A stretch of 60,550 nucleotides of DNA, filler included. It is 6 parts of 6 records of this genome, joined end to end, with 100 filler letters (N's around TTAATTAATTAA, not from the genome) between each part and the next. Parts side by side here need not be neighbours in the genome. Positions count along the whole stretch, not along the records: positions 47,244 to 60,550 come from DRR723986_7898; 5 more parts are not named here. One strand, written 5' to 3'. Positions 1-60,550 of the stretch are shown one piece after another (positions within the stretch are counted from its first letter, which is position 1; every line of letters starts with the position of its first letter). The translations under genes and the position numbers were made by a program. Below the pieces are notes generated by a model, which worked only from the letters and a program-made list of their open reading frames with translations, did no database searches and was not told the DNA's origin.

Positions 1-385
1 TCGGATCGGTGCCGTCGGTCGGGTCGGTGCTGTCCGTCGAATCGCCGCTCGATCCGTCCCCCGACATTGCCGCGAGGGCGAGCCCCCCGAGAGCCGAACC
101 CAGGGCCGCGACGGCGTCGTCCGGCATGGCGAGGCCGAGCCCCGCTGCCTCTTCGTCGATGACCTCCTCGCCAGAGACCCCCGTGTAGGCTCCATCCGCG
201 AACATCAAGCGATGCACTGCCCCGCCCTCTGCCGGGGCATAGAAACCCGTCACGCGAATCGTGTCGCCAGAGGCCGTTTCGACCACAAGATCCTGTCCCG
301 CGCGCAGATAGCGTGAGACGTCACCGGCATTGACCGGGAGTGTGACAGCCTGCGCCGGTCCGGCCGCAAGTACGGAGTTTGCCAT
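1..385 (-). CDS. N-terminus of large secreted adhesin/surface protein, BapA prefix-like domain (partial, runs off window start)
   Basis: Manual translation from ATG at 385 (AGGA upstream): MANSVLAAGPAQAVTLPVNAGDVSRYLRAGQDLVVETASGDTIRVTGFY..., then a hydrophobic GLALAAM stretch and the start of S/T/D/P repeats (DSTDSTDPTDGTDP). Not in the ORF track because no stop lies inside the window. Confidence 0.7.
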   Translation of the reverse strand, partial: MANSVLAAGPAQAVTLPVNAGDVSRYLRAGQDLVVETASGDTIRVTGFYAPAEGGAVHRLMFADGAYTGVSGEEVIDEEAAGLGLAMPDDAVAALGSALGGLALAAMSGDGSSGDSTDSTDPTDGTDP

Positions 386-550
386 CGTATCGTTTCCTGT
401 TCAGGTGGGTCTGGCGGCGGCCCTGGGCCCGACACTCAGAATATCTTTCGTATGTATATGACCATACTATTGTATGTGATTGTGTCAATCGTATGTTTTG
501 GAAACAAAATTCCCTGTACATGAGGATTGATCGACCCGAGCCGGTTTGAC

Positions 551-2653
551 ATGGTCGCACCGACCGGGCGCGCCTCTCGGGGGGCATCGAAACGCCCTTT
601 CCCCAAAAGGCGGCAGCCCCAGCGCGGAGGGTCAGGCTTGGACAGGACAGACAAGGACGACGCGGTCCGGGCCAGCCATCCGGCGCCCTCCGACCCGTCC
701 AACGCCGCGCTTCCCGAAGGGGTGAGCGCGTCCTATCGGCCCGTCCTCCAGACGCTGGCGAGGCTCATCGCGTCGGACCGCCGGGCCGTCCTGCTGGCCA
801 GCGAGTCCGGAGAAGCCCTGCTTGCCAACGGGCCGGCAAAGCGCCTTGGGCTGGATCGCGACCTGCGCGACCGCCTCGACTGGGCCGAGCGCTGCACGGT
901 CGCGAAACGCGCCGGAACCGCGCCCGTCTCGATCACCGCAGAGGGGGTGGCGCTGGAAGGCGAGGTGGTTCTGCTGCCGCTTGGTCCGGCCGCCGGCTTC
1001 TATCTCAGACTGTCCGAGACCGACGACGAAGCGCTCTGGCTGCGGAACCGCGCGCGCGCCGCGACCCTGCTGCGCGTCACCCATGACCTGCGGACGCCGA
1101 TCCAGTCGCTGCTGGCCAGCGCGGAAACCATGGTTCAGCAGAAGGAACAGAGCGAAGAGGGCCTCGACCGGCTGAGACGGGCGGCCGCCCTGTCGCTGGA
1201 CCACATCAGCAACGTGCTTGCGGTGATCCGCGGGGAGCAAAGCGCCGCCGCGGCCCGTCCGGACGAGCCGTTCTCGCTGGCCGAGGAGCTGCGGCAGATG
1301 ATCGAGGTCATTCGCCCCATCGCCGACCGGAGCGGGACGAGCCTCGGCCTCAGCCTGCCTCCCGAAGACGACGCCTGCGTCACAGGGCCCGTGCGCTTCG
1401 TCCGCGCCCTGTCGCAGAACATGATCGACAATGCCGTCAAGCACGGGGGCGAGGCGATCGAAGTGCTGCTGACCACCTCCCGTCTGCGCGCCGGCATCGA
1501 AGACCTGCCCGACGACGAGCAGCGGCTTCAGATCACGCTGGAGGTTCGGGACCTTGGCGGCGGCCTTCCGCAGTCCCAGAAGGACCGGCTGAGGCAGGCC
1601 ATGGGTCAGGCCGGCAGCGCCACGACGGCGCCACCGGCAGCACAAACGCGCCCCTCCGGCGGCATGAATGTTCTGGCCCATGCGCTTACCCAGCTTGGCG
1701 GCCATCTGGACATTCTGGACCGCGGTGTCGACGGGACGCCGGTCCGCGCGGCGGGCGAGGCGGTGATCGGCACCATCCTGCGTGCGGTCTTCTCGCTGCC
1801 CGCGGCGGAGCGCGCCGATACGGTCTTCGAACAGGATGACGCACAGGACACCGGCACCCTCTTGGCGGGCGCCTCTGTTCTGGTGGTCGAGGACAGTCCC
1901 GCCAGTCAGGCATGGCTCAGCCACGTCTTGCAGTCCGCCGGCGCAGAGGTGCGCGTGGCGGGCAGCGGCGCCGCCGCCCTGTCCTTTCTGGAGCATCGCG
2001 CCGACACCCGGTTCGACCTTGTCCTGTCCGATGTGACCCTGCCGCAGATGAACGGTGTCGAGCTGGCGCGGCGCATCACCGCCGGGATCGCGACGGGCAT
2101 CATCACCCCGGCCCCGCGCATCGTCGGGCTGACGGCCCATATCGACGAGCGGATCCGCGAATCCTGCCTCGCGGCCGGAATGCAGCGCGTTCTGGAAAAG
2201 CCGATCCGCCCCGGTCCCCTTTGCCATGCGATTCGGGATGCGCTCGATTCGGAAAGCCGGACGGCGCAGAGGACCAAGGTCGGCGGCACGAGAAAGAAGC
2301 CGGGGCGGCCGCCGCGACAGGATCCCGGCGCCGTTCTGAACGACAGCGTGGTGTCCGAACTCGTGGCCGGGCTTGGGGCAGAGGGCGCGCGGCGATACAT
2401 GTCGCGGGCCCTGTCAGAGGCCAGCACCGCGCTGGTCAGCCTGAAGGCCAATGGCGTCACCGACCGCACGGATTGCATGTTGCACGCCGCCACCGGGGCC
2501 TGCGGGCTGACCGGTTTGTCCCTTTTGGACAACAGCATGCGGACACTGGAAGATTCGGTGAAGGCGGGCAAGACAGAGCTGTCCGCCGACATGGCCCGGG
2601 TGACGGATGCGCTGACTCGCACGTCAAAGGCGATTGCCGCTCTCGGTGATTGA
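551..2653 (+). CDS. Soluble hybrid sensor histidine kinase (HisKA-HATPase-REC-Hpt)
   Basis: H-box VTHDLRTPI, N-box NMIDNAVKH, G1 DLGGGL, receiver VLVVED...DLVLSD..LP.MNG...LTA...KP, C-terminal Hpt-like LHAATGACG. Start uncertain. Confidence 0.9.
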   Translation: MVAPTGRASRGASKRPFPKRRQPQRGGSGLDRTDKDDAVRASHPAPSDPSNAALPEGVSASYRPVLQTLARLIASDRRAVLLASESGEALLANGPAKRLGLDRDLRDRLDWAERCTVAKRAGTAPVSITAEGVALEGEVVLLPLGPAAGFYLRLSETDDEALWLRNRARAATLLRVTHDLRTPIQSLLASAETMVQQKEQSEEGLDRLRRAAALSLDHISNVLAVIRGEQSAAAARPDEPFSLAEELRQMIEVIRPIADRSGTSLGLSLPPEDDACVTGPVRFVRALSQNMIDNAVKHGGEAIEVLLTTSRLRAGIEDLPDDEQRLQITLEVRDLGGGLPQSQKDRLRQAMGQAGSATTAPPAAQTRPSGGMNVLAHALTQLGGHLDILDRGVDGTPVRAAGEAVIGTILRAVFSLPAAERADTVFEQDDAQDTGTLLAGASVLVVEDSPASQAWLSHVLQSAGAEVRVAGSGAAALSFLEHRADTRFDLVLSDVTLPQMNGVELARRITAGIATGIITPAPRIVGLTAHIDERIRESCLAAGMQRVLEKPIRPGPLCHAIRDALDSESRTAQRTKVGGTRKKPGRPPRQDPGAVLNDSVVSELVAGLGAEGARRYMSRALSEASTALVSLKANGVTDRTDCMLHAATGACGLTGLSLLDNSMRTLEDSVKAGKTELSADMARVTDALTRTSKAIAALGD

Positions 2654-2819
2654 TCCCTGCGTGCGTTGACGCAAGGTTCCGGAGGGGCAGGTGTCAGTCC
2701 CGTCGTGATTCTGAGAATTTTAATCTACTTACGTGACGAACAGTAAGGCATGCGGCATGCTGGCGGTCCGACATGGACGGATTCGCCCCTCCGAATGCAG
2801 TGAGTGCGAAGGTAGAGAC

Positions 2820-3458
2820 ATGGTATCTGAGGAAGCCACCCCGATCAGGATCCTGATCGCAGACGATCACGCGATGGTCCTGGAGATGTTCGAGCAATTC
2901 ATCTCGGGCGTGCCCGACGTGACCGCAATGACGGCCCCGGATCTGGAGACCGCCCTCGACATCATCGACCGCGAAGGCGCCTTCGACCTCGTGCTTGTCG
3001 ATCTCAACATGCCCGGCATGAACGGCACCGAAGGTCTGCGCAAGGCCATCGAGCGCAACGGCGGCAAACCCGTGGCGCTGCTGACCAGCAACCCGCCGGC
3101 CCATCTGGTGCCCGAGGTGCTGGACCTCGGCGGCGCGGGCTTCGTGCTCAAGACGACCTCCCTGCGCAGTTTCTACAACGAAGTGCGCTTCATGGCCGCC
3201 GGTGAGCGTTACATCCCGGTCGAGCTGATCGAGCGCAAGCGCGTGCTTCCCCGGGAACAAAGCATCGTCCCCCTGTCGGAACGCGAGATGGACGTGCTGG
3301 CCGAACTCTCCGAAGGAAAGTCGAACCGCGACATCGGCGACGCGCTCGGCCTGAAGGAAGCGACGGTGAAGATGCATGTGAAGGCAGTCTGCACCAAGCT
3401 CGAGGCCAACAACCGCACGCAGGCGGTGATCGCGGCGCGCGAGCTGAACCTGATCTGA
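2820..3458 (+). CDS. NarL/LuxR-family response regulator
   Basis: ILIADDH...DLVLVDLNMPGMNG receiver plus LSEREMDVL...GKSNRDIG..L...TVKMHV HTH. Confidence 0.95.
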   Translation: MVSEEATPIRILIADDHAMVLEMFEQFISGVPDVTAMTAPDLETALDIIDREGAFDLVLVDLNMPGMNGTEGLRKAIERNGGKPVALLTSNPPAHLVPEVLDLGGAGFVLKTTSLRSFYNEVRFMAAGERYIPVELIERKRVLPREQSIVPLSEREMDVLAELSEGKSNRDIGDALGLKEATVKMHVKAVCTKLEANNRTQAVIAARELNLI

Positions 3459-3527
3459 CGACGCCGCACCCTCGGGCAGAAAATACCCCCGAAAGTATGT
3501 ATCTCCACCCCGATATGCCCTAAACCG

Positions 3528-3556
3528 TCAGAGGGGCGCCGCGCGCGCCCCTCTGA
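3528..3556. repeat. 12-bp perfect inverted repeat (hairpin) between response regulator and glycosyltransferase
   Basis: TCAGAGGGGCGC-N5-GCGCCCCTCTGA; no U-tract. Confidence 0.6.
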
Positions 3557-3582
3557 TGCGTTTTCGAGCGGGGACCCGGGCC

Positions 3583-4824
3583 ATGGCCAAACCAGTGATC
3601 GTCTTTGCGGGGGCCGTCTATCCCGGACAGTTCGGGGGCCTGTGCGATTATCTGCGCGCGGCGGGACTGGCAGAGACCTATTTCCTGACCACACCGGGCC
3701 ATCAGGCGAAGAATGCCCACCGGGGAAAGCACATCCTCGGGTTCCAGCCCGACGGCCCGGTGACGGGCGAGCAGCGGTACTACTACACCGCAAAGCTGGA
3801 ACGATCGGCCCATATCAGCCGGGGCCTGCTGTCGGCGCTGCAACAGTTCCAGAGCCGCAAGGCAATCGACGTGGTCGTGACCCACTCGCTTTGGGGCGCG
3901 CCGCATTTCCTCTACGACGAGATCGACGCGGCCATCGTCAGCTACATCGAGTTTCCCAGCTTCCGCGCGCATGGCTGGGATCCCGACTACCCGCCGGACC
4001 AGTCGCAACGCATGGTCGACCGCAACACCGAGATGCTGAACTTTCATCAGGCGCTGCGCAGCGACCTCGTGATCTGTCCCAGCCATCACGCCAAATCCAT
4101 GTTCCCGGAACCGCTGCAGGGCAATATCGAGGTGCAGCTGGAAGGCTTCGCCTTCGAGGACACCCGAATGCCTCAACCGAAGGAACGCTCCGGCCCGCCG
4201 ACCATCGGCTTTTCCGCCCGCGACCTGTCGAATGCCAAGGGGTTCGACACCTACGTGCGGCTGGTCGACAGGCTGGTGGACCGGGGGCTGAAGGCGAAGT
4301 TCGTGGCGCTTGGCGGCAGCGGGGGCAGCACCTACGGCTATGAACAGCAATGGGTTCAGCGCAAGTACGCGGGCGCGGTCGCCAGTTTTCGCGACCACCT
4401 GCTGAAGACCTATCCGCGCGCCGCCGAAGTCATCGAATTCCCGGGCAAGCTGCCCTACGAGGCCTTCGTGGCGAAGCTTTCGGAGATCGACATCTTTCTC
4501 TACCCGCTGCGTTTCGGCGTCGCGAACTGGGGACTGGTCGAGATCCTCGGGCGCGGCGGCTGCGTGCTGGCGCCGGACCGGGGCTATCCCGCCGAACTGA
4601 TTCAGGACGACGTGAACGGGCGGCTTTTGCCCGACGACGACGACGCGTGGATCGGCGAGATCACCGCCCTTGCAGAGGACCCCGGGCGGCGCTTTCGCTA
4701 CGGTCAGGCGGCCTGCGCCCGCGCGCGGCTGCTCTACAGCCTGCAGGCGGTGGCGCCGCGCTATCTGAGCCTCTTCCGCCGCGCCATGGAGAAGCGGCAG
4801 GCGCGTCTCAGAAACGGGTCGTGA
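3583..4824 (+). CDS. GT-B glycosyltransferase (family 4-like)
   Basis: N-terminal YPGQF motif, H..WG, ARDL...KGFD, C-terminal WGLVE...G..VLA...ELIQDDVNGRL. Confidence 0.85.
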   Translation: MAKPVIVFAGAVYPGQFGGLCDYLRAAGLAETYFLTTPGHQAKNAHRGKHILGFQPDGPVTGEQRYYYTAKLERSAHISRGLLSALQQFQSRKAIDVVVTHSLWGAPHFLYDEIDAAIVSYIEFPSFRAHGWDPDYPPDQSQRMVDRNTEMLNFHQALRSDLVICPSHHAKSMFPEPLQGNIEVQLEGFAFEDTRMPQPKERSGPPTIGFSARDLSNAKGFDTYVRLVDRLVDRGLKAKFVALGGSGGSTYGYEQQWVQRKYAGAVASFRDHLLKTYPRAAEVIEFPGKLPYEAFVAKLSEIDIFLYPLRFGVANWGLVEILGRGGCVLAPDRGYPAELIQDDVNGRLLPDDDDAWIGEITALAEDPGRRFRYGQAACARARLLYSLQAVAPRYLSLFRRAMEKRQARLRNGS

Positions 4825-5969
4825 AGCTGAGGCCGAAGGCCTGCGTCTTGTCGCCGGCCTCATCGCGCAGGGGCGAGGCGACATAAAGCGAGACGGGCGT
4901 GTTGGCGACCTCGAACGTCAGGGACAGCCCGGCGCTGGCCCGCGTGTGCCAACCGTCGTCGATGGCACCCGACAGGGTGTCGTCCAGCCCCCACGCGCTG
5001 CCCGCCTCGACGAACAGCCCCGCCTGCATCGGCAGCGAGAGCAGCTTGCCGATGTCGCGCTGCACCTCGACAGAGCCGACGAGGTAGCGGTTGCCGCCAA
5101 GATGATCGTCTCCGTCCCTCGGACCGATGCCGCGCGGCGCGAAGCCGCGAAACGTGTCGGCGCCGGGGAAGTAGCGGTCGATGGCGCGCGTGTCGTTGCC
5201 GTTCAGCCCGGTGACGCTGCCCGCGCGCAGCGCACCCAGCAGGCGGTAGGCCCCGGCGAAGGGCCGCGTCACGCTGGCCTCGAGACGGGCGTCGGACAGG
5301 GCCTCTCCGGTGCCGATGTTCCACAGGTAGTGATCCAGCCGCAGCCCGTATTCCAGCGCCTGCGCGCTTTCAGCGCCACCACCGGAGTAGACGGCACTCA
5401 TGCGCAGGTAAGGCGCGGAAATCTCGTCGGTTTCCTCGCGCAAGAGCAACGCGCTGGCGCCGTCCTCCACGTCGTACATGCGATGGCTGCGCCACCCCAG
5501 CCCAAGCTCCAGCCGCGCGCCCTCTGTCGGGGTCCATGCCACGAAGGGTTCCGCGCGGATCCCTTGCTCGGAATAGCGGGTCTCGTCCAGGGACGCCTCG
5601 CGCGCGACGAGGTCGATGCCGAAATCGAGGGTCTCGGAAAAGGCATCGGCGCGGTAGAGATGCGCCTCCAGCGCCGTCACCTCGGAATTGAACGACAGGT
5701 TCAGCGCGCCGTAGGTACCGGGAAAGAGGTTGTACTGCTCGAAGGACAGCTCTCCCACCACGCCCGCATCAGAGACATAGGACACCGCCGCCTCGATCCG
5801 GCCCGGGCGGTCGTCGACCTCGGCCACGTCGATCACCAGCGCCCCGCCCTCGGGATACAGGCTGACCGCCTCGAAGACCCCGGTCGACATCAGGCAATCC
5901 TCGATCGCGCGCAATTCGTAGTCGGCATAGTCCACGCCGGGCATGGCGCCGCAGGTCATGCGGATGTCT
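4808..5969 (-). CDS. Omp85/BamA-family outer-membrane beta-barrel (5' partial)
   Basis: One POTRA-like segment, FEQYNLF, loop-6 motif FRGFAPRGIGP, LGGNRYLVGSVE, C-terminal F. Confidence 0.85.
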
Positions 5970-6069
5970 NNNNNNNNNNNNNNNNNNNNNNNNNNNNNNN
6001 NNNNNNNNNNNNNTTAATTAATTAANNNNNNNNNNNNNNNNNNNNNNNNNNNNNNNNNNNNNNNNNNNN
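5970..6069. other. Artificial contig linker
   Basis: N-run with central TTAATTAATTAA (stops in all six frames). Confidence 0.99.
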
Positions 6070-7059
6070 CTGGCGGGTGCGGATCTGCACCTCCACCCGC
6101 TTGCCATCCCGCCCGGAGACCGTGGTGTGGATCGACCGGTACCCGTTGGTCTTGGGCTGGCTGATGTAATCCTTGAACCGGCCGGGCACCGCAAACCAAC
6201 GGCGGTGGATCGTGCCCAAGGTCCGGTAACAATCCTCTTCGGTATCCGTAATAATCCGAAAGCCGTAGATGTCGGAGAGCCGGCTAAAGCTCAGCTCTTT
6301 TTCCTGCATCTTGCGCCATATCGAATAGGGCTTTTTGGCGCGGCCAAACACATCCGCCTCAATCCCCGCCTGTTCCAGTTCATGGCGCATGTCGCCGGTG
6401 ATCCGCTGGATCACATCGCCGGTCTCGCGCTGCAAGGTGATGAAACGGCGGATGATGCTGGCACGGCCCTCGGGGTTGAGCACACGAAACGCCAGATCCT
6501 CCAGCTCTTCGCGCATCCACTGCATCCCCATGCGGCCCGCAAGTGGCGCATAGATATCCATGGTCTCGCGCGCCTTTTGCACCTGTTTCTCGGGGCGCAT
6601 GGATTTGATCGTGCGCATGTTGTGCAGACGGTCCGCCAGCTTGACCAGAATCACCCGCAGGTCTTTGGACATCGCCATAAAAAGCTTGCGAAAGTTCTCG
6701 GCCTGTTTGGTCTGGGTCGAATTCAGTTGCAGATTGGTCAGCTTGGTCACACCATCGACCAGCTCAGCCACCTCGTTGCCAAACAGCTTCTCAACCTCGC
6801 CGTAAGACGCAGGCGTGTCTTCGATGGTGTCATGCAACAACGCGGTGATGATCGTGGCATCGTCCAGCTGCTGTTCGGTCAGGATCGCGGCAACAGAGAC
6901 GGGGTGGGTGAAATAGGCCTCACCCGAATGGCGGAATTGCCCCTCGTGCATTTCGGCCCCATAGTCAAAGGCCGCACGGATCAGTTTTTCATTTGTCTTT
7001 GGATTGTAGCCCTGAACAAGGGCTACAAGATCATCGGCAGTGATTTCGGCGGTGTCCAT
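6070..7059 (-). CDS. spoT: RelA/SpoT (p)ppGpp synthetase/hydrolase (3' truncated by contig end)
   Basis: HEGQFRHSGEAYFTHP, LLHDTIED, KLADRLHNMRT, KDYISQPKTNGYRSIHT; directly downstream of rpoZ. Confidence 0.97.
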
Positions 7060-7096
7060 GCCTGCTGCCTTCTTAGCGCCCAGAGGCGCGCGGGCC

Positions 7097-7450
7097 TTAG
7101 CCCTGCCCCTGTGCAGCCATCAACTGGCGCAGCAACATTTCTTCGGACATGCTGTCTTCTTCGGGCTTGTCCTGCTCGGCACCCATCAGAAGCGCCATTG
7201 CGTCCTCTTCGGGTTCATCAACCTCGATCTGGTTCTGATTGCTTTCGATCAGACGCTCGCGCAAATCATCCGCAGACTGGGTTTCATCCGCAATCTCGCG
7301 CAGGGAAACAACGGGGTTCTTGTCGTTGTCGCGGTCCACGGTCACGGCGGACCCGGCAGAGATTTCACGCGCACGATGCGCCGCAAGCATCACCAGCTCA
7401 AAGCGGTTTGGAACTTTATCAACACAATCTTCTACGGTGACGCGGGCCAT
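7097..7450 (-). CDS. rpoZ: RNA polymerase omega subunit
   Basis: [28 protein letters not shown]. Confidence 0.98.
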
Positions 7451-7523
7451 GGAATACTCCGTTCAGTCTATCGGATCTCAGAAGTCAGGCTATCTAGGCC
7501 TCTTTTATACGAGATACAAGCCG

Positions 7524-8135
7524 CTATTGACAGAGCCGGACCTCTAATTTGTCCGCTTCCGGCAGGGCATCCAGCATCTGTGCAACAGTGATCCCGAGGA
7601 TCGGATGCACCCAGTCCGGCACGATCTCTGCCAAAGGCACCAAAACAAAGGCCCGGTCCTGCATCCGAGGATGCGGCAGGATCAACCGGTCCGGCGTGCT
7701 GCCCACCTGTGTCTCAAGCGGCATATCGCGCCATGTGGCGTGGGTTCGCAGATCCGGCAGGACCGTGTCGCCATAGGCGATCATGTCCAGATCCATCGTG
7801 CGCTGGCCCCACCGTTGCACCCTCTCGCGGCCCAGTTCAGCTTCGATCTCATGCAGCACCGCCAGTGTCTCATCGGCACTCCATGGCACGGCTATCTCGG
7901 CGGTTGCATTAATATAGTCAGGTCCAGCCCCTGCGGGAAACGCCGGAGTGTGATACAATGAACTTGTTTTTCGAATCACTGCCCCGCGTTTTTTTAGGGC
8001 TTCAAACGCCGCCAGCGTGGTCTCGACTGGCGTTCCAATGGATGACGTCAGGTTACCCCCAAGTGCAATTAGGACCAATTGATCTGAATTAAGCTGATTC
8101 CCGCCGTTTTCTTTGTGTTCTCGGTCTTGCAGCAT
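7524..8135 (-). CDS. folK: 2-amino-4-hydroxy-6-hydroxymethyldihydropteridine diphosphokinase
   Basis: IALGGNL, RWGQRTMDLD, LPHPRMQDRAFVLVPL. Confidence 0.95.
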   Translation of the reverse strand: MLQDREHKENGGNQLNSDQLVLIALGGNLTSSIGTPVETTLAAFEALKKRGAVIRKTSSLYHTPAFPAGAGPDYINATAEIAVPWSADETLAVLHEIEAELGRERVQRWGQRTMDLDMIAYGDTVLPDLRTHATWRDMPLETQVGSTPDRLILPHPRMQDRAFVLVPLAEIVPDWVHPILGITVAQMLDALPEADKLEVRLCQ

Positions 8136-8262
8136 GGTCAAAAATCCTTAGGAATGCGCCCCGGCCAATCGGGCGAGAATACTTCGGTCACGTACTGTTC
8201 TCATAAGCTACCTGCACATTGGATCAACAGCATGAGTGGCGGCACCGCCGAAAGGAAATCAA

Positions 8263-8817
8263 ATGTTTTACAAGGATGAGCGTCTGGCGCTGTTCATTGA
8301 CGGCTCAAACCTCTACGCAGCGGCCAAGACGCTAGGCTTTGACATCGACTATAAATTGCTGCGTCAGGAATTTGTCCGCCGCGGCAAGATGCTGCGTGCT
8401 TTCTACTATACCGCGCTGCTGGAGAACGATGAATATTCCCCGATCCGCCCATTGGTGGACTGGCTGAACTACAACGGGTTCACCATGGTGACCAAACCGG
8501 CCAAAGAATACACCGACAGCATGGGCCGTCGCCGGGTCAAGGGCAACATGGACATCGAACTGGCCGTGAATGCGATGGAGCTGGCACCGCATGTGGATCA
8601 CATCGTGATCTTCTCGGGCGATGGCGATTTTCGCCCCCTGGTCGAAAGCCTGCAACGGCAGGGCGTACGCGTATCGGTTGTATCCACCATTCGCAGCCAA
8701 CCACCGATGATTTCAGATGACCTGCGCCGCCAGGCCGACAATTTCATCGAACTCGAAGACCTCAAAGATGTCATTGGCCGCCCCCCGCGTGAGCCGCTGG
8801 CCGAATCCGACAGCTGA
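8263..8817 (+). CDS. NYN/LabA (DUF88) PIN-like domain protein
   Basis: FIDGSNLY, KGNMDIELAV, SGDGDF, LRRQADNF; usual position divergent from folK. Confidence 0.93.
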   Translation: MFYKDERLALFIDGSNLYAAAKTLGFDIDYKLLRQEFVRRGKMLRAFYYTALLENDEYSPIRPLVDWLNYNGFTMVTKPAKEYTDSMGRRRVKGNMDIELAVNAMELAPHVDHIVIFSGDGDFRPLVESLQRQGVRVSVVSTIRSQPPMISDDLRRQADNFIELEDLKDVIGRPPREPLAESDS

Positions 8818-8837
8818 TCAAAACTAAGTCATTGAAA

Positions 8838-8875
8838 AAACGCGCCAGAGGCGGATAAATGCCCCTGGCGCGTTT
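8838..8875 (+). terminator. Rho-independent terminator-like hairpin
   Basis: AAACGCGCCAG...CTGGCGCGTTT after the NYN stop. Confidence 0.65.
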
Positions 8876-8997
8876 GCGTGCTAAAATAAGTCGGGAAAAA
8901 ATCGCCGTACATTTCTGTGCGACGCCCTATTAAGAATATACATATTTACAACCCCCACGCGACCCCCCGAAATCGGGGGAGGGAGATATTAAACAGA

Positions 8998-9717
8998 ATG
9001 CTTGTTGACCAAGCGACCCGACTGGAACAGATCCAGTGTACAGATGCATTGTGGCTTGGCGTGGTGGAAACCTTCGCCAAAGCCGGGCTTGACCATGCGG
9101 TCTACCTGACCGTGGGCGCCAATTTTGACGCGCCGTTTATGCGCAGTACGATCCCCGGTCTCTATGAAAACTATCCCCCTGAACGTGATCCGTTCCTGCG
9201 CCATTCCTGCACCAGCTACGACATCCTGACCCTGGGTGCCGCCTATATCGACAGCCACCCCTATGTAAACGAAACCGAACGCGCCTTTGTCGAACGGGCA
9301 GCAACAGCCGGGCTGAATGCCGGGCTGGGCATTCCCGTGCGCCTCAAAGGATTTGACCGGTTTGGTGGTTTCATTCTGGGCAATGATCAGGATCGCGCGG
9401 GCTTTGATGCCGATATCCTGCCCCGCGCGGATGAATTGCGTCTGTTCTGCCACCTGATGCATCGCCGATTCGAAGATCTGGCCGCAGAGGCGGCGATGCC
9501 TTTGCCTCAGGAATTTGACACCCTCAGCCCGCGCGAGCGGGAAATTGTGCTGCTGCTTGCCCGCGGCTGTAGCAGACAGGAAGCGGCCGAGATCTGTTCG
9601 ATTTCTGTGCATACTGTGTCGGACTATGCCAAAACGGCCTATCGCAAGCTTGGCGTGAACAATCGCGCTCAAGCCGCCGCGCTGCTGCACGCGGCGGCCA
9701 CGGGCGGTCGCGGTTAA
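8998..9717 (+). CDS. LuxR-family regulator (autoinducer-binding-like domain + HTH), LuxR solo
   Basis: RDPF motif, GLGIPV, C-terminal LSPREREIV...G.S..E.A....IS..TV..Y...AYRKLGV.NRAQA. Confidence 0.85.
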   Translation: MLVDQATRLEQIQCTDALWLGVVETFAKAGLDHAVYLTVGANFDAPFMRSTIPGLYENYPPERDPFLRHSCTSYDILTLGAAYIDSHPYVNETERAFVERAATAGLNAGLGIPVRLKGFDRFGGFILGNDQDRAGFDADILPRADELRLFCHLMHRRFEDLAAEAAMPLPQEFDTLSPREREIVLLLARGCSRQEAAEICSISVHTVSDYAKTAYRKLGVNNRAQAAALLHAAATGGRG

Positions 9718-10598
9718 GCCGCCACTTTGCCGATCGTCGTGGCCGCTGCCGGGCGGCGCAAGGCGTATTGTCCGGCAATCACACTGGCCAAGACGATGAC
9801 CATGCCAATGGCCTGACCGGGCGTCAGCGTCTCGGACACAAACAGCCACCCTAGAACCGTCGCACTGATTGGGCTGAGCAGGCCCAGCACCGAAACCGCC
9901 GCCGGCTGCAACCGCGCGATGCCGCGCAGCCAGAGGACATAAGTCAGCGCCGCACCAATCAGACCAAGATACCCAAGCCCGATAAGATTGCTCAGGGTCA
10001 GCGTTGACCAATCCGTTTCTGCAAAGGGCGCGAATGGTAGCAAAAGCAATCCACCCGCGGTCAATTGCCACGCCGTGAAGGTGAGGGCAGGCACGGGCGG
10101 CTGCCATTTACGGCTCAGCACCGTGCCCAGCGCCATGGAGGCGGAGCCTATGATCCCCGCCAGCACGCCCAGGGCGTCCAGCTTTGCCTCGGGCGTCAGG
10201 ATCAACAAGGCCACCCCAAAAACACCGGCCCCGATGGCGAGCAATGACAGAGGCCGGATCGCAGTGCCCAACAGCCCGCGTGCCGCGAAAATCACGATAA
10301 ACGGCTGCAACGCCCCCATCACCGCCGCCACTCCGCCCGGCAGGCGGTAGGCCGCAAAGAACAGCAAGCTCCAGAAAATGGCGAAGTTCAGCGCACCCAG
10401 AACCAGCATGCGCGGCACCCAAATACCCTGTGGCAATTGCCGCACCACCATCAACAACAAAAGCCCCGCAGGCAAAGCCCTGAGAAGGGAGATCGTCAAA
10501 GGATCGAGGTTCGGCAGAAATTGAGTGGTGACAATATAGCTGCTGCCCCAAATCGCCGGAGCCAAAGCCGTGAGAAACAGATCATGAGAGCGGGTCAT
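9714..10598 (-). CDS. pecM: EamA/DMT exporter, PecM-like
   Basis: LTALAPAIWGSSYIVTT...RALPAGLLLL...AYRLPGGVAA; divergent from a MarR gene. Confidence 0.85.
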   Translation of the reverse strand: MTRSHDLFLTALAPAIWGSSYIVTTQFLPNLDPLTISLLRALPAGLLLLMVVRQLPQGIWVPRMLVLGALNFAIFWSLLFFAAYRLPGGVAAVMGALQPFIVIFAARGLLGTAIRPLSLLAIGAGVFGVALLILTPEAKLDALGVLAGIIGSASMALGTVLSRKWQPPVPALTFTAWQLTAGGLLLLPFAPFAETDWSTLTLSNLIGLGYLGLIGAALTYVLWLRGIARLQPAAVSVLGLLSPISATVLGWLFVSETLTPGQAIGMVIVLASVIAGQYALRRPAAATTIGKVAA

Positions 10599-10617
10599 GG
10601 TCAAAGGCCTTTCATTA

Positions 10618-10672
10618 TCTTGATATAAAGAATCTTGATGTAGAGATAGTGAGAGAAATCTTGACGTCAAGA
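10618..10672. promoter_or_regulatory. Three PecS-type palindromic operators
   Basis: TCTTGATATAAAGA (10618), TCTTGATGTAGAGA (10633) and perfect TCTTGACGTCAAGA (10659) between divergent pecM/pecS. Confidence 0.8.
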
Positions 10673-10695
10673 CACCTGCCGTGTTTTCTGCGCGG

Positions 10696-11175
10696 ATGGA
10701 CGACATTGACAAGATCAAAGCCCAATGGGCCAAGCAGCGCCCCGATCTGAACACCGACCCAATGGCGTTGATCGGTCGGATCTCACGGCTGTCGCATCAC
10801 CTCGGTCAGGAAATGGGCAAAACCTTTGCCGCGCATAGCCTGACCAGTGCGGGGTTTGATGTTCTGGCCACCTTGCTGCGGTCCGGCCCGCCGCATGCCC
10901 TTTCGCCCAATCAACTGCTCGCCGAGATGATGGTCACATCGGGCACCATGACCCACCGCATTGATTTGCTTGAAAAAGACGGGCTGGTGCGCCGCATCCG
11001 CAACCCGGACGACAAACGCGGTGTCGTGGTTGCCCTGACGGACAAAGGCATAAAAACCGTTGATGCCGCCGTCACAGATCACGTGGCAACCCAGACACGG
11101 CTGGTCTCGCACCTTGCGCCGGAGCAACAAAAACAGCTTAACGCATTGCTCAAGGTGTTTCTCGACGGCCAGTAA
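10696..11175 (+). CDS. pecS: MarR-family regulator, PecS/UrtR-like
   Basis: QWAKQRPDL, FDVLATLLRSG, VTSGTMTHRIDLLE, DKRG. Confidence 0.85.
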   Translation: MDDIDKIKAQWAKQRPDLNTDPMALIGRISRLSHHLGQEMGKTFAAHSLTSAGFDVLATLLRSGPPHALSPNQLLAEMMVTSGTMTHRIDLLEKDGLVRRIRNPDDKRGVVVALTDKGIKTVDAAVTDHVATQTRLVSHLAPEQQKQLNALLKVFLDGQ

Positions 11176-11253
11176 CGCCCGCGTTACCAACACCGCCAGA
11201 CTGGACCCTGCCCGCGCGAACCCCTATCTGACATCCAAGAGCAGGAGCCCGCC

Positions 11254-12204
11254 ATGACCAAACCGCCCCTCACCCTATACCTTGCTGCGCCGCGCGGCTT
11301 TTGCGCGGGTGTAGACCGTGCGATCAAGATTGTTGAGATGGCCTTGGAAAAATGGGGCGCGCCTGTCTATGTCCGCCATGAAATCGTGCACAACAAATTT
11401 GTCGTCGATGGCCTGCGCGACAAAGGCGCGGTGTTTGTTGAGGAACTGTCTGACTGCCCTGACGACCGGCCCGTGATCTTTTCCGCGCACGGCGTGCCCA
11501 AATCTGTGCCAAACGCCGCCGCCGCCCGCAATATGATTTATGTCGATGCCACCTGTCCGCTGGTCAGCAAGGTGCATATCGAGGCACAGCGCCACGCCGA
11601 TGCAGGCCTGCAAATGATCATGATCGGTCACGCAGGCCACCCCGAAACAGTCGGAACAATGGGGCAATTGCCCGATGGCGACGTTCTGCTGGTGGAAACC
11701 CCGCAAGACGTGGCAAAGGTCGCCGTGCGCGATGCGTCCAAACTGGCCTATGTCACCCAAACCACCCTCAGCGTCGATGACACAGCCGAGATTGTCGCGG
11801 CGCTCAAATCCCGGTTTCCGGCCATCATCGGCCCACACAAAGAAGACATCTGTTATGCCACCACCAACCGTCAGGAGGCGGTGAAGGCAATGGCCCCCAA
11901 ATGCGACGCTATGCTGGTTGTCGGCGCGCCCAATTCATCAAACTCCAAACGGCTGGTCGAAGTCGGCACCCGCGCGGGCTGTTCCTATTCGCAACTGGTG
12001 CAACGCGCCGCCGACATCGACTGGCGCAGTCTTGAGGGGATCTCTTCGATCGGCATCACCGCTGGCGCCTCTGCACCCGAAGTTCTGATCAACGAGGTTA
12101 TCGACGCCTTTGGCGCCCGATACAACGTCACCCGCGAGCTGGTGGAAACCGCACAGGAAAACGTCGAGTTCAAAGTGCCGCGTGTGCTGCGCCAACCGGC
12201 GTGA
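11254..12204 (+). CDS. ispH: 4-hydroxy-3-methylbut-2-enyl diphosphate reductase
   Basis: [40 protein letters not shown]. Confidence 0.98.
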
Positions 12205-12267
12205 GCATTGGCCTTTACGCCTTTGACCGCCTTGCATAGGCTTGGCTGAAACGGCTGGAGGCAACGC

Positions 12268-12882
12268 ATGATCACATTTCAATTCCTGCTCACCGCACTG
12301 GTGGTCGTGCTGGCCCCTGGAACAGGGGTGATCTACACGCTGGCGCTCGGCCTTGGCCAAGGCCGCCGCGCCGCACTTTGGGCCGCGCTGGGATGTACCT
12401 TCGGGATTGTGCCGCACCTCGCCGCCGCCACACTCGGCCTTGCCGCGGTATTGCACACCAGTGCCTTGCTGTTCTCCATCGTCAAATGGGCCGGGGTTGC
12501 CTACCTGCTGTATCTGGCATGGCAGATCCTGAAATCCGGTGGTGCGCTTTCTGTTACGGCGGAGGCCAAACGCGACAGCGGCCTGCGCATTGCCCGGCGC
12601 GGGGCGCTGATCAACATCCTGAACCCGAAACTGTCGATCTTCTTTCTGGCTCTGCTGCCGCCTTTCCTGTCGGGCAACGCCGCAACAGCAACGGCAGAAA
12701 TGTCGGTGCTCGGGCTGGTATTCATGGCCATGACCTTTGGCGTTTTTGTGATCTACGGCTGTTTCGCCGCCGCCGCTCGCACTTGGATCCTCGGCTCCGA
12801 ACCGGTGATGCGCTGGTTGAACCGCAGCTTCGCCGCGATCTTCGCCGCGCTGGCGGGCCGCCTCGCGCTAGAACGCGCCTGA
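12268..12882 (+). CDS. LysE/RhtB family translocator
   Basis: LAPGTG, KWAGVAYLLYL, NILNPK. Confidence 0.92.
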   Translation: MITFQFLLTALVVVLAPGTGVIYTLALGLGQGRRAALWAALGCTFGIVPHLAAATLGLAAVLHTSALLFSIVKWAGVAYLLYLAWQILKSGGALSVTAEAKRDSGLRIARRGALINILNPKLSIFFLALLPPFLSGNAATATAEMSVLGLVFMAMTFGVFVIYGCFAAAARTWILGSEPVMRWLNRSFAAIFAALAGRLALERA

Positions 12883-12883
12883 C

Positions 12884-13336
12884 ATGGGCCGCATCCCCGC
12901 CCCTGCATTTCTGCTCGGCCTTGCGGGGTTGTTGCCCTTTCTCTGGGGCGCATTGCTGGTCCTTGGCTTTTCGGGCGGGTTAGAAGCGATCCTGCCTCAA
13001 TCGCTCAGCGGCGATGGACGGCTGATCATGATCCGCTACGGCGGCATTATCCTGCCGTTTATGTCCGGCGTGCTCTGGGGTTTTGCGACCAAGGCAACAG
13101 GACCGCAAGCGGCCATGGCCTACGCCCTGTCGGTCTTGCCGGCGCTCTGGTGGTTTTTCATGCCGGGGACCGGATATATGTCCGCGCTAATCAACCTCGC
13201 CAGCGGCTTTGCCGGGTTGCTGTTTCTTGATTTTGCATTTCAACGCTGGGGTCTGGCCCCCGTTTGGTGGATGTCTTTGCGCCTGCAACTGTCCTCGGTT
13301 GTGCTGGCTTGTATTGCTGTGGGGATCTTTGCATGA
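12884..13336 (+). CDS. DUF3429-like membrane protein
   Basis: LGLAGLLPF, YGGIILPFMSGVLWG, P.WW..LR..L. Confidence 0.8.
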   Translation: MGRIPAPAFLLGLAGLLPFLWGALLVLGFSGGLEAILPQSLSGDGRLIMIRYGGIILPFMSGVLWGFATKATGPQAAMAYALSVLPALWWFFMPGTGYMSALINLASGFAGLLFLDFAFQRWGLAPVWWMSLRLQLSSVVLACIAVGIFA

Positions 13337-13920
13337 GCGATGACGAAACACTCAAGGTCTATGCCGAAAAGGCGGACGATTATGCCGCCGTTGTCGGCGA
13401 CGATCATGACCCGCATCTGGCGAACTTTGCCAAATCCCTGCCCAAAGGCGGCGCGGTGCTCGACCTTGGTTGCGGGCCGGGCCATGTCGCGGCGGCGCTT
13501 GCCAGCGATGGCTTTGACGTCACCGCCACAGATGCGGTGCCCGAAATGGTCGCAATGGCCAATGCCCACCCCGGCGTGTCGGCCCACTGCGCCACCTTTG
13601 ATGAAATATCGGGAACCGACCTTTATGATGGCATCTGGGCCAACTTCAGCCTCCTGCACGCATCGCGCAGCGATATGCCCCGCCACCTGGCCGCCCTTAA
13701 ATCCGCGCTGAAGCCCGGCGGCGTCTTTCACATCGCCCTCAAATCCGGCAGCGGCAGCAAACGCGACGCCATCGGCAGGCTCTATACCTACTATACGGAC
13801 GCCGAACTCACCGGCCTTTTGGAGGCAGCAGGATTTTCTGTCACCAATCACGCATCAGGACGCGGAAAAGGGCTGGACGGCACCTATGCCGATTGGATAG
13901 CCCTGCGCGCATATGGCTAA
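13333..13920 (+). CDS. Class I SAM-dependent methyltransferase
   Basis: [26 protein letters not shown]. Confidence 0.9.
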
Positions 13921-14299
13921 ATTATACGCATACACAGATGGCGCCTGCTCAGGGAACCCCGGCCCCGGCGGCTGGGGCGCATTGATGCAGGCAAAGGACG
14001 GCGAAATCGTCGTCAAAGAACGCGAACTCAAGGGCGGCGAGGCCGCGACCACCAACAACCGCATGGAACTGATGGCGGCGATCAGCGCGCTTGAGGCACT
14101 CGACCGCGCAACAGAAATCACCATCGTCACCGACAGCAACTACGTCAAAAACGGGATCACCGGCTGGATTTTTGGCTGGAAGAAAAACGGCTGGAAGAAC
14201 GCCGCGAAAAAGCCGGTGAAGAACGCCGAACTCTGGCAACGGTTGGACGCCGCCAACGCCCGCCATCAAGTGACATGGGAATGGGTCAAAGGCCACGCA
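13913..14299 (+). CDS. rnhA: Ribonuclease HI (3' truncated)
   Basis: [35 protein letters not shown]. Confidence 0.98.
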
Positions 14300-14399
14300 N
14301 NNNNNNNNNNNNNNNNNNNNNNNNNNNNNNNNNNNNNNNNNNNTTAATTAATTAANNNNNNNNNNNNNNNNNNNNNNNNNNNNNNNNNNNNNNNNNNNN
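14300..14399. other. Artificial contig linker
   Basis: N-run plus TTAATTAATTAA. Confidence 0.99.
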
Positions 14400-14736
14400 C
14401 GACGACAAAGGTGGCACCATGCGTCTGGGTGCCTATGATGCGACCCTCACAGAGGGATCTAAAGTGGCGCAGGCCTATGGCACCACCGCCATTGATGAGC
14501 GCCACCGCCACCGCTATGAGGTTGATATCGCTTACAAAGACAAGCTCGAAGAGGCAGGCCTGAAGTTTTCCGGCATGTCCCCCGATGGCAAACTGCCCGA
14601 GATTGTCGAATGGCAGGATCATCCATGGTTCATCGGCGTACAGTTCCATCCCGAACTGAAATCCAAGCCCTTTGACCCGCATCCCCTGTTCAAGGACTTT
14701 GTCCGCGCGGCCAAAGAAATGTCACGGCTGGTTTAA
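14400..14736 (+). CDS. pyrG: CTP synthase C-terminus (5' partial)
   Basis: [23 protein letters not shown]. Confidence 0.97.
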
Positions 14737-14770
14737 CGCTGCTGAAAATTGCAGGTGTTAAGTTACCAGT

Positions 14771-15208
14771 ATGGTGCGTCTTTTCTTCCTGCTTTTGCCG
14801 GGTTTGATCCCGTCTTGGGAATTTTTCAAAGCAATTGAACCCTCGCCACGGGTGCAGTGGCGCTTGTTTGCTGCCCCTCTAGAGGATGGCGAAGGCTGGA
14901 ACGAATTTCGGCCTCGGCCACAAAATCTGTCCCTGCTGACCATTCTGCGGCGCTTGATCTGGAACCCGCGCTGGAACGATTCTCTTTACCTAGTAAGCTT
15001 GTCGGAACGGCTGATGTTGAACCCGAACCAGCACAGTGTGGATGAGATTTTTGACAGGTTGAACTTTTATGTATCGGCGCCGGGCCCCGTTGACGATGGC
15101 CCGCTGAACCTGCAATTCCGTCTGATCTTTGTGCGCCGCGAAGGCGAGCAGATCACGGAAAGCATCACCTATATGTCCGAGCCGCGCATCTATCGGGGCC
15201 GCCCATGA
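14771..15208 (+). CDS. Hypothetical protein, SdpA-like partner of HTTM protein
   Basis: Hydrophobic N-terminus followed by SWEFF; ATGA overlap with the downstream HTTM gene. Confidence 0.55.
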   Translation: MVRLFFLLLPGLIPSWEFFKAIEPSPRVQWRLFAAPLEDGEGWNEFRPRPQNLSLLTILRRLIWNPRWNDSLYLVSLSERLMLNPNQHSVDEIFDRLNFYVSAPGPVDDGPLNLQFRLIFVRREGEQITESITYMSEPRIYRGRP

Positions 15209-15897
15209 CGCTCGACACCGCCTTTCGCGCTACCGAAGTGCTGATCGCGCTGGCCTTCCTTCAACAAAGCGCCGAATTCATGCTGCGCGCCGGGGTGGAA
15301 CGGGCGATTTTTGCCGTCCGTATCGTGGCCTGCCTTGCCCTGCTCTTTGGCGCTCAAACCGAACTGGCATTGCTGGTTCTTGTGGTGATCAGCCTATGGA
15401 TGCTGCATCGGTTTCAAGGGCCCTACAATGGCGGCAGCGACCGGATGAGCTTGCTGATCCTGTGGTGTCTGACCCTTGCGCAATGGATGCCAACGCTGTT
15501 CTGGCAAGAGGTGATCTTTGGCTATCTCGCCTTTCAGCTGACGCTGTCTTATTTCATTTCGGGGCGGGTCAAGATCGTGAATCCTGAATGGCGGTCTGGC
15601 CGGGCGCTGCGGGATGTGTTTGCCTTTTCCGCCTATCCGGTCAGCGAGAACCTGCGCCAGCTGTCCACCCGCCCCCGTCTGCTTTGGGCGGCCTCATGGG
15701 CGGTGATCCTGTTCGAGGTGGTGTTCCCGCTGGCATTGCTCAATCAAACCCTGCTGATTGCCGCGCTGTGCATCGGGGCGAGCTTTCATCTGTCGAATGC
15801 GATTTTCTTTGGGCTGAACCGATTTGTCTGGATCTGGGTGGCGGCTTATCCCTCCCTTCTTTGGTTTCAGGGCCGTGTCTTTGGTGGTGTTTTCTGA
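15205..15897 (+). CDS. HTTM-domain (VKGC/SdpB-like) membrane protein
   Basis: Multi-TM; NGGSD, Q...SYF.SG..K...EWRSG.AL, FE, FH..N....GLNRF. Confidence 0.75.
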   Translation: MTLDTAFRATEVLIALAFLQQSAEFMLRAGVERAIFAVRIVACLALLFGAQTELALLVLVVISLWMLHRFQGPYNGGSDRMSLLILWCLTLAQWMPTLFWQEVIFGYLAFQLTLSYFISGRVKIVNPEWRSGRALRDVFAFSAYPVSENLRQLSTRPRLLWAASWAVILFEVVFPLALLNQTLLIAALCIGASFHLSNAIFFGLNRFVWIWVAAYPSLLWFQGRVFGGVF

Positions 15898-15943
15898 TCC
15901 GCACACCATTGCGCCGCTGCCACAAAACGCTACACGGGGGCAC

Positions 15944-16720
15944 ATGCTGAGTTATCAACACATTTATCACGCAGGCAATCTGGCGGATGTTCAGAAACAC
16001 GCGCTGTTGGCCTGGATGCTGTCCTATCTGACCCGCAAGGACAAACCCCTTACCTATATGGAAACCCATTCTGGAAGGGCGCTTTATGATCTGACGGATG
16101 ATGCCGCCCTCAAGACCGGAGAGGCCGCGCAAGGCGTTGAAAAGGTTCAGGGCTGGTTTGCCGCTGATCACCCCTATGCAGAGGTTTTGGCGCAAACGCG
16201 CGGCACCCACGGGCCTGACGCCTACCCCGGATCACCGATGATCGCAGCAAAGCTGTTGCGGGCGCAGGACCGCATTCATCTGGCCGAACTGCACCCCCAG
16301 GAACACAGCGGGCTTGATCTGGCGATGTCGCCCTATCCGGCGAAATGTTACTTGCAGGACGGGTTCGAGATGGCCTTTGCCCTGACCCCGCCAACGCCGC
16401 GCCGCGGGATGTTGTTGATTGATCCCAGCTATGAGATCAAAACCGACTATCAGGACATTCCCAAACAGATCGGCAAACTGGCCCGCGCGTGGAACGTCGG
16501 GATCATCGCGCTGTGGTATCCGATCCTGACCAACAAGGCGCATCTGCCGATGCTGCAATTGCTGGGCCAGGCGCACCCCGACGCCCTGCGCTCCGAGGTC
16601 CGGTTTCCACCCGCGCGTCCCGGCCACGGGATGGTGGGTTCGGGCCTGTTTGTGATCAACCCGCCCTATGGTCTGGCCGATGAGGCCAGGCGTCTGGCTG
16701 CTCTCTTCGCCAAGTTGTGA
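15944..16720 (+). CDS. rlmJ: 23S rRNA m6A2030 methyltransferase
   Basis: MLSYQHIYHAGNLADVQKH, YPGSP, LIDPSYE, INPP. Confidence 0.95.
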   Translation: MLSYQHIYHAGNLADVQKHALLAWMLSYLTRKDKPLTYMETHSGRALYDLTDDAALKTGEAAQGVEKVQGWFAADHPYAEVLAQTRGTHGPDAYPGSPMIAAKLLRAQDRIHLAELHPQEHSGLDLAMSPYPAKCYLQDGFEMAFALTPPTPRRGMLLIDPSYEIKTDYQDIPKQIGKLARAWNVGIIALWYPILTNKAHLPMLQLLGQAHPDALRSEVRFPPARPGHGMVGSGLFVINPPYGLADEARRLAALFAKL

Positions 16721-16775
16721 GGCCTGCGGACAACTAAAACGATACGCATCTCGAAAAATATGCTAGGCTTTCGGG

Positions 16776-17426
16776 ATGACACGTCTCGGCGCAATTTTTC
16801 TGGCCTTGATGCCCCATGCCGCATTGGCCTGCGGTGCACCGGTTTGTCTGGTTGATCCAGACGGGCTGGTCCTGCCGCAAGTGATCACCTTTGACGATAT
16901 TCAGGCGGGCGGCGGACCGGGCTTTCGGGTCGATGATATTCTGCCCCTGCCCGGCGCCACCTTTGGCGAACGCTTTGCCGGCCAGATCGTTGAGGATGTT
17001 GGCACCCATGACCAGATCGCCGGCACCGCTTTTGCCCCCCTCACGATGATGCCCGGCGATGCGGGGCAAAACCTTTCAGTGGTGCGGTTTGGCGGCACGA
17101 CCGTGCTTAACGGATATGGCGCGGCGGGCTACCCCAAGCGCGAGGCGCAGGGCGAAGGCGCGATTGCGGTTTTGTTCGACGAGGACCAATCCGCCTTTGC
17201 CTTCGATCTGCGCGGCGGCGAGGCTGGCGTTGCAATGGTCTCGTTCCACCGCCGAGATGGCACGTTGATCGGCACAGTTCCCATCGACCCGACCGGCGAA
17301 TTCTCCGTCGGGTTCATCCGCAATCGCGGGCCTGACGACATCGCGGGCTTTATTGTGACAAATACTGACCCTCAGGGGCTTGCGATTGACACTTTACGCT
17401 TTGGAAAACCACCCAACCTCAGCTAA
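16776..17426 (+). CDS. Secreted hypothetical protein
   Basis: Signal peptide (ALA-C), beta-rich body. Confidence 0.7.
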   Translation: MTRLGAIFLALMPHAALACGAPVCLVDPDGLVLPQVITFDDIQAGGGPGFRVDDILPLPGATFGERFAGQIVEDVGTHDQIAGTAFAPLTMMPGDAGQNLSVVRFGGTTVLNGYGAAGYPKREAQGEGAIAVLFDEDQSAFAFDLRGGEAGVAMVSFHRRDGTLIGTVPIDPTGEFSVGFIRNRGPDDIAGFIVTNTDPQGLAIDTLRFGKPPNLS

Positions 17427-17435
17427 TAACGGCTT

Positions 17436-17873
17436 ATGTTTGAACGTCTCTTCCCGCGCCGCGCACCAGAACCAAAGCCCCTGCCCCAACCCAATGCCCA
17501 GCTCGCGCTTGGCGCCTTGCTGGTGCGTGTGGCCTTTGCTGACAAGGACTACAAAGCCGCCGAAATTGGCCAGATTGATCGTATCCTTGCACAATCCTTT
17601 GACCTGAACCCGATTGAGGCGGCCAAACTGCGTGCCACATGCGAGGCGCTGGAACGTGATGCCCCGGGCACACCCGAATTTGCGGCCATTCTGCGCGAAG
17701 AGGTGGATTATGCCGACCGCAAGGCGCTGGGTGATGCGATGTGGTCCGTTGCGCTGGCTGATGGCGATCGCGATGATGCCGAGGAAGAGCAACTCTCGCA
17801 AATCGAGGCGGCCCTTGGCCTGACCGATATCGACATTCAGGCGGCCCGCGAAAACGCCCTGCGCTCTATCTGA
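17436..17873 (+). CDS. TerB-family protein
   Basis: ALLVRVAFAD, MWSVALADG...EE. Confidence 0.85.
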   Translation: MFERLFPRRAPEPKPLPQPNAQLALGALLVRVAFADKDYKAAEIGQIDRILAQSFDLNPIEAAKLRATCEALERDAPGTPEFAAILREEVDYADRKALGDAMWSVALADGDRDDAEEEQLSQIEAALGLTDIDIQAARENALRSI

Positions 17874-17909
17874 CTTGGCCTGCGCGGCTGCGCACCCTAT
17901 ATCGCTTTT

Positions 17910-18353
17910 ATGTTTGCAGATTTTATCAAACGGCTGACCCAGCCTGATCCCGCCCCGCTGCCGGATGATGACGCCCGCCTTGCCCTGACCGCCCTACTGG
18001 TGCGAATCGCCCGGTCCGATAACGATTATGCCGCCAGCGAATCCCGCCTGATCGACCAGATCGTGATGCAGCGCTATGGCCTTGACGCCGAGGGCGCAAG
18101 CGCCCTGCGCAGCGACGCAGAAAAACTGGAGGCCGAAGCGCCGGACACCGTCCGTTTTACCCGCGCCATCAAGGACGCGGTTGCCTATGAGAACCGTCTG
18201 GCGGTGATCGAGGCACTTTGGCAGGTGGTTTTGGCCGATGGCAGCCGTTCCGACGAGGAAAACGCGCTGCTGCGTCTGGTGGCAAGCCTGCTGGGAATCA
18301 CCGATACAGACAGCGCAATGGCCCGAAAACGCATCGAAAACGCGCCAAACTGA
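17910..18353 (+). CDS. TerB-family protein (tandem paralog)
   Basis: ALLVRIARSD, LWQVVLADG.RS.EE. Confidence 0.88.
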   Translation: MFADFIKRLTQPDPAPLPDDDARLALTALLVRIARSDNDYAASESRLIDQIVMQRYGLDAEGASALRSDAEKLEAEAPDTVRFTRAIKDAVAYENRLAVIEALWQVVLADGSRSDEENALLRLVASLLGITDTDSAMARKRIENAPN

Positions 18354-18470
18354 CCGGTTTCAGGGCGGAATGTGATCGAAACGGCTCACAGGCAAAGCTC
18401 TGCGTTGCATTTGTTTTGGTTTTGGCTCTTTATGACCTACCGAAACGCCTAAAAAAGAGACACGTCCCAC

Positions 18471-19247
18471 GTGAACACACAAACGCCGGTCATCCAAATC
18501 AACAACCTTCACAAGGCCTATGGCGCGTTGGAGGTTCTCAAAGGGGTGAGTATCACCGCCGAGCGCGGCCACGTGATTTCGCTGATCGGCTCGTCCGGTT
18601 CGGGCAAATCGACCCTGCTGCGGTGCTGTAACCTGCTTGAGGACAGCCAACAGGGCGAAGTGATCTTCAAGGGCGAGCCCGTTGCGTGGAAAGGCACCGG
18701 CCATGGCCGCCGCCCCGCCGATGCCAAACAGGTGCTGCGCATCCGCACCAACCTGTCGATGGTGTTTCAGCAGTTTAACCTCTGGGCGCATATGTCGATC
18801 TTGCAGAACGTGATGGAAGCGCCGTTGACGGTGCTGGGCCGTGACCGCGCCGAGGTGGAAAAATCCGCCCGCGCCTATCTCGACAAGGTTGGCATTGGCG
18901 ACAAATGTGATGTCTATCCGGCGCAATTGTCGGGCGGCCAGCAACAACGCGCGGCGATTGCACGGGCGCTTTGCATGGAGCCTGAGGCGCTGCTTTTTGA
19001 TGAACCGACCTCGGCCCTTGACCCCGAGCTGGAACAGGAAGTTGTCAAAGTGATCAAGGATCTGGCCGCCGAAGGCCGTACCATGATGATTGTGACCCAT
19101 GATATGAAACTGGCCGCGGATGTGTCGGACACGGTGGTGTTCCTGCATCAGGGCCTGATCGAAGAACAAGGGGCGCCGGAGGCTGTTTTTGGCGCACCCA
19201 AATCCGAACGACTGCGCGGGTTCCTTTCGGCGACCCAACCTTCGTAA
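18471..19247 (+). CDS. Polar amino-acid ABC transporter ATP-binding protein (HisP-like)
   Basis: GSSGSGKST, LSGGQQQR, LLFDEPTSALDPE. Confidence 0.95.
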   Translation: MNTQTPVIQINNLHKAYGALEVLKGVSITAERGHVISLIGSSGSGKSTLLRCCNLLEDSQQGEVIFKGEPVAWKGTGHGRRPADAKQVLRIRTNLSMVFQQFNLWAHMSILQNVMEAPLTVLGRDRAEVEKSARAYLDKVGIGDKCDVYPAQLSGGQQQRAAIARALCMEPEALLFDEPTSALDPELEQEVVKVIKDLAAEGRTMMIVTHDMKLAADVSDTVVFLHQGLIEEQGAPEAVFGAPKSERLRGFLSATQPS

Positions 19248-19274
19248 ACTAAAAAACCAAACGGGAGACTACTC

Positions 19275-20009
19275 ATGAAAAAGATTATCCTCGCGACAGC
19301 GGCGCTGGCCGTTTCCGGGTCGCTGGCGTTTGCCGACGGCCATGGCAAAACCATCCGCATGGGCACCGAAGGCGCCTACCCTCCGTACAACTATCTCAAT
19401 GATGACGGCAAAATTGACGGCTTTGAAATCGAGCTGGGCAATGAGCTGTGCAAACGCGCTGAGCTGAAGTGCGAATGGGTCACAAACGAGTGGGACAGCA
19501 TCATCCCCAACCTCGTCTCAAGCAACTATGACACCATCATGGCCGGCATGAGCATCACCGATGAGCGCGACGAAGTCATTGATTTCACTCAGGACTATTT
19601 CCCGCCCACCGCCTCTGCTTATGTTGCTGCCTCCGAAGGTGCGGATCTGGAATCCGGTGTGGTTGCCGCACAGACATCCACCATTCAGGCCGGTCACATC
19701 GCGGCAAGCGGCGCACAGCTGGTTGAATTTGCAACGCCCGAAGAAACTGTCGCAGCCGTGCGCAAGGGCGAAGCAGACGCAGTGTTCGCGGACAAAGATT
19801 ACCTCGCGCCACTGGTCGAAGCCTCCGGCGGTGAGTTGATGTTTGTTGGTCCAGACGTTCCATTGGGCGGCGGCATCGGCATGGGTCTGCGTGAAAGCGA
19901 CACAGAGCTGAAAACAAAGTTCGACGCGGCCATCACCGCGATGAAAGCGGACGGCACGCTCAACACCATGTTGAAAAAGTGGTTCGGCGACGAAACCGCT
20001 ACCTACTAA
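19275..20009 (+). CDS. Polar amino-acid ABC transporter substrate-binding protein
   Basis: Signal peptide, GTEGAYPPYN, MSITDER. Confidence 0.95.
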   Translation: MKKIILATAALAVSGSLAFADGHGKTIRMGTEGAYPPYNYLNDDGKIDGFEIELGNELCKRAELKCEWVTNEWDSIIPNLVSSNYDTIMAGMSITDERDEVIDFTQDYFPPTASAYVAASEGADLESGVVAAQTSTIQAGHIAASGAQLVEFATPEETVAAVRKGEADAVFADKDYLAPLVEASGGELMFVGPDVPLGGGIGMGLRESDTELKTKFDAAITAMKADGTLNTMLKKWFGDETATY

Positions 20010-20017
20010 ACCAATCA

Positions 20018-20050
20018 GGGGGAGGGCATCGCGCCCTCCCCTTACCTTTT
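20018..20050 (+). terminator. Hairpin after SBP gene (terminator/mRNA stabiliser)
   Basis: GGGGAGGGC-ATCGC-GCCCTCCCC followed by a T-rich run. Confidence 0.6.
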
Positions 20051-20088
20051 GATAAGACACAGTTTCTACAGCATCCACAGGTGCCGCC

Positions 20089-20694
20089 ATTTTCGAATAT
20101 TGCGCAGACCCCAGCCAGCTTGAAGGCTTTCGCTGGCTCAGTTGCTACCTGACCACGGGCAAGCATATGTCACTGTACTGGTCGGTCGTGACCGTGCTGA
20201 CGCTTTTGGCGATTACCGCGCCCGTCGCGCTTGCCTTTGGATTTGCCGGGGCCTCTGCGGCACGGTCATCGTTCTTTCCGCTGCGCTGGTTCGGCAAGAC
20301 CTATATCGCGCTGGTGCGCGGCGTGCCGGATATCGCGTTTTTCCTGTTCTTTGTGATCGCACTGGATCAGGCCATTGAATATCTGCGCCACAAGGTACTT
20401 TGCCCCGATTGGGAAGAGCCCATTCGGCAGGGCAATGATTTTGTTGTCTGTCAGGCCGCCAAGATGCCGCTCGGCAGTGCACCGCAATGGGTGCACGAAA
20501 GCTATGGTTTCGGCATTGCGGTTGTGACCTTTGCCATCGTGTTTGGCGCCTTTGCCGCCAATGTCCTGTTCGGTGCCATGCGGGCCGTGCCCCGCGCCCA
20601 GCTTGAAACCGCCGAAGCCTACGGGATGTCACAGCGCCAGACCTTCTGGCGTGTATTGGTGCCGCAAATGTGGGTCTTTGCCCTGCCCGGTCTC
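20089..20694 (+). CDS. Amino-acid ABC transporter permease (3' truncated; start at ATT 20089 or ATG 20167)
   Basis: YIALVRGVPD, EAA-like QLETAEAYGMS. Confidence 0.9.
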
Positions 20695-20794
20695 NNNNNN
20701 NNNNNNNNNNNNNNNNNNNNNNNNNNNNNNNNNNNNNNTTAATTAATTAANNNNNNNNNNNNNNNNNNNNNNNNNNNNNNNNNNNNNNNNNNNN
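20695..20794. other. Artificial contig linker
   Basis: N-run plus TTAATTAATTAA. Confidence 0.99.
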
Positions 20795-21038
20795 TTCGAA
20801 GAAAATCTGCCGAGAGCCCGGTTCTGGCTTCATCTCGTCAATTGCACTACAGGCTCTTCCGAAGGAAGATGCCGCAGCTTTGTAAAACATCCGCATGCGG
20901 CAGTTGCTCCGCAAGACCAATGAGAGCGCAGGACCTCAACCGCCCCTTGTCCAAGCCCCGCTTGAGGCAGAGCCGTCTTGCGGTCAGTATCGGATTGGCA
21001 GAGATGTAGCCTGTCATGAGCGATGAAAGAGCAGCAAA

Positions 21039-21527
21039 ATGAAATCCAACCGAATTCACGAAATGCTTGGGCTTGCCTCTGCCGCTGCCGAGTTTTGCGA
21101 CAGAACCATTCAGACAGTTGTAGCGCTACGGGACCGCCTTGGCCGCGCCACGCTGAAGCGGGACAGCCAACTTGTTGAAACTTTGAAAAAGCTTGATGCC
21201 GATCTTTTGGCCGCCGCTGTTGTCAACGCACGGCTCAGCGCTGAGCTGACGGTCCTGAACGATGAAGCTTCAAAGGCAGAAGAATTTGAAAAAGAGAAAG
21301 CCAGATACGAATTGGTTGAAACATCCGAGGGCGATTTTGTGTTTCGGATCAAAAACAGCATGGCCGATGAACAGCCCATTCACTATATTTGCCCTGTCTG
21401 CCTGAACCAGGATAAGACCATAAGCTTCATTGGTGGAAGGCACCGGAAAATCTGCCAAACCAACCGAAAACATGTGTTCAACTTCGGCAAGTCGGCTCCT
21501 GTTCTGACCCCCAAGGTCAGGCACTGA
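21039..21527 (+). CDS. Hypothetical coiled-coil protein with C-terminal CxxC (zinc-ribbon-like)
   Basis: Helical N-terminal region, then RYELV..., HYICPVC...C. Confidence 0.65.
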   Translation: MKSNRIHEMLGLASAAAEFCDRTIQTVVALRDRLGRATLKRDSQLVETLKKLDADLLAAAVVNARLSAELTVLNDEASKAEEFEKEKARYELVETSEGDFVFRIKNSMADEQPIHYICPVCLNQDKTISFIGGRHRKICQTNRKHVFNFGKSAPVLTPKVRH

Positions 21528-21628
21528 TCTCCACTCTTCGCCGTTTTGACCCATGTCAAAGACAGGTTCCTTGCTGTGCCATAAAAAGAGCCATGGGTGC
21601 GGCGAAATCGGAGGGTGGAGAATTGAGC

Positions 21629-21880
21629 ATGTTTTCAAAAGTCGGCAAGAGCGCCGACCTGTCCCAGCACATGGCGGACAGAGTTGGTGTGGATGTCAGT
21701 GGCATAATTGACCAAGATCCTGTGGCGGCTGGCAAGGTGTTCCGTTCGATCACACTGCGGTGCTCAAAGTGTGACCAGCAGACAGATTGCCTTGACTTGT
21801 TGTCCAAAAACGAACGGCTGGATGCGCCGCCTGATTATTGCTTGAACAAGCAGGTCCTTGGAACAATGAAGGACAAGTAG
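21629..21880 (+). CDS. DUF6455-like small Cys-rich Roseobacter protein
   Basis: MADRVGVD...RCSKC....C...L.....PPDYCLN. Confidence 0.75.
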   Translation: MFSKVGKSADLSQHMADRVGVDVSGIIDQDPVAAGKVFRSITLRCSKCDQQTDCLDLLSKNERLDAPPDYCLNKQVLGTMKDK

Positions 21881-22087
21881 GCCTCAAGTTGAGAGTTCTT
21901 ACCTGACGCCATACCTGAGTGCGCCCAAGGCCATGTAAAATATTGCTTCTGAAATGCTGTTTCAGATGAGATACTTCTATTGATCAAAGATTTGTCTCAC
22001 CACCTTATCAACACCAGCAATCGATGATGTGGTCCTTAAGAATATCGATATTTCAATTTCTTAGATGCTAAGAGAGGCCGGCTCAAA

Positions 22088-22636
22088 TTGCCAAAAATCG
22101 TTGACACGCTCAAAGCCGATCCGCTGAAATTTCTCAAGGTTTTCCCGATCAAGATCACAACTGCCGGGGAGTCTTGTATCAATGATAACGTTTCATACGG
22201 ACAAAAAAGCACATCTGGCTATCCAACAGAATTGGCGTTCAACACGGGCTATGCCTCCTTTGATGACCCCACCAAAACGGAAACATGCAAGGCTCATATC
22301 GTCAAAGCGCAGGTAGGTGGGTTAGATTTTTACACCCTGACTGATGACTGTGATTTGATGTTGACCAGTCAATTGAGCGGTTGCTGCATGGTCCTTGATC
22401 GGTCGGTTAACCCTCCGCGGGTCGCGCATTATTGGCCCGATAAGGCCAAGGGTGAGGACGGCAACACCGTCCAGACAGATCTCGAAGGCACGGCAAACCG
22501 AAAGCTTTACGGTCTCAAGAATTACACCACGCCCTATAGCTATGTTTTGGGGGTTCGGAACGGGGGGTGGCGGTTCTTCGCACAGGAACGGCCAATGGGG
22601 CGCGGCATTTCCCGCGCGTTAGAGATTTTTCTCTGA
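22088..22636 (+). CDS. Putative CNF1/BLF1-like cysteine deamidase domain protein
   Basis: LTSQLSGCCMVL followed by RVAH; AT-richer surroundings; TTG start after GAGAGG. Confidence 0.6.
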   Translation: MPKIVDTLKADPLKFLKVFPIKITTAGESCINDNVSYGQKSTSGYPTELAFNTGYASFDDPTKTETCKAHIVKAQVGGLDFYTLTDDCDLMLTSQLSGCCMVLDRSVNPPRVAHYWPDKAKGEDGNTVQTDLEGTANRKLYGLKNYTTPYSYVLGVRNGGWRFFAQERPMGRGISRALEIFL

Positions 22637-22657
22637 CCCCATTTGAGGAGACGAATA

Positions 22658-23743
22658 GTGAGAAAGCTGTTTTGGTTCTTGGGCGCTCTGCTGGCCTGCC
22701 TGATCGCTTATCTCGCGCTGTGGCCTGTTTCGGTGCGGCCTGTGGCCTGGGAGGTGTCTGAAAACCCCGGCTATACCAATGCTTTTGCTCCAAACGATCG
22801 GCTGTCATCGCTTGATCTGGTCGGGCTGGACGGTCGTCTGGGCCCCGAAGATGCGGATATCGGGCCAGATGGCCTTGTCTATGTGGCGAGCCACAAGGGG
22901 GAAATCCTGCGCGTTGAGGCGGATCGCAGTATCACGCCGTTTGCCCAGACATCTGGCCGCCCCTTGGGGATTGAGTTTGCGGACGATGGCACGCTTTACG
23001 TGGCGGATGCCTATCTTGGTTTGCTGTCTGTTGATCGCAGGGGGCAGGTGACATTGCTTGCCAATGAAACGGGCGACGAAAGTCCGATCCTTTATGCTGA
23101 CGATGTTGATATCGCGGCAGATGGGGCAGTCTATTTTTCAGATGCCTCAACCAGATTTGGGGCCGAGGCCAATGGCGGCACATTGCCTGCTTCGGTTTTG
23201 GACCTCGTTGAACACTCAGGCAATGGGCGTGTCCTGAAATATGATCCGGCCACCGGGAAAACGACGGTATTTGCAGAGGGATTGAACTTTGCCAATGGCG
23301 TCGCGGTGAGCGAGGCCAGCGATGCCGTGTTTGTCGTTGAAACCGGTGCCTACCGGATCTGGCGTTTTCCTTTGGATGGCAGCCCCGGTGAGGTTGTTTT
23401 GGATAATTTGCCGGGCTTTCCAGACAACATAAACAACGCCCCAGACGGCACCTTCTGGGTTGGCCTTGTCAGCCCGCGCAATGCCATCATGGACAACCTT
23501 GCAGGCAATCCGTTTTTGCGGCGGGTCATCATGCGATTGCCGGATGTGATGAAACCTGCGCCAACCCGTTATGGCTTGATCTTTCGAATGGACGCTACGG
23601 GCCGTGTCATCGAGACGTTTCAGGATCCCGCAGGCCGCTACGCCCTCACAACCGGGGCGGTCACACTGCCGGATGGGCGGATCGCAGTCACATCCCTGAC
23701 GGAACCGGCCTTGGGCCTGCTGATGATCTCTTCGGACAACTGA
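22658..23743 (+). CDS. Strictosidine synthase/SMP-30-like beta-propeller protein
   Basis: N-terminal TM, GPED, GRPLG, YFSDAS, FANGV, NLPGFPDNI. Confidence 0.92.
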   Translation: MRKLFWFLGALLACLIAYLALWPVSVRPVAWEVSENPGYTNAFAPNDRLSSLDLVGLDGRLGPEDADIGPDGLVYVASHKGEILRVEADRSITPFAQTSGRPLGIEFADDGTLYVADAYLGLLSVDRRGQVTLLANETGDESPILYADDVDIAADGAVYFSDASTRFGAEANGGTLPASVLDLVEHSGNGRVLKYDPATGKTTVFAEGLNFANGVAVSEASDAVFVVETGAYRIWRFPLDGSPGEVVLDNLPGFPDNINNAPDGTFWVGLVSPRNAIMDNLAGNPFLRRVIMRLPDVMKPAPTRYGLIFRMDATGRVIETFQDPAGRYALTTGAVTLPDGRIAVTSLTEPALGLLMISSDN

Positions 23744-23770
23744 ACCAGCGTGAATGGCCCGGCGGCTCTG

Positions 23771-24313
23771 TTATGCCGCGTCTTTCCATTTGACCGGCGT
23801 GACATAAACGATGCTATCGTCCACGCTGACCATGACTTCGCCGTCCTGAATGTTGACCTGCACTTTCATTGTGCGGTTGGCCATCGTGCCCAGCTCGCTT
23901 GTGGTGCTGTCCGAAAAGTTCATGATCTGGAGATTGTCAAATCGCGCGGTACTGTTTTTGATCTTATCCCACCAAGATCCAGCAGTCCGCCCGTAGGAAT
24001 AGACAATCACCTTGCCGGCTTTGCCGCAGGATTGGCGGATAATCTTTTCGCTGGGAAGCCCCAGCGCGACCCACAATTCAAGCTCGCCGCTAAGGCTTTT
24101 TTGCCAGATGTCCGGCTCGTCATCTACGGACAGCCCCTTTGTCATTTCCAGGGTCTCATCGGCATTCAGCGCAAAGGCAAGAATGCGCACCATCAAACGT
24201 TCATCCGTTTCCGAAGGATGTTTGGCCACCGTCAACTTGTGGGTTTCATAGTAGTGACGATCCATATCTGAAACGGAAAGCTCGACTTTGTAGATGGTGG
24301 CCTTTTGCGCCAT
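23771..24313 (-). CDS. yaeQ: YaeQ family protein
   Basis: MAQKATIYK...DMDRHYY...HPSETDERLMVR...DEPDIW. Confidence 0.93.
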   Translation of the reverse strand: MAQKATIYKVELSVSDMDRHYYETHKLTVAKHPSETDERLMVRILAFALNADETLEMTKGLSVDDEPDIWQKSLSGELELWVALGLPSEKIIRQSCGKAGKVIVYSYGRTAGSWWDKIKNSTARFDNLQIMNFSDSTTSELGTMANRTMKVQVNIQDGEVMVSVDDSIVYVTPVKWKDAA

Positions 24314-24527
24314 GATTTTTCCCGACATTGCAGCGTTAAAGATCCGTAGTGCGTCTGGCCGCTTTGTGAAAGCAGATAACGCCAAGGGTCGAGGCTTGTG
24401 ACATTTTGCGAGCATCTGCGCACCCCAGTGGAAAAACCCGAGCGGCCCTCATACGTTCCTTAAGAACCGGCCACAGCCCGCGATCAGGTTTGCCCAAAGC
24501 TGCTCAAGAAAAACCGCCATCTGCGCC

Positions 24528-25736
24528 TCACTCCGGCAGGCGCCAGACCAAGGCAACCGCGACCAGTTTCAGAACGCAGGGCAGTACGGCATAGCATAAC
24601 GTCAGCGCCCAAAGCGCCTGATCACTGTTGGGCTGCCCCGGTGTGAAACCGGCCCCCTGTAGCAGTGGCAGCAGGGCAAAAGATGTCAGCGCCAGCCCCA
24701 ATTTTCCCGCAAAGGACCATAGGCCAAACCCTTCGGAGGCCTTCAGCCCGGCCTTGTTAAGCGCGCCAGAAAACAGCACCGGCAGGATCACCATTTCAGC
24801 CCCAAGGGCCGCGCCGGAGGCCGCGCAGATGGCTGCCATGCCAAAACTGCTGCCTGCGGGCAGGAATGCCGCGCCGATGAAACCTGCAATGGCCAGCGGC
24901 ATCGCCAGCAACAATACCTTGCGCGGGGACATGTGCCGCGCCAGCACGGTCCAGCCCGGCACACAGACCAGGGCCGCGGCAAAGAACACCAGCAAAAGCA
25001 AACCGGCTTGCCCCTGAAGCTGCAACCGGTCTTCGACAAAGAACACAAACAGGGTAGAGGTCACCGCAACCGGCAACCCGTTGACCAAGGCCAGAAGCAA
25101 CAGACGCCCAATTGCCGGATCGCGATACCGGGCGATGGAGAACCCCTCAGCGGGCAGGGGGATGCGCCGCCATAGCGGGGCGGTGAGCAAGGCAGCCAGC
25201 ACCCCGATGGCGCAAAGGCCAAGACCGAACAGCAGATAACCATCGCCGCCCAACGCCGCAAACCCCAACGGGGCCACGGCGGCAAAGATCACCCCGGCCA
25301 ACATGCCAGTTTCGCGAAATGCGGCCAATCGCATGGTGTCGGGCAGGGCGCTGCCCGGTGCCAAGGTCGCCGTGCGCCCGTACAAAAGGATCATTCCCAA
25401 GCTATAGGCCGAAAACAACAGCACCAAGGTCAAGGTCAGCCACAGTGCCACCTGCGGCCCCGCCTCAAGCGAAAACAGCAGCGGAAACCCGATAGACAGG
25501 CCAAGCAGGGCCGCCGTGCCAAAGATCCACTGGGCGCGGGGCCAACGGTCAATGGCCCAGCCAATTGCGGGATCCTGCACCAGATCAATCGCGCGGATGG
25601 CCAGTAAGATCACGCCAAGCGTGGCAAGGCTCATCTCAAGTTCTACCGCTGCAAACCGTGGAAGATGGATATAAAGCGGCACGCCAGCCGCAGCCAATAC
25701 GAAGGCAAAAAGGCTCACACGGGGAAGATGCATCAC
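24528..25736 (-). CDS. MFS transporter (MFS_2/GPH-like)
   Basis: About 12 TM segments, D...DP.IG...DR motif. Confidence 0.85.
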   Translation of the reverse strand: MMHLPRVSLFAFVLAAAGVPLYIHLPRFAAVELEMSLATLGVILLAIRAIDLVQDPAIGWAIDRWPRAQWIFGTAALLGLSIGFPLLFSLEAGPQVALWLTLTLVLLFSAYSLGMILLYGRTATLAPGSALPDTMRLAAFRETGMLAGVIFAAVAPLGFAALGGDGYLLFGLGLCAIGVLAALLTAPLWRRIPLPAEGFSIARYRDPAIGRLLLLALVNGLPVAVTSTLFVFFVEDRLQLQGQAGLLLLVFFAAALVCVPGWTVLARHMSPRKVLLLAMPLAIAGFIGAAFLPAGSSFGMAAICAASGAALGAEMVILPVLFSGALNKAGLKASEGFGLWSFAGKLGLALTSFALLPLLQGAGFTPGQPNSDQALWALTLCYAVLPCVLKLVAVALVWRLPE

Positions 25737-25884
25737 AGGCGGCCTTACCTTTCACAGGAACGTCTGTCTCTGCTACGGTCAGGGCGGCCAAATGGATCAC
25801 TCAGGAGCACCGATATAGCGTTTTCGCGTGCTTCCCGGTGAATGTCGCGCCCGGATCAGGCCGGACGCGCCAATCGGTTATGGA

Positions 25885-26238
25885 TCATTCAGCGCTGCCG
25901 CCAAACTGTTCCCATGCGTCCATCGCTTGCGCGGCGTACATCAGGGACGGCCCGCCGCCCATGTAGATTGCCACGCCCAGCATTTCCTGAAATTCCTGCC
26001 GCGTTGCTCCCAGCCGCAACAGCGCCTTGGTGTGAAACCCGATGCACCCGTCACAGCGCAGTGCAATCGCGATCCCCATCGAAATCAGCTCTTTGGTTTT
26101 GCCATCCAATGCGCCCTCGGCCTCGGCGTGTTTGGCCATATCCCCAAACCCCTTCATCGTGTCTGGGATGCCCTTGCGCAATGCGCCGATCTGGGTTGCG
26201 ATGCCTTTGGTCAGGTCAGGATAATTCTGTGTGCCCAC
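25885..26238 (-). CDS. Carboxymuconolactone decarboxylase/AhpD family protein
   Basis: GALDGKTKELI...RCDGCIGFH...MGGGPS. Confidence 0.92.
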   Translation of the reverse strand: MGTQNYPDLTKGIATQIGALRKGIPDTMKGFGDMAKHAEAEGALDGKTKELISMGIAIALRCDGCIGFHTKALLRLGATRQEFQEMLGVAIYMGGGPSLMYAAQAMDAWEQFGGSAE

Positions 26239-26346
26239 GGGGGTGGTCCTTTGCTTTGTTGCTGTCCCCGTGAGTTTAGCCGCTCTGCCCGCAGGCCGCG
26301 TTGAGATGGATCAAACCCGCTGCCGGATGGCCGGATTGACCATGCG

Positions 26347-27945
26347 TCAAAACCCAATTGCCGCCCCGTCCTTGCGCGGGTCCGATCCGCCAGCGTAACC
26401 GCCACCGCCCGGCAAACGGCGGATCAACTGCGCCCCGCCAAAGCCAAAGGCGTTGTCCGGTGCCTCCAGCGCGATTTCATGCCCCAGAGCAGCAAGCGCG
26501 GTCAAAGTCGCCTCGGGCAGGGTGGTCTCGCAGGCCAGACCCAGCCCTTCGGTCACCCGCCAGCGCGGCGCATCGGCGGCCATCTGCGGATCTTGATCAA
26601 ACAATTCGCAACGCAGCAGCATTTGCACATGACCCTGCGCCTGCATCGGCCCGCCCATCACGCCAAAACTCATGCGCGGCCCCTCAGGCCCCATGACGAA
26701 ACCGGGAATGATGGTGTGAAAAGGGCGCTTGTTCGGGCCAACGTGGTTTTGGTTGGCAGGATCAAGCGAGAACCCCGCGCCGCGATTTTGCAAGGCGATG
26801 CCGGTGCCCGGCACCACCACACCTGAGCCGAACCCGGCATAGTTCGACTGAATGAAGGACACCATCATGCCTGATGCATCCGCTGCAGTCAGATAAACCG
26901 TGCCGCCTTGTTTAGGCGCCCCCGCACCAAAATCCTGCGCCCGCGCCGGATCAATCAACGCCGCCCGCGCCTTGAGGTATGCGTCATCCAGCAAATCGTC
27001 CGAACCAACGCGGTTCATATGGCCCGGATCGCCCACATAGGTTTCGGCATCCGCCAAGGCCAGCTTCATCGCCTCGATCTGCAAATGCATCGCTTGCGGA
27101 TCATCTGCATCCAGATCGCGAATGGCCGTATGGTTCAGCATCCCCAACGCCATCAACGCCGCAATCCCCTGACCGTTGGGCGGGATCTCATGCAAGGTCA
27201 CATCATCAAAGCTTTTTGAGATGGTGCCGCACCAATCTGCCTCATGGGCGGCCATATCAGCCGCTGTCAGGGCCGCGCCGTGCTCTGCGGCAAAGGTGGC
27301 GATCTTCTGGGCGATGTCCCCATGATAAAAGGCCTCGCCCTTGGTTTCGGCAATCCGGCGCAGGGTGTGGGCATGGCCGGGGCTGGCAAATATCTCTCCG
27401 GCCTTTGGGGCGCGGCCATTGGGCATAAAGGTTTCGGCAAATCCGGGTTGTGGGTGCAATTCCTCTGCCGCCCGCGCCCAGAGGCTGGCAATGACGGGTG
27501 AGACGGGAAACCCGCTTTCGGCATAGCGGATGGCGAGTACGAACAGATCGGCGAAAGGCAGTTTGCCAAACCGGTCTGACAGCATCACCCAAGCCGAGAC
27601 CGCGCCGGGCACCGTCACACTTTCCCAGCCGCGAAAAGGCATTTCGGTTTGACCAGCAAACCGGTCAGCCGTCCACCCCGCAGGGGAGCGGCCAGAGGCA
27701 TTGAGACCGTGCAGCTCTTTGCTATCCCAAAGGATCGCAAAGGCGTCTGATCCGATGCCATTGCCTGTTGGTTCCAGCACCGTCAGGGCAATCGCCGCAG
27801 CCAGCGCCGCATCTACTGCATTGCCGCCCCGCGCCAGCATTCCGACACCGGCCTGCGCTGCCAATGGCTGCGAGGTTGCCACCATATTACTGGCCAAAAC
27901 CGCCGAGCGGCGAGAGGGATAGGGGTGGTGGGCGCGCAGTTGCAT
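26347..27945 (-). CDS. Gamma-glutamyltransferase family protein
   Basis: ATSQPLA, GGNAVDAA, GTVYL (Ntn Thr), QSNY.GFGSG, RPFHTIIP, SDPRKDG. Confidence 0.95.
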   Translation of the reverse strand: MQLRAHHPYPSRRSAVLASNMVATSQPLAAQAGVGMLARGGNAVDAALAAAIALTVLEPTGNGIGSDAFAILWDSKELHGLNASGRSPAGWTADRFAGQTEMPFRGWESVTVPGAVSAWVMLSDRFGKLPFADLFVLAIRYAESGFPVSPVIASLWARAAEELHPQPGFAETFMPNGRAPKAGEIFASPGHAHTLRRIAETKGEAFYHGDIAQKIATFAAEHGAALTAADMAAHEADWCGTISKSFDDVTLHEIPPNGQGIAALMALGMLNHTAIRDLDADDPQAMHLQIEAMKLALADAETYVGDPGHMNRVGSDDLLDDAYLKARAALIDPARAQDFGAGAPKQGGTVYLTAADASGMMVSFIQSNYAGFGSGVVVPGTGIALQNRGAGFSLDPANQNHVGPNKRPFHTIIPGFVMGPEGPRMSFGVMGGPMQAQGHVQMLLRCELFDQDPQMAADAPRWRVTEGLGLACETTLPEATLTALAALGHEIALEAPDNAFGFGGAQLIRRLPGGGGYAGGSDPRKDGAAIGF

Positions 27946-28084
27946 GAGGAACCTCCAGACACTTGGATATGCCGCCAGTAAGGCCGATTTTTTGCCAAGG
28001 TGCCAGTGGTCAAAGCAAGGGGCATGCGGGTGGATTGTGCCTGCCGCATGGGCCGCATAGATTGGCCGGGCAAGGAGACACCAC

Positions 28085-29053
28085 ATGACCCAATCGCCCC
28101 TCGTCCTGCAACAGGCTGCCGCCAGCGTTCAGGCCCGCCGCCGCATTGCGCAATGGTTGCCGCCGACCCCCTGTCTGCCGTCAAAACGGGTGTTTGAGGA
28201 TGGCACAGGTCTGTTCTTCAAGGCCGAGAATTTTCAGCGCACGGGTTCGTTCAAGTTTCGCGGGGCGCTGTCGAAACTGACGTCCCTGCCTGTGGACCAG
28301 CCGGTGATCACCGCCTCCTCGGGCAATCACGGCATCGCGCTGTCTACGGCGGCGCAGATCACGGGCCATCAATTGGCCGTGGTGCTGCCGGAAACGGTGG
28401 CTCAAGATAAGCTGAACAAGATCAAGGCCTTGGGTGTCGAGGTGATCTTGCATTCCAATGATTCAGGTCTTGCAGAACGTCATGCGCGAGTCGTCGCAGA
28501 AGAGCGCGGGCATACCTATGTCTCGCCCTATAACGATGCGCAGATCATCGCCGGACAAGGCACTCTGGCGCTTGAGCTGTTGGAACAATTGCCGCAGATC
28601 GACAACGTTTTTGTCTCTCTGGGGGGCGGCGGGTTGATCTCGGGCATCGGATCGGTGCTCAAGGCGTTTTCGCCGCGGACCCGCATGATCGGGGTCAGCG
28701 CCATCAATTCCGCCGCGCTGGACGCCAGCGTGAAGGCAGGCAAAACCGTTGATGTGGTCCATTCCGATACGCTTGCAGACGGCTGCGCGGGCGGCATCGA
28801 CGAAGGTACGATCACCCTGCCGCTGGTATCGGAGGTGGTGGATGAGTTCATCACCTGCACCGAAGACCAGATCGCCGAAGGCATGCGGCGCATAGCCTGG
28901 GATGAAAAGATGCTGGTCGAAGGCTCCGCCGGGTTGGCATTGGCCCCTTGGTTGGAGGATCAGCCGCGCTTTGCCGGGCAAACGTCTGTTATCGTGCTGT
29001 GCGGGGCCAATTTTGATCGGGCCACGGTTGCGCCGGTGTTGGGGCTAGGGTAA
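28085..29053 (+). CDS. PLP-dependent threonine/serine dehydratase family protein
   Basis: KAENFQRTGSFKFRGA, SSGNHG, GQGT, GGGGL. Confidence 0.93.
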   Translation: MTQSPLVLQQAAASVQARRRIAQWLPPTPCLPSKRVFEDGTGLFFKAENFQRTGSFKFRGALSKLTSLPVDQPVITASSGNHGIALSTAAQITGHQLAVVLPETVAQDKLNKIKALGVEVILHSNDSGLAERHARVVAEERGHTYVSPYNDAQIIAGQGTLALELLEQLPQIDNVFVSLGGGGLISGIGSVLKAFSPRTRMIGVSAINSAALDASVKAGKTVDVVHSDTLADGCAGGIDEGTITLPLVSEVVDEFITCTEDQIAEGMRRIAWDEKMLVEGSAGLALAPWLEDQPRFAGQTSVIVLCGANFDRATVAPVLGLG

Positions 29054-29992
29054 CGCGCCCAGCCAGAACCAGACCGACAGGATCGAAACCGCAGTTGCGA
29101 TCAACACCGAGGAGGCCGCCACCCGCCGCGCCCGGCCATACATGTTGGCAAAGATATAGGCGTTGAACCCCGGCGCCATCGCGGCGGTCAGAACGCCGGA
29201 CCGGAAGGCATCCGTGGGCAGGGACAATGCTGATCCAAAGGTCCAGACCAAAGCCGGATGCACCAAAAGCGCGACGGCGCACACCATGGCGATCGCTTTC
29301 ATATCACCCTCGGGCCGGTATTGGATCAACACGCCGCCAAGCGCAAAAAGCGCGGCGGGCAGGGCGGCACGTACGATCAGGGACAATGCGTCCTCAACAA
29401 CGGTGGGCAGGACCAGCCCGCTGAGATTGACCGCAAATCCGGCCAGAATCCCAATCACCAGCGCATTGCGGAACATCGCGCGGCCCACATTGCGCAGCAT
29501 GGTCAGCCCGGTTTCACCGCGGTTGCGCACCACTTCCATGACCGTGATGCCCAGCCCGTAGCAAAACGGCGCGTGAAAGGCGACGATGGCAAAGTTGCCC
29601 GCCAGCGCATCGGTGCCGTAGGCCCGTTCGGTGATCGGCAGGCCCAGCAGGACAGAGTTGGAAAACAGACAGCAAAAGCCGATGGCAACGCAGTCTTCCC
29701 AATCGCGCTTGAACAACAGCCGCGCCCCAAAGATGCCGAGGGCAAAACAGACCGCCGCGCCGCCAAAAAAGCTGACCATCAGCGCCGGGGTCAGCGAGGC
29801 GGAGAGATCCAGATGCGCAATGGCCTGAAACAGCAGGCAGGGGATGGCGAAGTTCTGGGTGAATTTCATCACCCCGTCGATGCCCGAGGCCGGAAACAGC
29901 TTGGCCCAGACCGCGACATAGCCAAAGCCGATGACCAGAAAGACGGGCAGAATGACATCAAGCAGGGTTTGCACGTCGGAGGCCTTGGTCAT
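29045..29992 (-). CDS. AEC family transporter
   Basis: ILPVFLVIGFGY, FSNSVLLGLP. Confidence 0.9.
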   Translation of the reverse strand: MTKASDVQTLLDVILPVFLVIGFGYVAVWAKLFPASGIDGVMKFTQNFAIPCLLFQAIAHLDLSASLTPALMVSFFGGAAVCFALGIFGARLLFKRDWEDCVAIGFCCLFSNSVLLGLPITERAYGTDALAGNFAIVAFHAPFCYGLGITVMEVVRNRGETGLTMLRNVGRAMFRNALVIGILAGFAVNLSGLVLPTVVEDALSLIVRAALPAALFALGGVLIQYRPEGDMKAIAMVCAVALLVHPALVWTFGSALSLPTDAFRSGVLTAAMAPGFNAYIFANMYGRARRVAASSVLIATAVSILSVWFWLGALP

Positions 29993-30063
29993 TGTGGGGG
30001 CGTTGCAGTGGGGGTTTCACACCCCCACACACCCCCGTGGAGGTTTAAAAGGCCAAATGAAGA
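29993..30063. repeat. Roseobacter-type intergenic palindromic repeat
   Basis: Nested GGGGG/CCCCC inverted repeats (GTGGGGG-TTTCACA-CCCCCAC) ending ...GGCCAAATGAAG; resembles REP-like elements of Rhodobacteraceae (from memory). Confidence 0.5.
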
Positions 30064-30864
30064 TCAGTCGATCTCGAAGTTGAGCGTCATACCGTCATAG
30101 GCGGGCGAAATATGCGCGGGCAGTTCGCCGCGCAGGGTCTGGTAATCCAGATCGTTGTGCATGTTGGTCAGCACCGCCTCTTGCGGGGCCATGTCTTTGA
30201 TCCATTGCAGAGTTTGGTCCAGATGGCTGTGGGTCGGATGCGGATCGCGGCGCAGCGCGTCGACGATCCAACAGCGCAAGCCTTGGAGGTGCGGCCATAT
30301 GTCATCGGGAATATGTGCAACATCAGGCAGATAGGCAACGTTGTTCATCTTGAACCCAAGTGCGTCCATGCCGCCGTGATTGACCAGAAACGGCGTGAAG
30401 GTCAGCGTGCCGCCTGCGCCCTCAATGGTCACGTCGCCCTCGATATTATGCATGTCGAGTATGGGCGGATACATCGACCCTTCGGGGCGGATGAAGGCAT
30501 AGCCGAAGCGTTCCAACAGGGCTGCGCGTGTGGGTTCATCAGCCCAGACCGGCAGGCGCTGGCGCATGTTGATGACCAGCATGCGCAGATCATCGAGCCC
30601 GTGCACATGATCCGCATGGGAATGGGTGTAGAGCACGGCATCGAGGCGGCCCACCTCGGCATCGAGCAATTGTTGGCGCATATCAGGGGAGGTGTCGATC
30701 AGCACCGATGTTGTGCCCTTTGGCCCGATCCGTTCCACCAGCGCCGAACAGCGGCTGCGGCGGTTTTTTGGTTCATTCGGATCGCAGGCCCCCCAATGCC
30801 CACCAAGGCGCGGCACCCCGCCCGAAGAGCCGCAGCCCAGGATGGTGATGCGCATTTGAGCCAT
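30064..30864 (-). CDS. MBL-fold hydrolase (PhnP-like)
   Basis: LGCGSSGGVP, THSHADHVHGLDDLR; downstream of tatD. Confidence 0.93.
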   Translation of the reverse strand: MAQMRITILGCGSSGGVPRLGGHWGACDPNEPKNRRSRCSALVERIGPKGTTSVLIDTSPDMRQQLLDAEVGRLDAVLYTHSHADHVHGLDDLRMLVINMRQRLPVWADEPTRAALLERFGYAFIRPEGSMYPPILDMHNIEGDVTIEGAGGTLTFTPFLVNHGGMDALGFKMNNVAYLPDVAHIPDDIWPHLQGLRCWIVDALRRDPHPTHSHLDQTLQWIKDMAPQEAVLTNMHNDLDYQTLRGELPAHISPAYDGMTLNFEID

Positions 30865-31352
30865 CAGGCTGGCACCTGATATGCCGCGGCCTTGGCAAAC
30901 AAGAGATCAAAGTTGGCCTGGGTCTGGGCCGCGAAGTCGGCGTAATCTAGCCCGAATGTTTCCGCCGCCCTTTGCGCGGTATGGGCAGTATAGGCGGGTT
31001 CATTGCGCTTGCCGCGATGGGGCGGCGGGGCAAGGTAGGGCGCGTCGGTTTCCACCAGGACGCGGTCCACCGGGCAGTTGGCAAAAATCTCGCGCAGTTC
31101 GGTGGATTTGGGAAAGGCTGTGATGCCCGACATGCTGAGGTAAAACCCCAGATCCAGCGCGGCGCGGGCCAGCGCGGGGGAGGAGGAAAAGCAATGCATC
31201 ACGCAAGAATACGATCCTTGCTTGAACTCCTCAGCAAGGATGCGGGCCATATCCTCATCGGCGTCGCGGGCATGAATGATAAGCGGCAGGCCGGTTTGCC
31301 GGGCCGCATCGATGTGAATGCGCAGCGAGGTTTTCTGCACCTCGGCGCTGTC
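30864..31352 (-). CDS. tatD: TatD family hydrolase (5' partial)
   Basis: PLIIHARDA, VMHCFS, VETDAPYLAP..RGKRNEP. Confidence 0.93.
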   Translation of the reverse strand, partial: DSAEVQKTSLRIHIDAARQTGLPLIIHARDADEDMARILAEEFKQGSYSCVMHCFSSSPALARAALDLGFYLSMSGITAFPKSTELREIFANCPVDRVLVETDAPYLAPPPHRGKRNEPAYTAHTAQRAAETFGLDYADFAAQTQANFDLLFAKAAAYQVPA

Positions 31353-31452
31353 NNNNNNNNNNNNNNNNNNNNNNNNNNNNNNNNNNNNNNNNNNNNTTAA
31401 TTAATTAANNNNNNNNNNNNNNNNNNNNNNNNNNNNNNNNNNNNNNNNNNNN
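31353..31452. other. Artificial contig linker
   Basis: N-run plus TTAATTAATTAA. Confidence 0.99.
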
Positions 31453-32077
31453 CCATTGCAACGCCGGCTGGATTGCGACCGTGGACTGGGGCACGGCGAC
31501 AAGCCCGATGTACCAGGCCCATGACGCCGGCATTCCGATCCATGTCTGGGTGGATGAAACCCGCCCGCGCAACCAGGGTGCCCTCACCTCCTGGGAACTG
31601 GGCAGCCACGGCATTCCGCACACCTACATCACCGACAATGCCGGCGGCCACCTGATGCAGCACGGCCTTGTCGACATGGTCATCGTCGGAACCGACCGCA
31701 CCACACGCCGCGGCGACGTCTGCAACAAGATCGGCACCTATCTGAAGGCACTCGCCGCCAAGGCCAACAACGTGCCGTTCTACGTTGCCCTGCCTTCACC
31801 GACCATCGACTGGACGGTAGATGACGGCGTTGCCGAAATACCGATCGAGGAACGCCAGGAACGCGAAGTCACGCACATCCAGGGCCTGACGGACGACGGC
31901 AAGATCGGCGTCGTGCAGGTGACACCGGTTGGCACGCCCGGCGGCAATCCTGCCTTCGACGTCACGCCGAACCACCTCGTCACCGGCCTGATTACCGAAC
32001 GCGGTATCTGCGAGGCCAGCGCCGAAGGCCTTGCCGCTCTCTTCCCGGATCTCAGCAGGATCGCCAAGAGCGCATGA
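31453..32077 (+). CDS. mtnA: Methylthioribose-1-phosphate isomerase (5' partial)
   Basis: [29 protein letters not shown]. Confidence 0.95.
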
Positions 32078-33093
32078 GCCCTGGCCCGACCAGTTCCCGG
32101 CCAACCGGCACCAAGGCCGCGGCACCCTCCGCGGCCACCAGGGCGCGCAGTCAGGACGATGCCATCATCGAGGTCACCTGGTGCTACTACCAGGAAGGCA
32201 TGAACCAGAACGAGATCGCCGAACGCCTCGGCATTTCGCGGGCGACGGTCGTCAACTATCTGTCCGAAGCGCGAAAACGCGACTATGTCCGCATCACACT
32301 GGACACGGACATCTTTCGCGATCACGACCTGGCGCGCCGTCTCGTCGACCGGTTCGGTCTGCAGGACGCCATCGTCGTTCCGACATCCCCCGCCGGGGCA
32401 GATCAGTCCCTTGACCGGGTCACCCGGGTGGTCGCCGACTGGCTGCCAGGCCTGCTGGAACCGGGCGACCGGCTTGGCGTTGCCTGGGGCGAAACGGTCT
32501 ACAGGGTGGCGGAGGCCGCGCCGCGGGTGACGGTTCCGGACCTTACCGTGGTTCAGCTGGTCGGCTCGCGTCCGGCAGCCCTCGGCTTTGCCGCGGAAAC
32601 CTGCTCGGCAACGCTCGCCCGCCGCTATGGCGCGCACTGCGTCAACCTTCATGTGCCGCTGCTCTTGTCCAACCGGGCGCTGGTGGAAGAACTGAAGCGG
32701 GAACCGGTGATCCGCATGCAGCTTGATGCGGTGGCCGACTGCAACAAGACCATCTTCGCCTGCGGCACCTGCACCGCAGACAGCCACGTCGTCCATACCG
32801 GCCTGCTTGACCCCGCCGACGTTGACCCATGTGCGGAACGCGGTGCCATCGGCGTGATCTGCGGCCGCCTGATCGACCACGACGGCAACGGTCTCAACCG
32901 GGAAATCGAGGACCGGATGATTGCCGTGACGCTGGACCAGATGCGCGGCAAGGACATGGGCCTGCTGGTCGGCTCCGGCCCGGACCGTGCCAGACCGATG
33001 CTGGCCGCCCTGCGCGGCGGCTACGCCACCCACATCGCCACCTGCTCGGAAACGGCGACGGAAATGCTCAATCTGACGGAAAACAATGCTTAA
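32074..33093 (+). CDS. SorC/DeoR sugar-binding transcriptional regulator
   Basis: [37 protein letters not shown]. Confidence 0.92.
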
Positions 33094-33754
33094 GACGCCT
33101 TATCAGGACACTCCCGAACTTCGCCAGGCCATCATCGATTCCTGCAAGGAGATGAACAGCCGCGGTATCAACCAGGGCACATCGGGCAATATTTCCGCGC
33201 GCGCAGGCGACCGGATGATCATCACGCCCTCCGGCGTGCCCTATGACCGCATGACCCCGGAGATGCTGGCCTCCATCCCGCTGGACGGCGACAGCGCTTT
33301 CGAAGGGCCCCTGCCGCCTTCAACCGAATGGCAGTTCCACCTTGCGCTGCTGCGGGCAAAGCCGGACATGCACGCAGTCGTGCACGCCCACCCGGTCCAC
33401 TGCACCGCGCTGGCGATCAACCGGATGGAGATCCCCTCCTGCCATTACATGATCGCGCTTTTCGGTGGTGACACGGTTCCTCTGGCGGGCTACGCCCTTT
33501 TCGGCAGCGACGAACTTGCGCGGGAAGTGACAGACGTCATGAAAGACCGGCAAGGCTGCCTGATGGCCAACCACGGTGCCGTGGTTGTCGGCGAGACCCT
33601 TGAAAAGGGCCTCTGGCGTCTTGAGGAACTGGAAGTCCTGGCCAAGGCCTATATCCTCAGCCGAACGATCGGCTCGCCGCACATTCTCTCGAAATCCGAG
33701 ATCGACGCGGTGCTTGGCGCGGTGAAGAACTACGGAATGAAGACGGAAGTCTGA
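33086..33754 (+). CDS. Class II aldolase (FucA-like; probable methylthio-/deoxy-ribulose-1-P aldolase)
   Basis: GTSGNIS, PSTEWQFH, VVHAH, MANHG. Confidence 0.9.
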   Translation: MLKTPYQDTPELRQAIIDSCKEMNSRGINQGTSGNISARAGDRMIITPSGVPYDRMTPEMLASIPLDGDSAFEGPLPPSTEWQFHLALLRAKPDMHAVVHAHPVHCTALAINRMEIPSCHYMIALFGGDTVPLAGYALFGSDELAREVTDVMKDRQGCLMANHGAVVVGETLEKGLWRLEELEVLAKAYILSRTIGSPHILSKSEIDAVLGAVKNYGMKTEV

Positions 33755-33767
33755 ACAGGCTTCCCCG

Positions 33768-34271
33768 TCACACCAGATCAGGCATGAACGGCAGATCGGT
33801 GACCCCGATGTCATGCCCGGCCTGTGTCAGCAGTGTCGACACCTGGCCGCGATGATGGGTCTGGTGATTGAACATGTGGGTGACAAGCATCCAGCGTGGC
33901 CGGGACCGGGGAATACCGTCCTGGCCGCTTGTCCATTCCAGATCCTCCGCCAGCCAGTCGATAGTCAGCCACTCGGCAAAGTCGGAAATCTGCAGGCACA
34001 TGTCGAAATGGGCGGCTTTCAACTCATCGAAATTCTCGAAGAGATCGACGCCCATGCCCTTGATTTCGTATTTGCGGCCGGTAAAGCGGCTCATCCATGC
34101 CCTGTCGGCAAACAGGATGTGGTTAAGCGTGGAATGCACGGACCGGAAGAAGGCACCCCGGTCGGCCTTGCGGTCTTCATCGCTCATGAGATCCGCTGCC
34201 GCATAGACCTTTTCGGTCATCCAGCTGTTGTATTTGGCCATTCGGCGATAGAGCACCGGATCGACGAGCAT
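33768..34271 (-). CDS. DinB family protein
   Basis: YN.W, FF.S...TLNH, HMFNHQTHHRGQ. Confidence 0.92.
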   Translation of the reverse strand: MLVDPVLYRRMAKYNSWMTEKVYAAADLMSDEDRKADRGAFFRSVHSTLNHILFADRAWMSRFTGRKYEIKGMGVDLFENFDELKAAHFDMCLQISDFAEWLTIDWLAEDLEWTSGQDGIPRSRPRWMLVTHMFNHQTHHRGQVSTLLTQAGHDIGVTDLPFMPDLV

Positions 34272-34293
34272 GACGTCCCTTTCCTTGCAGCGC

Positions 34294-34953
34294 TTATCCC
34301 GCCGTGGCGAGAACTTCCGGGGCTGTCGTGGAGAATCTCTGTGTTTCGGCGTCCATGACCCGCAATTCGCCGGACCCGATGTCGAACCAGGACCCGTGCA
34401 GGCTGAGCGAACCCGCCGAAACGGCCGCCTCGATGAACGGGAAGGTCATCAGGTTCTTCAGCGACTGGCGGATACCGGCATATTCCATGGCAAGCTGAGG
34501 ATCGTCAGCCTTGTCCACCGGCATGCAGGCCATCGCGATTGCCGCCGGCTCCAGCAGCTTGATCCACCGGCCGATGAACTGACCTGTCGCCATCGGCGCA
34601 TTCGCGTTTTCCCGGAACGCCTTCACGCCGCCGCACTGGCCGTGTCCCATGATCACAATGTGCTTGACCTTGAGCCCGTTGACCGCGAATTCGATCGCGG
34701 CGCTGGTGCCGTGCTGGCCTTCCGTATCCTCGTAAGGCGGCACCAGGTTGGCAACGTTGCGCACCACGAACAATTCGCCCGGACCGACATTGAAGATGCC
34801 TTCCGGCGTGACGCGGCTGTCGCAGCAGGAAATCACCATCACATCCGGCGTCTGACCATAGACCGCCAGGCGTTCATGGGTTTCCTTGTATCTGACGAAC
34901 CCCTTGTTGAGGTAACGGCCGTAGCCTTCGAGAAGATGTGCGGGGAAAGTCAA
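34294..34953 (-). CDS. Beta-class carbonic anhydrase
   Basis: CCDSRV, RNVAN, HGQCGG; TTG start after GGAG. Confidence 0.95.
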   Translation of the reverse strand: MTFPAHLLEGYGRYLNKGFVRYKETHERLAVYGQTPDVMVISCCDSRVTPEGIFNVGPGELFVVRNVANLVPPYEDTEGQHGTSAAIEFAVNGLKVKHIVIMGHGQCGGVKAFRENANAPMATGQFIGRWIKLLEPAAIAMACMPVDKADDPQLAMEYAGIRQSLKNLMTFPFIEAAVSAGSLSLHGSWFDIGSGELRVMDAETQRFSTTAPEVLATAG

Positions 34954-35159
34954 ACTCAAGTCTCCAGCTCTTGTCACCCGGGATCAGCCACCTGCGCCAG
35001 ATATGGGCAGGCCTGCCAACCGGAATGGCGGCACCTGGTACTGCATCCCGAAGGACGCGCACCTGTGCACGAACGATAGGGGATCTCCCCTGCCGGCCAT
35101 AGATACGGGTTAATACGTAACGAGCCAAGTGACTTCAACCTTTTGGACGACTTCGCCCG

Positions 35160-35537
35160 TCAGGTCGCAACATTCACCTCATGGGGCGGCTCACCGTCCT
35201 CGTGATCCTCATAGGCATGACGGACGTTGTCCGCGGGCATCCTGTCCACAGGTCCCCGCAAGGGGTGAACCGGCCCGTGATCGATGCCCGGTTCCATGAC
35301 CTGCAACGCGACAGCCCGATAGGCGGCAACGCCATCCAGCACATGATTTACGGTGTGGTGATCGTCAACAAGAACTGCCGGAGTGTCCTCGGACATCCCG
35401 GTTTCATTTTCATGGCGCTCTGCGGTGTCACGCTTCTTTCTGCGGTCGTAACCGGTGCCGTCACCGTCACGGTCCGCGGGGTACTCTGTCGCATGCGCCA
35501 CGACCTGGGCCGATTGCGGCCTTTCGATCGTCGCCAT
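35160..35537 (-). CDS. Hypothetical protein
   Basis: ATG after AGGAGG; acidic/His-rich. Confidence 0.55.
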   Translation of the reverse strand: MATIERPQSAQVVAHATEYPADRDGDGTGYDRRKKRDTAERHENETGMSEDTPAVLVDDHHTVNHVLDGVAAYRAVALQVMEPGIDHGPVHPLRGPVDRMPADNVRHAYEDHEDGEPPHEVNVAT

Positions 35538-35656
35538 TCCGGCCTCCTGGCCCTCAGAGAATTGCCGCCTTCTGGCGGAACCCGCCAATTGTTTCAACAA
35601 AGGGTTAACAAAACTTTACGTTAAGTTAACCCTCGGTTTCATCAAAAGCAACGGCG

Positions 35657-37414
35657 TCAGGCCGACTGAGACCGAGGGGTCGGATAGTCGACACAGACCC
35701 GGTTGCGGCCCGACGATTTGGCGATGTAAAGCGCCTGATCCGCCCGGGCGATCGTGTCTTCGACATCACGATCATCAGCCGTGACTTCCGCCAGACCAAT
35801 GCTGACCGTGACGGAGATATTGCCAACGCCGGCATCCACGGTGAGGGCTGCAATTCTCAACCTGATGCGCTCGGCCAGGACCCAGGCCCCGTTTGCGTCA
35901 TTTTCCCTCAGCAGGAGAACGAATTCTTCCCCGCCGAACCGGGCAGCCTTGTCGGTCGAACGGATTTCTTCAACGATGGCATCCCCGATGGCCCGGATGA
36001 CGTCGTCACCGGCTCGGTGCCCGAATTGGTCATTGACGGTCTTGAAGTGGTCCGCATCGATCATCAGCACGCTGAACAGCCGGTCGTGACGCTGGAAGGT
36101 CGCAAAGGCATCTTCCGCAAATGGCTGGAACGCACGCCGGTTCAGGAGGCCCGACAGGGAATCGTGTTCCGCCAGCGTTCTCAAGGAGCGGATGTCGGCT
36201 CCCAGTTGCCGGTTCCGTTCCTCACTGGACCGTATGTTGCGGCTGTATTCGTCCTTCAGAACCGCCAGCATGTCCCGAGCTGTCCTGGCGCTTTCTTCCA
36301 CGGTACCGAGCCGGCGCAACAGCGACCTGACGGAAGCAGACACCTGCGAAAGCTCCCTGAACCCGTGCAGGCGCGGAACTGTCGTTTCCTTTTCGTCACG
36401 CCCGATCCTGTCCAGTGCTGAGACCAGGCCGAGAAGCGGCTGCGAGATGGTGCGAGACGCAAGCCATGCCAGCAGCGCGGAAAGACAGGCAACCGCAAAT
36501 CCGATCAGAAAGATATTGCAAACCAGAGCCGCCACCCGAGCGGACACGACGCTGACCGGCTGCTGCACGGCAACTTTCCAGCCCAGCCCCGGATAATCGC
36601 CAAGGCCCGAGGTTTCGACCTCCGCGACCACCATGTCGGGATTGCCGGGATCGTAGGCAGCAGTTTCCCGGGAGAGGCTTGTGCCCTCGGCGTCTTCCCC
36701 GACAAGCACCGAGCCGTCGCGCGCAAGCACGAAGAGGTCGAGCCCTTCCTTGCCGAGATTGTTTTCCAGAACATCGCGCCGGGTTTCTTCCGCCCAGCTC
36801 CAGCTCATGTGCGCGCCGAGTACGCCCGCCAGTTTTCCGTTTTCGTCTTTTACCGGCATTGCCACGTCGACGAAACGAAACGGCGCTTCGTCGGGGCTTG
36901 TCCGCAACAGGTGGTCAAGCAGCTTGGCAAGATGCACATCCTCGACCGCAGGCCCTTTCAGACCACTGACGAACCAGGGCCGCTCGGCGACGGATGCGCC
37001 CTCCAGCATGCCCTTGGTTGCCGCCACGACCGTGCCGTCGACAGATGCAAAGCCGATCCAGGCATATTGCGGCAGGCTGCGCTGCAGCTGGTCAAGCGTT
37101 TCACGGATGATGTCGGGATTGCGGGTCCAGACGGGCTTCAGCAGTTCCATGTCTGCAACGTTGCGCACTTCGCGGTAACGGTCGAACATCGTCTGGTCCA
37201 GCCGCTGCGCCATGCTGCGTGCAATCAGGGTCAGGTCCCACCGGTTTTCCCGGATGGCTTCGCCGCGTGCAATCAGGGCCGCACCGAATGCCGCCACCGC
37301 GATCGAAAAGATGCAAAGCGAAGCCGCCAGAAGGGCAATCTGCTGGCGCAGACTGGTCCCGTCCCGCAATCCGATGAGGACTGAAGTTATTCTGGAAATT
37401 GGCTTACGTATCAT
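35657..37414 (-). CDS. Membrane diguanylate cyclase (dCache-HAMP-GGDEF)
   Basis: Two TM segments, RPWF cache motif, DSLSGLLNRR, DHFKTVND.FGH, RFGGEEF. Confidence 0.93.
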   Translation of the reverse strand: MIRKPISRITSVLIGLRDGTSLRQQIALLAASLCIFSIAVAAFGAALIARGEAIRENRWDLTLIARSMAQRLDQTMFDRYREVRNVADMELLKPVWTRNPDIIRETLDQLQRSLPQYAWIGFASVDGTVVAATKGMLEGASVAERPWFVSGLKGPAVEDVHLAKLLDHLLRTSPDEAPFRFVDVAMPVKDENGKLAGVLGAHMSWSWAEETRRDVLENNLGKEGLDLFVLARDGSVLVGEDAEGTSLSRETAAYDPGNPDMVVAEVETSGLGDYPGLGWKVAVQQPVSVVSARVAALVCNIFLIGFAVACLSALLAWLASRTISQPLLGLVSALDRIGRDEKETTVPRLHGFRELSQVSASVRSLLRRLGTVEESARTARDMLAVLKDEYSRNIRSSEERNRQLGADIRSLRTLAEHDSLSGLLNRRAFQPFAEDAFATFQRHDRLFSVLMIDADHFKTVNDQFGHRAGDDVIRAIGDAIVEEIRSTDKAARFGGEEFVLLLRENDANGAWVLAERIRLRIAALTVDAGVGNISVTVSIGLAEVTADDRDVEDTIARADQALYIAKSSGRNRVCVDYPTPRSQSA

Positions 37415-37614
37415 CGGATCGTTTCCTGCTTAGACCCGCGCTAAGGGAAACTACTAATGGCCAAGTATAAATAAATCTTGAACCCGCCAGCGAAACCGAC
37501 GCAGCCACGACTGCGCCAGTTGCAACTGAAAGTTTATCCGAGACTAGAAGAGCGAATAATTTTCGCCAATAAATACTTCAATCGGCATTATTGTCACTTT
37601 CGACGAAGGCCGGT

Positions 37615-39612
37615 TCAAGCAGCCTGCTCTGCACGGTTGCCGACAATCTTCACCACATCGGCCATGATATCGGTGAGCTGGAAATCCTTGGGCGTATAGA
37701 CTGCCGCAATGCCTTGCGCCTTGAGCTGTGCGGCGTCTTCGTCAGGGATAATCCCGCCAACCACGACCGGGATATCGTCCGCGCCGGCTGCCCGCAGGCG
37801 GTCCATCACGTCACGCACCAGGGCCAGGTGCGAGCCGGACAGGATGGACAGACCGATCACGTGAACGTCTTCTTCCACCGCGGCGTTGACGATCTGCGCC
37901 GGCGTCAGCCGGATTCCCTCATAGACCACCTCCATGCCGCAGTCGCGCGCCCTGACGGCAATCTGTTCCGCACCGTTCGAATGCCCGTCGAGACCCGGTT
38001 TGCCGACCAGGAACTTCAGTCGGCGGCCTAGTTTCTTTGATACCGCCTCCACGTCCGAGCGGATGTCTGCCAAAGTGCCGGCATTGTCCCGCACGGCCTG
38101 GCCGACACCGGTCGGTGCACGGTACTCGCCAAAGACCTCGCGCAGTGTCCGGCCCCATTCGCCTGTGGTCGCTCCGGCCTTGGCTGCGGCAATCGAGGGC
38201 TCCATGATGTTGCGGCCTTCCTGGGCGGCGGCTTTCAGGTCCGCCAGCGCGGTTTCGACCGCGGCTTGATCGCGTGCATCGCGCCAGGCCTTGACCTTCT
38301 CGACCGCTTCTTCCTCGACATGCTCGGAAACGGTGAGAATGCCGCCATCTTCCCCGGCGGCCAGAGGTGAAGGCTCGCTGTCTGTCCAGCGGTTGACGCC
38401 GACCACCACCTGGTCGCCGCCTTCGATCGCGGCAAGGCGTGCGGAATTGGCTTCCACAAGCTGGCGCTTCATGTAGCTGCTATCGACCGCGGCGACCGCA
38501 CCACCCATGGCATCGATCCGGGCAAGTTCCTCGCGGGCTTGCGCCTTCAGCTCTTCCACCTTGCGGGTAATTTCGGCCGAGCCGTCAAAAATGTCCGCAT
38601 AATCCAGAAGGTCGGTCTCATAGGCGACGATCTGCTGCATCCGCAGCGACCACTGCTGGTCGAACGGTCGCGGCAGGCCCAGCGCTTCGTTCCATGCCGG
38701 CAGCTGCACGGCGCGGGCGCGCGCATTCTTGGACAAGACCACTGCCAGCATCTCGATGAGGATACGGTAGACGTTGTTTTCCGGCTGCGGCTCGGTCAGC
38801 CCGAGGCTGTTCACCTGAACCCCATAGCGGAAGCGGCGATAGCGCTCGTCCTCAACGCCATAGCGCTCCAGGCAGATCTCGTCCCACAATTCGGTGAAGG
38901 CGCGCATCTTGCACATCTCGGTAATGAACCGCATGCCCGCATTGACGAAGAAGGAAATCCGGCCGACAGCCTTCGGGAAGTCTTCATCGGGAATGGCCCC
39001 GCTCGCCTTGATGGAATCCAGAATGGCAACCGCCGTTGCCAGCGCGAAGGACAACTCCTGAACCGGTGTCGCACCTGCTTCCTGCAAATGATAGGAGCAG
39101 ACGTTCATCGGGTTCCATTTGGGCATGTTGGAATAGGTCCAGGCGATGACATCGGTCGTCAGCCTGAGCGAAGGCGCCGGCGGAAACACATAGGTGCCCC
39201 GGGACAGATATTCCTTGATGATGTCGTTCTGGGTCGTGCCCGACAGCAGTTTGCGGTCGGCGCCCTGTTCGTCGGCAGCCGCTATATAGAGCGACAGCAG
39301 CCAGGGTGCGGTCGCGTTGATCGTCATGGAGGTGTTCATCCGCTCCAGCGGAATATCCTGGAACAGGGTGCGCATGTCGCCGAGATGAGCCACCGGAACA
39401 CCGACCTTGCCCACTTCGCCGCGCGCCAGGGCGTCATCCGGATCGTAACCGGTCTGAGTCGGCAGATCGAACGCAACGGACAGGCCGGTCTGACCCTTGG
39501 CAAGATTGCCACGGTAGAGCTTGTTCGATTCGGCCGCCGTCGAGTGGCCCGCGTAGGTCCGGAAAATCCACGGACGATCTTTCTCCGGCCGGCTCTCACC
39601 CGATGCACTCAT
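37615..39612 (-). CDS. ecm: Ethylmalonyl-CoA mutase (MeaA/Ecm, B12-dependent)
   Basis: DRPWIFRTYAGHS, GLSVAFDLPTQ, GLDGHSNG; divergent from ccr. Confidence 0.95.
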   Translation of the reverse strand: MSASGESRPEKDRPWIFRTYAGHSTAAESNKLYRGNLAKGQTGLSVAFDLPTQTGYDPDDALARGEVGKVGVPVAHLGDMRTLFQDIPLERMNTSMTINATAPWLLSLYIAAADEQGADRKLLSGTTQNDIIKEYLSRGTYVFPPAPSLRLTTDVIAWTYSNMPKWNPMNVCSYHLQEAGATPVQELSFALATAVAILDSIKASGAIPDEDFPKAVGRISFFVNAGMRFITEMCKMRAFTELWDEICLERYGVEDERYRRFRYGVQVNSLGLTEPQPENNVYRILIEMLAVVLSKNARARAVQLPAWNEALGLPRPFDQQWSLRMQQIVAYETDLLDYADIFDGSAEITRKVEELKAQAREELARIDAMGGAVAAVDSSYMKRQLVEANSARLAAIEGGDQVVVGVNRWTDSEPSPLAAGEDGGILTVSEHVEEEAVEKVKAWRDARDQAAVETALADLKAAAQEGRNIMEPSIAAAKAGATTGEWGRTLREVFGEYRAPTGVGQAVRDNAGTLADIRSDVEAVSKKLGRRLKFLVGKPGLDGHSNGAEQIAVRARDCGMEVVYEGIRLTPAQIVNAAVEEDVHVIGLSILSGSHLALVRDVMDRLRAAGADDIPVVVGGIIPDEDAAQLKAQGIAAVYTPKDFQLTDIMADVVKIVGNRAEQAA

Positions 39613-39897
39613 GCCACTCATCCTCCTAAGGCGTTCTGCTGCCTGTTTTTTCTTGATTTGGCAGCACCGCGTCAGCCTGTTTCTCCCGGACAGTCAGCAG
39701 TGTGCCGGAGTTTACGCGACTGCGAAACCCCAATGTGCAATGCAAAATATGGTTGGCATCAAAACGCAAGTTAAGCAATAGTCGTATAGAACGGTGATCG
39801 TTTTTGAACAATAGTTGCGCAAAATTGGGTATTTGCCCGATTACGACTTGTGCAAATGCGAAATTCTGAGGCCCAAAAGAAGCCCTGGGAGGGGAGA

Positions 39898-41193
39898 ATG
39901 ACAGCGACCGCGGAAGCCAATGACAACCAAACGCGAGAGGGCGCGCCGGTGAAAGATCTTTATGAAATCGGAGAGATCCCGCCGCTCGGACACGTTCCCA
40001 AAAACATGTATGCCTGGACCATCCGCCGGGAACGCCACGGACCGCCGGAAGACGCCATGAAACTGGAAGTCGTGCCAACCTGGGAACTCGACAGCCACGA
40101 GGTTCTGGTTCTGGTGATGGCCGCCGGCGTCAACTACAACGGCATCTGGGCAGGCCTCGGTCAGCCGATCAGCCCGTTCGACGGTCACGGCGCCGCCTAT
40201 CACATTGCCGGCTCCGATGCCTCGGGCATCGTCTGGGCCGTCGGTGACAAGGTCAAGCGCTGGAAAGTGGGCGACGAGGTCGTGGTTCATTGTAACCAGG
40301 ACGACGGCGACGACGAGGAGTGCAACGGCGGCGACCCGATGTTCTCCACCTCCCAGCGGATCTGGGGTTACGAGACACCGGACGGGTCGTTCTCGCAGTT
40401 CACCCGCGTGCAGGCCCAGCAGCTTATGCCCCGGCCGCGCCACCTGACCTGGGAAGAAAGCGCCTGCTACACGCTGACGCTCGCGACCGCCTATCGCATG
40501 CTGTTCGGCCATCACCCGCATGAGCTGAAGCCGGGTCAGAACGTGCTTGTCTGGGGCGCCTCGGGTGGCCTTGGCTCCTACGCCATCCAGTTGATTACGG
40601 CAGCAGGTGCCAATGCCATTGGCGTCATCTCTGACGAGGACAAGCGCCAGTTCGTGCTGGATCTCGGTGCCAAGGGCGTGATCAACCGCAAGGACTTCAA
40701 GTGCTGGGGACAATTGCCGACGGTCGGCTCGCCCGAATATGCGGAATGGTTCGCGGAAGCGCGCAAGTTCGGCAAGGCGATCTGGGATCTCACCGGCAAG
40801 GGCAACAACGTCGATATCGTCTTCGAACATCCGGGTGAAGCAACCTTCCCGGTCTCCACCCTGGTCTGCAAGAAGGGCGGCATGGTCGTCATTTGTGCAG
40901 GCACGTCAGGCTTCAACTGCACCTTCGACGTCCGCTACATGTGGATGCACCAGAAGCGCCTTCAAGGGTCGCACTTCGCCCATCTGAAGCAGGCCTCGGC
41001 CGCCAACAAGCTGATGATCGAACGGCGCATCGACCCTTACATGTCCGAGGTCTTCCCCTGGGATCAGATCCCGAAGGCCCATACCAAGATGTGGAAGAAC
41101 CAGCACGCACCGGGCAACATGTCCGTCCTGGTCTGCGCGCCGACCACCGGTCTTCGGACCTATGAGGACGTTCTGGAAGCCTCCACCCGCTGA
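39898..41193 (+). CDS. ccr: Crotonyl-CoA carboxylase/reductase
   Basis: KDLYEIGEIPPLG, AAGVNYNG, WGYETPDGSF, FEHPG, QGSHFA. Confidence 0.97.
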   Translation: MTATAEANDNQTREGAPVKDLYEIGEIPPLGHVPKNMYAWTIRRERHGPPEDAMKLEVVPTWELDSHEVLVLVMAAGVNYNGIWAGLGQPISPFDGHGAAYHIAGSDASGIVWAVGDKVKRWKVGDEVVVHCNQDDGDDEECNGGDPMFSTSQRIWGYETPDGSFSQFTRVQAQQLMPRPRHLTWEESACYTLTLATAYRMLFGHHPHELKPGQNVLVWGASGGLGSYAIQLITAAGANAIGVISDEDKRQFVLDLGAKGVINRKDFKCWGQLPTVGSPEYAEWFAEARKFGKAIWDLTGKGNNVDIVFEHPGEATFPVSTLVCKKGGMVVICAGTSGFNCTFDVRYMWMHQKRLQGSHFAHLKQASAANKLMIERRIDPYMSEVFPWDQIPKAHTKMWKNQHAPGNMSVLVCAPTTGLRTYEDVLEASTR

Positions 41194-41294
41194 TCCGGCA
41201 CCGCCGCCTTCAGGGCAACCACCTGCAGGCGGCGGGCTCAACAAGCTCCCTGAAAGGCTGGGGGCCTCAAGCCCCGTTAGCCTCATGCAGCCTG

Positions 41295-41330
41295 ACCAGC
41301 CCGTGTCTCACGGGCTGGTCTTTTCTTTTT
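41295..41330 (+). terminator. Rho-independent terminator
   Basis: GACCAGCCCGTG-TCT-CACGGGCTGGTC followed by TTTTCTTTTT. Confidence 0.85.
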
Positions 41331-41332
41331 GA

Positions 41333-42007
41333 TTACCCGGCGGTTGCGACCCAGCCTCTGAAGGTGAAGGCCGTGTAGAAGGTCTCGACGTCGACAAATC
41401 CGGCCTGCCTCAACAGATCCGCATCCTGCTCGGGCGTCAGCACCGGCAATCGCTCCTTCATCGCGGCCATGCCGTTTTCGGTAAGCGAGCGGGAAGTACC
41501 GGATAGGGTGGAAAACGCCGCATATCTTGCCAGCCACCTGTCCTTGCCCGCAGGGTCGGTCGGAAAGCTGTGATGAACCGAAACGAAGGCCGCTCCAGGC
41601 TTCAACCGTTGCCGCAGTCCGGAAAGCGTCTTCAACCTCTCCTCCCGATCCAGAAAATGAAGCGTCAGCAGGCAGGCGGCGCCATCAAATTGTCTCTCGG
41701 GGGCATCATGGATGTATCCCTCCAGCAGGCTCACTCTTGCCCCGAGGGGACCAAGGTGCTCATGCGCCTTTTCCAGCATGTCTGCGGACGGGTCGACACC
41801 AAGGAAACGCCAGTCCGGCTGCATGCGGGCAAAGGCCTTCAGTTCAACGCCGCCACCGGCACCAAGCACCAGGATTGTCCCGTCCGATGGCGCCCGCTCC
41901 GCCAGCAGCAGGCCGGTCATTTTGTGCATGTCTGCAAGCCCGGGAACGAGCCTCGCCGTTCTTTCCGCATATCCGGCGGTTGATGCGGCTCCGGAAAACA
42001 GGGACAT
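41333..42007 (-). CDS. Class I SAM-dependent methyltransferase (CmoA-like)
   Basis: LVLGAGGG.E, GVDPS..ML, LLTLHFL, LKPGA. Confidence 0.9.
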   Translation of the reverse strand: MSLFSGAASTAGYAERTARLVPGLADMHKMTGLLLAERAPSDGTILVLGAGGGVELKAFARMQPDWRFLGVDPSADMLEKAHEHLGPLGARVSLLEGYIHDAPERQFDGAACLLTLHFLDREERLKTLSGLRQRLKPGAAFVSVHHSFPTDPAGKDRWLARYAAFSTLSGTSRSLTENGMAAMKERLPVLTPEQDADLLRQAGFVDVETFYTAFTFRGWVATAG

Positions 42008-42301
42008 GGAAAAGGTCCTCAAGCAATGTGTGCCTGGTGCTCCGATCCATACCAAGACGTTCGGCACCATCATGTTACTTTATATGTAACTTGAAAATTG
42101 CCATTCAAGAAACCTGCTCCATTTTTTCCAACCCATTGCGCGCGCACCCCAGCTGAAAGGCTTGTGCACCGGTTTCAGGAGCCTTGCGCCGCAATTCTGC
42201 TCAACTGTCGTCCCATCACCTTCCAAAGTGAGGCGAATCATGTGCCTCACTAAATCTCATTGACCCTGAGCGGGAGCTTCAACAGCGTGGCTGACAATCC
42301 G

Positions 42302-42823
42302 ATGGTCCATCGATCCCTGAAACTCGCCCTCGCCGGAGCGCTGCTGCTCTCGGTTGCCGCCTGCATGGGCGACCGCATGCAGACACCGCCCTTCTACGAG
42401 GACATGGCGCGTGTCGACGGTGTGGTGGATGCTGCAACGGCCGCTCAGATGATCTCGCAATACCGGATCAACAACGGACTGTCGCCAGTGATTGCCGATC
42501 CGCAGCTGACATCCATTGCAAAATCGCAGGCCGACGCAATGGCCGCGGCCGGAAACGTTCAGGCATCGCTCGCCCCGAACCAGCAGCTGGCAACCCGCAT
42601 GGCCTCCATCGGCGAGCCGAAGACGGCTGCCGCCGAAAACGTCAGCGCCGGATACAGAACCTTTGCCGAAGCTTTTTCAGGCTGGCGGGAAAGCCCGAAG
42701 CATAACCAGGTGTTGCTGACGAAAGACGCCACCCGGCTTGGCATCGCGACGGCTTACGCGCCCAATGCCAAGCACAAGGTTTTCTGGTCGCTGGTCATGG
42801 CCGGACCGAAACCGGCCCGGTAA
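42302..42823 (+). CDS. CAP (SCP) domain lipoprotein
   Basis: Lipobox VAAC, AAENVSAGY, W.ESPKH. Confidence 0.88.
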   Translation: MVHRSLKLALAGALLLSVAACMGDRMQTPPFYEDMARVDGVVDAATAAQMISQYRINNGLSPVIADPQLTSIAKSQADAMAAAGNVQASLAPNQQLATRMASIGEPKTAAAENVSAGYRTFAEAFSGWRESPKHNQVLLTKDATRLGIATAYAPNAKHKVFWSLVMAGPKPAR

Positions 42824-42832
42824 CAGCCCGCG

Positions 42833-43399
42833 TCAATAGATACGCGGCTCGAAATACCTTTGCGGATAGCCGGGAAATGAATCCCAGTAGGGCCGGATAA
42901 TGATCGGCTGCGGCGGCGCGACCACGACAGGCGACGCTTCGTAAAGCGGTTCCGGTGCATAGACTGGGCCCGGTTCAACCGGCGGCGGATCATAGGGAGG
43001 ATCGCCCTTGTAGACTGGCCCGCCGCGATAGGCAGGCGCAGGCGCCTCCGCATAGATCGGGTAATCCCGGTAGTAGCGCTGCACACCTAGGTTGATGCCC
43101 GCGCTGGGGATCGGCCGACCATAATAGATGCCTTCACCGCCATAGCTGAGATATTGGCCGGAAACCCATCCCTTCACATTGGTGAAGGCGGCATCGCACC
43201 AGCCGAAGTCGGCCGTACACCCGAAAATGGTTACCCCGCCCCCGCGCGGCACAGTGGCCATCACGGGATAATTGGTTCCCGGTCCGGCGCGCATGTTGAG
43301 ATTGGCCGTCGTGAAGGCAATAGCCGGCCGTGATTGTGCGCTTGCTGGCAGCACCATCATCACGATCGCGGCAAATGCCAGCGAAAAGCGGATCAACAT
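42833..43399 (-). CDS. SH3 domain protein with Pro/Tyr-rich tail
   Basis: Signal peptide, NLNMRAGPGTNYP, C....WC...GWVS..YL. Confidence 0.9.
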   Translation of the reverse strand: MLIRFSLAFAAIVMMVLPASAQSRPAIAFTTANLNMRAGPGTNYPVMATVPRGGGVTIFGCTADFGWCDAAFTNVKGWVSGQYLSYGGEGIYYGRPIPSAGINLGVQRYYRDYPIYAEAPAPAYRGGPVYKGDPPYDPPPVEPGPVYAPEPLYEASPVVVAPPQPIIIRPYWDSFPGYPQRYFEPRIY

Positions 43400-43599
43400 G
43401 TTCAAAACTCCAAAGTTCTGCGCCCTGACGCTTTCAAGAAGCGGCTAGCATCATGGCAAAAGTATAGCGCTGCAGGCGTCTCTATTCCTTCTCACGCCAA
43501 ATGCTGCCCGCCCCAGCTTGCGCCCAGCTTGCGTCCGATTTGCGTTCGGCCTGCATTTCGGGCTTGATAGGCGCACGAACAGCCGGGGGGCTTTGTGAA

Positions 43600-44091
43600 G
43601 TGAAACGAATTCAATCTGTTGCGTCTGCCATGGCGCTGGCGGCGCTCTGGTCTGCTGCATCCATTGCACCGGTGTCGGCCTTCGATGCGCATGCGGGCTA
43701 TTATTACCCGGAGGTGCAGACCCAGGAGGTTTATGTCTCAGAACTGGGCCTTGCACCTGACACGGGCAAGCGGTCGCGGGCAGCCTTCGTCAGCGGCCTT
43801 GCATCCCAGAACGCAAAACTGGGGTATCCGCCCGGATATCACCTCTTCGCCAAGGGCACCGAACTGGAAAAACTGATTGTGGTGGCAACTGGCGACGGGC
43901 GTTATGACACGCTGTTCCGGCTGCGGGCCCTGCTTGCCTCGCTGACCTCGATGGCCCGCACGACGGAACTCTTCGCGCGGTCAAACCAGCCGCAGGACCT
44001 GAACTTCCTCGATCTTTGCAAGATGATCGGCTTCACCCAGGTCACAGTCAGCAACGGCAAGGACGTCACGCACCAGATCAAGGTGCGCTAG
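43600..44091 (+). CDS. Conserved exported hypothetical protein
   Basis: Signal peptide, HAGYYYP. Confidence 0.7.
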   Translation: MKRIQSVASAMALAALWSAASIAPVSAFDAHAGYYYPEVQTQEVYVSELGLAPDTGKRSRAAFVSGLASQNAKLGYPPGYHLFAKGTELEKLIVVATGDGRYDTLFRLRALLASLTSMARTTELFARSNQPQDLNFLDLCKMIGFTQVTVSNGKDVTHQIKVR

Positions 44092-44112
44092 CGGTATTGG
44101 CCCAGGGAACGG

Positions 44113-44877
44113 TCAGCGCCTCAGCTTGCCGTTCAGCCAGTCGCGGTACTGCGACTTGGTTCCGAAGAACGCATTCCGGTCGACGTCGCCTTTGACGCCC
44201 GGCACCCGGCCCTCGGCCGTATACTGCCAGAACACCCAGTCGTCGCGCTGCTCATAGATGTTATTCGGGAAGCTGGCGACCGAGCGCAGCCAGAATTGCT
44301 CGTTCTTGAGCGCACCGACCAGCCTGTCTCGGTGAAAATCGACCGAGGAATAGATCACCGGGCGCTTGCCGTAGTGCTTTTCCATTTCGTCGAGGAAGAT
44401 CTTCATGTCCCGCAGGATCTGCGGTCGTTCCGGCCGTTCCCGGCAGGTCTTGGAATGCGCATTCCATTCCATGTCGAGAACAAGCGGCAGGGCTTGCGGG
44501 TCAACGGGAACGATTTCCTTTACCCACGAAATCTGTTCTTCAACCGGACGGCAGAAATAATAGAAGTGATAGGCCCCGCGCGGCATGCCCGCCTGGCGCG
44601 CTGCCACCCAGTTCTCGACAAAGCGCGGGTCGACGTGGTCGCCGCCTTCGGTCGCCTTGATCCAGGCAAAGGCGACACCGCCCTGTTTTGCGGCCGCCCA
44701 ATCGATATCGCCCTGCCATCGGGACACGTCGATGCCGTGTACCGCGTAGTCTTCTGGCGTTGGATCCGGAAAGTCGTAAGCCGCGCACGAGCTTAAAAAG
44801 ATGAACCCGAAAATGGAACAAAACGATTTTACGATTGCCAGCACAGCGTCCTCGGCAGGGTTAAGAAAGGCTTTCAC
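44113..44877 (-). CDS. GH25 lysozyme/muramidase
   Basis: GIDVSRWQG, IKATEG, GAYHFY, LDME, WQY, VDRN. Confidence 0.95.
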   Translation of the reverse strand: MKAFLNPAEDAVLAIVKSFCSIFGFIFLSSCAAYDFPDPTPEDYAVHGIDVSRWQGDIDWAAAKQGGVAFAWIKATEGGDHVDPRFVENWVAARQAGMPRGAYHFYYFCRPVEEQISWVKEIVPVDPQALPLVLDMEWNAHSKTCRERPERPQILRDMKIFLDEMEKHYGKRPVIYSSVDFHRDRLVGALKNEQFWLRSVASFPNNIYEQRDDWVFWQYTAEGRVPGVKGDVDRNAFFGTKSQYRDWLNGKLRR

Positions 44878-45024
44878 TCACCGCACAAAATGCGCGGGAT
44901 TTCCTAACGGAGCGTAGACGAAATCACGATTTCTCCGCATAAACACGTATCTGTTATCGTGCGGGCAATCGAATAGGGCGGGATTGCGGCGGATCAAAGA
45001 CGTCTGGTCTCTTTCCCTCAATGT

Positions 45025-46224
45025 ATGAGCATGGAAATCGCGACCACCCTGATCGCCATTGGCGCCCTGCTGCTGCTCGGCATGCTGGCCGACGAAATCG
45101 GCCACAGGACGCAGATGCCCCGCGTGACGCTGCTGATCCTGTGCGGACTGGCCGCGGGCCCCGCCTTTCTGGATCTTCTGCCTGAAAACCTGACCCAGCT
45201 TTACGAAACCCTCGCCGTTCTGGCCCTGTCGATGGTCGCCTTCGTTCTGGGCGGCAAACTCTCCAGGGTCCATCTGCAGAACAGCGGCAAGGCCGTAACG
45301 GTCGTTTCGGCTTCAGCGGTCTTGTCAACCGCGATCGTCGTCTTTGCAGGTCTCGCCCTGCTCGGCTTTCCGCTGGAACTGGCACTGATTCTGGCAGCCC
45401 TGGCCACCGCCACCGACCCGGCAGCCACCAGCGATGTCATCCGCCAGTACCGCGCAAAGGGACCCTTCACAACCATCCTGTCCGGCATCGTTGCACTGGA
45501 CGATATCTGGGGCATTCTGGTTTTCGCATTCTGTCTCATGGGAGCACAGGCGCTCATGGGCGGCGATGGCTCGGGCGCCCTGCTGCATGCGGTTTGGGAG
45601 ATTGCCGGATCGCTCCTGCTTGGCGCGATTGTCGGCCTCCCGGCGGGCTACCTGTCAGGCCGCCTCCAACCCGGCGACCCGACCCTTGCCGAGGCGCTTG
45701 GCATCGTGTTCCTGACGGCGGGTCTGGCCATCTGGCTCGACCTCTCATTCCTGCTTGCCGGCATTGCCTGCGGGGCCATGGTGGTCAACACCGGGCGTCA
45801 CCATACCCGGCCGTTCTATGAGATCGAACATATCGAATGGCCGTTCATGATCTTCTTTTTCGTGCTGGCCGGCGCAGCGCTGCAGCCGGACCTGCTTTTG
45901 AAGCTTGGTCTCCTTGGCGCGGCATATGTTCTGCTGCGGCTCGCCGGGCGTCTGGCAGGAGGCTGGCTGGGCGGCAAGCTCAGCGGCGGGGCCGGAACCG
46001 ACCGAAGCTATCTCTTCGGCCTCTCGCTTCTGCCCCAGGCGGGCGTCGCGCTTGGCATGGCCCTGGTCGCTGCCGAAGTGCTGCCGCAGTACCGGGACGA
46101 AATTCTGACCGTCGCCATCGGATCAACCATCGTCTTCGAACTGCTCGGCCCCGCGGCCACTCAGCTCGCCCTGAGACGGGTCGGCGAAACCGGCAAGGCC
46201 GGGGAAGACGATCCCGAGACCTGA
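45025..46224 (+). CDS. Cation:proton antiporter
   Basis: Multi-TM, ATDPAA, ALDD, LLPQAGVALG. Confidence 0.9.
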   Translation: MSMEIATTLIAIGALLLLGMLADEIGHRTQMPRVTLLILCGLAAGPAFLDLLPENLTQLYETLAVLALSMVAFVLGGKLSRVHLQNSGKAVTVVSASAVLSTAIVVFAGLALLGFPLELALILAALATATDPAATSDVIRQYRAKGPFTTILSGIVALDDIWGILVFAFCLMGAQALMGGDGSGALLHAVWEIAGSLLLGAIVGLPAGYLSGRLQPGDPTLAEALGIVFLTAGLAIWLDLSFLLAGIACGAMVVNTGRHHTRPFYEIEHIEWPFMIFFFVLAGAALQPDLLLKLGLLGAAYVLLRLAGRLAGGWLGGKLSGGAGTDRSYLFGLSLLPQAGVALGMALVAAEVLPQYRDEILTVAIGSTIVFELLGPAATQLALRRVGETGKAGEDDPET

Positions 46225-46294
46225 ATTCGTTTGCACTCGGTGGCCGAATCCGTATGACTTGGCTATTCCCGCAACAAGCCTTGGCAAATTTCCC

Positions 46295-47104
46295 ATGACA
46301 GACCGGATCAAACTCGTCACCTGGAACATCAATTCCGTGCGCCTGCGCATGCCGATTGTGGAACAGTTGATCGAGGAAGTCGCACCGGACGTGATCTGCC
46401 TGCAGGAAACCAAGTGCCCGGACGCCAATTTCCCGGAAAACGCCTTCCGCAAGGCGGGATACGAACACATGGCCATCCACGGCCAGAAGGGCTACCACGG
46501 CGTCGCAACGCTTTCCAAGCTGCCGCTGAGCAACATCGAGAAACGCGACTTCTGCCAGGTGGGTGACAGCCGTCACGTGGCCGCGGACGTGCCTTTCAAC
46601 GGCTCCAGCATCCGGCTGCACAATTTCTATGTGCCGGCAGGTGGTGACGAGCCGGATCGCACCATCAACCCGAAATTCGGCCACAAGCTCGACTTCATGG
46701 CAGAGATGCTGGGATGGCTGAAAGGCGAGGAAACCTCGAAACCCGCCATTCTGGTCGGCGACCTCAACGTCGCGCCTTACGAGCACGACGTCTGGTCCCA
46801 CAAGAAGCTCCTGAAGGTGGTCTCACATACCCCGGTCGAAACGGAACTGTTCGAGCAGGTGCGCGAGGCAGGCGGCTGGCTGGACGCCATGCGCCAGTTC
46901 ACCCCGCTGGACGAAAAGCTCTACACCTGGTGGAGCTACCGCGCCAAGGACTGGTCTGCCGCCGACAAGGGCCGCCGTCTTGACCACGTCTGGGTGTCTC
47001 AGCCGCTCGCCCCGTATGTGAAGGGCACCACGGTCCTGCGCGACGCACGCGGCTGGGAAAAGCCGTCGGACCACGCGCCGGTGATCGCCGAATTCGCGAT
47101 CTGA
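46295..47104 (+). CDS. xth: Exodeoxyribonuclease III
   Basis: TWNINSVR, LQETK, GDLN, YTWWSYR, LDH, SDH. Confidence 0.95.
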   Translation: MTDRIKLVTWNINSVRLRMPIVEQLIEEVAPDVICLQETKCPDANFPENAFRKAGYEHMAIHGQKGYHGVATLSKLPLSNIEKRDFCQVGDSRHVAADVPFNGSSIRLHNFYVPAGGDEPDRTINPKFGHKLDFMAEMLGWLKGEETSKPAILVGDLNVAPYEHDVWSHKKLLKVVSHTPVETELFEQVREAGGWLDAMRQFTPLDEKLYTWWSYRAKDWSAADKGRRLDHVWVSQPLAPYVKGTTVLRDARGWEKPSDHAPVIAEFAI

Positions 47105-47143
47105 GGTCACTCTGAGCAAGTGGCCCATCCTTCGAGACAGCGC

Positions 47144-47243
47144 NNNNNNNNNNNNNNNNNNNNNNNNNNNNNNNNNNNNNNNNNNNNTTAATTAATTAAN
47201 NNNNNNNNNNNNNNNNNNNNNNNNNNNNNNNNNNNNNNNNNNN
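47144..47243. other. Artificial contig linker
   Basis: N-run plus TTAATTAATTAA. Confidence 0.99.
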
Positions 47244-47460
47244 AACGACGACCCGCGTGCTCGCCTCGCTCACTCCGCGTGAGGAACGCGTGCTGCGCAT
47301 GCGCTTCGGTATCGGCATGAACACAGACCACACTCTGGAAGAAGTCGGGCAGCAGTTCTCGGTTACCCGTGAACGTATCCGCCAGATCGAAGCGAAGGCG
47401 CTGCGCAAGCTGAAGCACCCGAGCCGGTCTCGCAAGCTGCGGTCGTTCCTGGACAGCTAA
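47244..47460 (+). CDS. rpoD: RNA polymerase sigma-70 region 4 (5' partial)
   Basis: [14 protein letters not shown]...[26 protein letters not shown]. Confidence 0.97.
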
Positions 47461-47488
47461 GCTGCCGGGAAGAGCTTGAAACATCAAA

Positions 47489-47516
47489 GAACCCGGCGGA
47501 GACGCCGGGTTTTTTT
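47489..47516 (+). terminator. Rho-independent terminator of rpoD
   Basis: AACCCGGCG-GAGA-CGCCGGGTT followed by a T-run. Confidence 0.9.
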
Positions 47517-47584
47517 GAAACTTCGAACCTGAATTCAACCGGCAACTTTGCTTTAAGGGCGCTCTATTGGCCATCACCGCCGAC

Positions 47585-48838
47585 ATGGACCGGAACATGG
47601 TCGGGATCGAGCCTGCGGACCGGCGGCTTTTCCTGTGGGGGCTTGTGGTCTCCGCCGTGCTGCACGCGCTTGTGGCCTTGATGCTGCTGGAAGGCGTATC
47701 CGGCTATACGACCCAACCCCTACAGGACGTGGTTGAAGTCGAGCTGCTGCCCCCGCCGCCGCAGGAGGAAGAGACGCCACCTGTGGAACTTGAGCAACCG
47801 GAGCAGGAAGAGGTGGAAACACCCGAACAGCCCGAGTCGCCGGAACAGGAGCAGGCCGAGGAAGCCCCGCCGCCACCTCCACCACCGCCAGCGTCCGCTC
47901 GCGAAGACCTTGCCGAGACGCCCGAACAACCGCCAGAGCCGTCCGTTCTGCAGGAGGTGACCGAGTTCGGCGAAGAAGACACGGGGCTGCAAGGGGAAGA
48001 GGAAACGCCGCCGGCATCCGCGGAAAGCGCATCCTCGGAGAGTGAACAGCAGGCGGAAACCGACGCGCAGACGGATGAGGCCCAGGCGGGCGAAACGGAC
48101 GCCGGCGAAGGGGAGGGTGAGGGCGAAGGTCAGGAGACCGAGGCTGCCGAAACCGACGCGCCGCAGGAGGATGCTTCGGAAGAAGCACAGGATACCGCCG
48201 CTGAAGACGTCGCTGATGATAGCGAAGCTCCAGAGGAGGCCTCAGACGTTGCCGAAACACCCGAACAGCCGGAGGCCCTGCCAGAGGAGACCATTGGAAC
48301 CGGCGCGGAAACGGACACGGCTGAAACCGGAGAGCAGCCCGCCGAAGACTTCGGAATTGTCGGACCGATCGCAACCAACAAGACGCCCGCTCCCAAACCA
48401 CCGAAACCGGTGGCTTCGCCTCAACGCGACCAGGCAGGAGGAGGGCGAACATCAGGCGGCTCGGAAGGACCTCCAGCCGGAATGATCGCAGCTCGGGAAC
48501 TTTATTCCCGCGATATTCTGGATGATCCGCAGGCACGCACGGCCATGCGCGGCATGACCGAGGGCCAGCGGCTGAACCTCTTGTGCATGACCGAGTTGAG
48601 AGAGCAGATTGCTTCCGTCAGTTCCTTGCCGCCCGAACTGCTGCCGTCTTTCCGGCCTCGGGGCGGCAACGTTCTGCAGCCGCGTATCGCTGCTTTCCGC
48701 AGTCTTGGCCGCTGGTTCGACGTGGCTTTCCGCTGCGAGACGGACAGCGGCGTGACGCGTGTGGAGCGGTTCTCCTTCAAGATCGGCAAGGAGATCCCGC
48801 AAAGCCAGTGGCTGGAACGGGGACTGACGGGGTTCTGA
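47585..48838 (+). CDS. DUF930-like protein with N-terminal TM and long acidic/Pro-rich linker
   Basis: SAVLHALV TM, E/P/A-rich region, C-terminal LC..E..EQ...AFRS.G.W....FRC. Confidence 0.8.
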   Translation: MDRNMVGIEPADRRLFLWGLVVSAVLHALVALMLLEGVSGYTTQPLQDVVEVELLPPPPQEEETPPVELEQPEQEEVETPEQPESPEQEQAEEAPPPPPPPPASAREDLAETPEQPPEPSVLQEVTEFGEEDTGLQGEEETPPASAESASSESEQQAETDAQTDEAQAGETDAGEGEGEGEGQETEAAETDAPQEDASEEAQDTAAEDVADDSEAPEEASDVAETPEQPEALPEETIGTGAETDTAETGEQPAEDFGIVGPIATNKTPAPKPPKPVASPQRDQAGGGRTSGGSEGPPAGMIAARELYSRDILDDPQARTAMRGMTEGQRLNLLCMTELREQIASVSSLPPELLPSFRPRGGNVLQPRIAAFRSLGRWFDVAFRCETDSGVTRVERFSFKIGKEIPQSQWLERGLTGF

Positions 48839-48858
48839 CCCCGCCAGTTTGACTGACC

Positions 48859-49854
48859 TCAGGACTGACTCTTGAATTGCAGCGACGCGTTGGCGATTTC
48901 GTGCGCACGCATGTTCACCGCCCAATTGTAGAACGACGTCTTGCGAGAGGGGCCGAGTATGGAGCTGATGATCACGTGCGACGGGGTCTTCATCGCCAGC
49001 GCGGTGAATTCCAGCGGATCATCGCTTTCAATCGTGCGGGCACCGACGGTCACTTCGGTGGCTTCGATAAACGGCGGGTCGAGCGCCACCGCTTTCGACG
49101 TCGCACCCGCGTCGAAAATGATGTCGGAACCTTTGAACTCCCGTCGGGTCTTGCCCAGTTCCTGAACAAGGTCTACCGGCTGCTGTGCGCTGATCGCCTT
49201 CAGTCTGGCGAACCCGAGGATCTCGCCGTTGGAGCCCGTGCGGGCAAAGTCGATGGCCATGCGATCGGCCAGACCGGATTGCGGCTGGTTGACATGCCAG
49301 GACGCCGGGAAGAAGAAGCCGATGTCCTGGAACAGGGAAAAGTTGCTCCAGTCCTCGATCACATTCGGCTGCCTGACCTGTTCGGTGCGGAAGGACCTGA
49401 CGGCCATGTTGACGATGTCCGAAAGGGCAGCAAACTCGCTGGAAGGAACAAAGGCCTGGATCAGGATCAGCGTATCGCCATTCACCGTGACGGTGACGAG
49501 GCCGCGCAGTTCGTGGCCTTCGGCCCTGACGAAGCAGCTTGCGCGTGCGCGGCGAGCATCAATTGGCTGCAGGGTGTCGACATGCCAGGACGACAGGGAG
49601 CAGTAGTATTCGAGCCAGTGTGCGGCCGAGATCTCGTTGTTGAGGAGAATGCCGATCACCTGAACGGAGATATTCGTCGCCTGGGGAGGTTCGAAAACCG
49701 CAATGATGGTGGGGCTGTCCACCGTGAGGGGCTGCTCGTTGACCTGCTTCACCTCCCAGCTTCCGGGAAGCAGAAGCTGGAACGCAAACGGGGCCGGGCT
49801 GATTGCGGTCAGTTCGGCGGCGACATAATCCTCAGTGGTCATTCCGATCATCAC
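48859..49854 (-). CDS. Hypothetical protein with two PsbP/DcrB-like repeats (putative chaperone/immunity)
   Basis: Two similar starts, FQLLLPGSW and IGFFFPASW; directly downstream of the PAAR gene. Confidence 0.55.
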   Translation of the reverse strand: MMIGMTTEDYVAAELTAISPAPFAFQLLLPGSWEVKQVNEQPLTVDSPTIIAVFEPPQATNISVQVIGILLNNEISAAHWLEYYCSLSSWHVDTLQPIDARRARASCFVRAEGHELRGLVTVTVNGDTLILIQAFVPSSEFAALSDIVNMAVRSFRTEQVRQPNVIEDWSNFSLFQDIGFFFPASWHVNQPQSGLADRMAIDFARTGSNGEILGFARLKAISAQQPVDLVQELGKTRREFKGSDIIFDAGATSKAVALDPPFIEATEVTVGARTIESDDPLEFTALAMKTPSHVIISSILGPSRKTSFYNWAVNMRAHEIANASLQFKSQS

Positions 49855-49898
49855 CCTTGGGTGTTCCTGCCGGCGGTCTCGAGTGCAAAACCACCTGT

Positions 49899-51011
49899 CT
49901 AATAAACTCCGACAAAGACCTTGAAGCCCGCCATCGGACCAGCCCCTGCCTTGGCTTCCGCAGTCACGCCATAGGCGCCACCGATTTTTCCTGCCTGCGC
50001 GCTGGCCCCGGCTGCAGCCCCGACACCGGCTTCTCCGCGACCTCCGATTCGAAGGCCGTGGTCATAGGCACTGTCGAGCGTTCGTTTCGCCGGATCTCCG
50101 CTCACCCAGCTCAAAAACGGGCCAAGGGTGTTGTCGTACAGGGTTTTGGGACTGATGTTAATGGTGCCTTCGGCGCTGGCCTGTACCAGAACGAGTTCAC
50201 CTCCGATTTTGCCTTCCACTCCCGCAAAATCTTCGGATTTTCTGAAGCCGACACCGCCTTCGGCTGAAGCGGACAAGGCTTCGCCTTCCACCTTGCCACC
50301 GACAAGCCCGTTGAGTGTCTTGCCTTCGGCCTTTCCGGTGATGGCGGCAACCTTCGCATTTGCATAAGCTCCAGCGGCAAAGTCCCCGTTGATATCGCCG
50401 GATATGCCGAGCTTTGCCTCCGCGCTCGCCTCGGTCTTGAAATGACCGCCTTCCGATTCCCAGAAGGTCTTTTCCTTGCTGAACAGCTCATACTCGTATT
50501 CGGCGCTGATCTCGGCGTCGTCCTTAAGCTGATCCTTCAGCGAACGCTGTTCTTTGTCCGGATTCTCAACGCCTTTCGAGTTGTATTTTTTCTTGTATCT
50601 TTCCTTGTACGGCTTCTCGCCGCCTTTCTCCGCGCCGGCAGAGAACTTGTGCGGACTTTTTGCCGGAGGCGCTGCGCCGCCTGCTCCTCCGCCACCGCCT
50701 CCACCGCCACCGCCTTGCGTTCCGATCAGAACCGTTGGCAGGCCGGTTATGATTGTTCCGGCCTTTGCGGTCAGATCGGTCATTCGCGCAGCAGGGCTGC
50801 CTTCGACCAGAACCGTCCACGCACCCGTAATGATGGGGTCACCACCAGCTGGAGGCGGCGGGCCGACGCAAACGCACATGTCGCCAACACGTGCCTGCGG
50901 CAGCTTGCCGGTAAGCACGGTATAGGCGCCTTTCCATACGATTGGCGCGGGAACGCCCATGCACATGGGGCAGGTGTGCAGGTCGGTGAGACGAGCGGCA
51001 GGAAAACCCAT
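49899..51011 (-). CDS. PAAR-domain protein with C-terminal extension (putative effector)
   Basis: PAAR/PQAR/PAAR motifs, ...PTVLIG, poly-Gly linker, Gly/Ala-rich C-terminal domain. Confidence 0.9.
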   Translation of the reverse strand: MGFPAARLTDLHTCPMCMGVPAPIVWKGAYTVLTGKLPQARVGDMCVCVGPPPPAGGDPIITGAWTVLVEGSPAARMTDLTAKAGTIITGLPTVLIGTQGGGGGGGGGGAGGAAPPAKSPHKFSAGAEKGGEKPYKERYKKKYNSKGVENPDKEQRSLKDQLKDDAEISAEYEYELFSKEKTFWESEGGHFKTEASAEAKLGISGDINGDFAAGAYANAKVAAITGKAEGKTLNGLVGGKVEGEALSASAEGGVGFRKSEDFAGVEGKIGGELVLVQASAEGTINISPKTLYDNTLGPFLSWVSGDPAKRTLDSAYDHGLRIGGRGEAGVGAAAGASAQAGKIGGAYGVTAEAKAGAGPMAGFKVFVGVY

Positions 51012-51261
51012 AAATGAACCGGTCTTAATAAAAACTGCCGGATCATCGGAAAGTTGTTTCACACTGTCAATACTGCTTATCGCGACCAGGAGACGGATCG
51101 GGCATGAAGAAGACCTTAGTTGCTGCAGAACAGGCAAAGGTCACCCGAGTTGAGGCGGCAGTTTTCTTCGAATGAAAGTTTACGTTACGACAATCACCAG
51201 AATTTCATAACCGTCAGTCTATCCTTCTCCTGCTTTCCCGATTGGCAAACGGAGGGATTAT

Positions 51262-52737
51262 ATGAGCGACGTCCGGCAGACCTTCTCCACCGCATCAGTT
51301 GCAAGCCTCGATAGTCCGCAGGCCTATATCGAGGAGACACCGATCTGGCGCGATGGTACGGATGTCGACAGTTCCATCCTGACCGGCATGCAGTGGCGTA
51401 TCTGGTGGCTGGCCTGTGCCGGCAAGTTCTTTGAAGGCATGGTTGTCTTCATGACCGGCATCGCCCTCCCGCTGATCGGGCGGGAATTCAAATTGACAGC
51501 GGTGGAGCACGGACTTGTCAGTTCGGCGATCCTGTTCGGCATCCTGATCGGGGCGACAGCACTGGGCGGGCTTGCGGACCGGTTTGGACGAAGGGCGATG
51601 TTCATCGTCGAGATGGCGCTCTTCATCGCCTTTCTGCTGTTGCTTTCGATAGCGCCGAACCTTTCGATTACCCTTATAGCGCTCTTCGGTGTCGGCCTGG
51701 CGCTCGGCTGTGACTATCCGACGGCGCATATGGTGATCTCGGAGAACATTCCGGCGCGGGCACGGGGAAGGATGGTTCTGGGAGCCTTCAGTTTTCAGGC
51801 GGTCGGGGCATTGTCGGGGACAGGGCTTGCCTTTCTGACGCTCACCTGGTTTCCGGATCCCGAAGCCTGGCGCTGGATGTATCTGACGGCCGTTCCGCCT
51901 GCTCTTCTGATCCTGGCCGGCCGCTTCTTTGTTCCGGAAAGCTCCAACTGGTTGATCGTGAGGGGACGGGTAGCAGAAGCGGAAACCGCGCTGCTGAGAT
52001 TGCTGAACCGGCGCCCGAGATATCCAAGCGAGATTTCACTGAAGGCCGAAACAGCCGGTTCGCCGCATGCGCACAAGGTCAAGTGGAGCCGGTTCCTGAC
52101 AGACCGGAAACTGCGCAAGGCGACGATCTTTGCGTCGGTTCCCTGGTTCCTGCAGGATCTCGGGACATATGGCATCGGCATTTTCACGCCGGTCATCTTG
52201 GCCAGTTCAATTGGCAACAAGCGCGAGCACGCACAGTCGCTTTCTGATCTGGTCTACAATGATCTGCTTGCGGCGAAAGGCGCCGCCCTGATCGACGTCC
52301 TGCTGATTGTCGGCATTGTCTTTGCGGTGATGTTCACTGACCGGATCGGCCGTGTCCGCCTTCAGGTGATCGGTTTCATCGGCTGCGCCGTTGGTCTGGC
52401 GATTGCGGCTTCCGGCAACCATGCAGGGCCTGGATGGGACGTCCCCCTGATCTTTGCAGGCTTCATGCTGTTCAACTTCATGACCAACATGGGACCGAAT
52501 GCGCAGACGTACCTGATTGCCGGCGAGGTGTTTCCTGTCGCCTATCGCGGCACGGGGGCGGGCCTTGCGGCGTCCTTCGCCAAGATCGGCGCCGTTCTGA
52601 CTGCCTTCCTGTTTCCGATTCTGCTTAAGGACCTGGGAACGGACGTGCTGCTTGCTGGCCTCGTGGTTACCTCGCTGCTGGGGGCGGTGGTGACGTGGGT
52701 CTACCGGATCGAGACGCGCGGTGCCGGCCTTGGGTGA
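51262..52737 (+). CDS. MFS transporter (sugar porter-like)
   Basis: GGLADRFGRR, PES, DRIGR, GEVFP...RG. Confidence 0.92.
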   Translation: MSDVRQTFSTASVASLDSPQAYIEETPIWRDGTDVDSSILTGMQWRIWWLACAGKFFEGMVVFMTGIALPLIGREFKLTAVEHGLVSSAILFGILIGATALGGLADRFGRRAMFIVEMALFIAFLLLLSIAPNLSITLIALFGVGLALGCDYPTAHMVISENIPARARGRMVLGAFSFQAVGALSGTGLAFLTLTWFPDPEAWRWMYLTAVPPALLILAGRFFVPESSNWLIVRGRVAEAETALLRLLNRRPRYPSEISLKAETAGSPHAHKVKWSRFLTDRKLRKATIFASVPWFLQDLGTYGIGIFTPVILASSIGNKREHAQSLSDLVYNDLLAAKGAALIDVLLIVGIVFAVMFTDRIGRVRLQVIGFIGCAVGLAIAASGNHAGPGWDVPLIFAGFMLFNFMTNMGPNAQTYLIAGEVFPVAYRGTGAGLAASFAKIGAVLTAFLFPILLKDLGTDVLLAGLVVTSLLGAVVTWVYRIETRGAGLG

Positions 52738-52746
52738 GGGGGGCGG

Positions 52747-54216
52747 CTATTCGTTTGCGATGGCGTTTTCCCGCGCAGTCAATCTGTGACGTAGCACCAG
52801 CATCGCCAGGGCTGGAACCAATGTCAGGCCCGCATTGATGTAGAAGACGGAGGCGCCGGACCGCGCGACGGCCTCCCGGGTGAGCAGTTCTTCCGATCCC
52901 GGTGCAACAAGACCGGTGACAATTGCGATCAGTCCGGTAAGGCCGCCGCCGATGGCAATACCGGCAGAGGAAATGGTCGGCAGGATGCTGGAGACCAGGT
53001 TCTGGTCTTCTCCCTCGGCGGTGTACATCAGCGAACGCATCAGGATCTGGTTGCACAGCCCGTGGCCGGCACCGGCAACCACGGCAGCGAGCGCAAACAA
53101 AGGCAGCGACGCGGTCGTGATCGCAAGAGCAGTGAGGGTCAAGCCGCCGGCGATCAGGAACGGACCGGTCGTCAGATAGATCAGTTCGCGCTGCCGCGAC
53201 GGTGCACGGGAAGAGATGACGGCGAAGATCGACCAGGAGAAGGCGAGCCCGGCGGCAACATAACTTGCCTGCGTCACGCTGAGACCCCAGTAGACCTGGC
53301 CGACCGTCGTCACGAAAACCGCCCGCACCGCAGCGGCAGCGGAAATGAGGAACACGATCCAGGTGCCGAGGCCGATCAGGGTCTGCGCCCGGAAGGCATC
53401 GCGCGGGAAAAGGCGATGCGGGCTTGCGGCGTCAAAGGTCAGCAGCAGCGCTGCGGTTGCCAGACCGGCTGCAATCGTCAGGGCAAGCGGCAGGGGCGCA
53501 TGCAGCTCGCCTATCACGGTCAGGAGAAAGATGCTTGCTGCCAGCAGGGCAAGGCGAACCAGCAAACGGACCGGCAATCTTCTGGCCGTGGGGGCGCTTG
53601 CTGTGGCCGGACGCACTGCTTGCGCAGGCAAGGCCGTGTTCATCAGGACGAACAGCAGCAGCACGAAGGGTATGTTGATCAGGAAGGCGGCGCGCCACGA
53701 CCAGAGTTCGGACAGCAAGCCGGCCGAAACCGGCCCGATACCCGCTGCAACGGCCCAGACCCCTGCCAGCAAGGCAAAGACACGCGGGGCGATGTTGCTG
53801 GGGAAGAGATCCGGGATCAGCGAATAACACAGCGCGATGATCATGCCTTCGCCGAAACCCTGCAGGGCGCGTCCGGCAATCAGCCCTTCCAGAGATGTCG
53901 AGAGACCCGCGAGCACCGATCCGCCCGCAAGCAGGAGCGACGCCAGCAGGAAGGGACTGCGGGCACCGAAACGGACCTTTGCTGCGCCAGTGAGGCAGCC
54001 CGCCAGGATTGCCATCATTTCAAAAGAGGAAAATACCCAGAATGCTCGGTCCTGCCCGCCAAGATCGCGGATGATGTCCGGCAGGACAGCGGTGGTAACA
54101 AAGCCGTTGATGGCGTGGGATCCGACTCCCAGCACCAGCGCCAGTGTGCCGGCCGCGCGTTCCGGAGAAAAGAGTGACGGGCTGACGGGCGGGAGCGCTG
54201 GCGAGCTGATGGACAT
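52747..54216 (-). CDS. MFS transporter (14-TM, drug-efflux-like)
   Basis: GRALQGFG, WSWR.AF.IN.P. Confidence 0.88.
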   Translation of the reverse strand: MSISSPALPPVSPSLFSPERAAGTLALVLGVGSHAINGFVTTAVLPDIIRDLGGQDRAFWVFSSFEMMAILAGCLTGAAKVRFGARSPFLLASLLLAGGSVLAGLSTSLEGLIAGRALQGFGEGMIIALCYSLIPDLFPSNIAPRVFALLAGVWAVAAGIGPVSAGLLSELWSWRAAFLINIPFVLLLFVLMNTALPAQAVRPATASAPTARRLPVRLLVRLALLAASIFLLTVIGELHAPLPLALTIAAGLATAALLLTFDAASPHRLFPRDAFRAQTLIGLGTWIVFLISAAAAVRAVFVTTVGQVYWGLSVTQASYVAAGLAFSWSIFAVISSRAPSRQRELIYLTTGPFLIAGGLTLTALAITTASLPLFALAAVVAGAGHGLCNQILMRSLMYTAEGEDQNLVSSILPTISSAGIAIGGGLTGLIAIVTGLVAPGSEELLTREAVARSGASVFYINAGLTLVPALAMLVLRHRLTARENAIANE

Positions 54217-54226
54217 GACAACCTCG

Positions 54227-54286
54227 ATAAAGAAAGTATTTTCTTTATATATTGAGCTTCGAAAATAAAGAAAGAAATTTATTTTT
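54227..54286. promoter_or_regulatory. Tandem AT-rich palindromic operator sites upstream of MFS gene
   Basis: ATAAAGAAA-GTAT-TTTCTTTAT (54227-54248) and an imperfect copy at 54265-54286. Confidence 0.6.
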
Positions 54287-54389
54287 TTATTTTGGCGCCG
54301 GTATGCGTGAGGGTTTAGCCGTCGAAGGCCCTTGGTTTATTCCGGCCCGGACGATGTAACCAGGGATGTCGAATTCGCGAAGAGATCTA

Positions 54390-54941
54390 TTATGGATGGG
54401 GTTCTGTCAGTGCCAGGAAATGTGCGGGAACGGCATCCGTCAGCCAGACGCCGTTCTCCGTTCTGTAAAACGTGTGCCCCTCCGCCTGCATTGCGCTGGC
54501 CGCGACCTGAAGAATTGCAGGTTTGCCGTGACGGCTTCCGACCTTGTGCGCGGTGTCGCGATCCGGTGACAGATGCACATGGTGCCGGGCCATAGGTTTC
54601 AGGCCTTCGGCCAGAATGGGCGGCAGAAAGCGTGTTGCCGTTCCGTGGAACAGGAACTCCGGAGGCTGTAAAGCTGTGAGGCCCAGTTCAATGTCAATTG
54701 AATGACCCTGACGTGCGCGAATGTGTTTGCGGTCTTCGGAGAACTCGAAGCGTTTCTTGTCGTTGGTCGCGACGATTCTTTCCAGCTGATCCCTTTGGCA
54801 ATCAAGGCCGAGGGCTCTGAAGGCGCCAAGGACATCAGCTACGTCAGCCCAACCGCTGTCTGACAGCATCAAACCGGCGTCTTCCGGTTTGTGTCTTAGC
54901 CAGAAAGACAGGCGTTTCGAGATCTTTGTGTCTGTTTTCAT
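54390..54941 (-). CDS. kptA: RNA 2'-phosphotransferase (Tpt1/KptA)
   Basis: SKRLSFWLRH, DKKRF, IRARQGHS, LFHGT, RHHVHLS, RHG, NGVWL. Confidence 0.96.
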   Translation of the reverse strand: MKTDTKISKRLSFWLRHKPEDAGLMLSDSGWADVADVLGAFRALGLDCQRDQLERIVATNDKKRFEFSEDRKHIRARQGHSIDIELGLTALQPPEFLFHGTATRFLPPILAEGLKPMARHHVHLSPDRDTAHKVGSRHGKPAILQVAASAMQAEGHTFYRTENGVWLTDAVPAHFLALTEPHP

Positions 54942-55066
54942 TGTATTTTTCTTTAAATGTATACTGTTTTCAAATTCTGCGCCCCCTGCGAAAGCGGGCG
55001 AGCGACCCTCAATCGAGGTGGTCTGGTGACAGGACCTGGACAGCCATGGCCTGCAAGGGCCACGCT

Positions 55067-55100
55067 GAAACAGAAACGGCGCAGGTTGCCCCGCGCCGTT
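55067..55100 (-). terminator. Terminator-like hairpin after slipin gene
   Basis: Minus strand AACGGCGCGGG-GCAA-CCTGCGCCGTT then TCTGTTTC. Confidence 0.65.
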
Positions 55101-55105
55101 CTGGC

Positions 55106-56260
55106 TCATGCCGCATTGTCGTCCCGAAGCCGGACGAGGTCGTTCATGAGACCTCCGGTTCCGTTGTGGACCGTGAGCCGGTCGACCTTGCCGGCGATGG
55201 CTTCAAGCGCTTCGAGCTCCTTGAGCCGAAGCATGACCGGGTTTTCGGCCATGACCTTGGCCGTGTTGAGAAGCGAACGGGTTGCGTTCGTTTCTTCACG
55301 GCGCCGGATCACGTTGGCTTCGGCTTCCTTTTCGGCTGCCACCACCTTGATGAGGATCTCGCGCATTTCGCCCGGAAGGATCACGTCCTTGAGGACGATG
55401 TCGGAGACCTCGACACCGATTTCAGCCATGTCGGCCTTGATCTTGGCGGCTGCTTCCGCGTTGACCTCCCCCTTCTTTTCAAGGATCTGGTCGAGCTTGA
55501 GCGCGCCGAGCTGCTTGCGGAACACAAGCTGCAAAGCCCGGTAGAGCGTGTCGGTGAAGTCCTTCACCTCGGTTGCGGCCTTCACCGGGTCAACCACACG
55601 GTAATCCGCGGAGAGGTTGATCCGGATGGTAACGCGGTCGAGGGTCAAGACTTCCTGACCGGTGACGTCGAGAGCCTGACGCTTGAGGTCGATGACCTTC
55701 TGCGTCACGGTTCGGCCTGCCTTCCAGAAGGCATGGACCCCGGCTTCAAGCACCTTGGTGAGCACGCCATCCATGAAGAGAAGGGCGACGCTACCGTCGG
55801 TCACCGGCACGATCACGAACTGCTGCGTCTGACGGGCATCCCCGAGCCGGCGCATGAGCTTCTGCCTGAGGGCCGGGTCGGCAGCCGTGTCGATGACCTC
55901 GAAGGTCCACGGGCCGGCATCCGTCCACAGGACAAGCCGCTCGTCCGGGCCAAGCACGGTGTGGATACGGTTGTCCCGTTCCACAATCGCCACTTCACCC
56001 GGTCCGGTCCGGATAACGGTCAAGTGCTCTTCGGCAACTTGGGGAAGCTTATCGAAGAGCGCCTTCTCGTAGGCCGACCGGAACTGGGGCATTGCCATCG
56101 ACTGGCGCTCGATCACCAGGGTGCCACGGCCATTCTCGAGGCTGTGTTCACCGGGTCCGAGAATACCCTGGAGCTCTCCCTTGCAGATGTGGAGGGCCCG
56201 TTCCGTTTCAGAAATCACTACGCGGGTTCGCCCGCGGATCTTGTCGAGAAAAGTCGTCAT
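55106..56260 (-). CDS. SPFH/band-7 (slipin) family protein
   Basis: Repeated ER.L....G.....L.PG.H units, DLKRQ.L...GQEVLT.D.V..R.N, KDVILPGEM, AN.I.RREET.ATRSLLNTAKVM..NP..LRLKELE. Confidence 0.93.
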   Translation of the reverse strand: MTTFLDKIRGRTRVVISETERALHICKGELQGILGPGEHSLENGRGTLVIERQSMAMPQFRSAYEKALFDKLPQVAEEHLTVIRTGPGEVAIVERDNRIHTVLGPDERLVLWTDAGPWTFEVIDTAADPALRQKLMRRLGDARQTQQFVIVPVTDGSVALLFMDGVLTKVLEAGVHAFWKAGRTVTQKVIDLKRQALDVTGQEVLTLDRVTIRINLSADYRVVDPVKAATEVKDFTDTLYRALQLVFRKQLGALKLDQILEKKGEVNAEAAAKIKADMAEIGVEVSDIVLKDVILPGEMREILIKVVAAEKEAEANVIRRREETNATRSLLNTAKVMAENPVMLRLKELEALEAIAGKVDRLTVHNGTGGLMNDLVRLRDDNAA

Positions 56261-56299
56261 TTCGATAATCCTTCCAATGCGCTAAGGCACGTGGTTGTC

Positions 56300-56647
56300 C
56301 TTTCCGGTGTTGAAGATGGTTGGAGGTTGAGGAAACCGGTCGCTCGTCATGAGGCGTCCGGGGTGAAACGATGAGACCCGAAGAGAGCACGAGGTCTCCC
56401 GGCGGGCCCTTGGCCAGAGGGCGTAGCAGCGGCAATGCGGGTTCCACCCGTTCGAAAACAGGCGGTTCCGGCAAAGCGGCGGCAGAGCCTTTGCCAAAGG
56501 CCGGGCGAAGCGACCTGGCGTCGGCGGTCAGGGCACTTTCACCCGAAGGCAAAAGGGCCAGTCCGCGTTCGCAAGACCTCTCCAGGTCCCCTATGGAACA
56601 GCTTGCATAGCTGCTGGCGTGACAGGCCAGTTCGGCGTTGGAGGCCG
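56300..56647 (-). ncRNA. Putative structured RNA / leader with multiple hairpins, several anticodon-stem-loop-like
   Basis: Dense hairpins including CGGC-CTCCAAC-GCCG, CTGGC-CTGTCAC-GCCAG, CAGC-TATGCAA-GCTG, GCCCT-CTGGCCA-AGGGC and a cUUCGg loop; no credible ORF. Confidence 0.55.
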
Positions 56648-56653
56648 TGTTTT

Positions 56654-56718
56654 TGGAGCGAGAGTTGAACTCGCGACAGTCGGATTAAAGGTCCGATGCT
56701 CTACCACTGAGCTATCCA
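56654..56718 (-). tRNA. tRNA-Lys(UUU)-like element with 4-bp truncated acceptor stem (pseudo-tRNA/tRNA mimic)
   Basis: TGGA TA GCTC-AGTGGTA-GAGC A TCGGA-CCTTTAA-TCCGA CTGTC GCGAG-TTCAACT-CTCGC TCCA; C at position 33. Confidence 0.8.
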
Positions 56719-56793
56719 TGGAGCACATCACAGGAGTCGAACCTGTTGCTTCCGGGGTACACTCCCGGCGTTCAACCGTTAAACTTCATGCGC
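56719..56793 (-). tRNA. Degenerate tRNA-like element (nominal anticodon UGU, non-canonical loop), encoded CCA
   Basis: GCGCATG AA GTTT-AACGGTT-GAAC G CCGGG-AGTGTAC-CCCGG AAGCA ACAGG-TTCGACT-CCTGT GATGTGC T CCA. Confidence 0.8.
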
Positions 56794-56810
56794 GATTGTC
56801 CGATCCTCCA

Positions 56811-56825
56811 GAACAGCATCCGTAC
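56811..56825. promoter_or_regulatory. Candidate alphaproteobacterial LexA (SOS) box
   Basis: GAAC-AGCATCC-GTAC matches GAAC-N7-G(A/T)AC; lies 17 nt upstream of the first tRNA-like element. Confidence 0.35.
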
Positions 56826-57163
56826 ATGAGTGGGCAGGGCCTGATCATGCGGGTGGCGAAAAATGGCCGAACCGTTGATGTCTGTGCCAGTATGGTGACC
56901 GGTGACGAGTTGATACTTCGAGAGCGGGTGCCAATGCAACCGGCAATTTCAAGAGAAGCGATGTTTGTTGCTAATGTGATACAGTATGTTGTATTTTTGT
57001 CACTTTTGCCCAGAGTGCCGGCTGTCGCCCTGGGCGGGGACTTTGGTTGGTTTGAAGCGGTTTCGGTGAAGAACCGTAAACCGCAATCTCCTCGACCTCT
57101 TGCGCCGGGAAGACGGCGAAGGCAAACTCCCGGCCAGATTGTGTTTCCGCCCTGCGAGGACCT

Positions 57164-57604
57164 ATGGCCAACAAACAGTCCCGGTTTCTGATCGATACCT
57201 ATTTTGCCGCCTTCAATGCAGGCGATACCAAGAAAATGGAAAGCCTGGTTGCCGACGACCTGATCCATGATGTCAACCAGGGCGAACGCCGTGTCGGCAA
57301 GGACAAGTTCTGGTCCTTCAACGTTCACATGACGCGCTGCTACAAGGAACGCCTCAGCGACATCGTGCTGTTCGTCAGTGAAGACGGGACACGGGCTGCT
57401 GCCGAGTTCATCGTCCATGGCAGCTATATCGGCACCGACAGCGGATTGCCGCCCGCGAACGGCCAGACCTACAAGCTGCCGGCGGGCAGCTTTTTCGAGA
57501 TCCGCAATGGTCAAATCGCCCGCATCACCACCTATTACAACCTTCAGGACTGGATCGACCAGGTGACGGAAGGTGCGGGTGAAAAAGTGCCGGAAGAGGC
57601 CTGA
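57164..57604 (+). CDS. SnoaL-like/ketosteroid isomerase-related protein
   Basis: YFAAFNAGD, HDVNQG, RAAAEF, RITTYYNL. Confidence 0.9.
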   Translation: MANKQSRFLIDTYFAAFNAGDTKKMESLVADDLIHDVNQGERRVGKDKFWSFNVHMTRCYKERLSDIVLFVSEDGTRAAAEFIVHGSYIGTDSGLPPANGQTYKLPAGSFFEIRNGQIARITTYYNLQDWIDQVTEGAGEKVPEEA

Positions 57605-57662
57605 ACCAAAACCCTGCTTCTGCGCGAGCAGAGCCGGACAGGCAAAATTCATTTGATCAATC

Positions 57663-57699
57663 AGCTCTCCGTGCTCATCCGCGGGGAGCTTTTTTGTTT
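57663..57699 (+). terminator. Rho-independent terminator
   Basis: AGCTCTCCG...CGGGGAGCT followed by TTTTTGTTT. Confidence 0.8.
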
Positions 57700-57758
57700 C
57701 TGAGAAGGGCGATCCCCTCGTTGATTGTTGCGCACACGCAACCGTGAAGTTCGTTTTA

Positions 57759-57787
57759 TTGACGATAATAATTAGACCGGTCTATTT
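57759..57787 (+). promoter_or_regulatory. Sigma-70 -35 (TTGACG) overlapping a TetR/NemR-type operator TAGACCGGTCTA
   Basis: Perfect palindrome at 57773-57784 upstream of the TetR gene. Confidence 0.75.
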
Positions 57788-57867
57788 CTTATTCAACGAA
57801 CACTGCTGACGATGCGCTGCATCAGCCGGATTAGCGGTGTCAGAAGTCCCTGACGAAAGGAAACCCC

Positions 57868-58470
57868 TTGGCCAGAATACGTAACGAAGCTGCCTACGAG
57901 ACCGCAAAGACCCGTCTTCTGGATGTCGGTATGACGCTTATCCGGGAAAACAGCTTCGACGGCATCGGGATCAATGACGTGTTACGGGAAAGTGGTGTGC
58001 CGAAGGGGTCTTTCTACCACTACTTCGACACCAAGGAAGACTTCGGTCTCGAAGTGGCGCGTCACTACCACCGGGATCAGCTCGCTTTTGCAAAGGCCTG
58101 CCTTTCGGACCGCAAACGCTCGCCGGTGGAACGGCTGGAAGCATTTTTCTCCGGTGCCCGGGAAGGGATGAAGGACCGTGGCTACGCCCAGGGATGCCTG
58201 ATGTGCAACCTGTCGACGGAGCTGGCCGACCAGAAACCGGTCTTTCAGGCGGAGCTGGACCGTCATTGGCAGGCACTGACCGGTGAACTGGAAATCTGCC
58301 TGCGGGAGACGGATCTCTCCCGGATCGGACTGTCTCATCTCTCCCCGGCACAGGCTGCCGACTGGTTGATGAATTCGTGGAGCGGCGCGCTGACGAGAAT
58401 GAAGGCAAGCCGCAGCGACGAACCCCTGGCGCTGTTCATGCGCACAATCTTCAAGAAAGAAGGGAAATGA
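57868..58470 (+). CDS. TetR-family regulator (NemR-like)
   Basis: GINDVLRESGVPKGSFYHYF.TKE.FG, GCLM.NLS.E. Confidence 0.92.
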   Translation: MARIRNEAAYETAKTRLLDVGMTLIRENSFDGIGINDVLRESGVPKGSFYHYFDTKEDFGLEVARHYHRDQLAFAKACLSDRKRSPVERLEAFFSGAREGMKDRGYAQGCLMCNLSTELADQKPVFQAELDRHWQALTGELEICLRETDLSRIGLSHLSPAQAADWLMNSWSGALTRMKASRSDEPLALFMRTIFKKEGK

Positions 58471-59354
58471 AAATGACCACCCAAAAGACAATCCTGATTA
58501 CCGGTGCAAGTCGGGGTATCGGGTTTCTGACAGCCCAGAAACTCGTACAGGAAGGCCATATCGTTTATGCGGGCATGCGGGACCTGGATGGCAGAAACGC
58601 GGAAGCGGCCAAGGCGCTCAAGCTTTTTGCCGAAGGTCTTCCGGGCAAGCTTGTTCCGGTCGATCTGGATGTCGCTGACGAGAAAGGTGTCGAACGGACC
58701 GTCGCGGCGATCGAGACAGAACAGCCGATCGATGTTCTGGTCAATAACGCAGGCGTCATGCCTGTTGGTTTGACGGAAGGCTTCACCATGGAGCAGGCAA
58801 AGGATCTGTTCGACGTCAATGTTTATGGTGTCATGCATCTGACGCGGGCGGTGCTTCCCGCGATGCGGGCGCGGAAGTCCGGTCTCGTGATCAGTCTCAG
58901 TTCGGTTGCAGGCCGGTTCGGTATGCCATTCTTCGGCCTTTACTGCGCCAGCAAGTGGGCGATGGAAGCTTACTGCGAGTCGTTGCATTACGAGCTGGAG
59001 CCGTTCGGGGTCGAGTTCGTTCTGGTTGAGCCGAGTGGCCATGGCACTGATCTGGTGACCTCCGCCCCGGCTCCGGGTGATGCGGTGCGGGTTGGGCAAT
59101 ATGGCGATTATTCCAAGGGGCGCGACAGGTTGCTTGGCATGTTCCAGGGCATGTTCGATCAGGGTGAAGCCATCACCGATGCGGGCAACGTCGCAACCAA
59201 GATCCTTGAGCTGATCGCAATGGATGGATCGCGGCCTATCCGCACCCAGGTCGGGCAGGATATGGGTGTCACCGCCATCAACGAGGCAACCGCACCGATC
59301 CAGGCGCAGCTGGTGAGCGGATTGAAGCCGGTCTATCTGGGAGCAGCATCGTGA
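58467..59354 (+). CDS. Short-chain dehydrogenase/reductase
   Basis: TGASRGIG, NNAG, YCASK. Confidence 0.95.
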   Translation: MKMTTQKTILITGASRGIGFLTAQKLVQEGHIVYAGMRDLDGRNAEAAKALKLFAEGLPGKLVPVDLDVADEKGVERTVAAIETEQPIDVLVNNAGVMPVGLTEGFTMEQAKDLFDVNVYGVMHLTRAVLPAMRARKSGLVISLSSVAGRFGMPFFGLYCASKWAMEAYCESLHYELEPFGVEFVLVEPSGHGTDLVTSAPAPGDAVRVGQYGDYSKGRDRLLGMFQGMFDQGEAITDAGNVATKILELIAMDGSRPIRTQVGQDMGVTAINEATAPIQAQLVSGLKPVYLGAAS

Positions 59355-60040
59355 GCGGCAATGCCCTGATCGTCGGTGCCGGGCCGGGCCTCAGCGCGTC
59401 TCTGGCACGGACGTTCGCCAAGGAAGGCTACAGGGTGTCGCTCGCTGCCAGATCTCCTGGAAAGCTGGAAGGGCTTTGCGCTGAAACCGGAGCAAAAGCC
59501 CATGCCTGCAATGCTGCCGACGCGGCCAGTGTGGCGCGCCTGTTCCAGGACCTGGACGATGCGGGGGCAACGCCGGACCTTGTCGTCTACAACGCCAGTG
59601 GCCGCGTCCGCGGACCGGTTGCCGAACTCGATCTTGAGGACGCGCATGCCGCACTGGATGTGACCGCGTTCGGTGCGCTGGCCGTTGCACATGAAGCGGC
59701 AAAGCGGATGGTGCCAAAGGGGAAGGGCGTGATGCTGTTCACCGGTGCTTCCGCCGGCATCAAGGGCTTCCCGCAATCAGCGCCCTTTGCCATGGGCAAG
59801 TTCGCCTTGCGTGGCTTGTGCCAGTCACTTGCCCGGGAATTGTCGCCGCAAAACATCCACGTGGTTCATTTCGTCATCGACGGGGTGATCTACAATCCGG
59901 ATCGTGGTGCGCCTTATGACGACCCGGACAAGACCCTTCATCCGGATGCAATCGCACGGACGTATCTGGAGATCTCGCGTCAGGACAAAAGCGCCTGGAC
60001 ATCCGAGTTGGAACTGCGGCCGAGTGTCGAGAAATTCTGA
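59351..60040 (+). CDS. Short-chain dehydrogenase/reductase (atypical FxxxK)
   Basis: IVGAGPGLS, YNAS, FTGASA, FAMGK. Confidence 0.9.
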   Translation: MSGNALIVGAGPGLSASLARTFAKEGYRVSLAARSPGKLEGLCAETGAKAHACNAADAASVARLFQDLDDAGATPDLVVYNASGRVRGPVAELDLEDAHAALDVTAFGALAVAHEAAKRMVPKGKGVMLFTGASAGIKGFPQSAPFAMGKFALRGLCQSLARELSPQNIHVVHFVIDGVIYNPDRGAPYDDPDKTLHPDAIARTYLEISRQDKSAWTSELELRPSVEKF

Positions 60041-60052
60041 TCCGGTAAATCG

Positions 60053-60089
60053 AAAGCCCCGGCGCGGCGGATGCCGTGCCGGGGCTTCG
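60053..60089. terminator. Hairpin between convergent SDR and metK genes
   Basis: AAGCCCCGGC...GCCGGGGCTT. Confidence 0.75.
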
Positions 60090-60097
60090 CTGTTTTC

Positions 60098-60550
60098 TTA
60101 CTCTGCCGCATCCGCACGGGCGCCGAAGTGCCGTGCAAGTTCGTCGGCGAGATCGGTTCTCTCCCAGCCGAAACCGCCGTCTTCTTCCGGTGCGCGGCCG
60201 AAGTGGCCGTAAGCAGCAGTGCGCGCGTAGATCGGCTTCGAAAGTCCGAGACGCTCGCGAATTCCCCGCGGTGTCAGACGTACCATTTCGCGCAAGGTCT
60301 TGCCGAGAGCGACTTCATCCACCTTGCCGGTTCCCTGTGTGTCGACATAAACGGCGACCGGCTCCGGCATGCCGATGGCATAGGCGAGCTGGATCAGGCA
60401 TTTGTCGGCAAGGCCGGCAGCGACCACGTTCTTGGCGAGATAGCGCGAGGCATAGGCAGCCGACCGGTCGACCTTGGTCGGGTCCTTGCCGGAAAAGGCG
60501 CCGCCACCATGAGGAGCTGCACCGCCGTAGGTGTCGACGATGATCTTGCG
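60098..60550 (-). CDS. metK: S-adenosylmethionine synthetase C-terminus (5' partial)
   Basis: [40 protein letters not shown]. Confidence 0.97.

Follow-up and report, generated by a model that had tools for sequence, protein, structure and literature searches.

Why does a marine Roseibium bacterium carry kptA, the gene for an RNA 2'-phosphotransferase, behind a gene for an SPFH/Band-7 protein that is itself preceded by two tRNA-like elements, and do these parts work together? In the window, i.e., the whole stretch of 60,550 nucleotides analyzed here (filler included), tRNA-like A, tRNA-like B, a folded RNA of about 390 nt, the SPFH gene, and kptA follow one another on the minus strand (Table 1). 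A preliminary description had placed these parts here on one strand and read them as an RNA-repair or anti-ribotoxin unit; their identity and position were borne out by Rfam (and, for tRNA-like B, ARAGORN) and by Pfam for both proteins, and the unrelated MFS and SnoaL genes said to bound them were both found. The arrangement is far beyond chance, as it is conserved in relatives and contains covarying structure. The nearest genome, G001, has 20% of sampled words in common with the window. A conserved block 5' of tRNA-like A may be a promoter, or the RNA may extend 5' into it; the promoter scan called no sigma-70-like site here on the minus strand.

Table 1. Features of the locus, with positions counted from the first nucleotide of the window
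Feature	Position	Strand	Evidence and remarks
SnoaL gene (flank)	57164..57604	+	
Whole arrangement, tRNA-like A to kptA	56793..54390	-	All parts on the minus strand
Conserved block 5' of tRNA-like A	56794..56900	-	Aligns across Roseibium loci
tRNA-like A	56793..56722	-	Rfam RF00005 (tRNA), 38.7 bits versus gathering score of 29
tRNA-like B	56721..56650	-	Rfam RF00005, 54.9 bits versus gathering score of 29; ARAGORN call Lys-UUU
Non-coding stretch, 389 nt	56649..56261	-	Without convincing ORF
Small hairpin CGGC-CUCCAAC-GCCG	56633..56647	-	T-arm-like; from alignments
Hairpin H2	56614..56630	-	5-bp stem, 7-nt loop CUGUCAC, anticodon-loop-like (Y-U-NNN-R)
Hairpin H3	56598..56614	-	5-bp stem, 7-nt loop UAUGCAA
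Closed multi-helix domain, ~220 nt	56373..56590	-	RNAalifold and pair counts on alignment A2
SD-like GGAAAGGA, then two-codon mini-ORF	56282..56305	-	Mini-ORF GUG CCU UAG at 56290..56282
SPFH/Band-7 protein, 384 aa	55106..56260	-	Pfam PF01145, E 3.8e-28, residues 156-323
Intrinsic-terminator-like hairpin	55067..55101	-	ACGGCGC...GCGCCGU, then UUUCUGUUUC; immediately 3' of SPFH stop
Unconserved spacer	54942..55066	-	Promoter-like site and A-rich stretch before kptA ATG
kptA (Tpt1 RNA 2'-phosphotransferase), 183 aa	54390..54941	-	ADP-ribosyltransferase fold; Pfam PF01885, E 1.4e-50
MFS gene (flank)	54216..52747	-	

tRNA-like elements and structured RNA upstream of the SPFH gene

tRNA-like A forms a full cloverleaf with six of seven acceptor pairs and the anticodon loop AGUGUAC, which has G at position 33, and a discriminator U plus CCA come next (56721..56719, minus strand); the element received no ARAGORN call. 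tRNA-like B abuts it with zero spacer. It keeps intact D, anticodon, and T arms, and its anticodon loop is CCUUUAA, with C at position 33; of the acceptor stem, some 4 bp (UGGA/UCCA) are left, pairs one to three being non-canonical, and in relatives the Rfam match of tRNA-like B spans only model positions 4 to 67 or 5 to 66. A and B were considered as working tRNAs and rejected: the Rfam threshold is passed, but both lack U33, B has no 7-bp acceptor stem, and the anticodon is not conserved. Specifically, the anticodon triplets of both elements vary among close relatives, with some loops of odd length, whereas conservation is seen in the D loop, the T loop, and the CCA junction, the last lying immediately 5' of the GGAUAGCUCA of tRNA-like B in 34 of 84 upstream sequences. 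Relatives carry the pair 5' of their SPFH homologues at 16 of 17 loci, 14 of which give two matches, and from alpha- and gammaproteobacteria to Bryobacteraceae and other groups its placement and order stay the same. Among 71 wider loci with enough upstream DNA, tRNA-like elements are present in 66 (two matches in 38 and one in 28) and absent from 5, and in most loci some 320 to 480 nt separate tRNA-like B from the SPFH start.

The sequence between tRNA-like B and the SPFH gene, initially described as about 350 nt of hairpins, proved to be a conserved, covarying structure among SPFH loci, as judged from two independent sequence sets and an RNA covariance model (R1). At the site of the small hairpin, some Roseibium species show GGGUUCGACUCCC. 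The helix of H2 (43-46/54-57 of alignment A2) covaries, that of H3 (58-62/70-74) is 100% paired, and the H3 stem of Mesorhizobium has a different sequence (ACACC/GGUGU). The likeness of these hairpins to anticodon loops, claimed beforehand, is statistically real: of 141 hairpins with seven-nt loops 3' of the tRNA mimics in 68 loci, 80 fit the pattern Y-U-NNN-R, compared with 2.5 (maximum, 11) in shuffles. Several of the loops equal natural anticodon-loop sequences, e.g., the Asp-like CUGUCAC, which is conserved in the gammaproteobacterial clade.

The ~220-nt domain is closed by a 14-bp long-range helix (56590..56577 with 56386..56373) with further helices nested inside, and its inner long hairpin (56518..56390) displays the conserved apical loop GUUUUCGAAC at 56464..56445. 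In alignment A2, 94.8% of the cells are paired, versus 39 to 48% with slid partners, and compensatory changes occur in 27 of 70 pairs, versus 5 to 13 with slid partners; none of 500 shuffles scored as high. An independent set of 16 non-Roseibium alphaproteobacterial loci contained compensatory changes in 28 of 32 pairs and the same closing helix, with 11 of its 14 pairs covarying, and the same RNA architecture was observed in Mesorhizobium and in RtcB-bearing gammaproteobacterial loci. A permissive cmscan search (E up to 10) over positions 54000..57400 assigned no known Rfam 15 family to 56649..56261 and returned only chance-level matches there, such as H19_3 (17.5 bits, E 4.1). The comparative evidence supports the view that the tRNA mimics, the two anticodon-loop-like hairpins, and the ~220-nt domain would form one RNA of about 540 nt.

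The SPFH gene has the SD sequence GGAAGGA (56275..56269), and the last 50 nt 5' of its ATG are nearly invariant within Roseibium. The mini-ORF sits in the hairpin GUGC-CUUA-GCGC (56290..56279; helix 417-420/425-428 of alignment A2). An SD sequence followed by a start, one codon, and a stop, located 25 to 47 nt 5' of the SPFH start, is present in 42 of 87 loci, compared with 1.9 ± 1.3 (maximum, 8) in shuffles. Its start, sense, and stop codons differ among lineages, and none was found in the gammaproteobacterial and Bryobacteraceae loci, although the RNA is kept there.

The SPFH protein and the segment before kptA

In its AF2 model (pLDDT 85.4), the putatively soluble SPFH protein starts with N-terminal β-domains, followed by a core like that of stomatin and, toward the C-terminus, long helices; reading the sequence by eye revealed no hydrophobic membrane anchor. 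The protein matches the stomatin of PDB entry 3bk6 (E 5e-26), and the stomatin fold match extends across model residues 124 to 363 (Z 15.4; Foldseek, VIA-align). Major vault protein (MVP) is the sole fold match reaching the N-terminal domains, with model residues 13 or 14 to 337-367 corresponding to MVP residues 323 to 720, which take in the repeat domains, SPFH-like shoulder, and cap helix (Z 10.6 to 11.3; 12 to 15% identity; rmsd of 7 to 8 Å). According to the model, the protein thus resembles, at the fold level only, the C-terminal half of MVP, i.e., its β-domains, SPFH shoulder, and long helices. The eukaryotic vault consists of the MVP cage, vault RNA, TEP1 with its TROVE domain, and PARP4. 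As in the vault, a (predicted) cage-type protein is combined in Roseibium with a small structured RNA plus an enzyme of the ADP-ribosyltransferase fold; however, the likeness is confined to the fold, and the Roseibium SPFH protein is no member of the MVP family.

The SPFH stop is separated from kptA by 164 nt. What had been taken for a second hairpin cluster in this gap is a conserved terminator-like hairpin plus an unconserved spacer. The former, a GC hairpin with a U tract and a stem of variable sequence, is present in 10 of 10 Roseibium loci; in the window (55067..55101), a simple terminator scan did not call it. The spacer varies from 63 to 287 nt across Roseibium loci and is not alignable; in the window, the DNA 5' of kptA is AT-rich, with the promoter-like site TTGAAA-17-AAAAAT at 54973..54945 (promoter scan, five sites versus 0.6 expected). 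Because a conserved terminator-like hairpin and a promoter-like site precede kptA, a single operon of RNA, SPFH gene, and kptA is doubtful; of the co-oriented unit proposed at the outset, the common orientation on the minus strand stands, but the single transcript is in question. No terminator-like element was found between the RNA and the SPFH start. Public RNA runs contained genome-like contigs only.

KptA and the distribution of the module

KptA aligns without gaps and over its full length to 7kw8_A (E 2.3e-51), and with 238.8 bits it falls 0.2 bits short of the cut-off of NCBIfam NF002014 (239). R16, H17, R64, and R119 are all present and invariant in 10 Roseibium copies; the four Arg-His-Arg-Arg residues are described as essential in Runella slithyformis Tpt1 (PMC6097658). 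With a full-length match to the Tpt1/KptA enzymes and all essential residues kept, Roseibium KptA is apparently active. Reports on Tpt1/KptA describe a terminal phosphomonoesterase activity (PMC6573784) and ADP-ribosylation of 5'-phosphates (PMC12678800), and clearing of 2'-phosphates left by metal-independent RNases has been suggested as a role (PMC7824862). The gene context sets the Roseibium enzyme apart: kptA adjoins a tRNA-mimic RNA and an SPFH gene, whereas the bacterial contexts described in section 2.3.1 of PMC8120803 are varied and include, for example, Thg1 and NAD/ADP-ribose operons.

Model R1 gave a single match (E 1e-15 to 1e-21) in each of 23 Roseibium genomes out of 61; of the 37 scored for RNA and SPFH gene alike, it was present in exactly the 12 SPFH-positive ones and in none of the other 25. 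KptA is encoded in 17 of the 23 RNA-positive genomes (6 are without it) versus 0 of the 38 RNA-negative ones, counts that could reflect one inherited block with few losses, since genomes of one genus are not independent. In 16 of the 17 genomes having both, KptA lies 1.4 to 2.0 kb downstream on the same strand, and it is directly downstream in 8 of 11 complete Roseibium loci. The SPFH-KptA pair is kept while its outer neighbors change (MFS, KAP NTPase, PAAR-M91, TPR), and the identities of the two proteins drop in parallel across loci, down to 57%, which argues that the adjacency is old and retained.

Among the repair genes expected beside SPFH homologues, RtcB adjoins an SPFH homologue (38 to 45% identity) in 12 of 80 related loci, and KptA is found in 5 of the 80, all five of them Roseibium; the 72 non-Roseibium loci are without KptA. 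To judge from the loci examined, KptA is an accessory in one genus and stands outside the core module. In 9 of 72 loci, the first sizeable ORF to follow is RtcB; most alphaproteobacterial loci have no RNA-repair enzyme adjoining the module, which counts against the mechanism proposed below, and nuclease or toxin genes show no consistent linkage to the module. RtcB was not found within ±3.5 kb in 16 relatives' loci, nor were RtcB, TROVE, RtcA, or a PF09414 ligase in G001, nor an RtcB or TROVE seed match in the 60-kb window. The proposal of a variant free of ligase and Ro60 therefore holds for the nearest genome, but RtcB is encoded elsewhere in 8 of the 12 SPFH-positive Roseibium genomes, so "ligase-less" is not a general property.

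As summarized in a citing preprint (bioRxiv 10.1101/312249), Burroughs and Aravind (2016) predicted a tRNA associated with band 7 (b7a-tRNA) next to Band-7 and RtcB; this account, together with RtcB in the 12 loci above, shows that the link proposed earlier between Band-7, RtcB, and tRNA-like RNAs is real. By its sequence features, the Roseibium locus is of this general kind, an anchor-less Band-7 protein preceded by a tRNA-like non-coding RNA on the same strand, and its particularity is KptA: in contrast to the module as summarized there, the locus and G001 have no RtcB, RtcA, or TROVE, and KptA is the linked enzyme. Set against that summary, Roseibium has two tRNA mimics as the 5' part of a ~540-nt RNA. 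Another relative in context is the rtc locus of Pseudomonas aeruginosa, where an SPFH gene (PaFlo8, PA14_60630) is described as embedded with RtcR, RtcB, and RtcA (PMC13086221), the same protein-family context as in the gammaproteobacterial loci retrieved here; the Roseibium locus likewise has an SPFH gene, but KptA instead of RtcR, RtcB, and RtcA nearby. In rsr-yrlBA-rtcBA operons, Ro60 (Rsr) is encoded with Y RNAs (YrlA) (PMC4201824; PMC7790460), i.e., a non-coding RNA with a tRNA-like domain beside a scaffold protein in an RNA-repair context. In Roseibium, however, the scaffold role falls to an SPFH protein, and the RNA is far larger. The cmscan match of YrlA over the A/B junction is weak (28.4 bits, far under the gathering score of 69), and with TROVE found neither in G001 nor in the window, identity with a Y RNA was rejected.

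Proposed mechanism and rival explanations

The locus is probably the Roseibium version of the Band-7 and tRNA-like-RNA module that has been placed among RNA-repair systems, with KptA as its linked enzyme. In the mechanism we propose, the RNA and the SPFH message would be one transcript ending at the terminator 3' of the SPFH gene, and the SPFH protein may assemble into a ring or cage holding the RNA. Enzymes that act on tRNA (RtcB in gammaproteobacteria and, in Roseibium, KptA as the sole linked enzyme) could then take hold of the CCA end and of the conserved elbows, formed by the D and T loops. Using NAD+, KptA might strip 2'-phosphates from broken or rejoined RNA or cap 5'-phosphate ends; its gene is probably expressed via terminator read-through or its own promoter.

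The RNA might instead act mainly in cis, as a leader or sensor of the SPFH mRNA and not as a partner or decoy in trans, a possible though rather unlikely reading that can coexist with the mechanism above. Reshaping of the SD region, brought about by cutting, modification, or binding of the tRNA- or anticodon-like modules or by the mini-ORF being translated, would set SPFH translation. The uninterrupted passage from RNA to SPFH start, the distance held between tRNA-like B and that start, the near-invariant 50 nt before the ATG, and the frequency of the mini-ORF, with codons varying between lineages and a position within a conserved hairpin beside GGAAGGA, are all consistent with a leader. However, the mini-ORF was not found in the gammaproteobacterial and Bryobacteraceae loci that keep the RNA, two tRNA shapes and an encoded CCA in 540 nt exceed what a translational switch needs, and the competing pairing of GAAAGG/GGAAGG with CCUU is a candidate read by eye. 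Less probable still is the decoy function put forward initially, in which tRNA mimics and anticodon-like hairpins bait anticodon nucleases (ribotoxins, or phage-triggered enzymes) and KptA heals the cut ends. Each RNA presents four anticodon-like loops with the natural Y-U-NNN-R pattern, several of them matching natural loops; RtcB accompanies the module in other lineages, and the suggested clearing of 2'-phosphates (PMC7824862) would suit KptA. The hairpins are indeed anticodon-like, but the "anticodons" of A, B, H2, and H3 vary freely among close species. A decoy should keep its target loop, and this variation therefore speaks against the baiting of any single, specific anticodon nuclease; conservation lies instead in the D loop, the T loop, and the CCA junction. 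Moreover, A and B of the window lack U33, and the module has no consistently linked nuclease or toxin gene.

KptA could also be functionally unrelated to the module, having entered an ancestral Roseibium island once, with its own transcription, and having been inherited along with the block. The terminator that 10 of 10 loci show behind the SPFH gene, the unalignable spacer of variable length, the promoter-like site and AT-rich DNA before kptA, its absence from the 72 non-Roseibium loci and 6 of the 23 RNA-positive Roseibium genomes, and the varied bacterial contexts noted in PMC8120803 would agree with such a history. We nevertheless think it somewhat doubtful: none of the 38 RNA-less Roseibium genomes has KptA, the gene stays directly downstream and co-oriented while the genes beyond differ between species, and its divergence parallels that of SPFH to 57% identity. 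That the tRNA-like elements are decayed tRNA genes or integration-site scars, and the hairpins chance products of GC-rich intergenic DNA, is barely credible. Only a single element gets an ARAGORN call, and A and B alike depart from the canonical tRNA form, but this reading is contradicted by the unchanged placement and order in alpha- and gammaproteobacteria, Bryobacteraceae, and further groups, by the strong covariation, and by the single copy per genome, always with the SPFH gene.

The preferred reading, a Band-7 and tRNA-like-RNA module with KptA as linked enzyme, can be extended to a bacterial vault-like ribonucleoprotein without RNA ligase, which we regard as quite improbable. Here an MVP-like SPFH cage would hold the 540-nt RNA, whose pair of tRNA shapes and pair of anticodon-like hairpins would report tRNA attack or shortage; bait damage or stalling on the mini-ORF would unmask the SPFH ribosome-binding site, and the cage would recruit KptA, which, with NAD+, would cap the 5'-phosphate ends of broken tRNAs or rid them of 2'-phosphates. 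If true, bacterial Tpt1 would have its first physiological role here. With KptA tied to the module, the locus offers a natural handle on the role of orphan bacterial KptA.

Layout of the locus and the two tRNA-like elements

The observation behind the preliminary description is real, and its list of parts was correct: the Rfam, ARAGORN, and Pfam matches all place the two tRNA-like RNAs, the SPFH/Band-7 gene, and kptA on the minus strand where it had put them. The matches of tRNA-like elements A and B to the Rfam tRNA model abut with no spacer between them, and ARAGORN calls B alone, as tRNA-Lys(UUU). Element A has six of seven acceptor pairs, G33 instead of U33, and a discriminator followed by CCA, which runs directly into B. 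Element B carries C33, and its first three acceptor pairs are noncanonical, leaving approximately 4 bp; the Rfam match to its counterparts in relatives usually spans only model positions 4 to 67 or 5 to 66. Upstream sequences from several orders share a CCA junction immediately 5′ of B's GGAUAGCUCA (34 of 84). Even close species differ freely in the "anticodons" of A and B, and some of the loops are of odd length; the D and T loops are conserved. Neither element resembles a decoding tRNA. A reading as decayed tRNA genes was rejected, as was membership in the YrlA/Y RNA family, the cmscan match at the A/B junction reaching 28.4 bits with a gathering score of 69.

The approximately 100 nt upstream of element A (window positions 56794 to 56900, minus strand) are conserved in Roseibium, and a short motif (GUACGG or GUAUGC) located some 45 nt upstream of A is shared with Mesorhizobium and gammaproteobacterial loci. 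No promoter consensus was recognized in these 100 nt, and a sigma-70 scan of the minus strand upstream of A returned no site; the sigma-54 pattern, with 272 matches in the window versus 304 expected, was uninformative.

Features of the locus and of neighboring genes in related loci (positions in the window unless a locus is named)
Feature	Position	Strand	Size or support
tRNA-like A	56793..56722	-	Rfam tRNA model 38.7 bits (gathering score 29)
tRNA-like B	56721..56650	-	Rfam tRNA model 54.9 bits (gathering score 29)
Spacer without convincing gene	between tRNA-like B and SPFH gene	-	389 nt
Small T-arm-like hairpin	56647..56633	-	alignment of Roseibium spacers
H2 hairpin	56630..56614	-	4-5-bp stem, 7-nt loop; alignment of Roseibium spacers
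H3 hairpin	56614..56598	-	4-5-bp stem, 7-nt loop; alignment of Roseibium spacers
Long-range helix closing a domain of nested helices	56590..56577 with 56386..56373	-	14 bp
Inner long hairpin	56518..56390	-	apical loop GUUUUCGAAC
Mini-ORF with SD	56282-56305	-	
SPFH/Band_7 protein	56260..55106	-	384 aa; Pfam E 3.8e-28
Gap	between SPFH gene and kptA	-	164 nt
Tpt1/KptA	54941..54390	-	183 aa; Pfam E 1.4e-50
Flanks: MFS transporter; SnoaL-like gene			SnoaL-like gene divergently oriented
KAP NTPase gene, locus L020	10966-13554		
KAP NTPase gene, locus L021	5594-8500		
KAP NTPase gene, locus L026	11270-13861		

A conserved structured RNA linked to the SPFH gene

The 390 nt that follow tRNA-like B are one conserved structured RNA. 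Thirteen Roseibium spacers were aligned, and RNAalifold was applied to segments because the global fold of the 727-column alignment gave an implausible long-range structure. Compensatory changes occur in 27 of the 72 pairs that it predicted. In the 70 pairs counted, 94.8% of cells pair, versus 39 to 48% when the 3′ partners were slid; double changes occur in 27 pairs versus 5 to 13 after sliding, and none of 500 shuffles was as high. The 50 nt before the SPFH ATG are almost invariant. A second, independent set of 16 non-Roseibium alphaproteobacterial spacers has the same closing helix, 11 of whose 14 pairs covary; double changes occur in 28 of the 32 pairs overall and 91.1% of cells pair (30 to 54% slid), again with 0 of 500 shuffles as high. 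By inspection of script alignments, the order of parts is the same in Mesorhizobium and in RtcB-carrying gammaproteobacterial loci. A permissive search found no Rfam family for the spacer stretch. The RNA of the module ranks among the larger conserved bacterial RNAs that lack one. A coding function of the spacer was rejected, the minus-strand open reading frames (ORFs) of 71 and 114 aa overlapping the conserved helices. Some Roseibium species (loci L036, L038, L039, L025, and L027) have an extra insertion between B and H2, consisting of a small hairpin and a perfect T-arm, GGGUUCGACUCCC; at this site the window has only a degenerate hairpin (56647..56633).

tRNA-like matches precede the SPFH homologue at 16 of 17 relatives' loci: 14 have two, 2 have one, and the seventeenth has none. 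When genome contigs were scanned, at least 600 stretches matched, and at least 596 of them were confirmed. The best 80 of these at least 596 loci come from Roseibium, Mesorhizobium, Sphingopyxis, Rhodobacteraceae, several gammaproteobacteria, Bryobacteraceae, and one Deinococcales metagenome-assembled genome. In the 71 of them with at least 560 nt of upstream DNA, Roseibium-derived profiles detected two tRNA-like matches in 38 loci, one in 28, and none in 5, at positions -700 to -200 on the SPFH strand; elsewhere in the loci there were almost none. A covariance model built from the inner hairpin (R1) matches 23 of 61 Roseibium genomes, each once (E values of 1e-15 to 1e-21), and in the 37 genomes scored for both, its matches coincide exactly with the 12 SPFH-positive ones (0 of 25 others). 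The module of Band-7 gene and tRNA-like RNA is thus widespread, with at least 596 relatives from one scan; our literature search found no experimental test of it. A more distant SPFH homologue (locus L032, G049:C137, 428-2008; 35% identity) with an N-terminal open-frame extension of about 140 codons has no tRNA-like match upstream; the same genome has KptA on another contig.

The preliminary description had read the whole 350 nt as an "anticodon-loop array"; this likeness holds for two hairpins, H2 and H3, and not for the entire stretch. In the 78 nt after the last tRNA-like match, one or more 7-nt-loop hairpins occur at 64 of 68 loci. The consensus Y-U-NNN-R fits 80 of the 141 such hairpins, versus 2.5 in shuffles (maximum of 11); the second loop position is U in 101, and a few are T-loop-like (UUCGA...). 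The anticodon-like loops vary freely, which is evidence against a decoy for one particular nuclease; shape recognition or a general sensor fits this variation better. The RtcB-carrying gammaproteobacterial clade (L090, L095, L098, L102, L109, and others) keeps a C/UUGUCAC or CUGUUAC loop in its first hairpin, approximately 5 to 25 nt after B, and the H2 loop of the window, CUGUCAC, is this same loop. U-G-U in such a loop is recognized by queuosine insertion and by colicin E5.

The pattern sought upstream of the SPFH start was an SD-like GGA or GGAG and, 4 to 12 nt later, an ATG or GTG start codon, a single sense codon, and a stop codon. Such a two-codon mini-ORF, its start codon 25 to 47 nt before the SPFH start, is present in 42 of 87 loci, a count inflated by related sequences, versus 1.9 ± 1.3 of 87 in shuffles (maximum of 8); all 42 belong to the alphaproteobacterial clade. 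The Roseibium version, GTG CCT TAG, lies inside a conserved hairpin, GUGC-CUUA-GCGC, adjoining the SD GGAAGGA; Mesorhizobium has ATG ACG/ACT/AGT TGA, and other genera have further combinations. Across lineages, the start is ATG or GTG, the sense codon Pro, Thr, Ser, or Arg, and the stop TAG or TGA, i.e., the mini-ORF is kept while all three codons change.

KptA, RtcB, and the extent of the unit

KptA exceeds the Pfam cutoff in 17 of the 61 Roseibium genomes, all R1 positive (17 of 23 R1-positive versus 0 of 38 R1-negative genomes); one R1-negative genome has a subthreshold fragment of 34 residues. In 16 of the 17, kptA lies 1.4 to 2.0 kb downstream of the R1 match on the same strand; the seventeenth has a contig break in between. 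It is directly downstream of the SPFH gene in 8 of 11 complete loci of the genus and in 5 of the best 80 loci, all Roseibium, and the genes beyond it vary by species (MFS, KAP NTPase, PAAR-M91, and TPR). Since KptA identity falls from 96% to 57% in step with SPFH identity (99% to 78%), the sequences fit an old adjacency kept with losses. A KAP-family P-loop NTPase gene (approximately 860 to 970 aa) directly adjoins the module in three Roseibium species, and PAAR and Peptidase_M91 effector genes lie within a few kilobases at four loci (L022, L023, L024, and L025).

KptA aligns without gaps (E value of 2.3e-51) to 7kw8_A, which we take to be the Runella enzyme. It has R16, H17, R64, and R119, all invariant in 10 Roseibium copies. 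Alanine mutants of these four residues are described as abolishing the function of Runella Tpt1 (PMC6097658). Given the gapless alignment and the four essential residues, Roseibium KptA looks active.

In 10 of 10 Roseibium loci, a GC-rich hairpin, ACGGCGCGGG...CCCGCGCCGU, and then a U-rich tract come immediately after the SPFH stop, whereas the rest of the SPFH-kptA gap (63 to 287 nt) is not alignable; the supposed second hairpin cluster is therefore a predicted terminator plus spacer. In the window, a promoter-like TTGAAA-17-AAAAAT lies in AT-rich DNA 4 nt before the kptA ATG, so kptA would depend either on read-through or on independent expression. The preliminary description had counted separate transcription of kptA against its single unit, and by this measure the terminator and the promoter-like site weaken the proposal; the co-occurrence of KptA stands. 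Eighteen sequencing runs labeled RNA contain at least half of the sampled words, and four were examined. Runs X2 and X7 cover the stretch as contigs of 72 and 4.6 kb, but their assembly is DNA-like (longest contigs of 165 and 98 kb, respectively), so they are no evidence of transcription; the end of the X7 contig, at 56846, lies 53 nt upstream of tRNA-like A, and contigs cannot show transcript starts. Run X6 had nothing over the stretch and X1 only fragments from other organisms.

A preprint citing Burroughs and Aravind (2016) states that RtcB in certain bacteria adjoins a Band-7 protein and a predicted "band 7-associated tRNA" (bioRxiv 10.1101/312249), the only source found for "b7a-tRNA" in the literature; the Pseudomonas aeruginosa rtc locus is described as containing an SPFH gene, PaFlo8 (PMC13086221). 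That statement, together with RtcB seed matches at 12 of the best 80 loci, all in the group of 38 to 45% identity (gammaproteobacteria and similar taxa), bears out the link between Band-7 genes, RtcB, and tRNA-like RNAs invoked in the preliminary description. Tallied over 72 loci, the next sizeable ORF encodes RtcB in 9; in alphaproteobacteria, most loci lack any RNA enzyme adjoining the module. A beta-ketoacyl synthase is the next sizeable ORF downstream in 11 of the 72 loci tallied (Mesorhizobium L041-L048, L052, L055, L062, L067, and L071), probably plain synteny within that genus.

The proposal of a ligase-less variant agrees with the window, with its nearest genome, and with the 4 of 12 SPFH-positive Roseibium genomes that lack RtcB; against it, the other eight carry RtcB on different contigs or more than 600 kb away. 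Specifically, seeds for RtcB and TROVE have no match in the 60-kb window, and the nearest genome (G001), a proxy for that of the window (SPFH 99% identical; 99% complete), yielded nothing in searches for RtcB, TROVE, RtcA, and the PF09414 RNA-ligase family; its sole KptA is the copy beside the SPFH gene, and a 2H phosphoesterase (PF13563) is present far away. RtcB, RtcA, and TROVE had no match among 224 ORFs of at least 130 aa within ±3.5 kb at 16 loci, where all such ORFs near the SPFH gene were scanned because longest-ORF/GC3 gene calling is unreliable in GC-rich loci; TROVE likewise had no tblastn match in the best 80 loci, a weak test with two seeds only. RtcB, unlinked to the module, is present in 8 of 12 SPFH-positive versus 5 of 25 SPFH-negative genomes (G001-G037), only a hint, as the genomes are related. 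The module family is a known computational prediction, the 2016 work being known here through the citing preprint; compared with the module as that preprint gives it, the Roseibium form is new in its tie to KptA, the lack of RtcB nearby, and the predicted terminator before kptA.

The SPFH protein and a possible role of the module

The AlphaFold2 model of the SPFH protein, built with 75 homologues (pLDDT of 85.4), features beta domains at residues ~11 to 54, 80 to 124, and 148 to 179, followed by the SPFH core and long helices (residues 297 to 358). The best fold matches are stomatin and HflK/C (Foldseek, 4.5e-14; VIA Z of 15.4 for model residues 124 to 363). Only one solved structure among the matches, major vault protein (MVP), extends over the N-terminal domains as well: its residues 323 to 688-720 align with model residues 13/14 to 337-367 (Z of 10.6 to 11.3; rmsd of 7 to 8 Å). 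No hydrophobic anchor was seen when the sequence was read by eye. A complex prediction for SPFH and KptA scored 0.00, which counts neither for nor against binding.

Most likely, the RNA and the SPFH gene would form one transcript, and the SPFH protein would assemble into a ring or cage carrying the RNA, whose conserved tRNA elbows and CCA end would serve as handles for tRNA-directed enzymes; in Roseibium, we infer, the linked enzyme would be KptA. SPFH translation may, in addition, be under the control of the leader and its mini-ORF. The vault-like build and the conserved mini-ORF offer testable ideas on how such scaffolds and leaders work.

KptA/Tpt1 is reported to remove internal 2′-phosphates (PMC6097658) and to ADP-ribosylate 5′-phosphate ends (PMC12678800, PMC8120803), and some family members to remove terminal 2′/3′-phosphates (PMC6573784). 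Bacteria are described as lacking the yeast-type tRNA ligase that would make the Tpt1/KptA substrate, and the role of the bacterial enzyme is called an open question (PMC6097658, PMC6573784, PMC6333775, PMC8120803). Across the genus, KptA is found only with the tRNA-mimic RNA and the SPFH gene, which supplies concrete candidate substrates and partners that can be tested in a culturable marine genus; the KptA-tied Roseibium form thus offers a concrete route toward learning what Tpt1 does in bacteria.

Follow-up and report, generated by a model that had tools for sequence, protein, structure and literature searches.

What are three short hairpins, named here H1, H2 and H3, doing between a pair of tRNA-like modules and the gene of a slipin (a soluble SPFH/Band-7 protein) in Roseibium DNA? 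The original prediction, made from the letters of the sequence, described them as consecutive stand-alone hairpins that mimic the anticodon stem-loops of tRNA-Trp, tRNA-Asp and tRNA-Ala, and offered two readings, i.e., a compact decoy or sensor array for anticodon nucleases, or the eroded remnant of a tRNA array that kept only its anticodon arms. The hairpins were analysed in the window (the whole stretch of 60,550 nucleotides, six parts joined by filler letters, to which all positions refer), in the nearest genome (G001, 99% identical over the region, whose tRNA loops were collected via RF00005 and ARAGORN), and in related loci.

The hairpins and the tRNA-like pair in the window

All three hairpins were confirmed at 56599-56647 on the minus strand, with the letters exactly as predicted, and all three are present in the minimum-free-energy fold (RNAfold). 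H1 (56647..56633, minus strand) is a 4-bp hairpin, CGGC-CTCCAAC-GCCG; H2 (56630..56614, minus strand) is a 5-bp hairpin with an anticodon-like loop, CTGGC-CTGTCAC-GCCAG; H3 (56613..56599, minus strand) is a 4-5-bp hairpin, CAGC-TATGCAA-GCTG. Only four pairs each are sure in H1 and H3 of the window, and H2 and H3 abut without a spacer. H1 starts 2 nt past the end of the second of two abutting Rfam tRNA matches, so the hairpins do stand directly 3' of a tRNA-like pair. Module 1 (56793..56722, minus strand; Rfam tRNA, 38.7 bits) carries the loop AGUGUAC and is not called by ARAGORN, and module 2 (56721..56650, minus strand; 54.9 bits) is called by ARAGORN as tRNA-Lys(UUU), with three of its acceptor pairs flagged as non-standard in the Rfam match. 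Among the 53 RF00005 matches in G001, the copy of module 1 ranks lowest and that of module 2 ranks 49th. The two matches sit 390-533 nt upstream of the Band_7 gene on the same strand.

As had been expected, tRNA finders miss H1-H3: over 56599-56647 neither ARAGORN nor, at E<=10, the Rfam tRNA model reports anything, and with the same tools and threshold no cloverleaf (acceptor, D, anticodon and T arms) was found over the three hairpins. The likeness to tRNA loops was borne out by the tRNAs of G001. The H2 loop CTGTCAC is the tRNA-Asp loop of that genome (ARAGORN), the H1 loop is one base from its Trp loop (CTCCAAC vs CTCCAAA), and the H3 loop is one base from its Ala(UGC) loop (TATGCAA vs TTTGCAA). 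With respect to the anticodon-loop frame, a 7-nt loop with Y32, U33 and R37, H1 and H2 of the window conform, and H3 has A33.

Within the single sequence the arrangement is ordinary. A tandem triple of Watson-Crick hairpins of at least 4 bp with 7-nt loops occurs exactly once in the window, at the H1-H3 site, and in the comparison with dinucleotide-shuffled sequence that the original prediction had called for, at least one such triple arose in 20 of 100 shuffled windows. The fold energy of the 71-nt stretch is likewise unexceptional (z = -0.73; 51 of 200 shuffles fold equally well). Any signal beyond chance comes from comparison with related loci alone.

Conservation of stems and loop frame in related loci

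Related loci were gathered in two ways. Searching the DNA of 61 relatives gave matches in 27 genomes, in many cases through ordinary tRNAs alone, and yielded twelve loci (L001-L012) that are homologous over most of the region; a scan by slipin alignment gave 600 matched stretches, 486 of them encoding a relative, and the best 80 of these 486 were taken as loci, from Roseibium, Mesorhizobium, Sphingopyxis, Rhizobium, Shinella, Labrys and many Rhodobacterales. In MAFFT alignments, H2 and H3 are seen in both Roseibium and Mesorhizobium with compensatory changes, and the H3 stem reads CAGC/GCTG in Roseibium, CACC/GGTG in Mesorhizobium, CCAGA/TCTGG in Sphingopyxis and CACG/CGTG in locus L072. A covariance model (R1) was built from 32 sequences with the four pairs of H2, the five pairs of H3 and the 5' strand of P1, a long helix downstream (see below). 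R1 matches 52 of 87 alphaproteobacterial sources at E<=0.01, one match per source and always upstream of slipin; it gives a single match in the 60-kb window and one per genome in five of five Roseibium genomes.

Stem covariation in the slipin upstream regions, which the original prediction had named as a check, was found in two alignments, each with eight of the nine modelled pairs changing on both sides. In the alignment fitted to the model (A3), 92.7% of the cells are paired, vs 25-61.5% when the partners are slid against each other, and eight pairs and 54 cells change on both sides, values reached in 0 of 500 shuffles; the aligned sequences are related, so that pair counts here and loop counts below overstate the number of independent events and shuffle counts are not to be read as probabilities. 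Five rows of A3 (L065, L068, L069, L082 and L086) seem to be offset by one position, which slightly lowers the counts. The MAFFT seed, which was not fitted to the model (A2), gave a similar picture, with 89.2% of cells paired vs 20.9-51.2% slid. All four modelled pairs of H2 and four of the five of H3 show two-sided changes, pair 4 of H3 being CG in 25 rows and GC in 21. The outer pair of H3 is G-U in 19 of 48 rows, a pairing that fits the minus strand only. When the window was compared with L007 (aligned rows read by eye), all four differences within H1-H3 fell in loops and none in stems. This covariation across genera speaks for selection acting on H2 and H3.

The pair is not universal: Rhodobacterales and others have one hairpin or tetraloop hairpins at this place, and several Rhodobacterales show one whole tRNA-like unit followed by an anticodon-like, a T-arm-like and one further hairpin. 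The scan for hairpin chains in these loci picks overlapping or over-extended stems and gives a rough view only. The place of the hairpins, directly after the last tRNA-type module, is constant across all clades seen.

The loops keep their frame and change their middle. A 7-nt loop is found in 42 of 48 distinct rows for H2 and in 40 of 48 for H3. Of the 42 H2 loops of this length, 41 carry a pyrimidine at position 32, 34 carry U at 33 and 40 carry A at 37; the corresponding figures for H3 are 40 of 40 for Y32, 33 of 40 for U33 and 39 of 40 for R37. The joint pattern Y-U-NNN-R, counted by hand, is present in 33/42 H2 loops and 32/40 H3 loops (18/27 and 18/26 when each distinct loop is taken once), vs 34 of the 640 hairpins in the window with at least 4 bp and a 7-nt loop on either strand (5%), and vs 24 of the 27 real tRNAs of G001. 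Elsewhere in this RNA, helices end in UUCG or GNAC tetraloops, which makes the anticodon-like loops a peculiarity of the H1-H3 stretch. The middle triplet varies freely, with 27 distinct 7-nt loops for H2 and 26 for H3; that of H2 is GAT in most Mesorhizobium and GTC, TCC, CTT, GTA, GAC, GCA and others in Roseibium, and CTGTCAC, the Asp-type loop, occurs as the H2 loop in the row of the window only. The proposed mimicry of tRNA-Trp, tRNA-Asp and tRNA-Ala was thus not sustained, because across 48 rows the anticodon identities are not conserved. The original prediction had also been made to depend on loop length and sequence being conserved in homologous loci, and here the outcome is divided: length and the flanking loop positions are kept, and the triplets are not.

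H1 has a different history. At its position, a 4-5-bp hairpin whose stem is CGGC/GCCG or CCGG/CCGG is present in eight of 14 distinct Roseibium sequences; in five a T-arm-like hairpin takes this place, and one sequence has none. In the alignments it is absent from L011 and from Mesorhizobium. The five T-arm-like sequences (L008, L009, L010, L012 and L035) read TCGGG-TTCRACT-CCCGR, with a small extra hairpin before it, and L006 has an intermediate form, CCGG-TTCACAC-CCGG. A search for a third tRNA at this position gave no Rfam match at E<=1, including in the relatives with the T-arm-like form. Position and a short motif suggest that H1 is a T-arm-type hairpin, now worn, from an incomplete third tRNA-like module. 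The notion of an eroded tRNA array would accordingly suit H1 alone, as a T arm and not as an anticodon arm, and it does not suit H2 or H3.

The tRNA-like modules themselves are less stable in sequence than what surrounds them. Between the window and L007 the two modules are 65.8% and 59.7% identical, while H1-H3 reach 92.2%, the P1 domain 93.4% and slipin 95.2% (92-97% for the flanks overall). In 59 of the 65 loci listed, slipin is preceded by one or two tRNA-like genes called by ARAGORN, and their anticodons differ almost everywhere.

The transcript and the genes it leads to

Downstream of the hairpins lies a large closed domain. The 5' strand of helix P1 (56590..56577, minus strand; GGGACCTGGAGAGG) pairs with a 3' strand at 56386..56373 (minus strand), and this 14-bp helix closes a domain of 218 nt (56590..56373). 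P1 begins 6-15 nt after H3, with its partner strand about 200 nt downstream, and RNAalifold predicts it from 14 Roseibium and 22 Mesorhizobium sequences; clades retain its pairing while diverging strongly in its letters. When the best helix joining the two zones was taken, it had at least 14 bp in 64 of 85 sequences vs 3 of 255 shuffles; 70 of the 85 best helices were judged to be P1, and 15 were set aside by eye. No Rfam family other than the tRNA matches was found in this region. Pairing between the H2 and H3 loops was considered by eye and dropped, 4-nt matches being too easily found. Two small ORFs in the spacer (114 aa and 71 aa) were rejected as genes, as they lack a codon-position GC signal and their conservation is explained by the covarying helices.

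Upstream of the tRNA-like modules, a conserved 5' leader of 112 nt (56905..56794, minus strand) contains a hairpin that covaries from CATGA/TCATG to CGTGA/TCACG in 12 Roseibium loci. It is preceded by a putative promoter, TTGCAT-N17-GTATCA (56939..56911, minus strand), which in MAFFT alignments of Roseibium loci keeps TTGM in 13/13 and KTATS in 12/13; a sigma-70 scan did not flag this site, and readings of the upstream region as a sigma-54 or heat-shock promoter were dropped after inspection by eye. Between the P1 domain and slipin, the alignment shows a 3' leader (56372..56261, minus strand) with a hairpin and a ribosome-binding site before the slipin AUG. Sequestration of the Shine-Dalgarno sequence within this leader looks possible in Roseibium and not in Mesorhizobium.

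RNA contigs from two studies run unbroken from the tRNA-like modules through H1-H3 and P1 into slipin. An RNA-seq contig of 1754 nt spans exactly 55141-56894 and a contig from another study ends at 56846 and covers slipin, the contig of run X10 covering the 5' leader; the ends at 56894 and 56846 lie just downstream of the promoter-like site and agree with it. The stretch beyond, up to 57151/57165, is uncovered by RNA contigs, and a further contig begins at the SnoaL gene. On the same side, 'orf288' (56786-57652, minus strand) was rejected as a gene, since it is antisense to a SnoaL-like gene at 57164-57604 (plus strand). Two other runs carry no information on this point, X4 giving a 72-kb contig that looks DNA-like and X1 breaking at 56778-56807, where its ends are loose. 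A search of 56261-56650, between the RNA and slipin, turned up no terminator-like site. Such contigs are blind to processing, abundance and strand, and the hairpins may end up on an RNA separate from the tRNA-like modules or from the mRNA. The description of the hairpins as stand-alone is not upheld: H1-H3 lie inside one conserved transcript, between the tRNA-like modules and the large closed domain.

The slipin gene (56260..55106, minus strand) encodes a protein of 384 aa (Pfam Band_7, 3.8e-28) that is 97% identical to the slipin of R. aggregatum IAM 12614. It is followed by a gene for an RNA 2'-phosphotransferase, Tpt1/KptA (55109..54390, minus strand; 239 aa; Pfam PTS_2-RNA, 3.2e-50), which scores 238.1 bits against NCBIfam NF002014 (cut-off 239) and whose start overlaps the slipin end by 4 bases. 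KptA follows slipin in six of the best 80 of 486 loci, all of them Roseibium, and the further downstream genes that were checked have no link to RNA repair, which leaves the RNA plus slipin as the conserved unit. Neither slipin nor KptA belongs to a PADLOC defence family. In G001 (99% complete) there is no PF01139 match for RtcB and no match for a Ro/TROVE gene, so that the locus is neither a Ro-Y RNA system nor an RtcB operon.

The model of slipin residues 1-155 (pLDDT 89.8) shows two small beta modules. Foldseek gave no match to this domain at E<=0.001, and VIA-align placed it beside the N-terminal beta part of SPFH proteins with Z 5.4-5.9, within the common range of the tool. Foldseek and VIA-align neither show nor exclude an RNA-binding fold in it. 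There is a weak likeness to the major vault protein (Foldseek probability 0.57-0.72; VIA Z 2.9). The major vault protein consists of small beta modules, an SPFH-type domain and a helical tail, and is paired with vault RNA. The slipin locus resembles the vault particle in having beta modules, an SPFH-type domain, a helical tail and a small structured RNA as putative partner; it differs in that the evidence from the fold is weak, and a cage or RNA binding by slipin would be conjectural.

Known systems, competing explanations and meaning

That Band-7 proteins have a tRNA-like partner is a published prediction. According to the accessible text of bioRxiv 10.1101/312249, Burroughs and Aravind (2016) predicted a tRNA that is associated with Band-7 (b7a-tRNA) next to Band-7 proteins, a prediction described there as lacking experimental validation. 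As far as that text describes it, the b7a-tRNA shares with the present RNA a tRNA-like RNA gene directly beside a Band-7/SPFH gene, here on the same strand, in a neighbourhood of the RNA-repair type; it differs in that here a tandem tRNA-like pair is followed by isolated anticodon-like arms and a 218-nt domain on one transcript with the gene, and the RtcB neighbourhood is replaced by Tpt1/KptA after slipin. The YrlA and other bacterial Y RNAs that accompany Ro (Rsr) offer a second comparison, as they too place a tRNA-mimicking module beside the gene of a scaffold protein, in RNA-repair operons. A weak YrlA match (RF02553) spans the T arm of module 1 and the D arm of module 2 with 28.4 bits (25-34 bits in four relatives), but the Rfam gathering score of 69 is not reached and the Ro/TROVE partner is absent from G001; moreover, YrlA lacks an anticodon loop according to the accessible text of the same preprint, whereas the RNA described here multiplies anticodon-like loops. 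Like true tRNA anticodon stem-loops, the hairpins carry 7-nt loops with Y32, U33 and a purine at 37 on stems of about 5 bp, but they lack the surrounding D arm, T arm and acceptor, and their triplet is not conserved. What is added here is the conserved arms H2 and H3, the probable origin of H1 as a decayed T arm, the alphaproteobacterial helix P1, and the finding that the tRNA-like modules diverge like cassettes. The two arms, the suggested T-arm nature of H1, the alphaproteobacterial P1 and the divergence of the modules were undescribed in the literature searched, and the 2016 paper with its supplements may bear on their novelty.

We propose that H1-H3 are probably tRNA-arm-derived internal helices of one long Band-7-associated RNA that is transcribed with slipin. 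This structured RNA of about 645 nt would extend between a promoter near 56939-56911 and the start codon of slipin at 56260, and would be built of tRNA-derived modules: two whole tRNA-like units corresponding to the b7a-tRNA prediction, then single tRNA-type arms in varying number, a linker of about 10 nt, and the 218-nt domain with its 14-bp helix. H1 would be a decayed and dispensable T-arm-type hairpin confined to Roseibium, while H2 and H3 would be conserved arms that keep the anticodon-loop (U-turn) frame Y32-U33-NNN-R37 with an unconstrained triplet. We infer that H2 and H3 add to the RNA's mimicry of tRNA and show anticodon-loop-shaped surfaces to a tRNA-recognising partner, for which the slipin oligomer, the co-encoded Tpt1/KptA and other RNA-repair or tRNA-handling proteins are candidates. 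None of the hairpins would be a specific mimic of tRNA-Trp, tRNA-Asp or tRNA-Ala.

The nuclease reading of the original prediction, in which the loops of H1-H3, together with those of the tRNA-like modules, serve as bait for anticodon nucleases, or their cleavage signals damage and switches on slipin and KptA, seems to us unlikely. It draws on the frame of the loops and their match to real G001 tRNA loops, on the RNA-repair-type KptA behind slipin in the window and in the six loci noted above, and on the varying triplets and fast-diverging tRNA-like modules, as an arms race would predict; the accessible part of Hughes et al. 2020 raises a similar idea for YrlA. However, the lack of a conserved anticodon means that no particular nuclease is implicated, neutral drift at unconstrained loop positions would give free triplet variation equally well, the stems are just 4-5 bp long with H1 dispensable, and the absence of both proteins from the PADLOC defence families and of RtcB from G001 speaks against it as well. 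It is similarly unlikely that the hairpins act in cis on the slipin mRNA, as 5'-terminal stabilisers once the tRNA-like modules have been cut off, or as marks of the processing site. Their start 2 nt after module 2, their presence with slipin on one transcript contig and their constant position after the last tRNA-type module would all suit such a role, but it leaves unexplained both the large conserved P1 domain downstream and the choice of 7-nt Y-U...R loops rather than the stable tetraloops of the other helices in the same RNA.

That the hairpins have no function, as leftovers from the decay of a tRNA array or as products of chance in GC-rich DNA, is very improbable as an account of the whole. 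It is what the single sequence would allow, the triple being within chance there, and it keeps some plausibility for H1, which members of the genus have lost or replaced; for H2 and H3 it is excluded by their persistence in several genera with compensatory changes, and the confinement of the differences from L007 to loops of H1-H3 also argues against it. An intrinsic terminator or attenuator ending the tRNA-like transcript is the least probable of all: GC-rich hairpins directly after tRNA-like genes recall one, but no U tract follows them, and it is excluded by the lack of a terminator-like site in 56261-56650 and by the RNA contigs of two studies, which read through into slipin.

A bolder and rather doubtful extension is that the Band-7 RNA as a whole is a putative bait array, in which tRNA-like modules and isolated arms display changing anticodon loops to tRNA-cutting toxins. 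If this were true, the cassette-like turnover of the modules (60-66% identity inside flanks of 92-97%) would record an arms race, and cutting of the bait, which lies on one transcript with slipin and an RNA 2'-phosphotransferase, would be the trigger or the substrate of an RtcB-free repair response.

For the family at large, the RNA partner of bacterial SPFH/Band-7 repair-type modules has so far been a prediction only, described in the accessible sources as a single tRNA-like gene. The locus analysed here points to a partner that would be much larger and modular, with a defined closing helix and with arms that conserve the shape of an anticodon loop while the triplet drifts. H2, H3, P1 and the fast-evolving tRNA-like cassettes are thereby gained as testable elements, together with a covariance model that gives one match per genome, at this locus, in the Roseibium genomes searched. 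With these elements one may ask what the slipin-RNA pair binds, and whether its tRNA mimicry serves repair, regulation or defence.

Divergence of the tRNA-like modules and extent of the structured RNA

When the window was compared with the corresponding slipin locus of R. aggregatum IAM 12614 (L007), the two tandem tRNA-like modules (56650-56793, minus strand) were only 65.8% and 59.7% identical; their flanks are 92-97% identical, i.e., 92.2% in the three anticodon-like hairpins H1-H3, 93.4% in the domain closed by the long-range helix P1, 97.0% in the 3' leader, and 95.2% in the slipin coding sequence. From this alignment, the tRNA mimics look as if they had either been exchanged in a cassette-like manner or evolved very rapidly.

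Conservation extends to the leader that precedes tRNA-like module 1 (56794-56905, minus strand), which contains a hairpin whose stem strands change in a compensatory way, CATGA/TCATG becoming CGTGA/TCACG; the structured RNA therefore begins well 5' of the tRNA-like pair. It is preceded by a conserved promoter-like sequence, TTGCAT-N17-GTATCA (56911-56939, minus strand). In most Roseibium loci a GTTGC-N6-GCAAC-type palindrome, a candidate operator, lies 5' of the promoter-like sequence; the window carries a degenerate version (approximately 56965-57008, minus strand). Divergent from the RNA promoter is a SnoaL-like gene (57164-57604, plus strand), followed on the same strand by a TetR-family regulator (57868-58470) and a short-chain dehydrogenase (58377-59354). 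The longest ORFs of the latter two genes share about 90 bases.

P1-closed domain and 3' leader

Inside the P1-closed domain (56373-56590, minus strand) there are a long UUCG-capped hairpin with covariation and a hairpin loop containing the self-complementary sequence UUUUCGAA. The same loop was found again in several genera (also in the related slipin loci L060, L065, L068, and L078), and it could serve as a loop-loop dimerisation site. In the Roseibium 3' leader (56261-56330, minus strand), a CCUU stretch is flanked by an AAGG on its 5' side and by the GGAAGGA ribosome-binding site on its 3' side, and could base-pair with either one. This alternative pairing would be a possible translational switch in Roseibium; the arrangement was not evident in the Mesorhizobium alignment.

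RNA-repair genes of the nearest genome and the slipin N-terminal extension

RtcB ligase is the usual companion in discussions of the slipin-RNA-KptA module. Neither RtcB (PF01139) nor Ro/TROVE (PF05731) was found in the nearest genome (G001, 99% complete); because such a complete genome gave no RtcB match, the module stands without this ligase. Residues 1-155 of the slipin (55796-56260, minus strand), an N-terminal extension, form two small beta modules in a confident model (pLDDT 89.8), the first weakly resembling the N-terminal beta part of the SPFH domain (Z 5.4-5.9). In major vault protein, beta repeats are followed by an SPFH domain and a helical tail, and the same order in the slipin is reminiscent of that layout.

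Follow-up and report, generated by a model that had tools for sequence, protein, structure and literature searches.

Band-7-associated tRNA-like RNAs (b7a-tRNAs), the predicted RNA partners of bacterial RNA-repair systems, form a class that was reportedly predicted by Burroughs and Aravind in 2016 by comparative genomics. A preprint describes the class, in its passage on it, as being without experimental validation as of 2018 (10.1101/312249). A full-text literature search on the class names and their context found b7a-tRNA mentioned in one preprint only, and no Rfam family for it was found. Compared with the later description of the class, the RNA of the locus reported here is a b7a-tRNA variant that comes with KptA and without RtcB, Ro60 and RlaP, with KptA in the place of the RNA ligase. 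It shares with the class a tRNA-like non-coding RNA directly adjoining a Band-7/SPFH gene, recognised here by its scores against RF00005 and by a covarying cloverleaf.

Three other systems resemble the locus in part. YrlA (RF02553), the Y RNA that associates with Ro60 (Rsr), likewise carries a tRNA-mimicking module with conserved D- and T-arm features within a larger non-coding RNA; in the sections of the preprint devoted to it, YrlA occurs in RtcB operons, is proposed to be a cofactor of RNA-repair operons, and consists of a single module whose acceptor is closed and which lacks an anticodon loop (10.1101/312249), whereas our locus has a pair of modules, of which the first ends in CCA and the second bears an anticodon-type loop. 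In the vault particle, composed of the major vault protein (MVP) and vault RNA, a small structured RNA goes together with a protein of beta repeats, SPFH-type 'shoulder' and long helix, as it would here; the likeness lies mostly in the SPFH domain and the helix, and we use it as an analogy rather than as a demonstrated relationship. Finally, tmRNA and the viral tRNA-like structures are also tRNA-shaped and non-decoding, and module 1 of our RNA has G3-U70 and CCA in many species, but conserved alanine identity, a tag frame and an SmpB context are all lacking here, and the modules are part of an mRNA leader.

The window, i.e. the whole stretch of 60,550 nt that was analysed, contains two abutting tRNA-like modules on its minus strand, and the description of the pair in an earlier sequence-only reading was confirmed, for module 1 in every detail. 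Module 1 (56719..56793) has the acceptor strands GCGCATG/GATGTGC, which form six pairs including G3-U70 and leave a G7-G66 mismatch. Position 8 is an A, the D stem is GTTT/GAAC, and the 5-bp anticodon stem carries the loop AGTGTAC, which has no U33; the T arm (ACAGG-TTCGACT-CCTGT) is followed by T-CCA. Module 2 (56650..56721, conserved core 56655-56717) follows with no spacer, its Rfam match beginning at 56721 within the CCA of module 1. It has canonical D, anticodon and T arms, no CCA, and in the window only four acceptor pairs (three of them conserved); its 7-nt loop, CCTTTAA, has C33 and the triplet TTT. Both modules exceed the RF00005 gathering score of 29: in a search of the 60.5-kb window module 1 (match 56722-56793) reached 38.7 bits (E 1.2e-04) and module 2 reached 54.9 bits (E 4.2e-09). 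ARAGORN called module 2 alone, as Lys-ttt. As a stand-in for the genome of the window we used the nearest genome, G001, which is 99% complete and 99% identical across the region; the counterparts of the pair rank 49th and 53rd (last) among its 53 tRNA-model matches. A single-sequence fold showed no extra stability relative to shuffled sequences (z = 0.02), and the minimum free energy fold fails to give both cloverleaves; the case for a tRNA shape rests on the model scores and on covariation.

The pair is located upstream of a gene for a soluble SPFH/Band-7 protein in Roseibium, in Mesorhizobium and in more distant Pseudomonadota. Two tandem Rfam tRNA matches at or above the gathering score were found in 25 of 29 related loci of the Roseibium family and one in the remaining four, and ARAGORN, run on 80 SPFH loci, called a pair of tRNA-like genes in 57 of them, a single one in 17 and none in six; the motif GGATAGC of module 2 is present in all 80. 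An alignment of 79 sequences was made, which comprises 58 Mesorhizobium rows and 21 Roseibium-group rows (20 of Roseibium type and the window itself). In this alignment 96.0% of the cells in the stems of the pair are paired, compared to 38.6-49.0% when the partners are slid, and 22 of the 39 pairs have changed on both sides (216 cells); the observed values were reached in none of 500 shuffles. The paired sites have undergone 3.54 parsimony steps per site, versus 9.15 at synonymous (four-fold) sites. The sequence-only reading had proposed selection on shape rather than decay, and had asked for compensatory changes in orthologs; these compensatory changes across two families, at loci whose decoding and charging features differ, bear the proposal out.

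The low tRNA scores of the pair, which place it at the bottom of the ranking in the nearest genome, would fit decaying tRNA pseudogenes, and tRNA 3' ends are common integration sites, as would fit what is left of an attachment site used by a phage or ICE. We give this reading practically no weight. The same pair, with compensatory changes, recurs at the same place in 30 family genomes as well as in about 60 species of Mesorhizobium, and no integrase or att context was found at the locus, the flanks of which are syntenic. Because of this conservation and the covariation counts, with paired sites changing at the slower rate given above, the decay and attachment-site reading is refuted. Normal tRNAs at the orthologous positions had been named as an outcome that would speak for strain-specific degeneration; what is found there instead is this same pair of mimics, each member with the defect that complements the other's.

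These defects are conserved: module 1 keeps an acceptor and CCA without a usable anticodon loop, and module 2 an anticodon-type loop without a free acceptor end. The acceptor helix of module 1 is paired in 92.9% of the cells with covariation in six of seven pairs, and the G7-G66 mismatch of the window is the sole unpaired cell at that pair among the 79 sequences. NCCA is present in 55 and missing in 24 of the 79, the "anticodon" loop varies from 5 to 9 nt (6 nt in 48/79), and A8 occurs in 11 of the 21 Roseibium-group rows and in none of the 58 Mesorhizobium rows. In module 2 the GGA:UCC acceptor pairs are held in 78-79 of the 79 sequences and a fourth pair in 14 of 78 only. Its loop measures 7 nt in 77 of 79 sequences, with Y32 in 77/77, U33 in 57/77, C33 in 12/77 and R37 in 74/77, and nevertheless comes in 33 distinct versions. 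Of the features of a canonical decoding tRNA, module 1 largely has the 7-bp acceptor and NCCA and module 2 has neither, and a conserved anticodon within a 7-nt loop with U33 was not found across the 79 sequences. Both modules are non-decoding, module 1 by its 5-9 nt loop and module 2 by its free triplet, its 3-bp acceptor and its lack of CCA.

G3-U70 is the identity mark for alanine. Since module 1 of the window has G3-U70 together with U73 and CCA, and G3-U70 recurs in 41 of the 79 sequences, the module could be imagined as a chargeable, alanine-accepting end that works in the manner of tmRNA, with the RNA acting in translation or tagging. G3-U70 combined with A73 and CCA occurs in 33 of 79 sequences (30 of the 58 from Mesorhizobium and 3 of the 21 in the Roseibium group), but in 38 of 79 G3-U70 is replaced by G-C, A-U or unpaired combinations, CCA is missing in the 24 sequences mentioned, and the RNA contains no conserved reading frame or tag-like ORF. 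We therefore regard this reading as very improbable.

The triplet of module 2 deserves separate attention. The sequence-only reading linked its UUU to tRNA-Lys(UUU), the target of PrrC-type anticodon nucleases. This link is unsupported because the triplet is not conserved: TTT occurs in few of the 79 sequences only. The nearest genome moreover carries its own canonical tRNA-Lys(UUU) and tRNA-Lys(CUU) elsewhere. Between close pairs of sequences the triplet shows 0.28 differences per site and four-fold sites show 0.08. Its three positions have taken 26, 22 and 18 parsimony steps, while four-fold sites have taken 9.15 on average (n = 73, 95th percentile 19.4, 75 taxa). Free positions of the D-loop and T-loop in the same RNA also took 24-26 steps, and unconstrained drift explains the turnover of the triplet equally well as diversifying selection.

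The two modules are not isolated. They sit inside a structured non-coding leader of ~640 nt, which extends from about position 56903 to the start codon of the SPFH gene on the same strand, 390 nt downstream of the pair. A 5' domain, the two modules, a set of three short hairpins and a closed 3' domain make up the leader. The 5' domain (56800..56902, minus strand), predicted by RNAalifold from 28 Roseibium sequences, is a long closing helix with two hairpins in which 96.9% of the cells are paired (28.8-47.1% with slid partners) and 17 of 30 pairs show changes on both sides; Mesorhizobium has a homologous block. The three short covarying hairpins 3' of module 2 (approximately 56598..56648, minus strand) were predicted from 18 sequences, and in some Roseibium species a T-arm-like third module takes the place of the first of them. 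The 3' domain (56373..56590, minus strand) is closed by a 13-bp long-range helix between 56590-56578 and 56385-56373. For the whole downstream leader RNAalifold predicted 74 pairs, of which 24 show compensatory changes. The 3-base periodicity of coding sequence is absent from the leader (0.106/0.094/0.098, versus 0.056/0.027/0.137 for the coding part of the SPFH gene), most of its indels have lengths not divisible by three, and its long stop-free runs lie in inconsistent frames; from the periodicity test we conclude that the leader is non-coding. A candidate ORF of 288 aa abutting module 1 (56786-57652, minus strand) was rejected: it has no family match and the look of an antisense artefact, and the gene at this site is a SnoaL-like ORF on the plus strand (57164-57604).

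Just upstream of the leader lies a promoter-like element, TTGCAT-17 nt-GTATCA (56911..56939, minus strand), within a block conserved between Roseibium and Mesorhizobium, where the alignments give TTGCGA-N17-TATAGC. RNA contigs of two studies terminate a short distance downstream (56894 and 56821). A scan with an E. coli-type consensus did not list the proposed promoter, and no terminator was found within the leader. The putative promoter appears sigma-70-like rather than driven by RtcR and sigma-54, and would in this respect differ from the b7a-tRNA class. Contigs from the RNA libraries of three studies (X1, X10 and X13) cover the pair, the leader and the SPFH gene without a break, and those of X1 and X10 reach on into the KptA gene; being assembled contigs, they carry no information on ends, strand, level or processing sites, and a contig across two genes is no proof of a single transcript. 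A size-fractionated RNA run (X4) gave one contig of 72 kb, which is DNA-like and uninformative.

The SPFH gene (55106..56260, minus strand) encodes a soluble SPFH/Band-7, stomatin-like protein of 384 aa (Pfam Band_7, 3.8e-28) with two extra beta units at its N-terminus. It follows the RNA in all 28 Roseibium loci and in all 80 loci of the genome_contigs set that were found by protein, including about 60 of Mesorhizobium with 68-71% protein identity. The structure model of the protein (pLDDT 82.3) has stomatin as its best structural match, and among the PDB matches only chains of MVP cover model residues 12-364 (222-255 aligned residues, Z 10.7-11.5, rmsd 4.8-10.8). The model aligns to MVP from residue 272 or 323 up to 717, with a Foldseek E of ~1e-10. 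The N-terminal 141 residues alone gave no confident match, the best being N-terminal sub-domains of SPFH proteins (Z 5.1-5.5), with MVP R1-R7 at Z 2.9, and a Pfam search did not find the Vault repeat in the protein.

The stop codon of the SPFH gene overlaps by 4 nt with the gene for a KptA/Tpt1 RNA 2'-phosphotransferase of 239 aa (54390..55109, minus strand). The assignment is based on Pfam PTS_2-RNA (PF01885, 3.2e-50, 171 bits) and on an NCBIfam score of 238.1 bits against a cut-off of 239. The catalytic residues R-H-R-R align to Arg16, His17, Arg64 and Arg119 of 7kw8_A; the roles of this Arg-His-Arg-Arg set in Tpt1/KptA are treated in part of PMC6097658. KptA is the operon partner in 21 of the 28 Roseibium loci and is absent from the Mesorhizobium version of the locus, and the remaining neighbour genes vary among lineages. 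No repair enzyme was found adjoining the module, and no shared repair genes, in the Mesorhizobium and distant alphaproteobacterial loci. The sequence-only reading, supported as to the selection on shape and unsupported as to Lys(UUU) and PrrC, had overlooked both the SPFH-KptA operon and the structured RNA around the pair.

A link with RNA repair comes from more distant homologs. Full-length homologs of the SPFH protein in other Pseudomonadota (34-41% identity) directly adjoin RtcB in six of ten genomes tested; in the same ten genomes RtcB is located elsewhere in two and absent in two. By homology, the protein of the window thus belongs to the SPFH family that is found beside RtcB. Upstream of the SPFH gene, 17 of 19 phylum-level loci show the same tandem signature of two T-arm motifs, 66-80 nt apart, and in 11 of 15 of those phylum-level loci there is an Rfam tRNA match at that place, several of which are limited to model positions 4-67, as is module 2. 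RtcB (PF01139) itself was not found in the nearest genome nor in the region of the window, while a control search with PF01139 had matches in 10 of 14 named genomes; TROVE/Ro60 (PF05731) was not found in the nearest genome or among the neighbouring ORFs, and RlaP was not found in that genome. RtcB, TROVE/Ro60 and RlaP being absent there, a role in RNA repair would have no ligase at its disposal here, which counts against it.

The same searches bear on the idea that the RNA is a YrlA-type Y RNA tethering Ro60 (Rsr). YrlA is likewise a tRNA mimic found in RtcB operons, and a weak Rfam match to it (56771-56670) runs across the junction of the modules, but its 28.4 bits are far under the gathering score of 69, and there is no Ro60 for such an RNA to tether in the nearest genome. 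The open CCA end of module 1 and the anticodon-type loop of module 2 are at odds with the YrlA module, in which the acceptor is closed and an anticodon loop is lacking. This reading, for which the earlier note had suggested a search with the YrlA model, is very improbable and close to refuted.

We consider the two elements to be non-decoding tRNA mimics amid a conserved structured RNA of ~640 nt, which is the leader of the SPFH gene and probably also the partner RNA of the SPFH protein; to this reading as a whole we assign a probability of roughly 0.6. That the RNA is strictly paired with a single protein family, however much the neighbourhoods differ, suggests that RNA and SPFH protein cooperate. 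The folded RNA, either intact or once module 1 has undergone tRNA-type processing, would bind the soluble SPFH protein, which would form a ring or cage, in a way resembling Y RNA with Ro60 or vault RNA with the vault. Such a particle may offer surfaces of tRNA shape to enzymes by which damaged tRNA is recognised or repaired. In the Roseibium operon this enzyme would be KptA, which uses NAD+ and would remove 2'-phosphates from RNA or modify RNA phosphate ends.

A less probable alternative, which we nevertheless take seriously, is that the leader is a purely cis-acting sensor that forms no particle. The modules would then be baits or competitors for enzymes that process, modify or cut tRNA, and whether they are cleaved or occupied would determine how stable the SPFH-KptA mRNA is or how well it is translated. 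The location of the modules within the 5' untranslated region agrees with this, as do the lack of a detected intrinsic terminator before the SPFH gene and the continuous RNA contigs. The acceptor stem and CCA of module 1 are as expected for an RNase P-type substrate, and module 2 holds the format of its anticodon loop while leaving the triplet free. There is also a precedent, reported in the part of PMC7790460 concerned, in the induction of the rtcBA operon by damaged tRNAs. However, ~640 nt with three further structured domains is much more than known tRNA-sensing leaders need, and the strict link to a single protein family suggests joint work of RNA and SPFH protein. Roles in cis and in trans are not mutually exclusive.

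A more elaborate version of the partner-RNA reading, which we put forward only as a speculation, is a small vault- or Ro-like particle in which module 2 serves as an evolving bait, and where damage to the bait or to docked tRNAs is handled, with KptA acting in Roseibium. Module 2 keeps the exact format of an anticodon loop with a triplet that turns over like the freest sites, and would therefore imitate the anticodon loops of tRNAs under attack. The attackers would be local anticodon nucleases or other tRNA-damaging agents, and KptA on the particle would treat the resulting 2'-phosphate or phosphate ends.

For genome annotation the locus carries a warning, namely that tRNA finders assign arbitrary amino acid identities to modules of this kind. 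For the biology of the family it represents a compact and tractable version of a predicted RNA-repair association, with one putative promoter, a structured RNA with two differently disabled tRNA mimics, a soluble SPFH protein and KptA. It is present in Roseibium, which can be cultivated, and, with KptA lacking, in Mesorhizobium. The locus bears on what soluble SPFH proteins scaffold and on why RNA-repair operons retain tRNA-shaped RNAs. It also bears on the substrate of bacterial KptA; that bacteria with KptA have no known source of RNA 2'-phosphates is a question raised in the relevant part of PMC6097658. If KptA did act on such a particle, the locus would provide the long-missing physiological context for bacterial KptA.

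The window encodes a non-coding RNA, conserved and structured, that contains two tRNA mimics and is expressed together with a soluble SPFH/Band-7 protein; in this locus a KptA gene is part of the same arrangement. The mimics were recognized by the Rfam tRNA model (gathering score 29; E-values computed over the whole 60.5-kb window) as two abutting minus-strand elements, element 1 at 56793-56722 (38.7 bits, E 1.2e-04) and element 2 at 56721-56650 (54.9 bits, E 4.2e-09). Only element 2 was called by ARAGORN, as tRNA-Lys(ttt). The features noted in the sequence-only reading, such as the acceptor mismatch of element 1 and the short acceptor stem of element 2, were all found in the minus-strand sequence. 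The YrlA model matched weakly across the junction of the elements (28.4 bits versus a gathering score of 69). Single-sequence folding gave no excess stability for the pair (z = 0.02); support for its structure comes from model scores and comparative data, and energy does not speak in its favour.

A DNA search of 132 family genomes with a 251-nt query yielded near-full-length homologues in 30 (171-255 bases aligned, 70-100% identity), 29 of them from the genus, for which 72 genomes were searched, and one from a second genus; the remaining matches were short and to real tRNAs. According to Rfam, 25 of 29 family loci carry tandem tRNA matches, two per locus, and the other four a single match, that of element 2 often being limited to model positions 4-67 or 5-66. 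In the 28 loci that were extended (one further locus, without a BLAST anchor, was dropped) the RNA is followed by SPFH in all cases; KptA is present in 21 of them, and the divergently transcribed SnoaL gene in 25. Scanning named genomes with the protein gave 292 SPFH relatives, the best 80 of which were kept: about 20 Roseibium-type and about 60 from Mesorhizobium at 68-71% identity. The start of element 2, GGATAGC, is invariant in all of these best 80 loci, 250-700 nt upstream of SPFH. A pair of tRNA-like genes was called by ARAGORN at 57 of these loci, a single one at 17 and none at the remaining 6; the "anticodons" that it assigned are diverse. KptA is found in just 15 of the 80, every one Roseibium-type.

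For the structure test, two cloverleaves drawn up from the window's sequence were scored on 79 distinct sequences aligned with MAFFT. Standard pairs fill 96.0% of 3055 cells, versus 38.6-49.0% with partners slid by 1-3 columns, and none of 500 shuffles matched any observed pairing measure. Compensatory changes in orthologs, proposed earlier as a check, are indeed present, 22 of 39 pairs having changed on both sides (216 cells). The acceptor helix of element 1 has 7 bp (92.9% paired, covariation at 6 of the 7), and at the pair where the window has its G-G mismatch no other cell is unpaired; 55 of the 79 sequences have N-CCA next, and the loop measures 5-9 nt (6 nt in 48/79). In element 2, by contrast, only GGA:UCC of the acceptor is conserved, the fourth pair, present in the window, being formed in 14 of 78 sequences, and the alignment contains no CCA after the element. 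Its loop is 7 nt long in 77 of 79, with pyrimidine-32 (77/77), U33 (57/77) and purine-37 (74/77), and occurs in 33 different sequences. The earlier suggestion that each element is defective in a different way thus holds for the family: the defects are a shared trait and not a strain accident.

G3-U70 together with A73 and CCA constitutes the alanine identity set. Pair 3-70 of element 1 (window 56791 and 56724; columns 25/96 of sequence alignment A2) is G3-U70 in 41 of the 79 sequences. Of 58 Mesorhizobium rows, 30 show the full combination, as do 3 of the 21 Roseibium-group rows (which include the window); the window itself has G3-U70, U73 and CCA. As the set is not conserved, it is probably not required.

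Element 2 is not a working tRNA-Lys. The nearest genome, G001 (99% identity to the window over the region), has 53 tRNA-model matches, among which the two elements rank 49th and last by score. Typing of 46 of the 51 other matches (five long ones of class-II length were left out) identified a canonical tRNA-Lys(UUU), with the top score, and a tRNA-Lys(CUU). Mapped on a tree of the SPFH gene with 75 taxa, the element 2 triplet (positions 34-36) has undergone 26, 22 and 18 changes, the mean being 9.15 for four-fold synonymous sites (n = 73, 95th percentile 19.4, maximum 29), 8.4 for the element 1 loop and 3.54 for paired sites. Between close pairs the triplet differs by 0.28 per site versus 0.08 at four-fold sites. 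As many as 24-26 changes are also counted at D-loop and T-loop positions of this RNA that are under no constraint, so that diversifying selection on the triplet is inseparable from plain lack of constraint.

In Roseibium and Mesorhizobium, conservation spans from a promoter-like block (TTGCAT-N17-GTATCA, minus strand, 56939-56911; Mesorhizobium counterpart TTGCGA-N17-TATAGC) through to the SPFH start codon. The predicted 5' domain (56902-56800, minus strand) is paired in 96.9% of cells versus 28.8-47.1% when slid, with compensatory changes at 17 of 30 pairs, figures favourably biased because the structure was derived from the alignment on which it was scored. Element 2 is followed by three short hairpins and then by a 3' domain, which a 13-bp long-range helix closes (56590-56578 with 56385-56373, minus strand); for hairpins and domain together 74 pairs are predicted, 24 of which show compensatory changes. 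In some Roseibium species (loci L064, L070, L072, L073 and L075-L079) the place of the first hairpin, just after element 2, is taken by a third and only partial tRNA-like module, made up of a stem-loop and a CGGGTTCGACTCCCG-type T arm. The leader is non-coding: its variability is flat by codon position (0.106/0.094/0.098 in Mesorhizobium, 0.259/0.242/0.242 in Roseibium; 0.056/0.027/0.137 and 0.116/0.083/0.333, respectively, in the adjacent coding region), and most of its gap lengths are not divisible by three. A scan of the leader found no intrinsic terminator between RNA and SPFH.

Expression was judged from assembled contigs of public RNA libraries, which carry neither ends nor strand. Contigs from three studies (X10, 54305-56821; X13, 55141-56894; X1, 54415-56807) span pair, leader and SPFH unbroken, those of X10 and X1 reaching into KptA; a fourth run, a single 72-kb DNA-like contig, was uninformative. 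Upstream, the X10 and X13 contigs break off past element 1 but short of the proposed promoter, and the SnoaL contigs are separated from them by a gap. Taken together, the contigs weakly hint at a start near 56900 and at co-transcription. Roseibium has a conserved block (window 56950-57010, minus strand), with an inverted repeat of the GTTGC-N6-GCAAC type, in the interval that separates the RNA promoter from the divergent SnoaL gene; it could be a regulator's operator. A 288-aa ORF that seems to run up to element 1 is spurious: no family matches it, and the SnoaL-like gene (57164-57604) lies on the opposite strand. In Mesorhizobium sp. WSM4083 a histidine-phosphatase-superfamily gene (L136 1718-2266, plus strand; His_Phos_1, E 1.5e-07) is located directly upstream of the RNA-SPFH module.

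The SPFH protein (384 aa; 55106-56260, minus strand) is encoded downstream of the RNA on the same strand, and has no apparent membrane segment in its sequence. In its model (pLDDT 82.3) two extra N-terminal beta units of five strands each come before the SPFH core, and a long helix is also present. Among structural matches stomatin scores best (Foldseek 4.2e-14, Z 15); residues 12-364 are covered by chains of the major vault protein (MVP) only (Z 10.7-11.5), and the parallel with the vault particle is an analogy only. On its own, the N-terminal part matched SPFH N-terminal sub-domains (Z 5.1-5.5) and MVP repeats (Z 2.9) only weakly. The confidently modelled beta units (residues 1-135, pLDDT 89.4, no Pfam match) show a weak similarity to the N-terminal beta sub-domain found in HflK, prohibitin and QmcA, of which they may be a duplication.

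KptA, a Tpt1-type RNA 2'-phosphotransferase (54390-55109, minus strand), has a start overlapping the SPFH stop. Aligned with a solved Tpt1, it keeps the four catalytic residues (for their roles see PMC6097658) and is intact. At its N terminus it extends by about 58 residues past the part that aligns with solved Tpt1 structures (query 61-232), an extension that may simply reflect an ORF called too long; elsewhere in Roseibium, the distance from SPFH to the start of the KptA match varies between loci.

Full-length SPFH homologues were found in 7 of 401 sampled Alphaproteobacteria, with tRNA-like elements again upstream and unrelated neighbours, and homologues at E <= 1e-40 in 20 of 401 sampled Pseudomonadota. 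Two T-arm motifs, 66-80 nt apart, precede SPFH in 17 of 19 phylum-level loci, and Rfam tRNA matches occupy that position in 11 of 15. RtcB directly adjoins SPFH in six of ten tested Pseudomonadota genomes, is located elsewhere in two and is absent from two; searches of G001 found no RtcB, TROVE/Ro60 or RlaP. The window's locus is therefore a ligase-less, KptA-bearing variant of this same RNA-plus-SPFH module. The original paper on the band-7-associated tRNA-like RNA (b7a-tRNA), by Burroughs and Aravind in 2016, reportedly described SPFH/Band-7 modules paired with "a novel tRNA-like molecule". A passage of 10.1101/312249 states that this RNA at times trades places with YrlA/Rsr, and describes it as not yet validated.

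Most probably, the RNA and the oligomeric SPFH protein would form a particle that presents tRNA-shaped surfaces, one an acceptor/CCA end and one an anticodon loop, of which enzymes working on damaged tRNA would make use. The main rival explanation is that the elements are purely cis-regulatory "bait", a role that could exist side by side with that of a particle.
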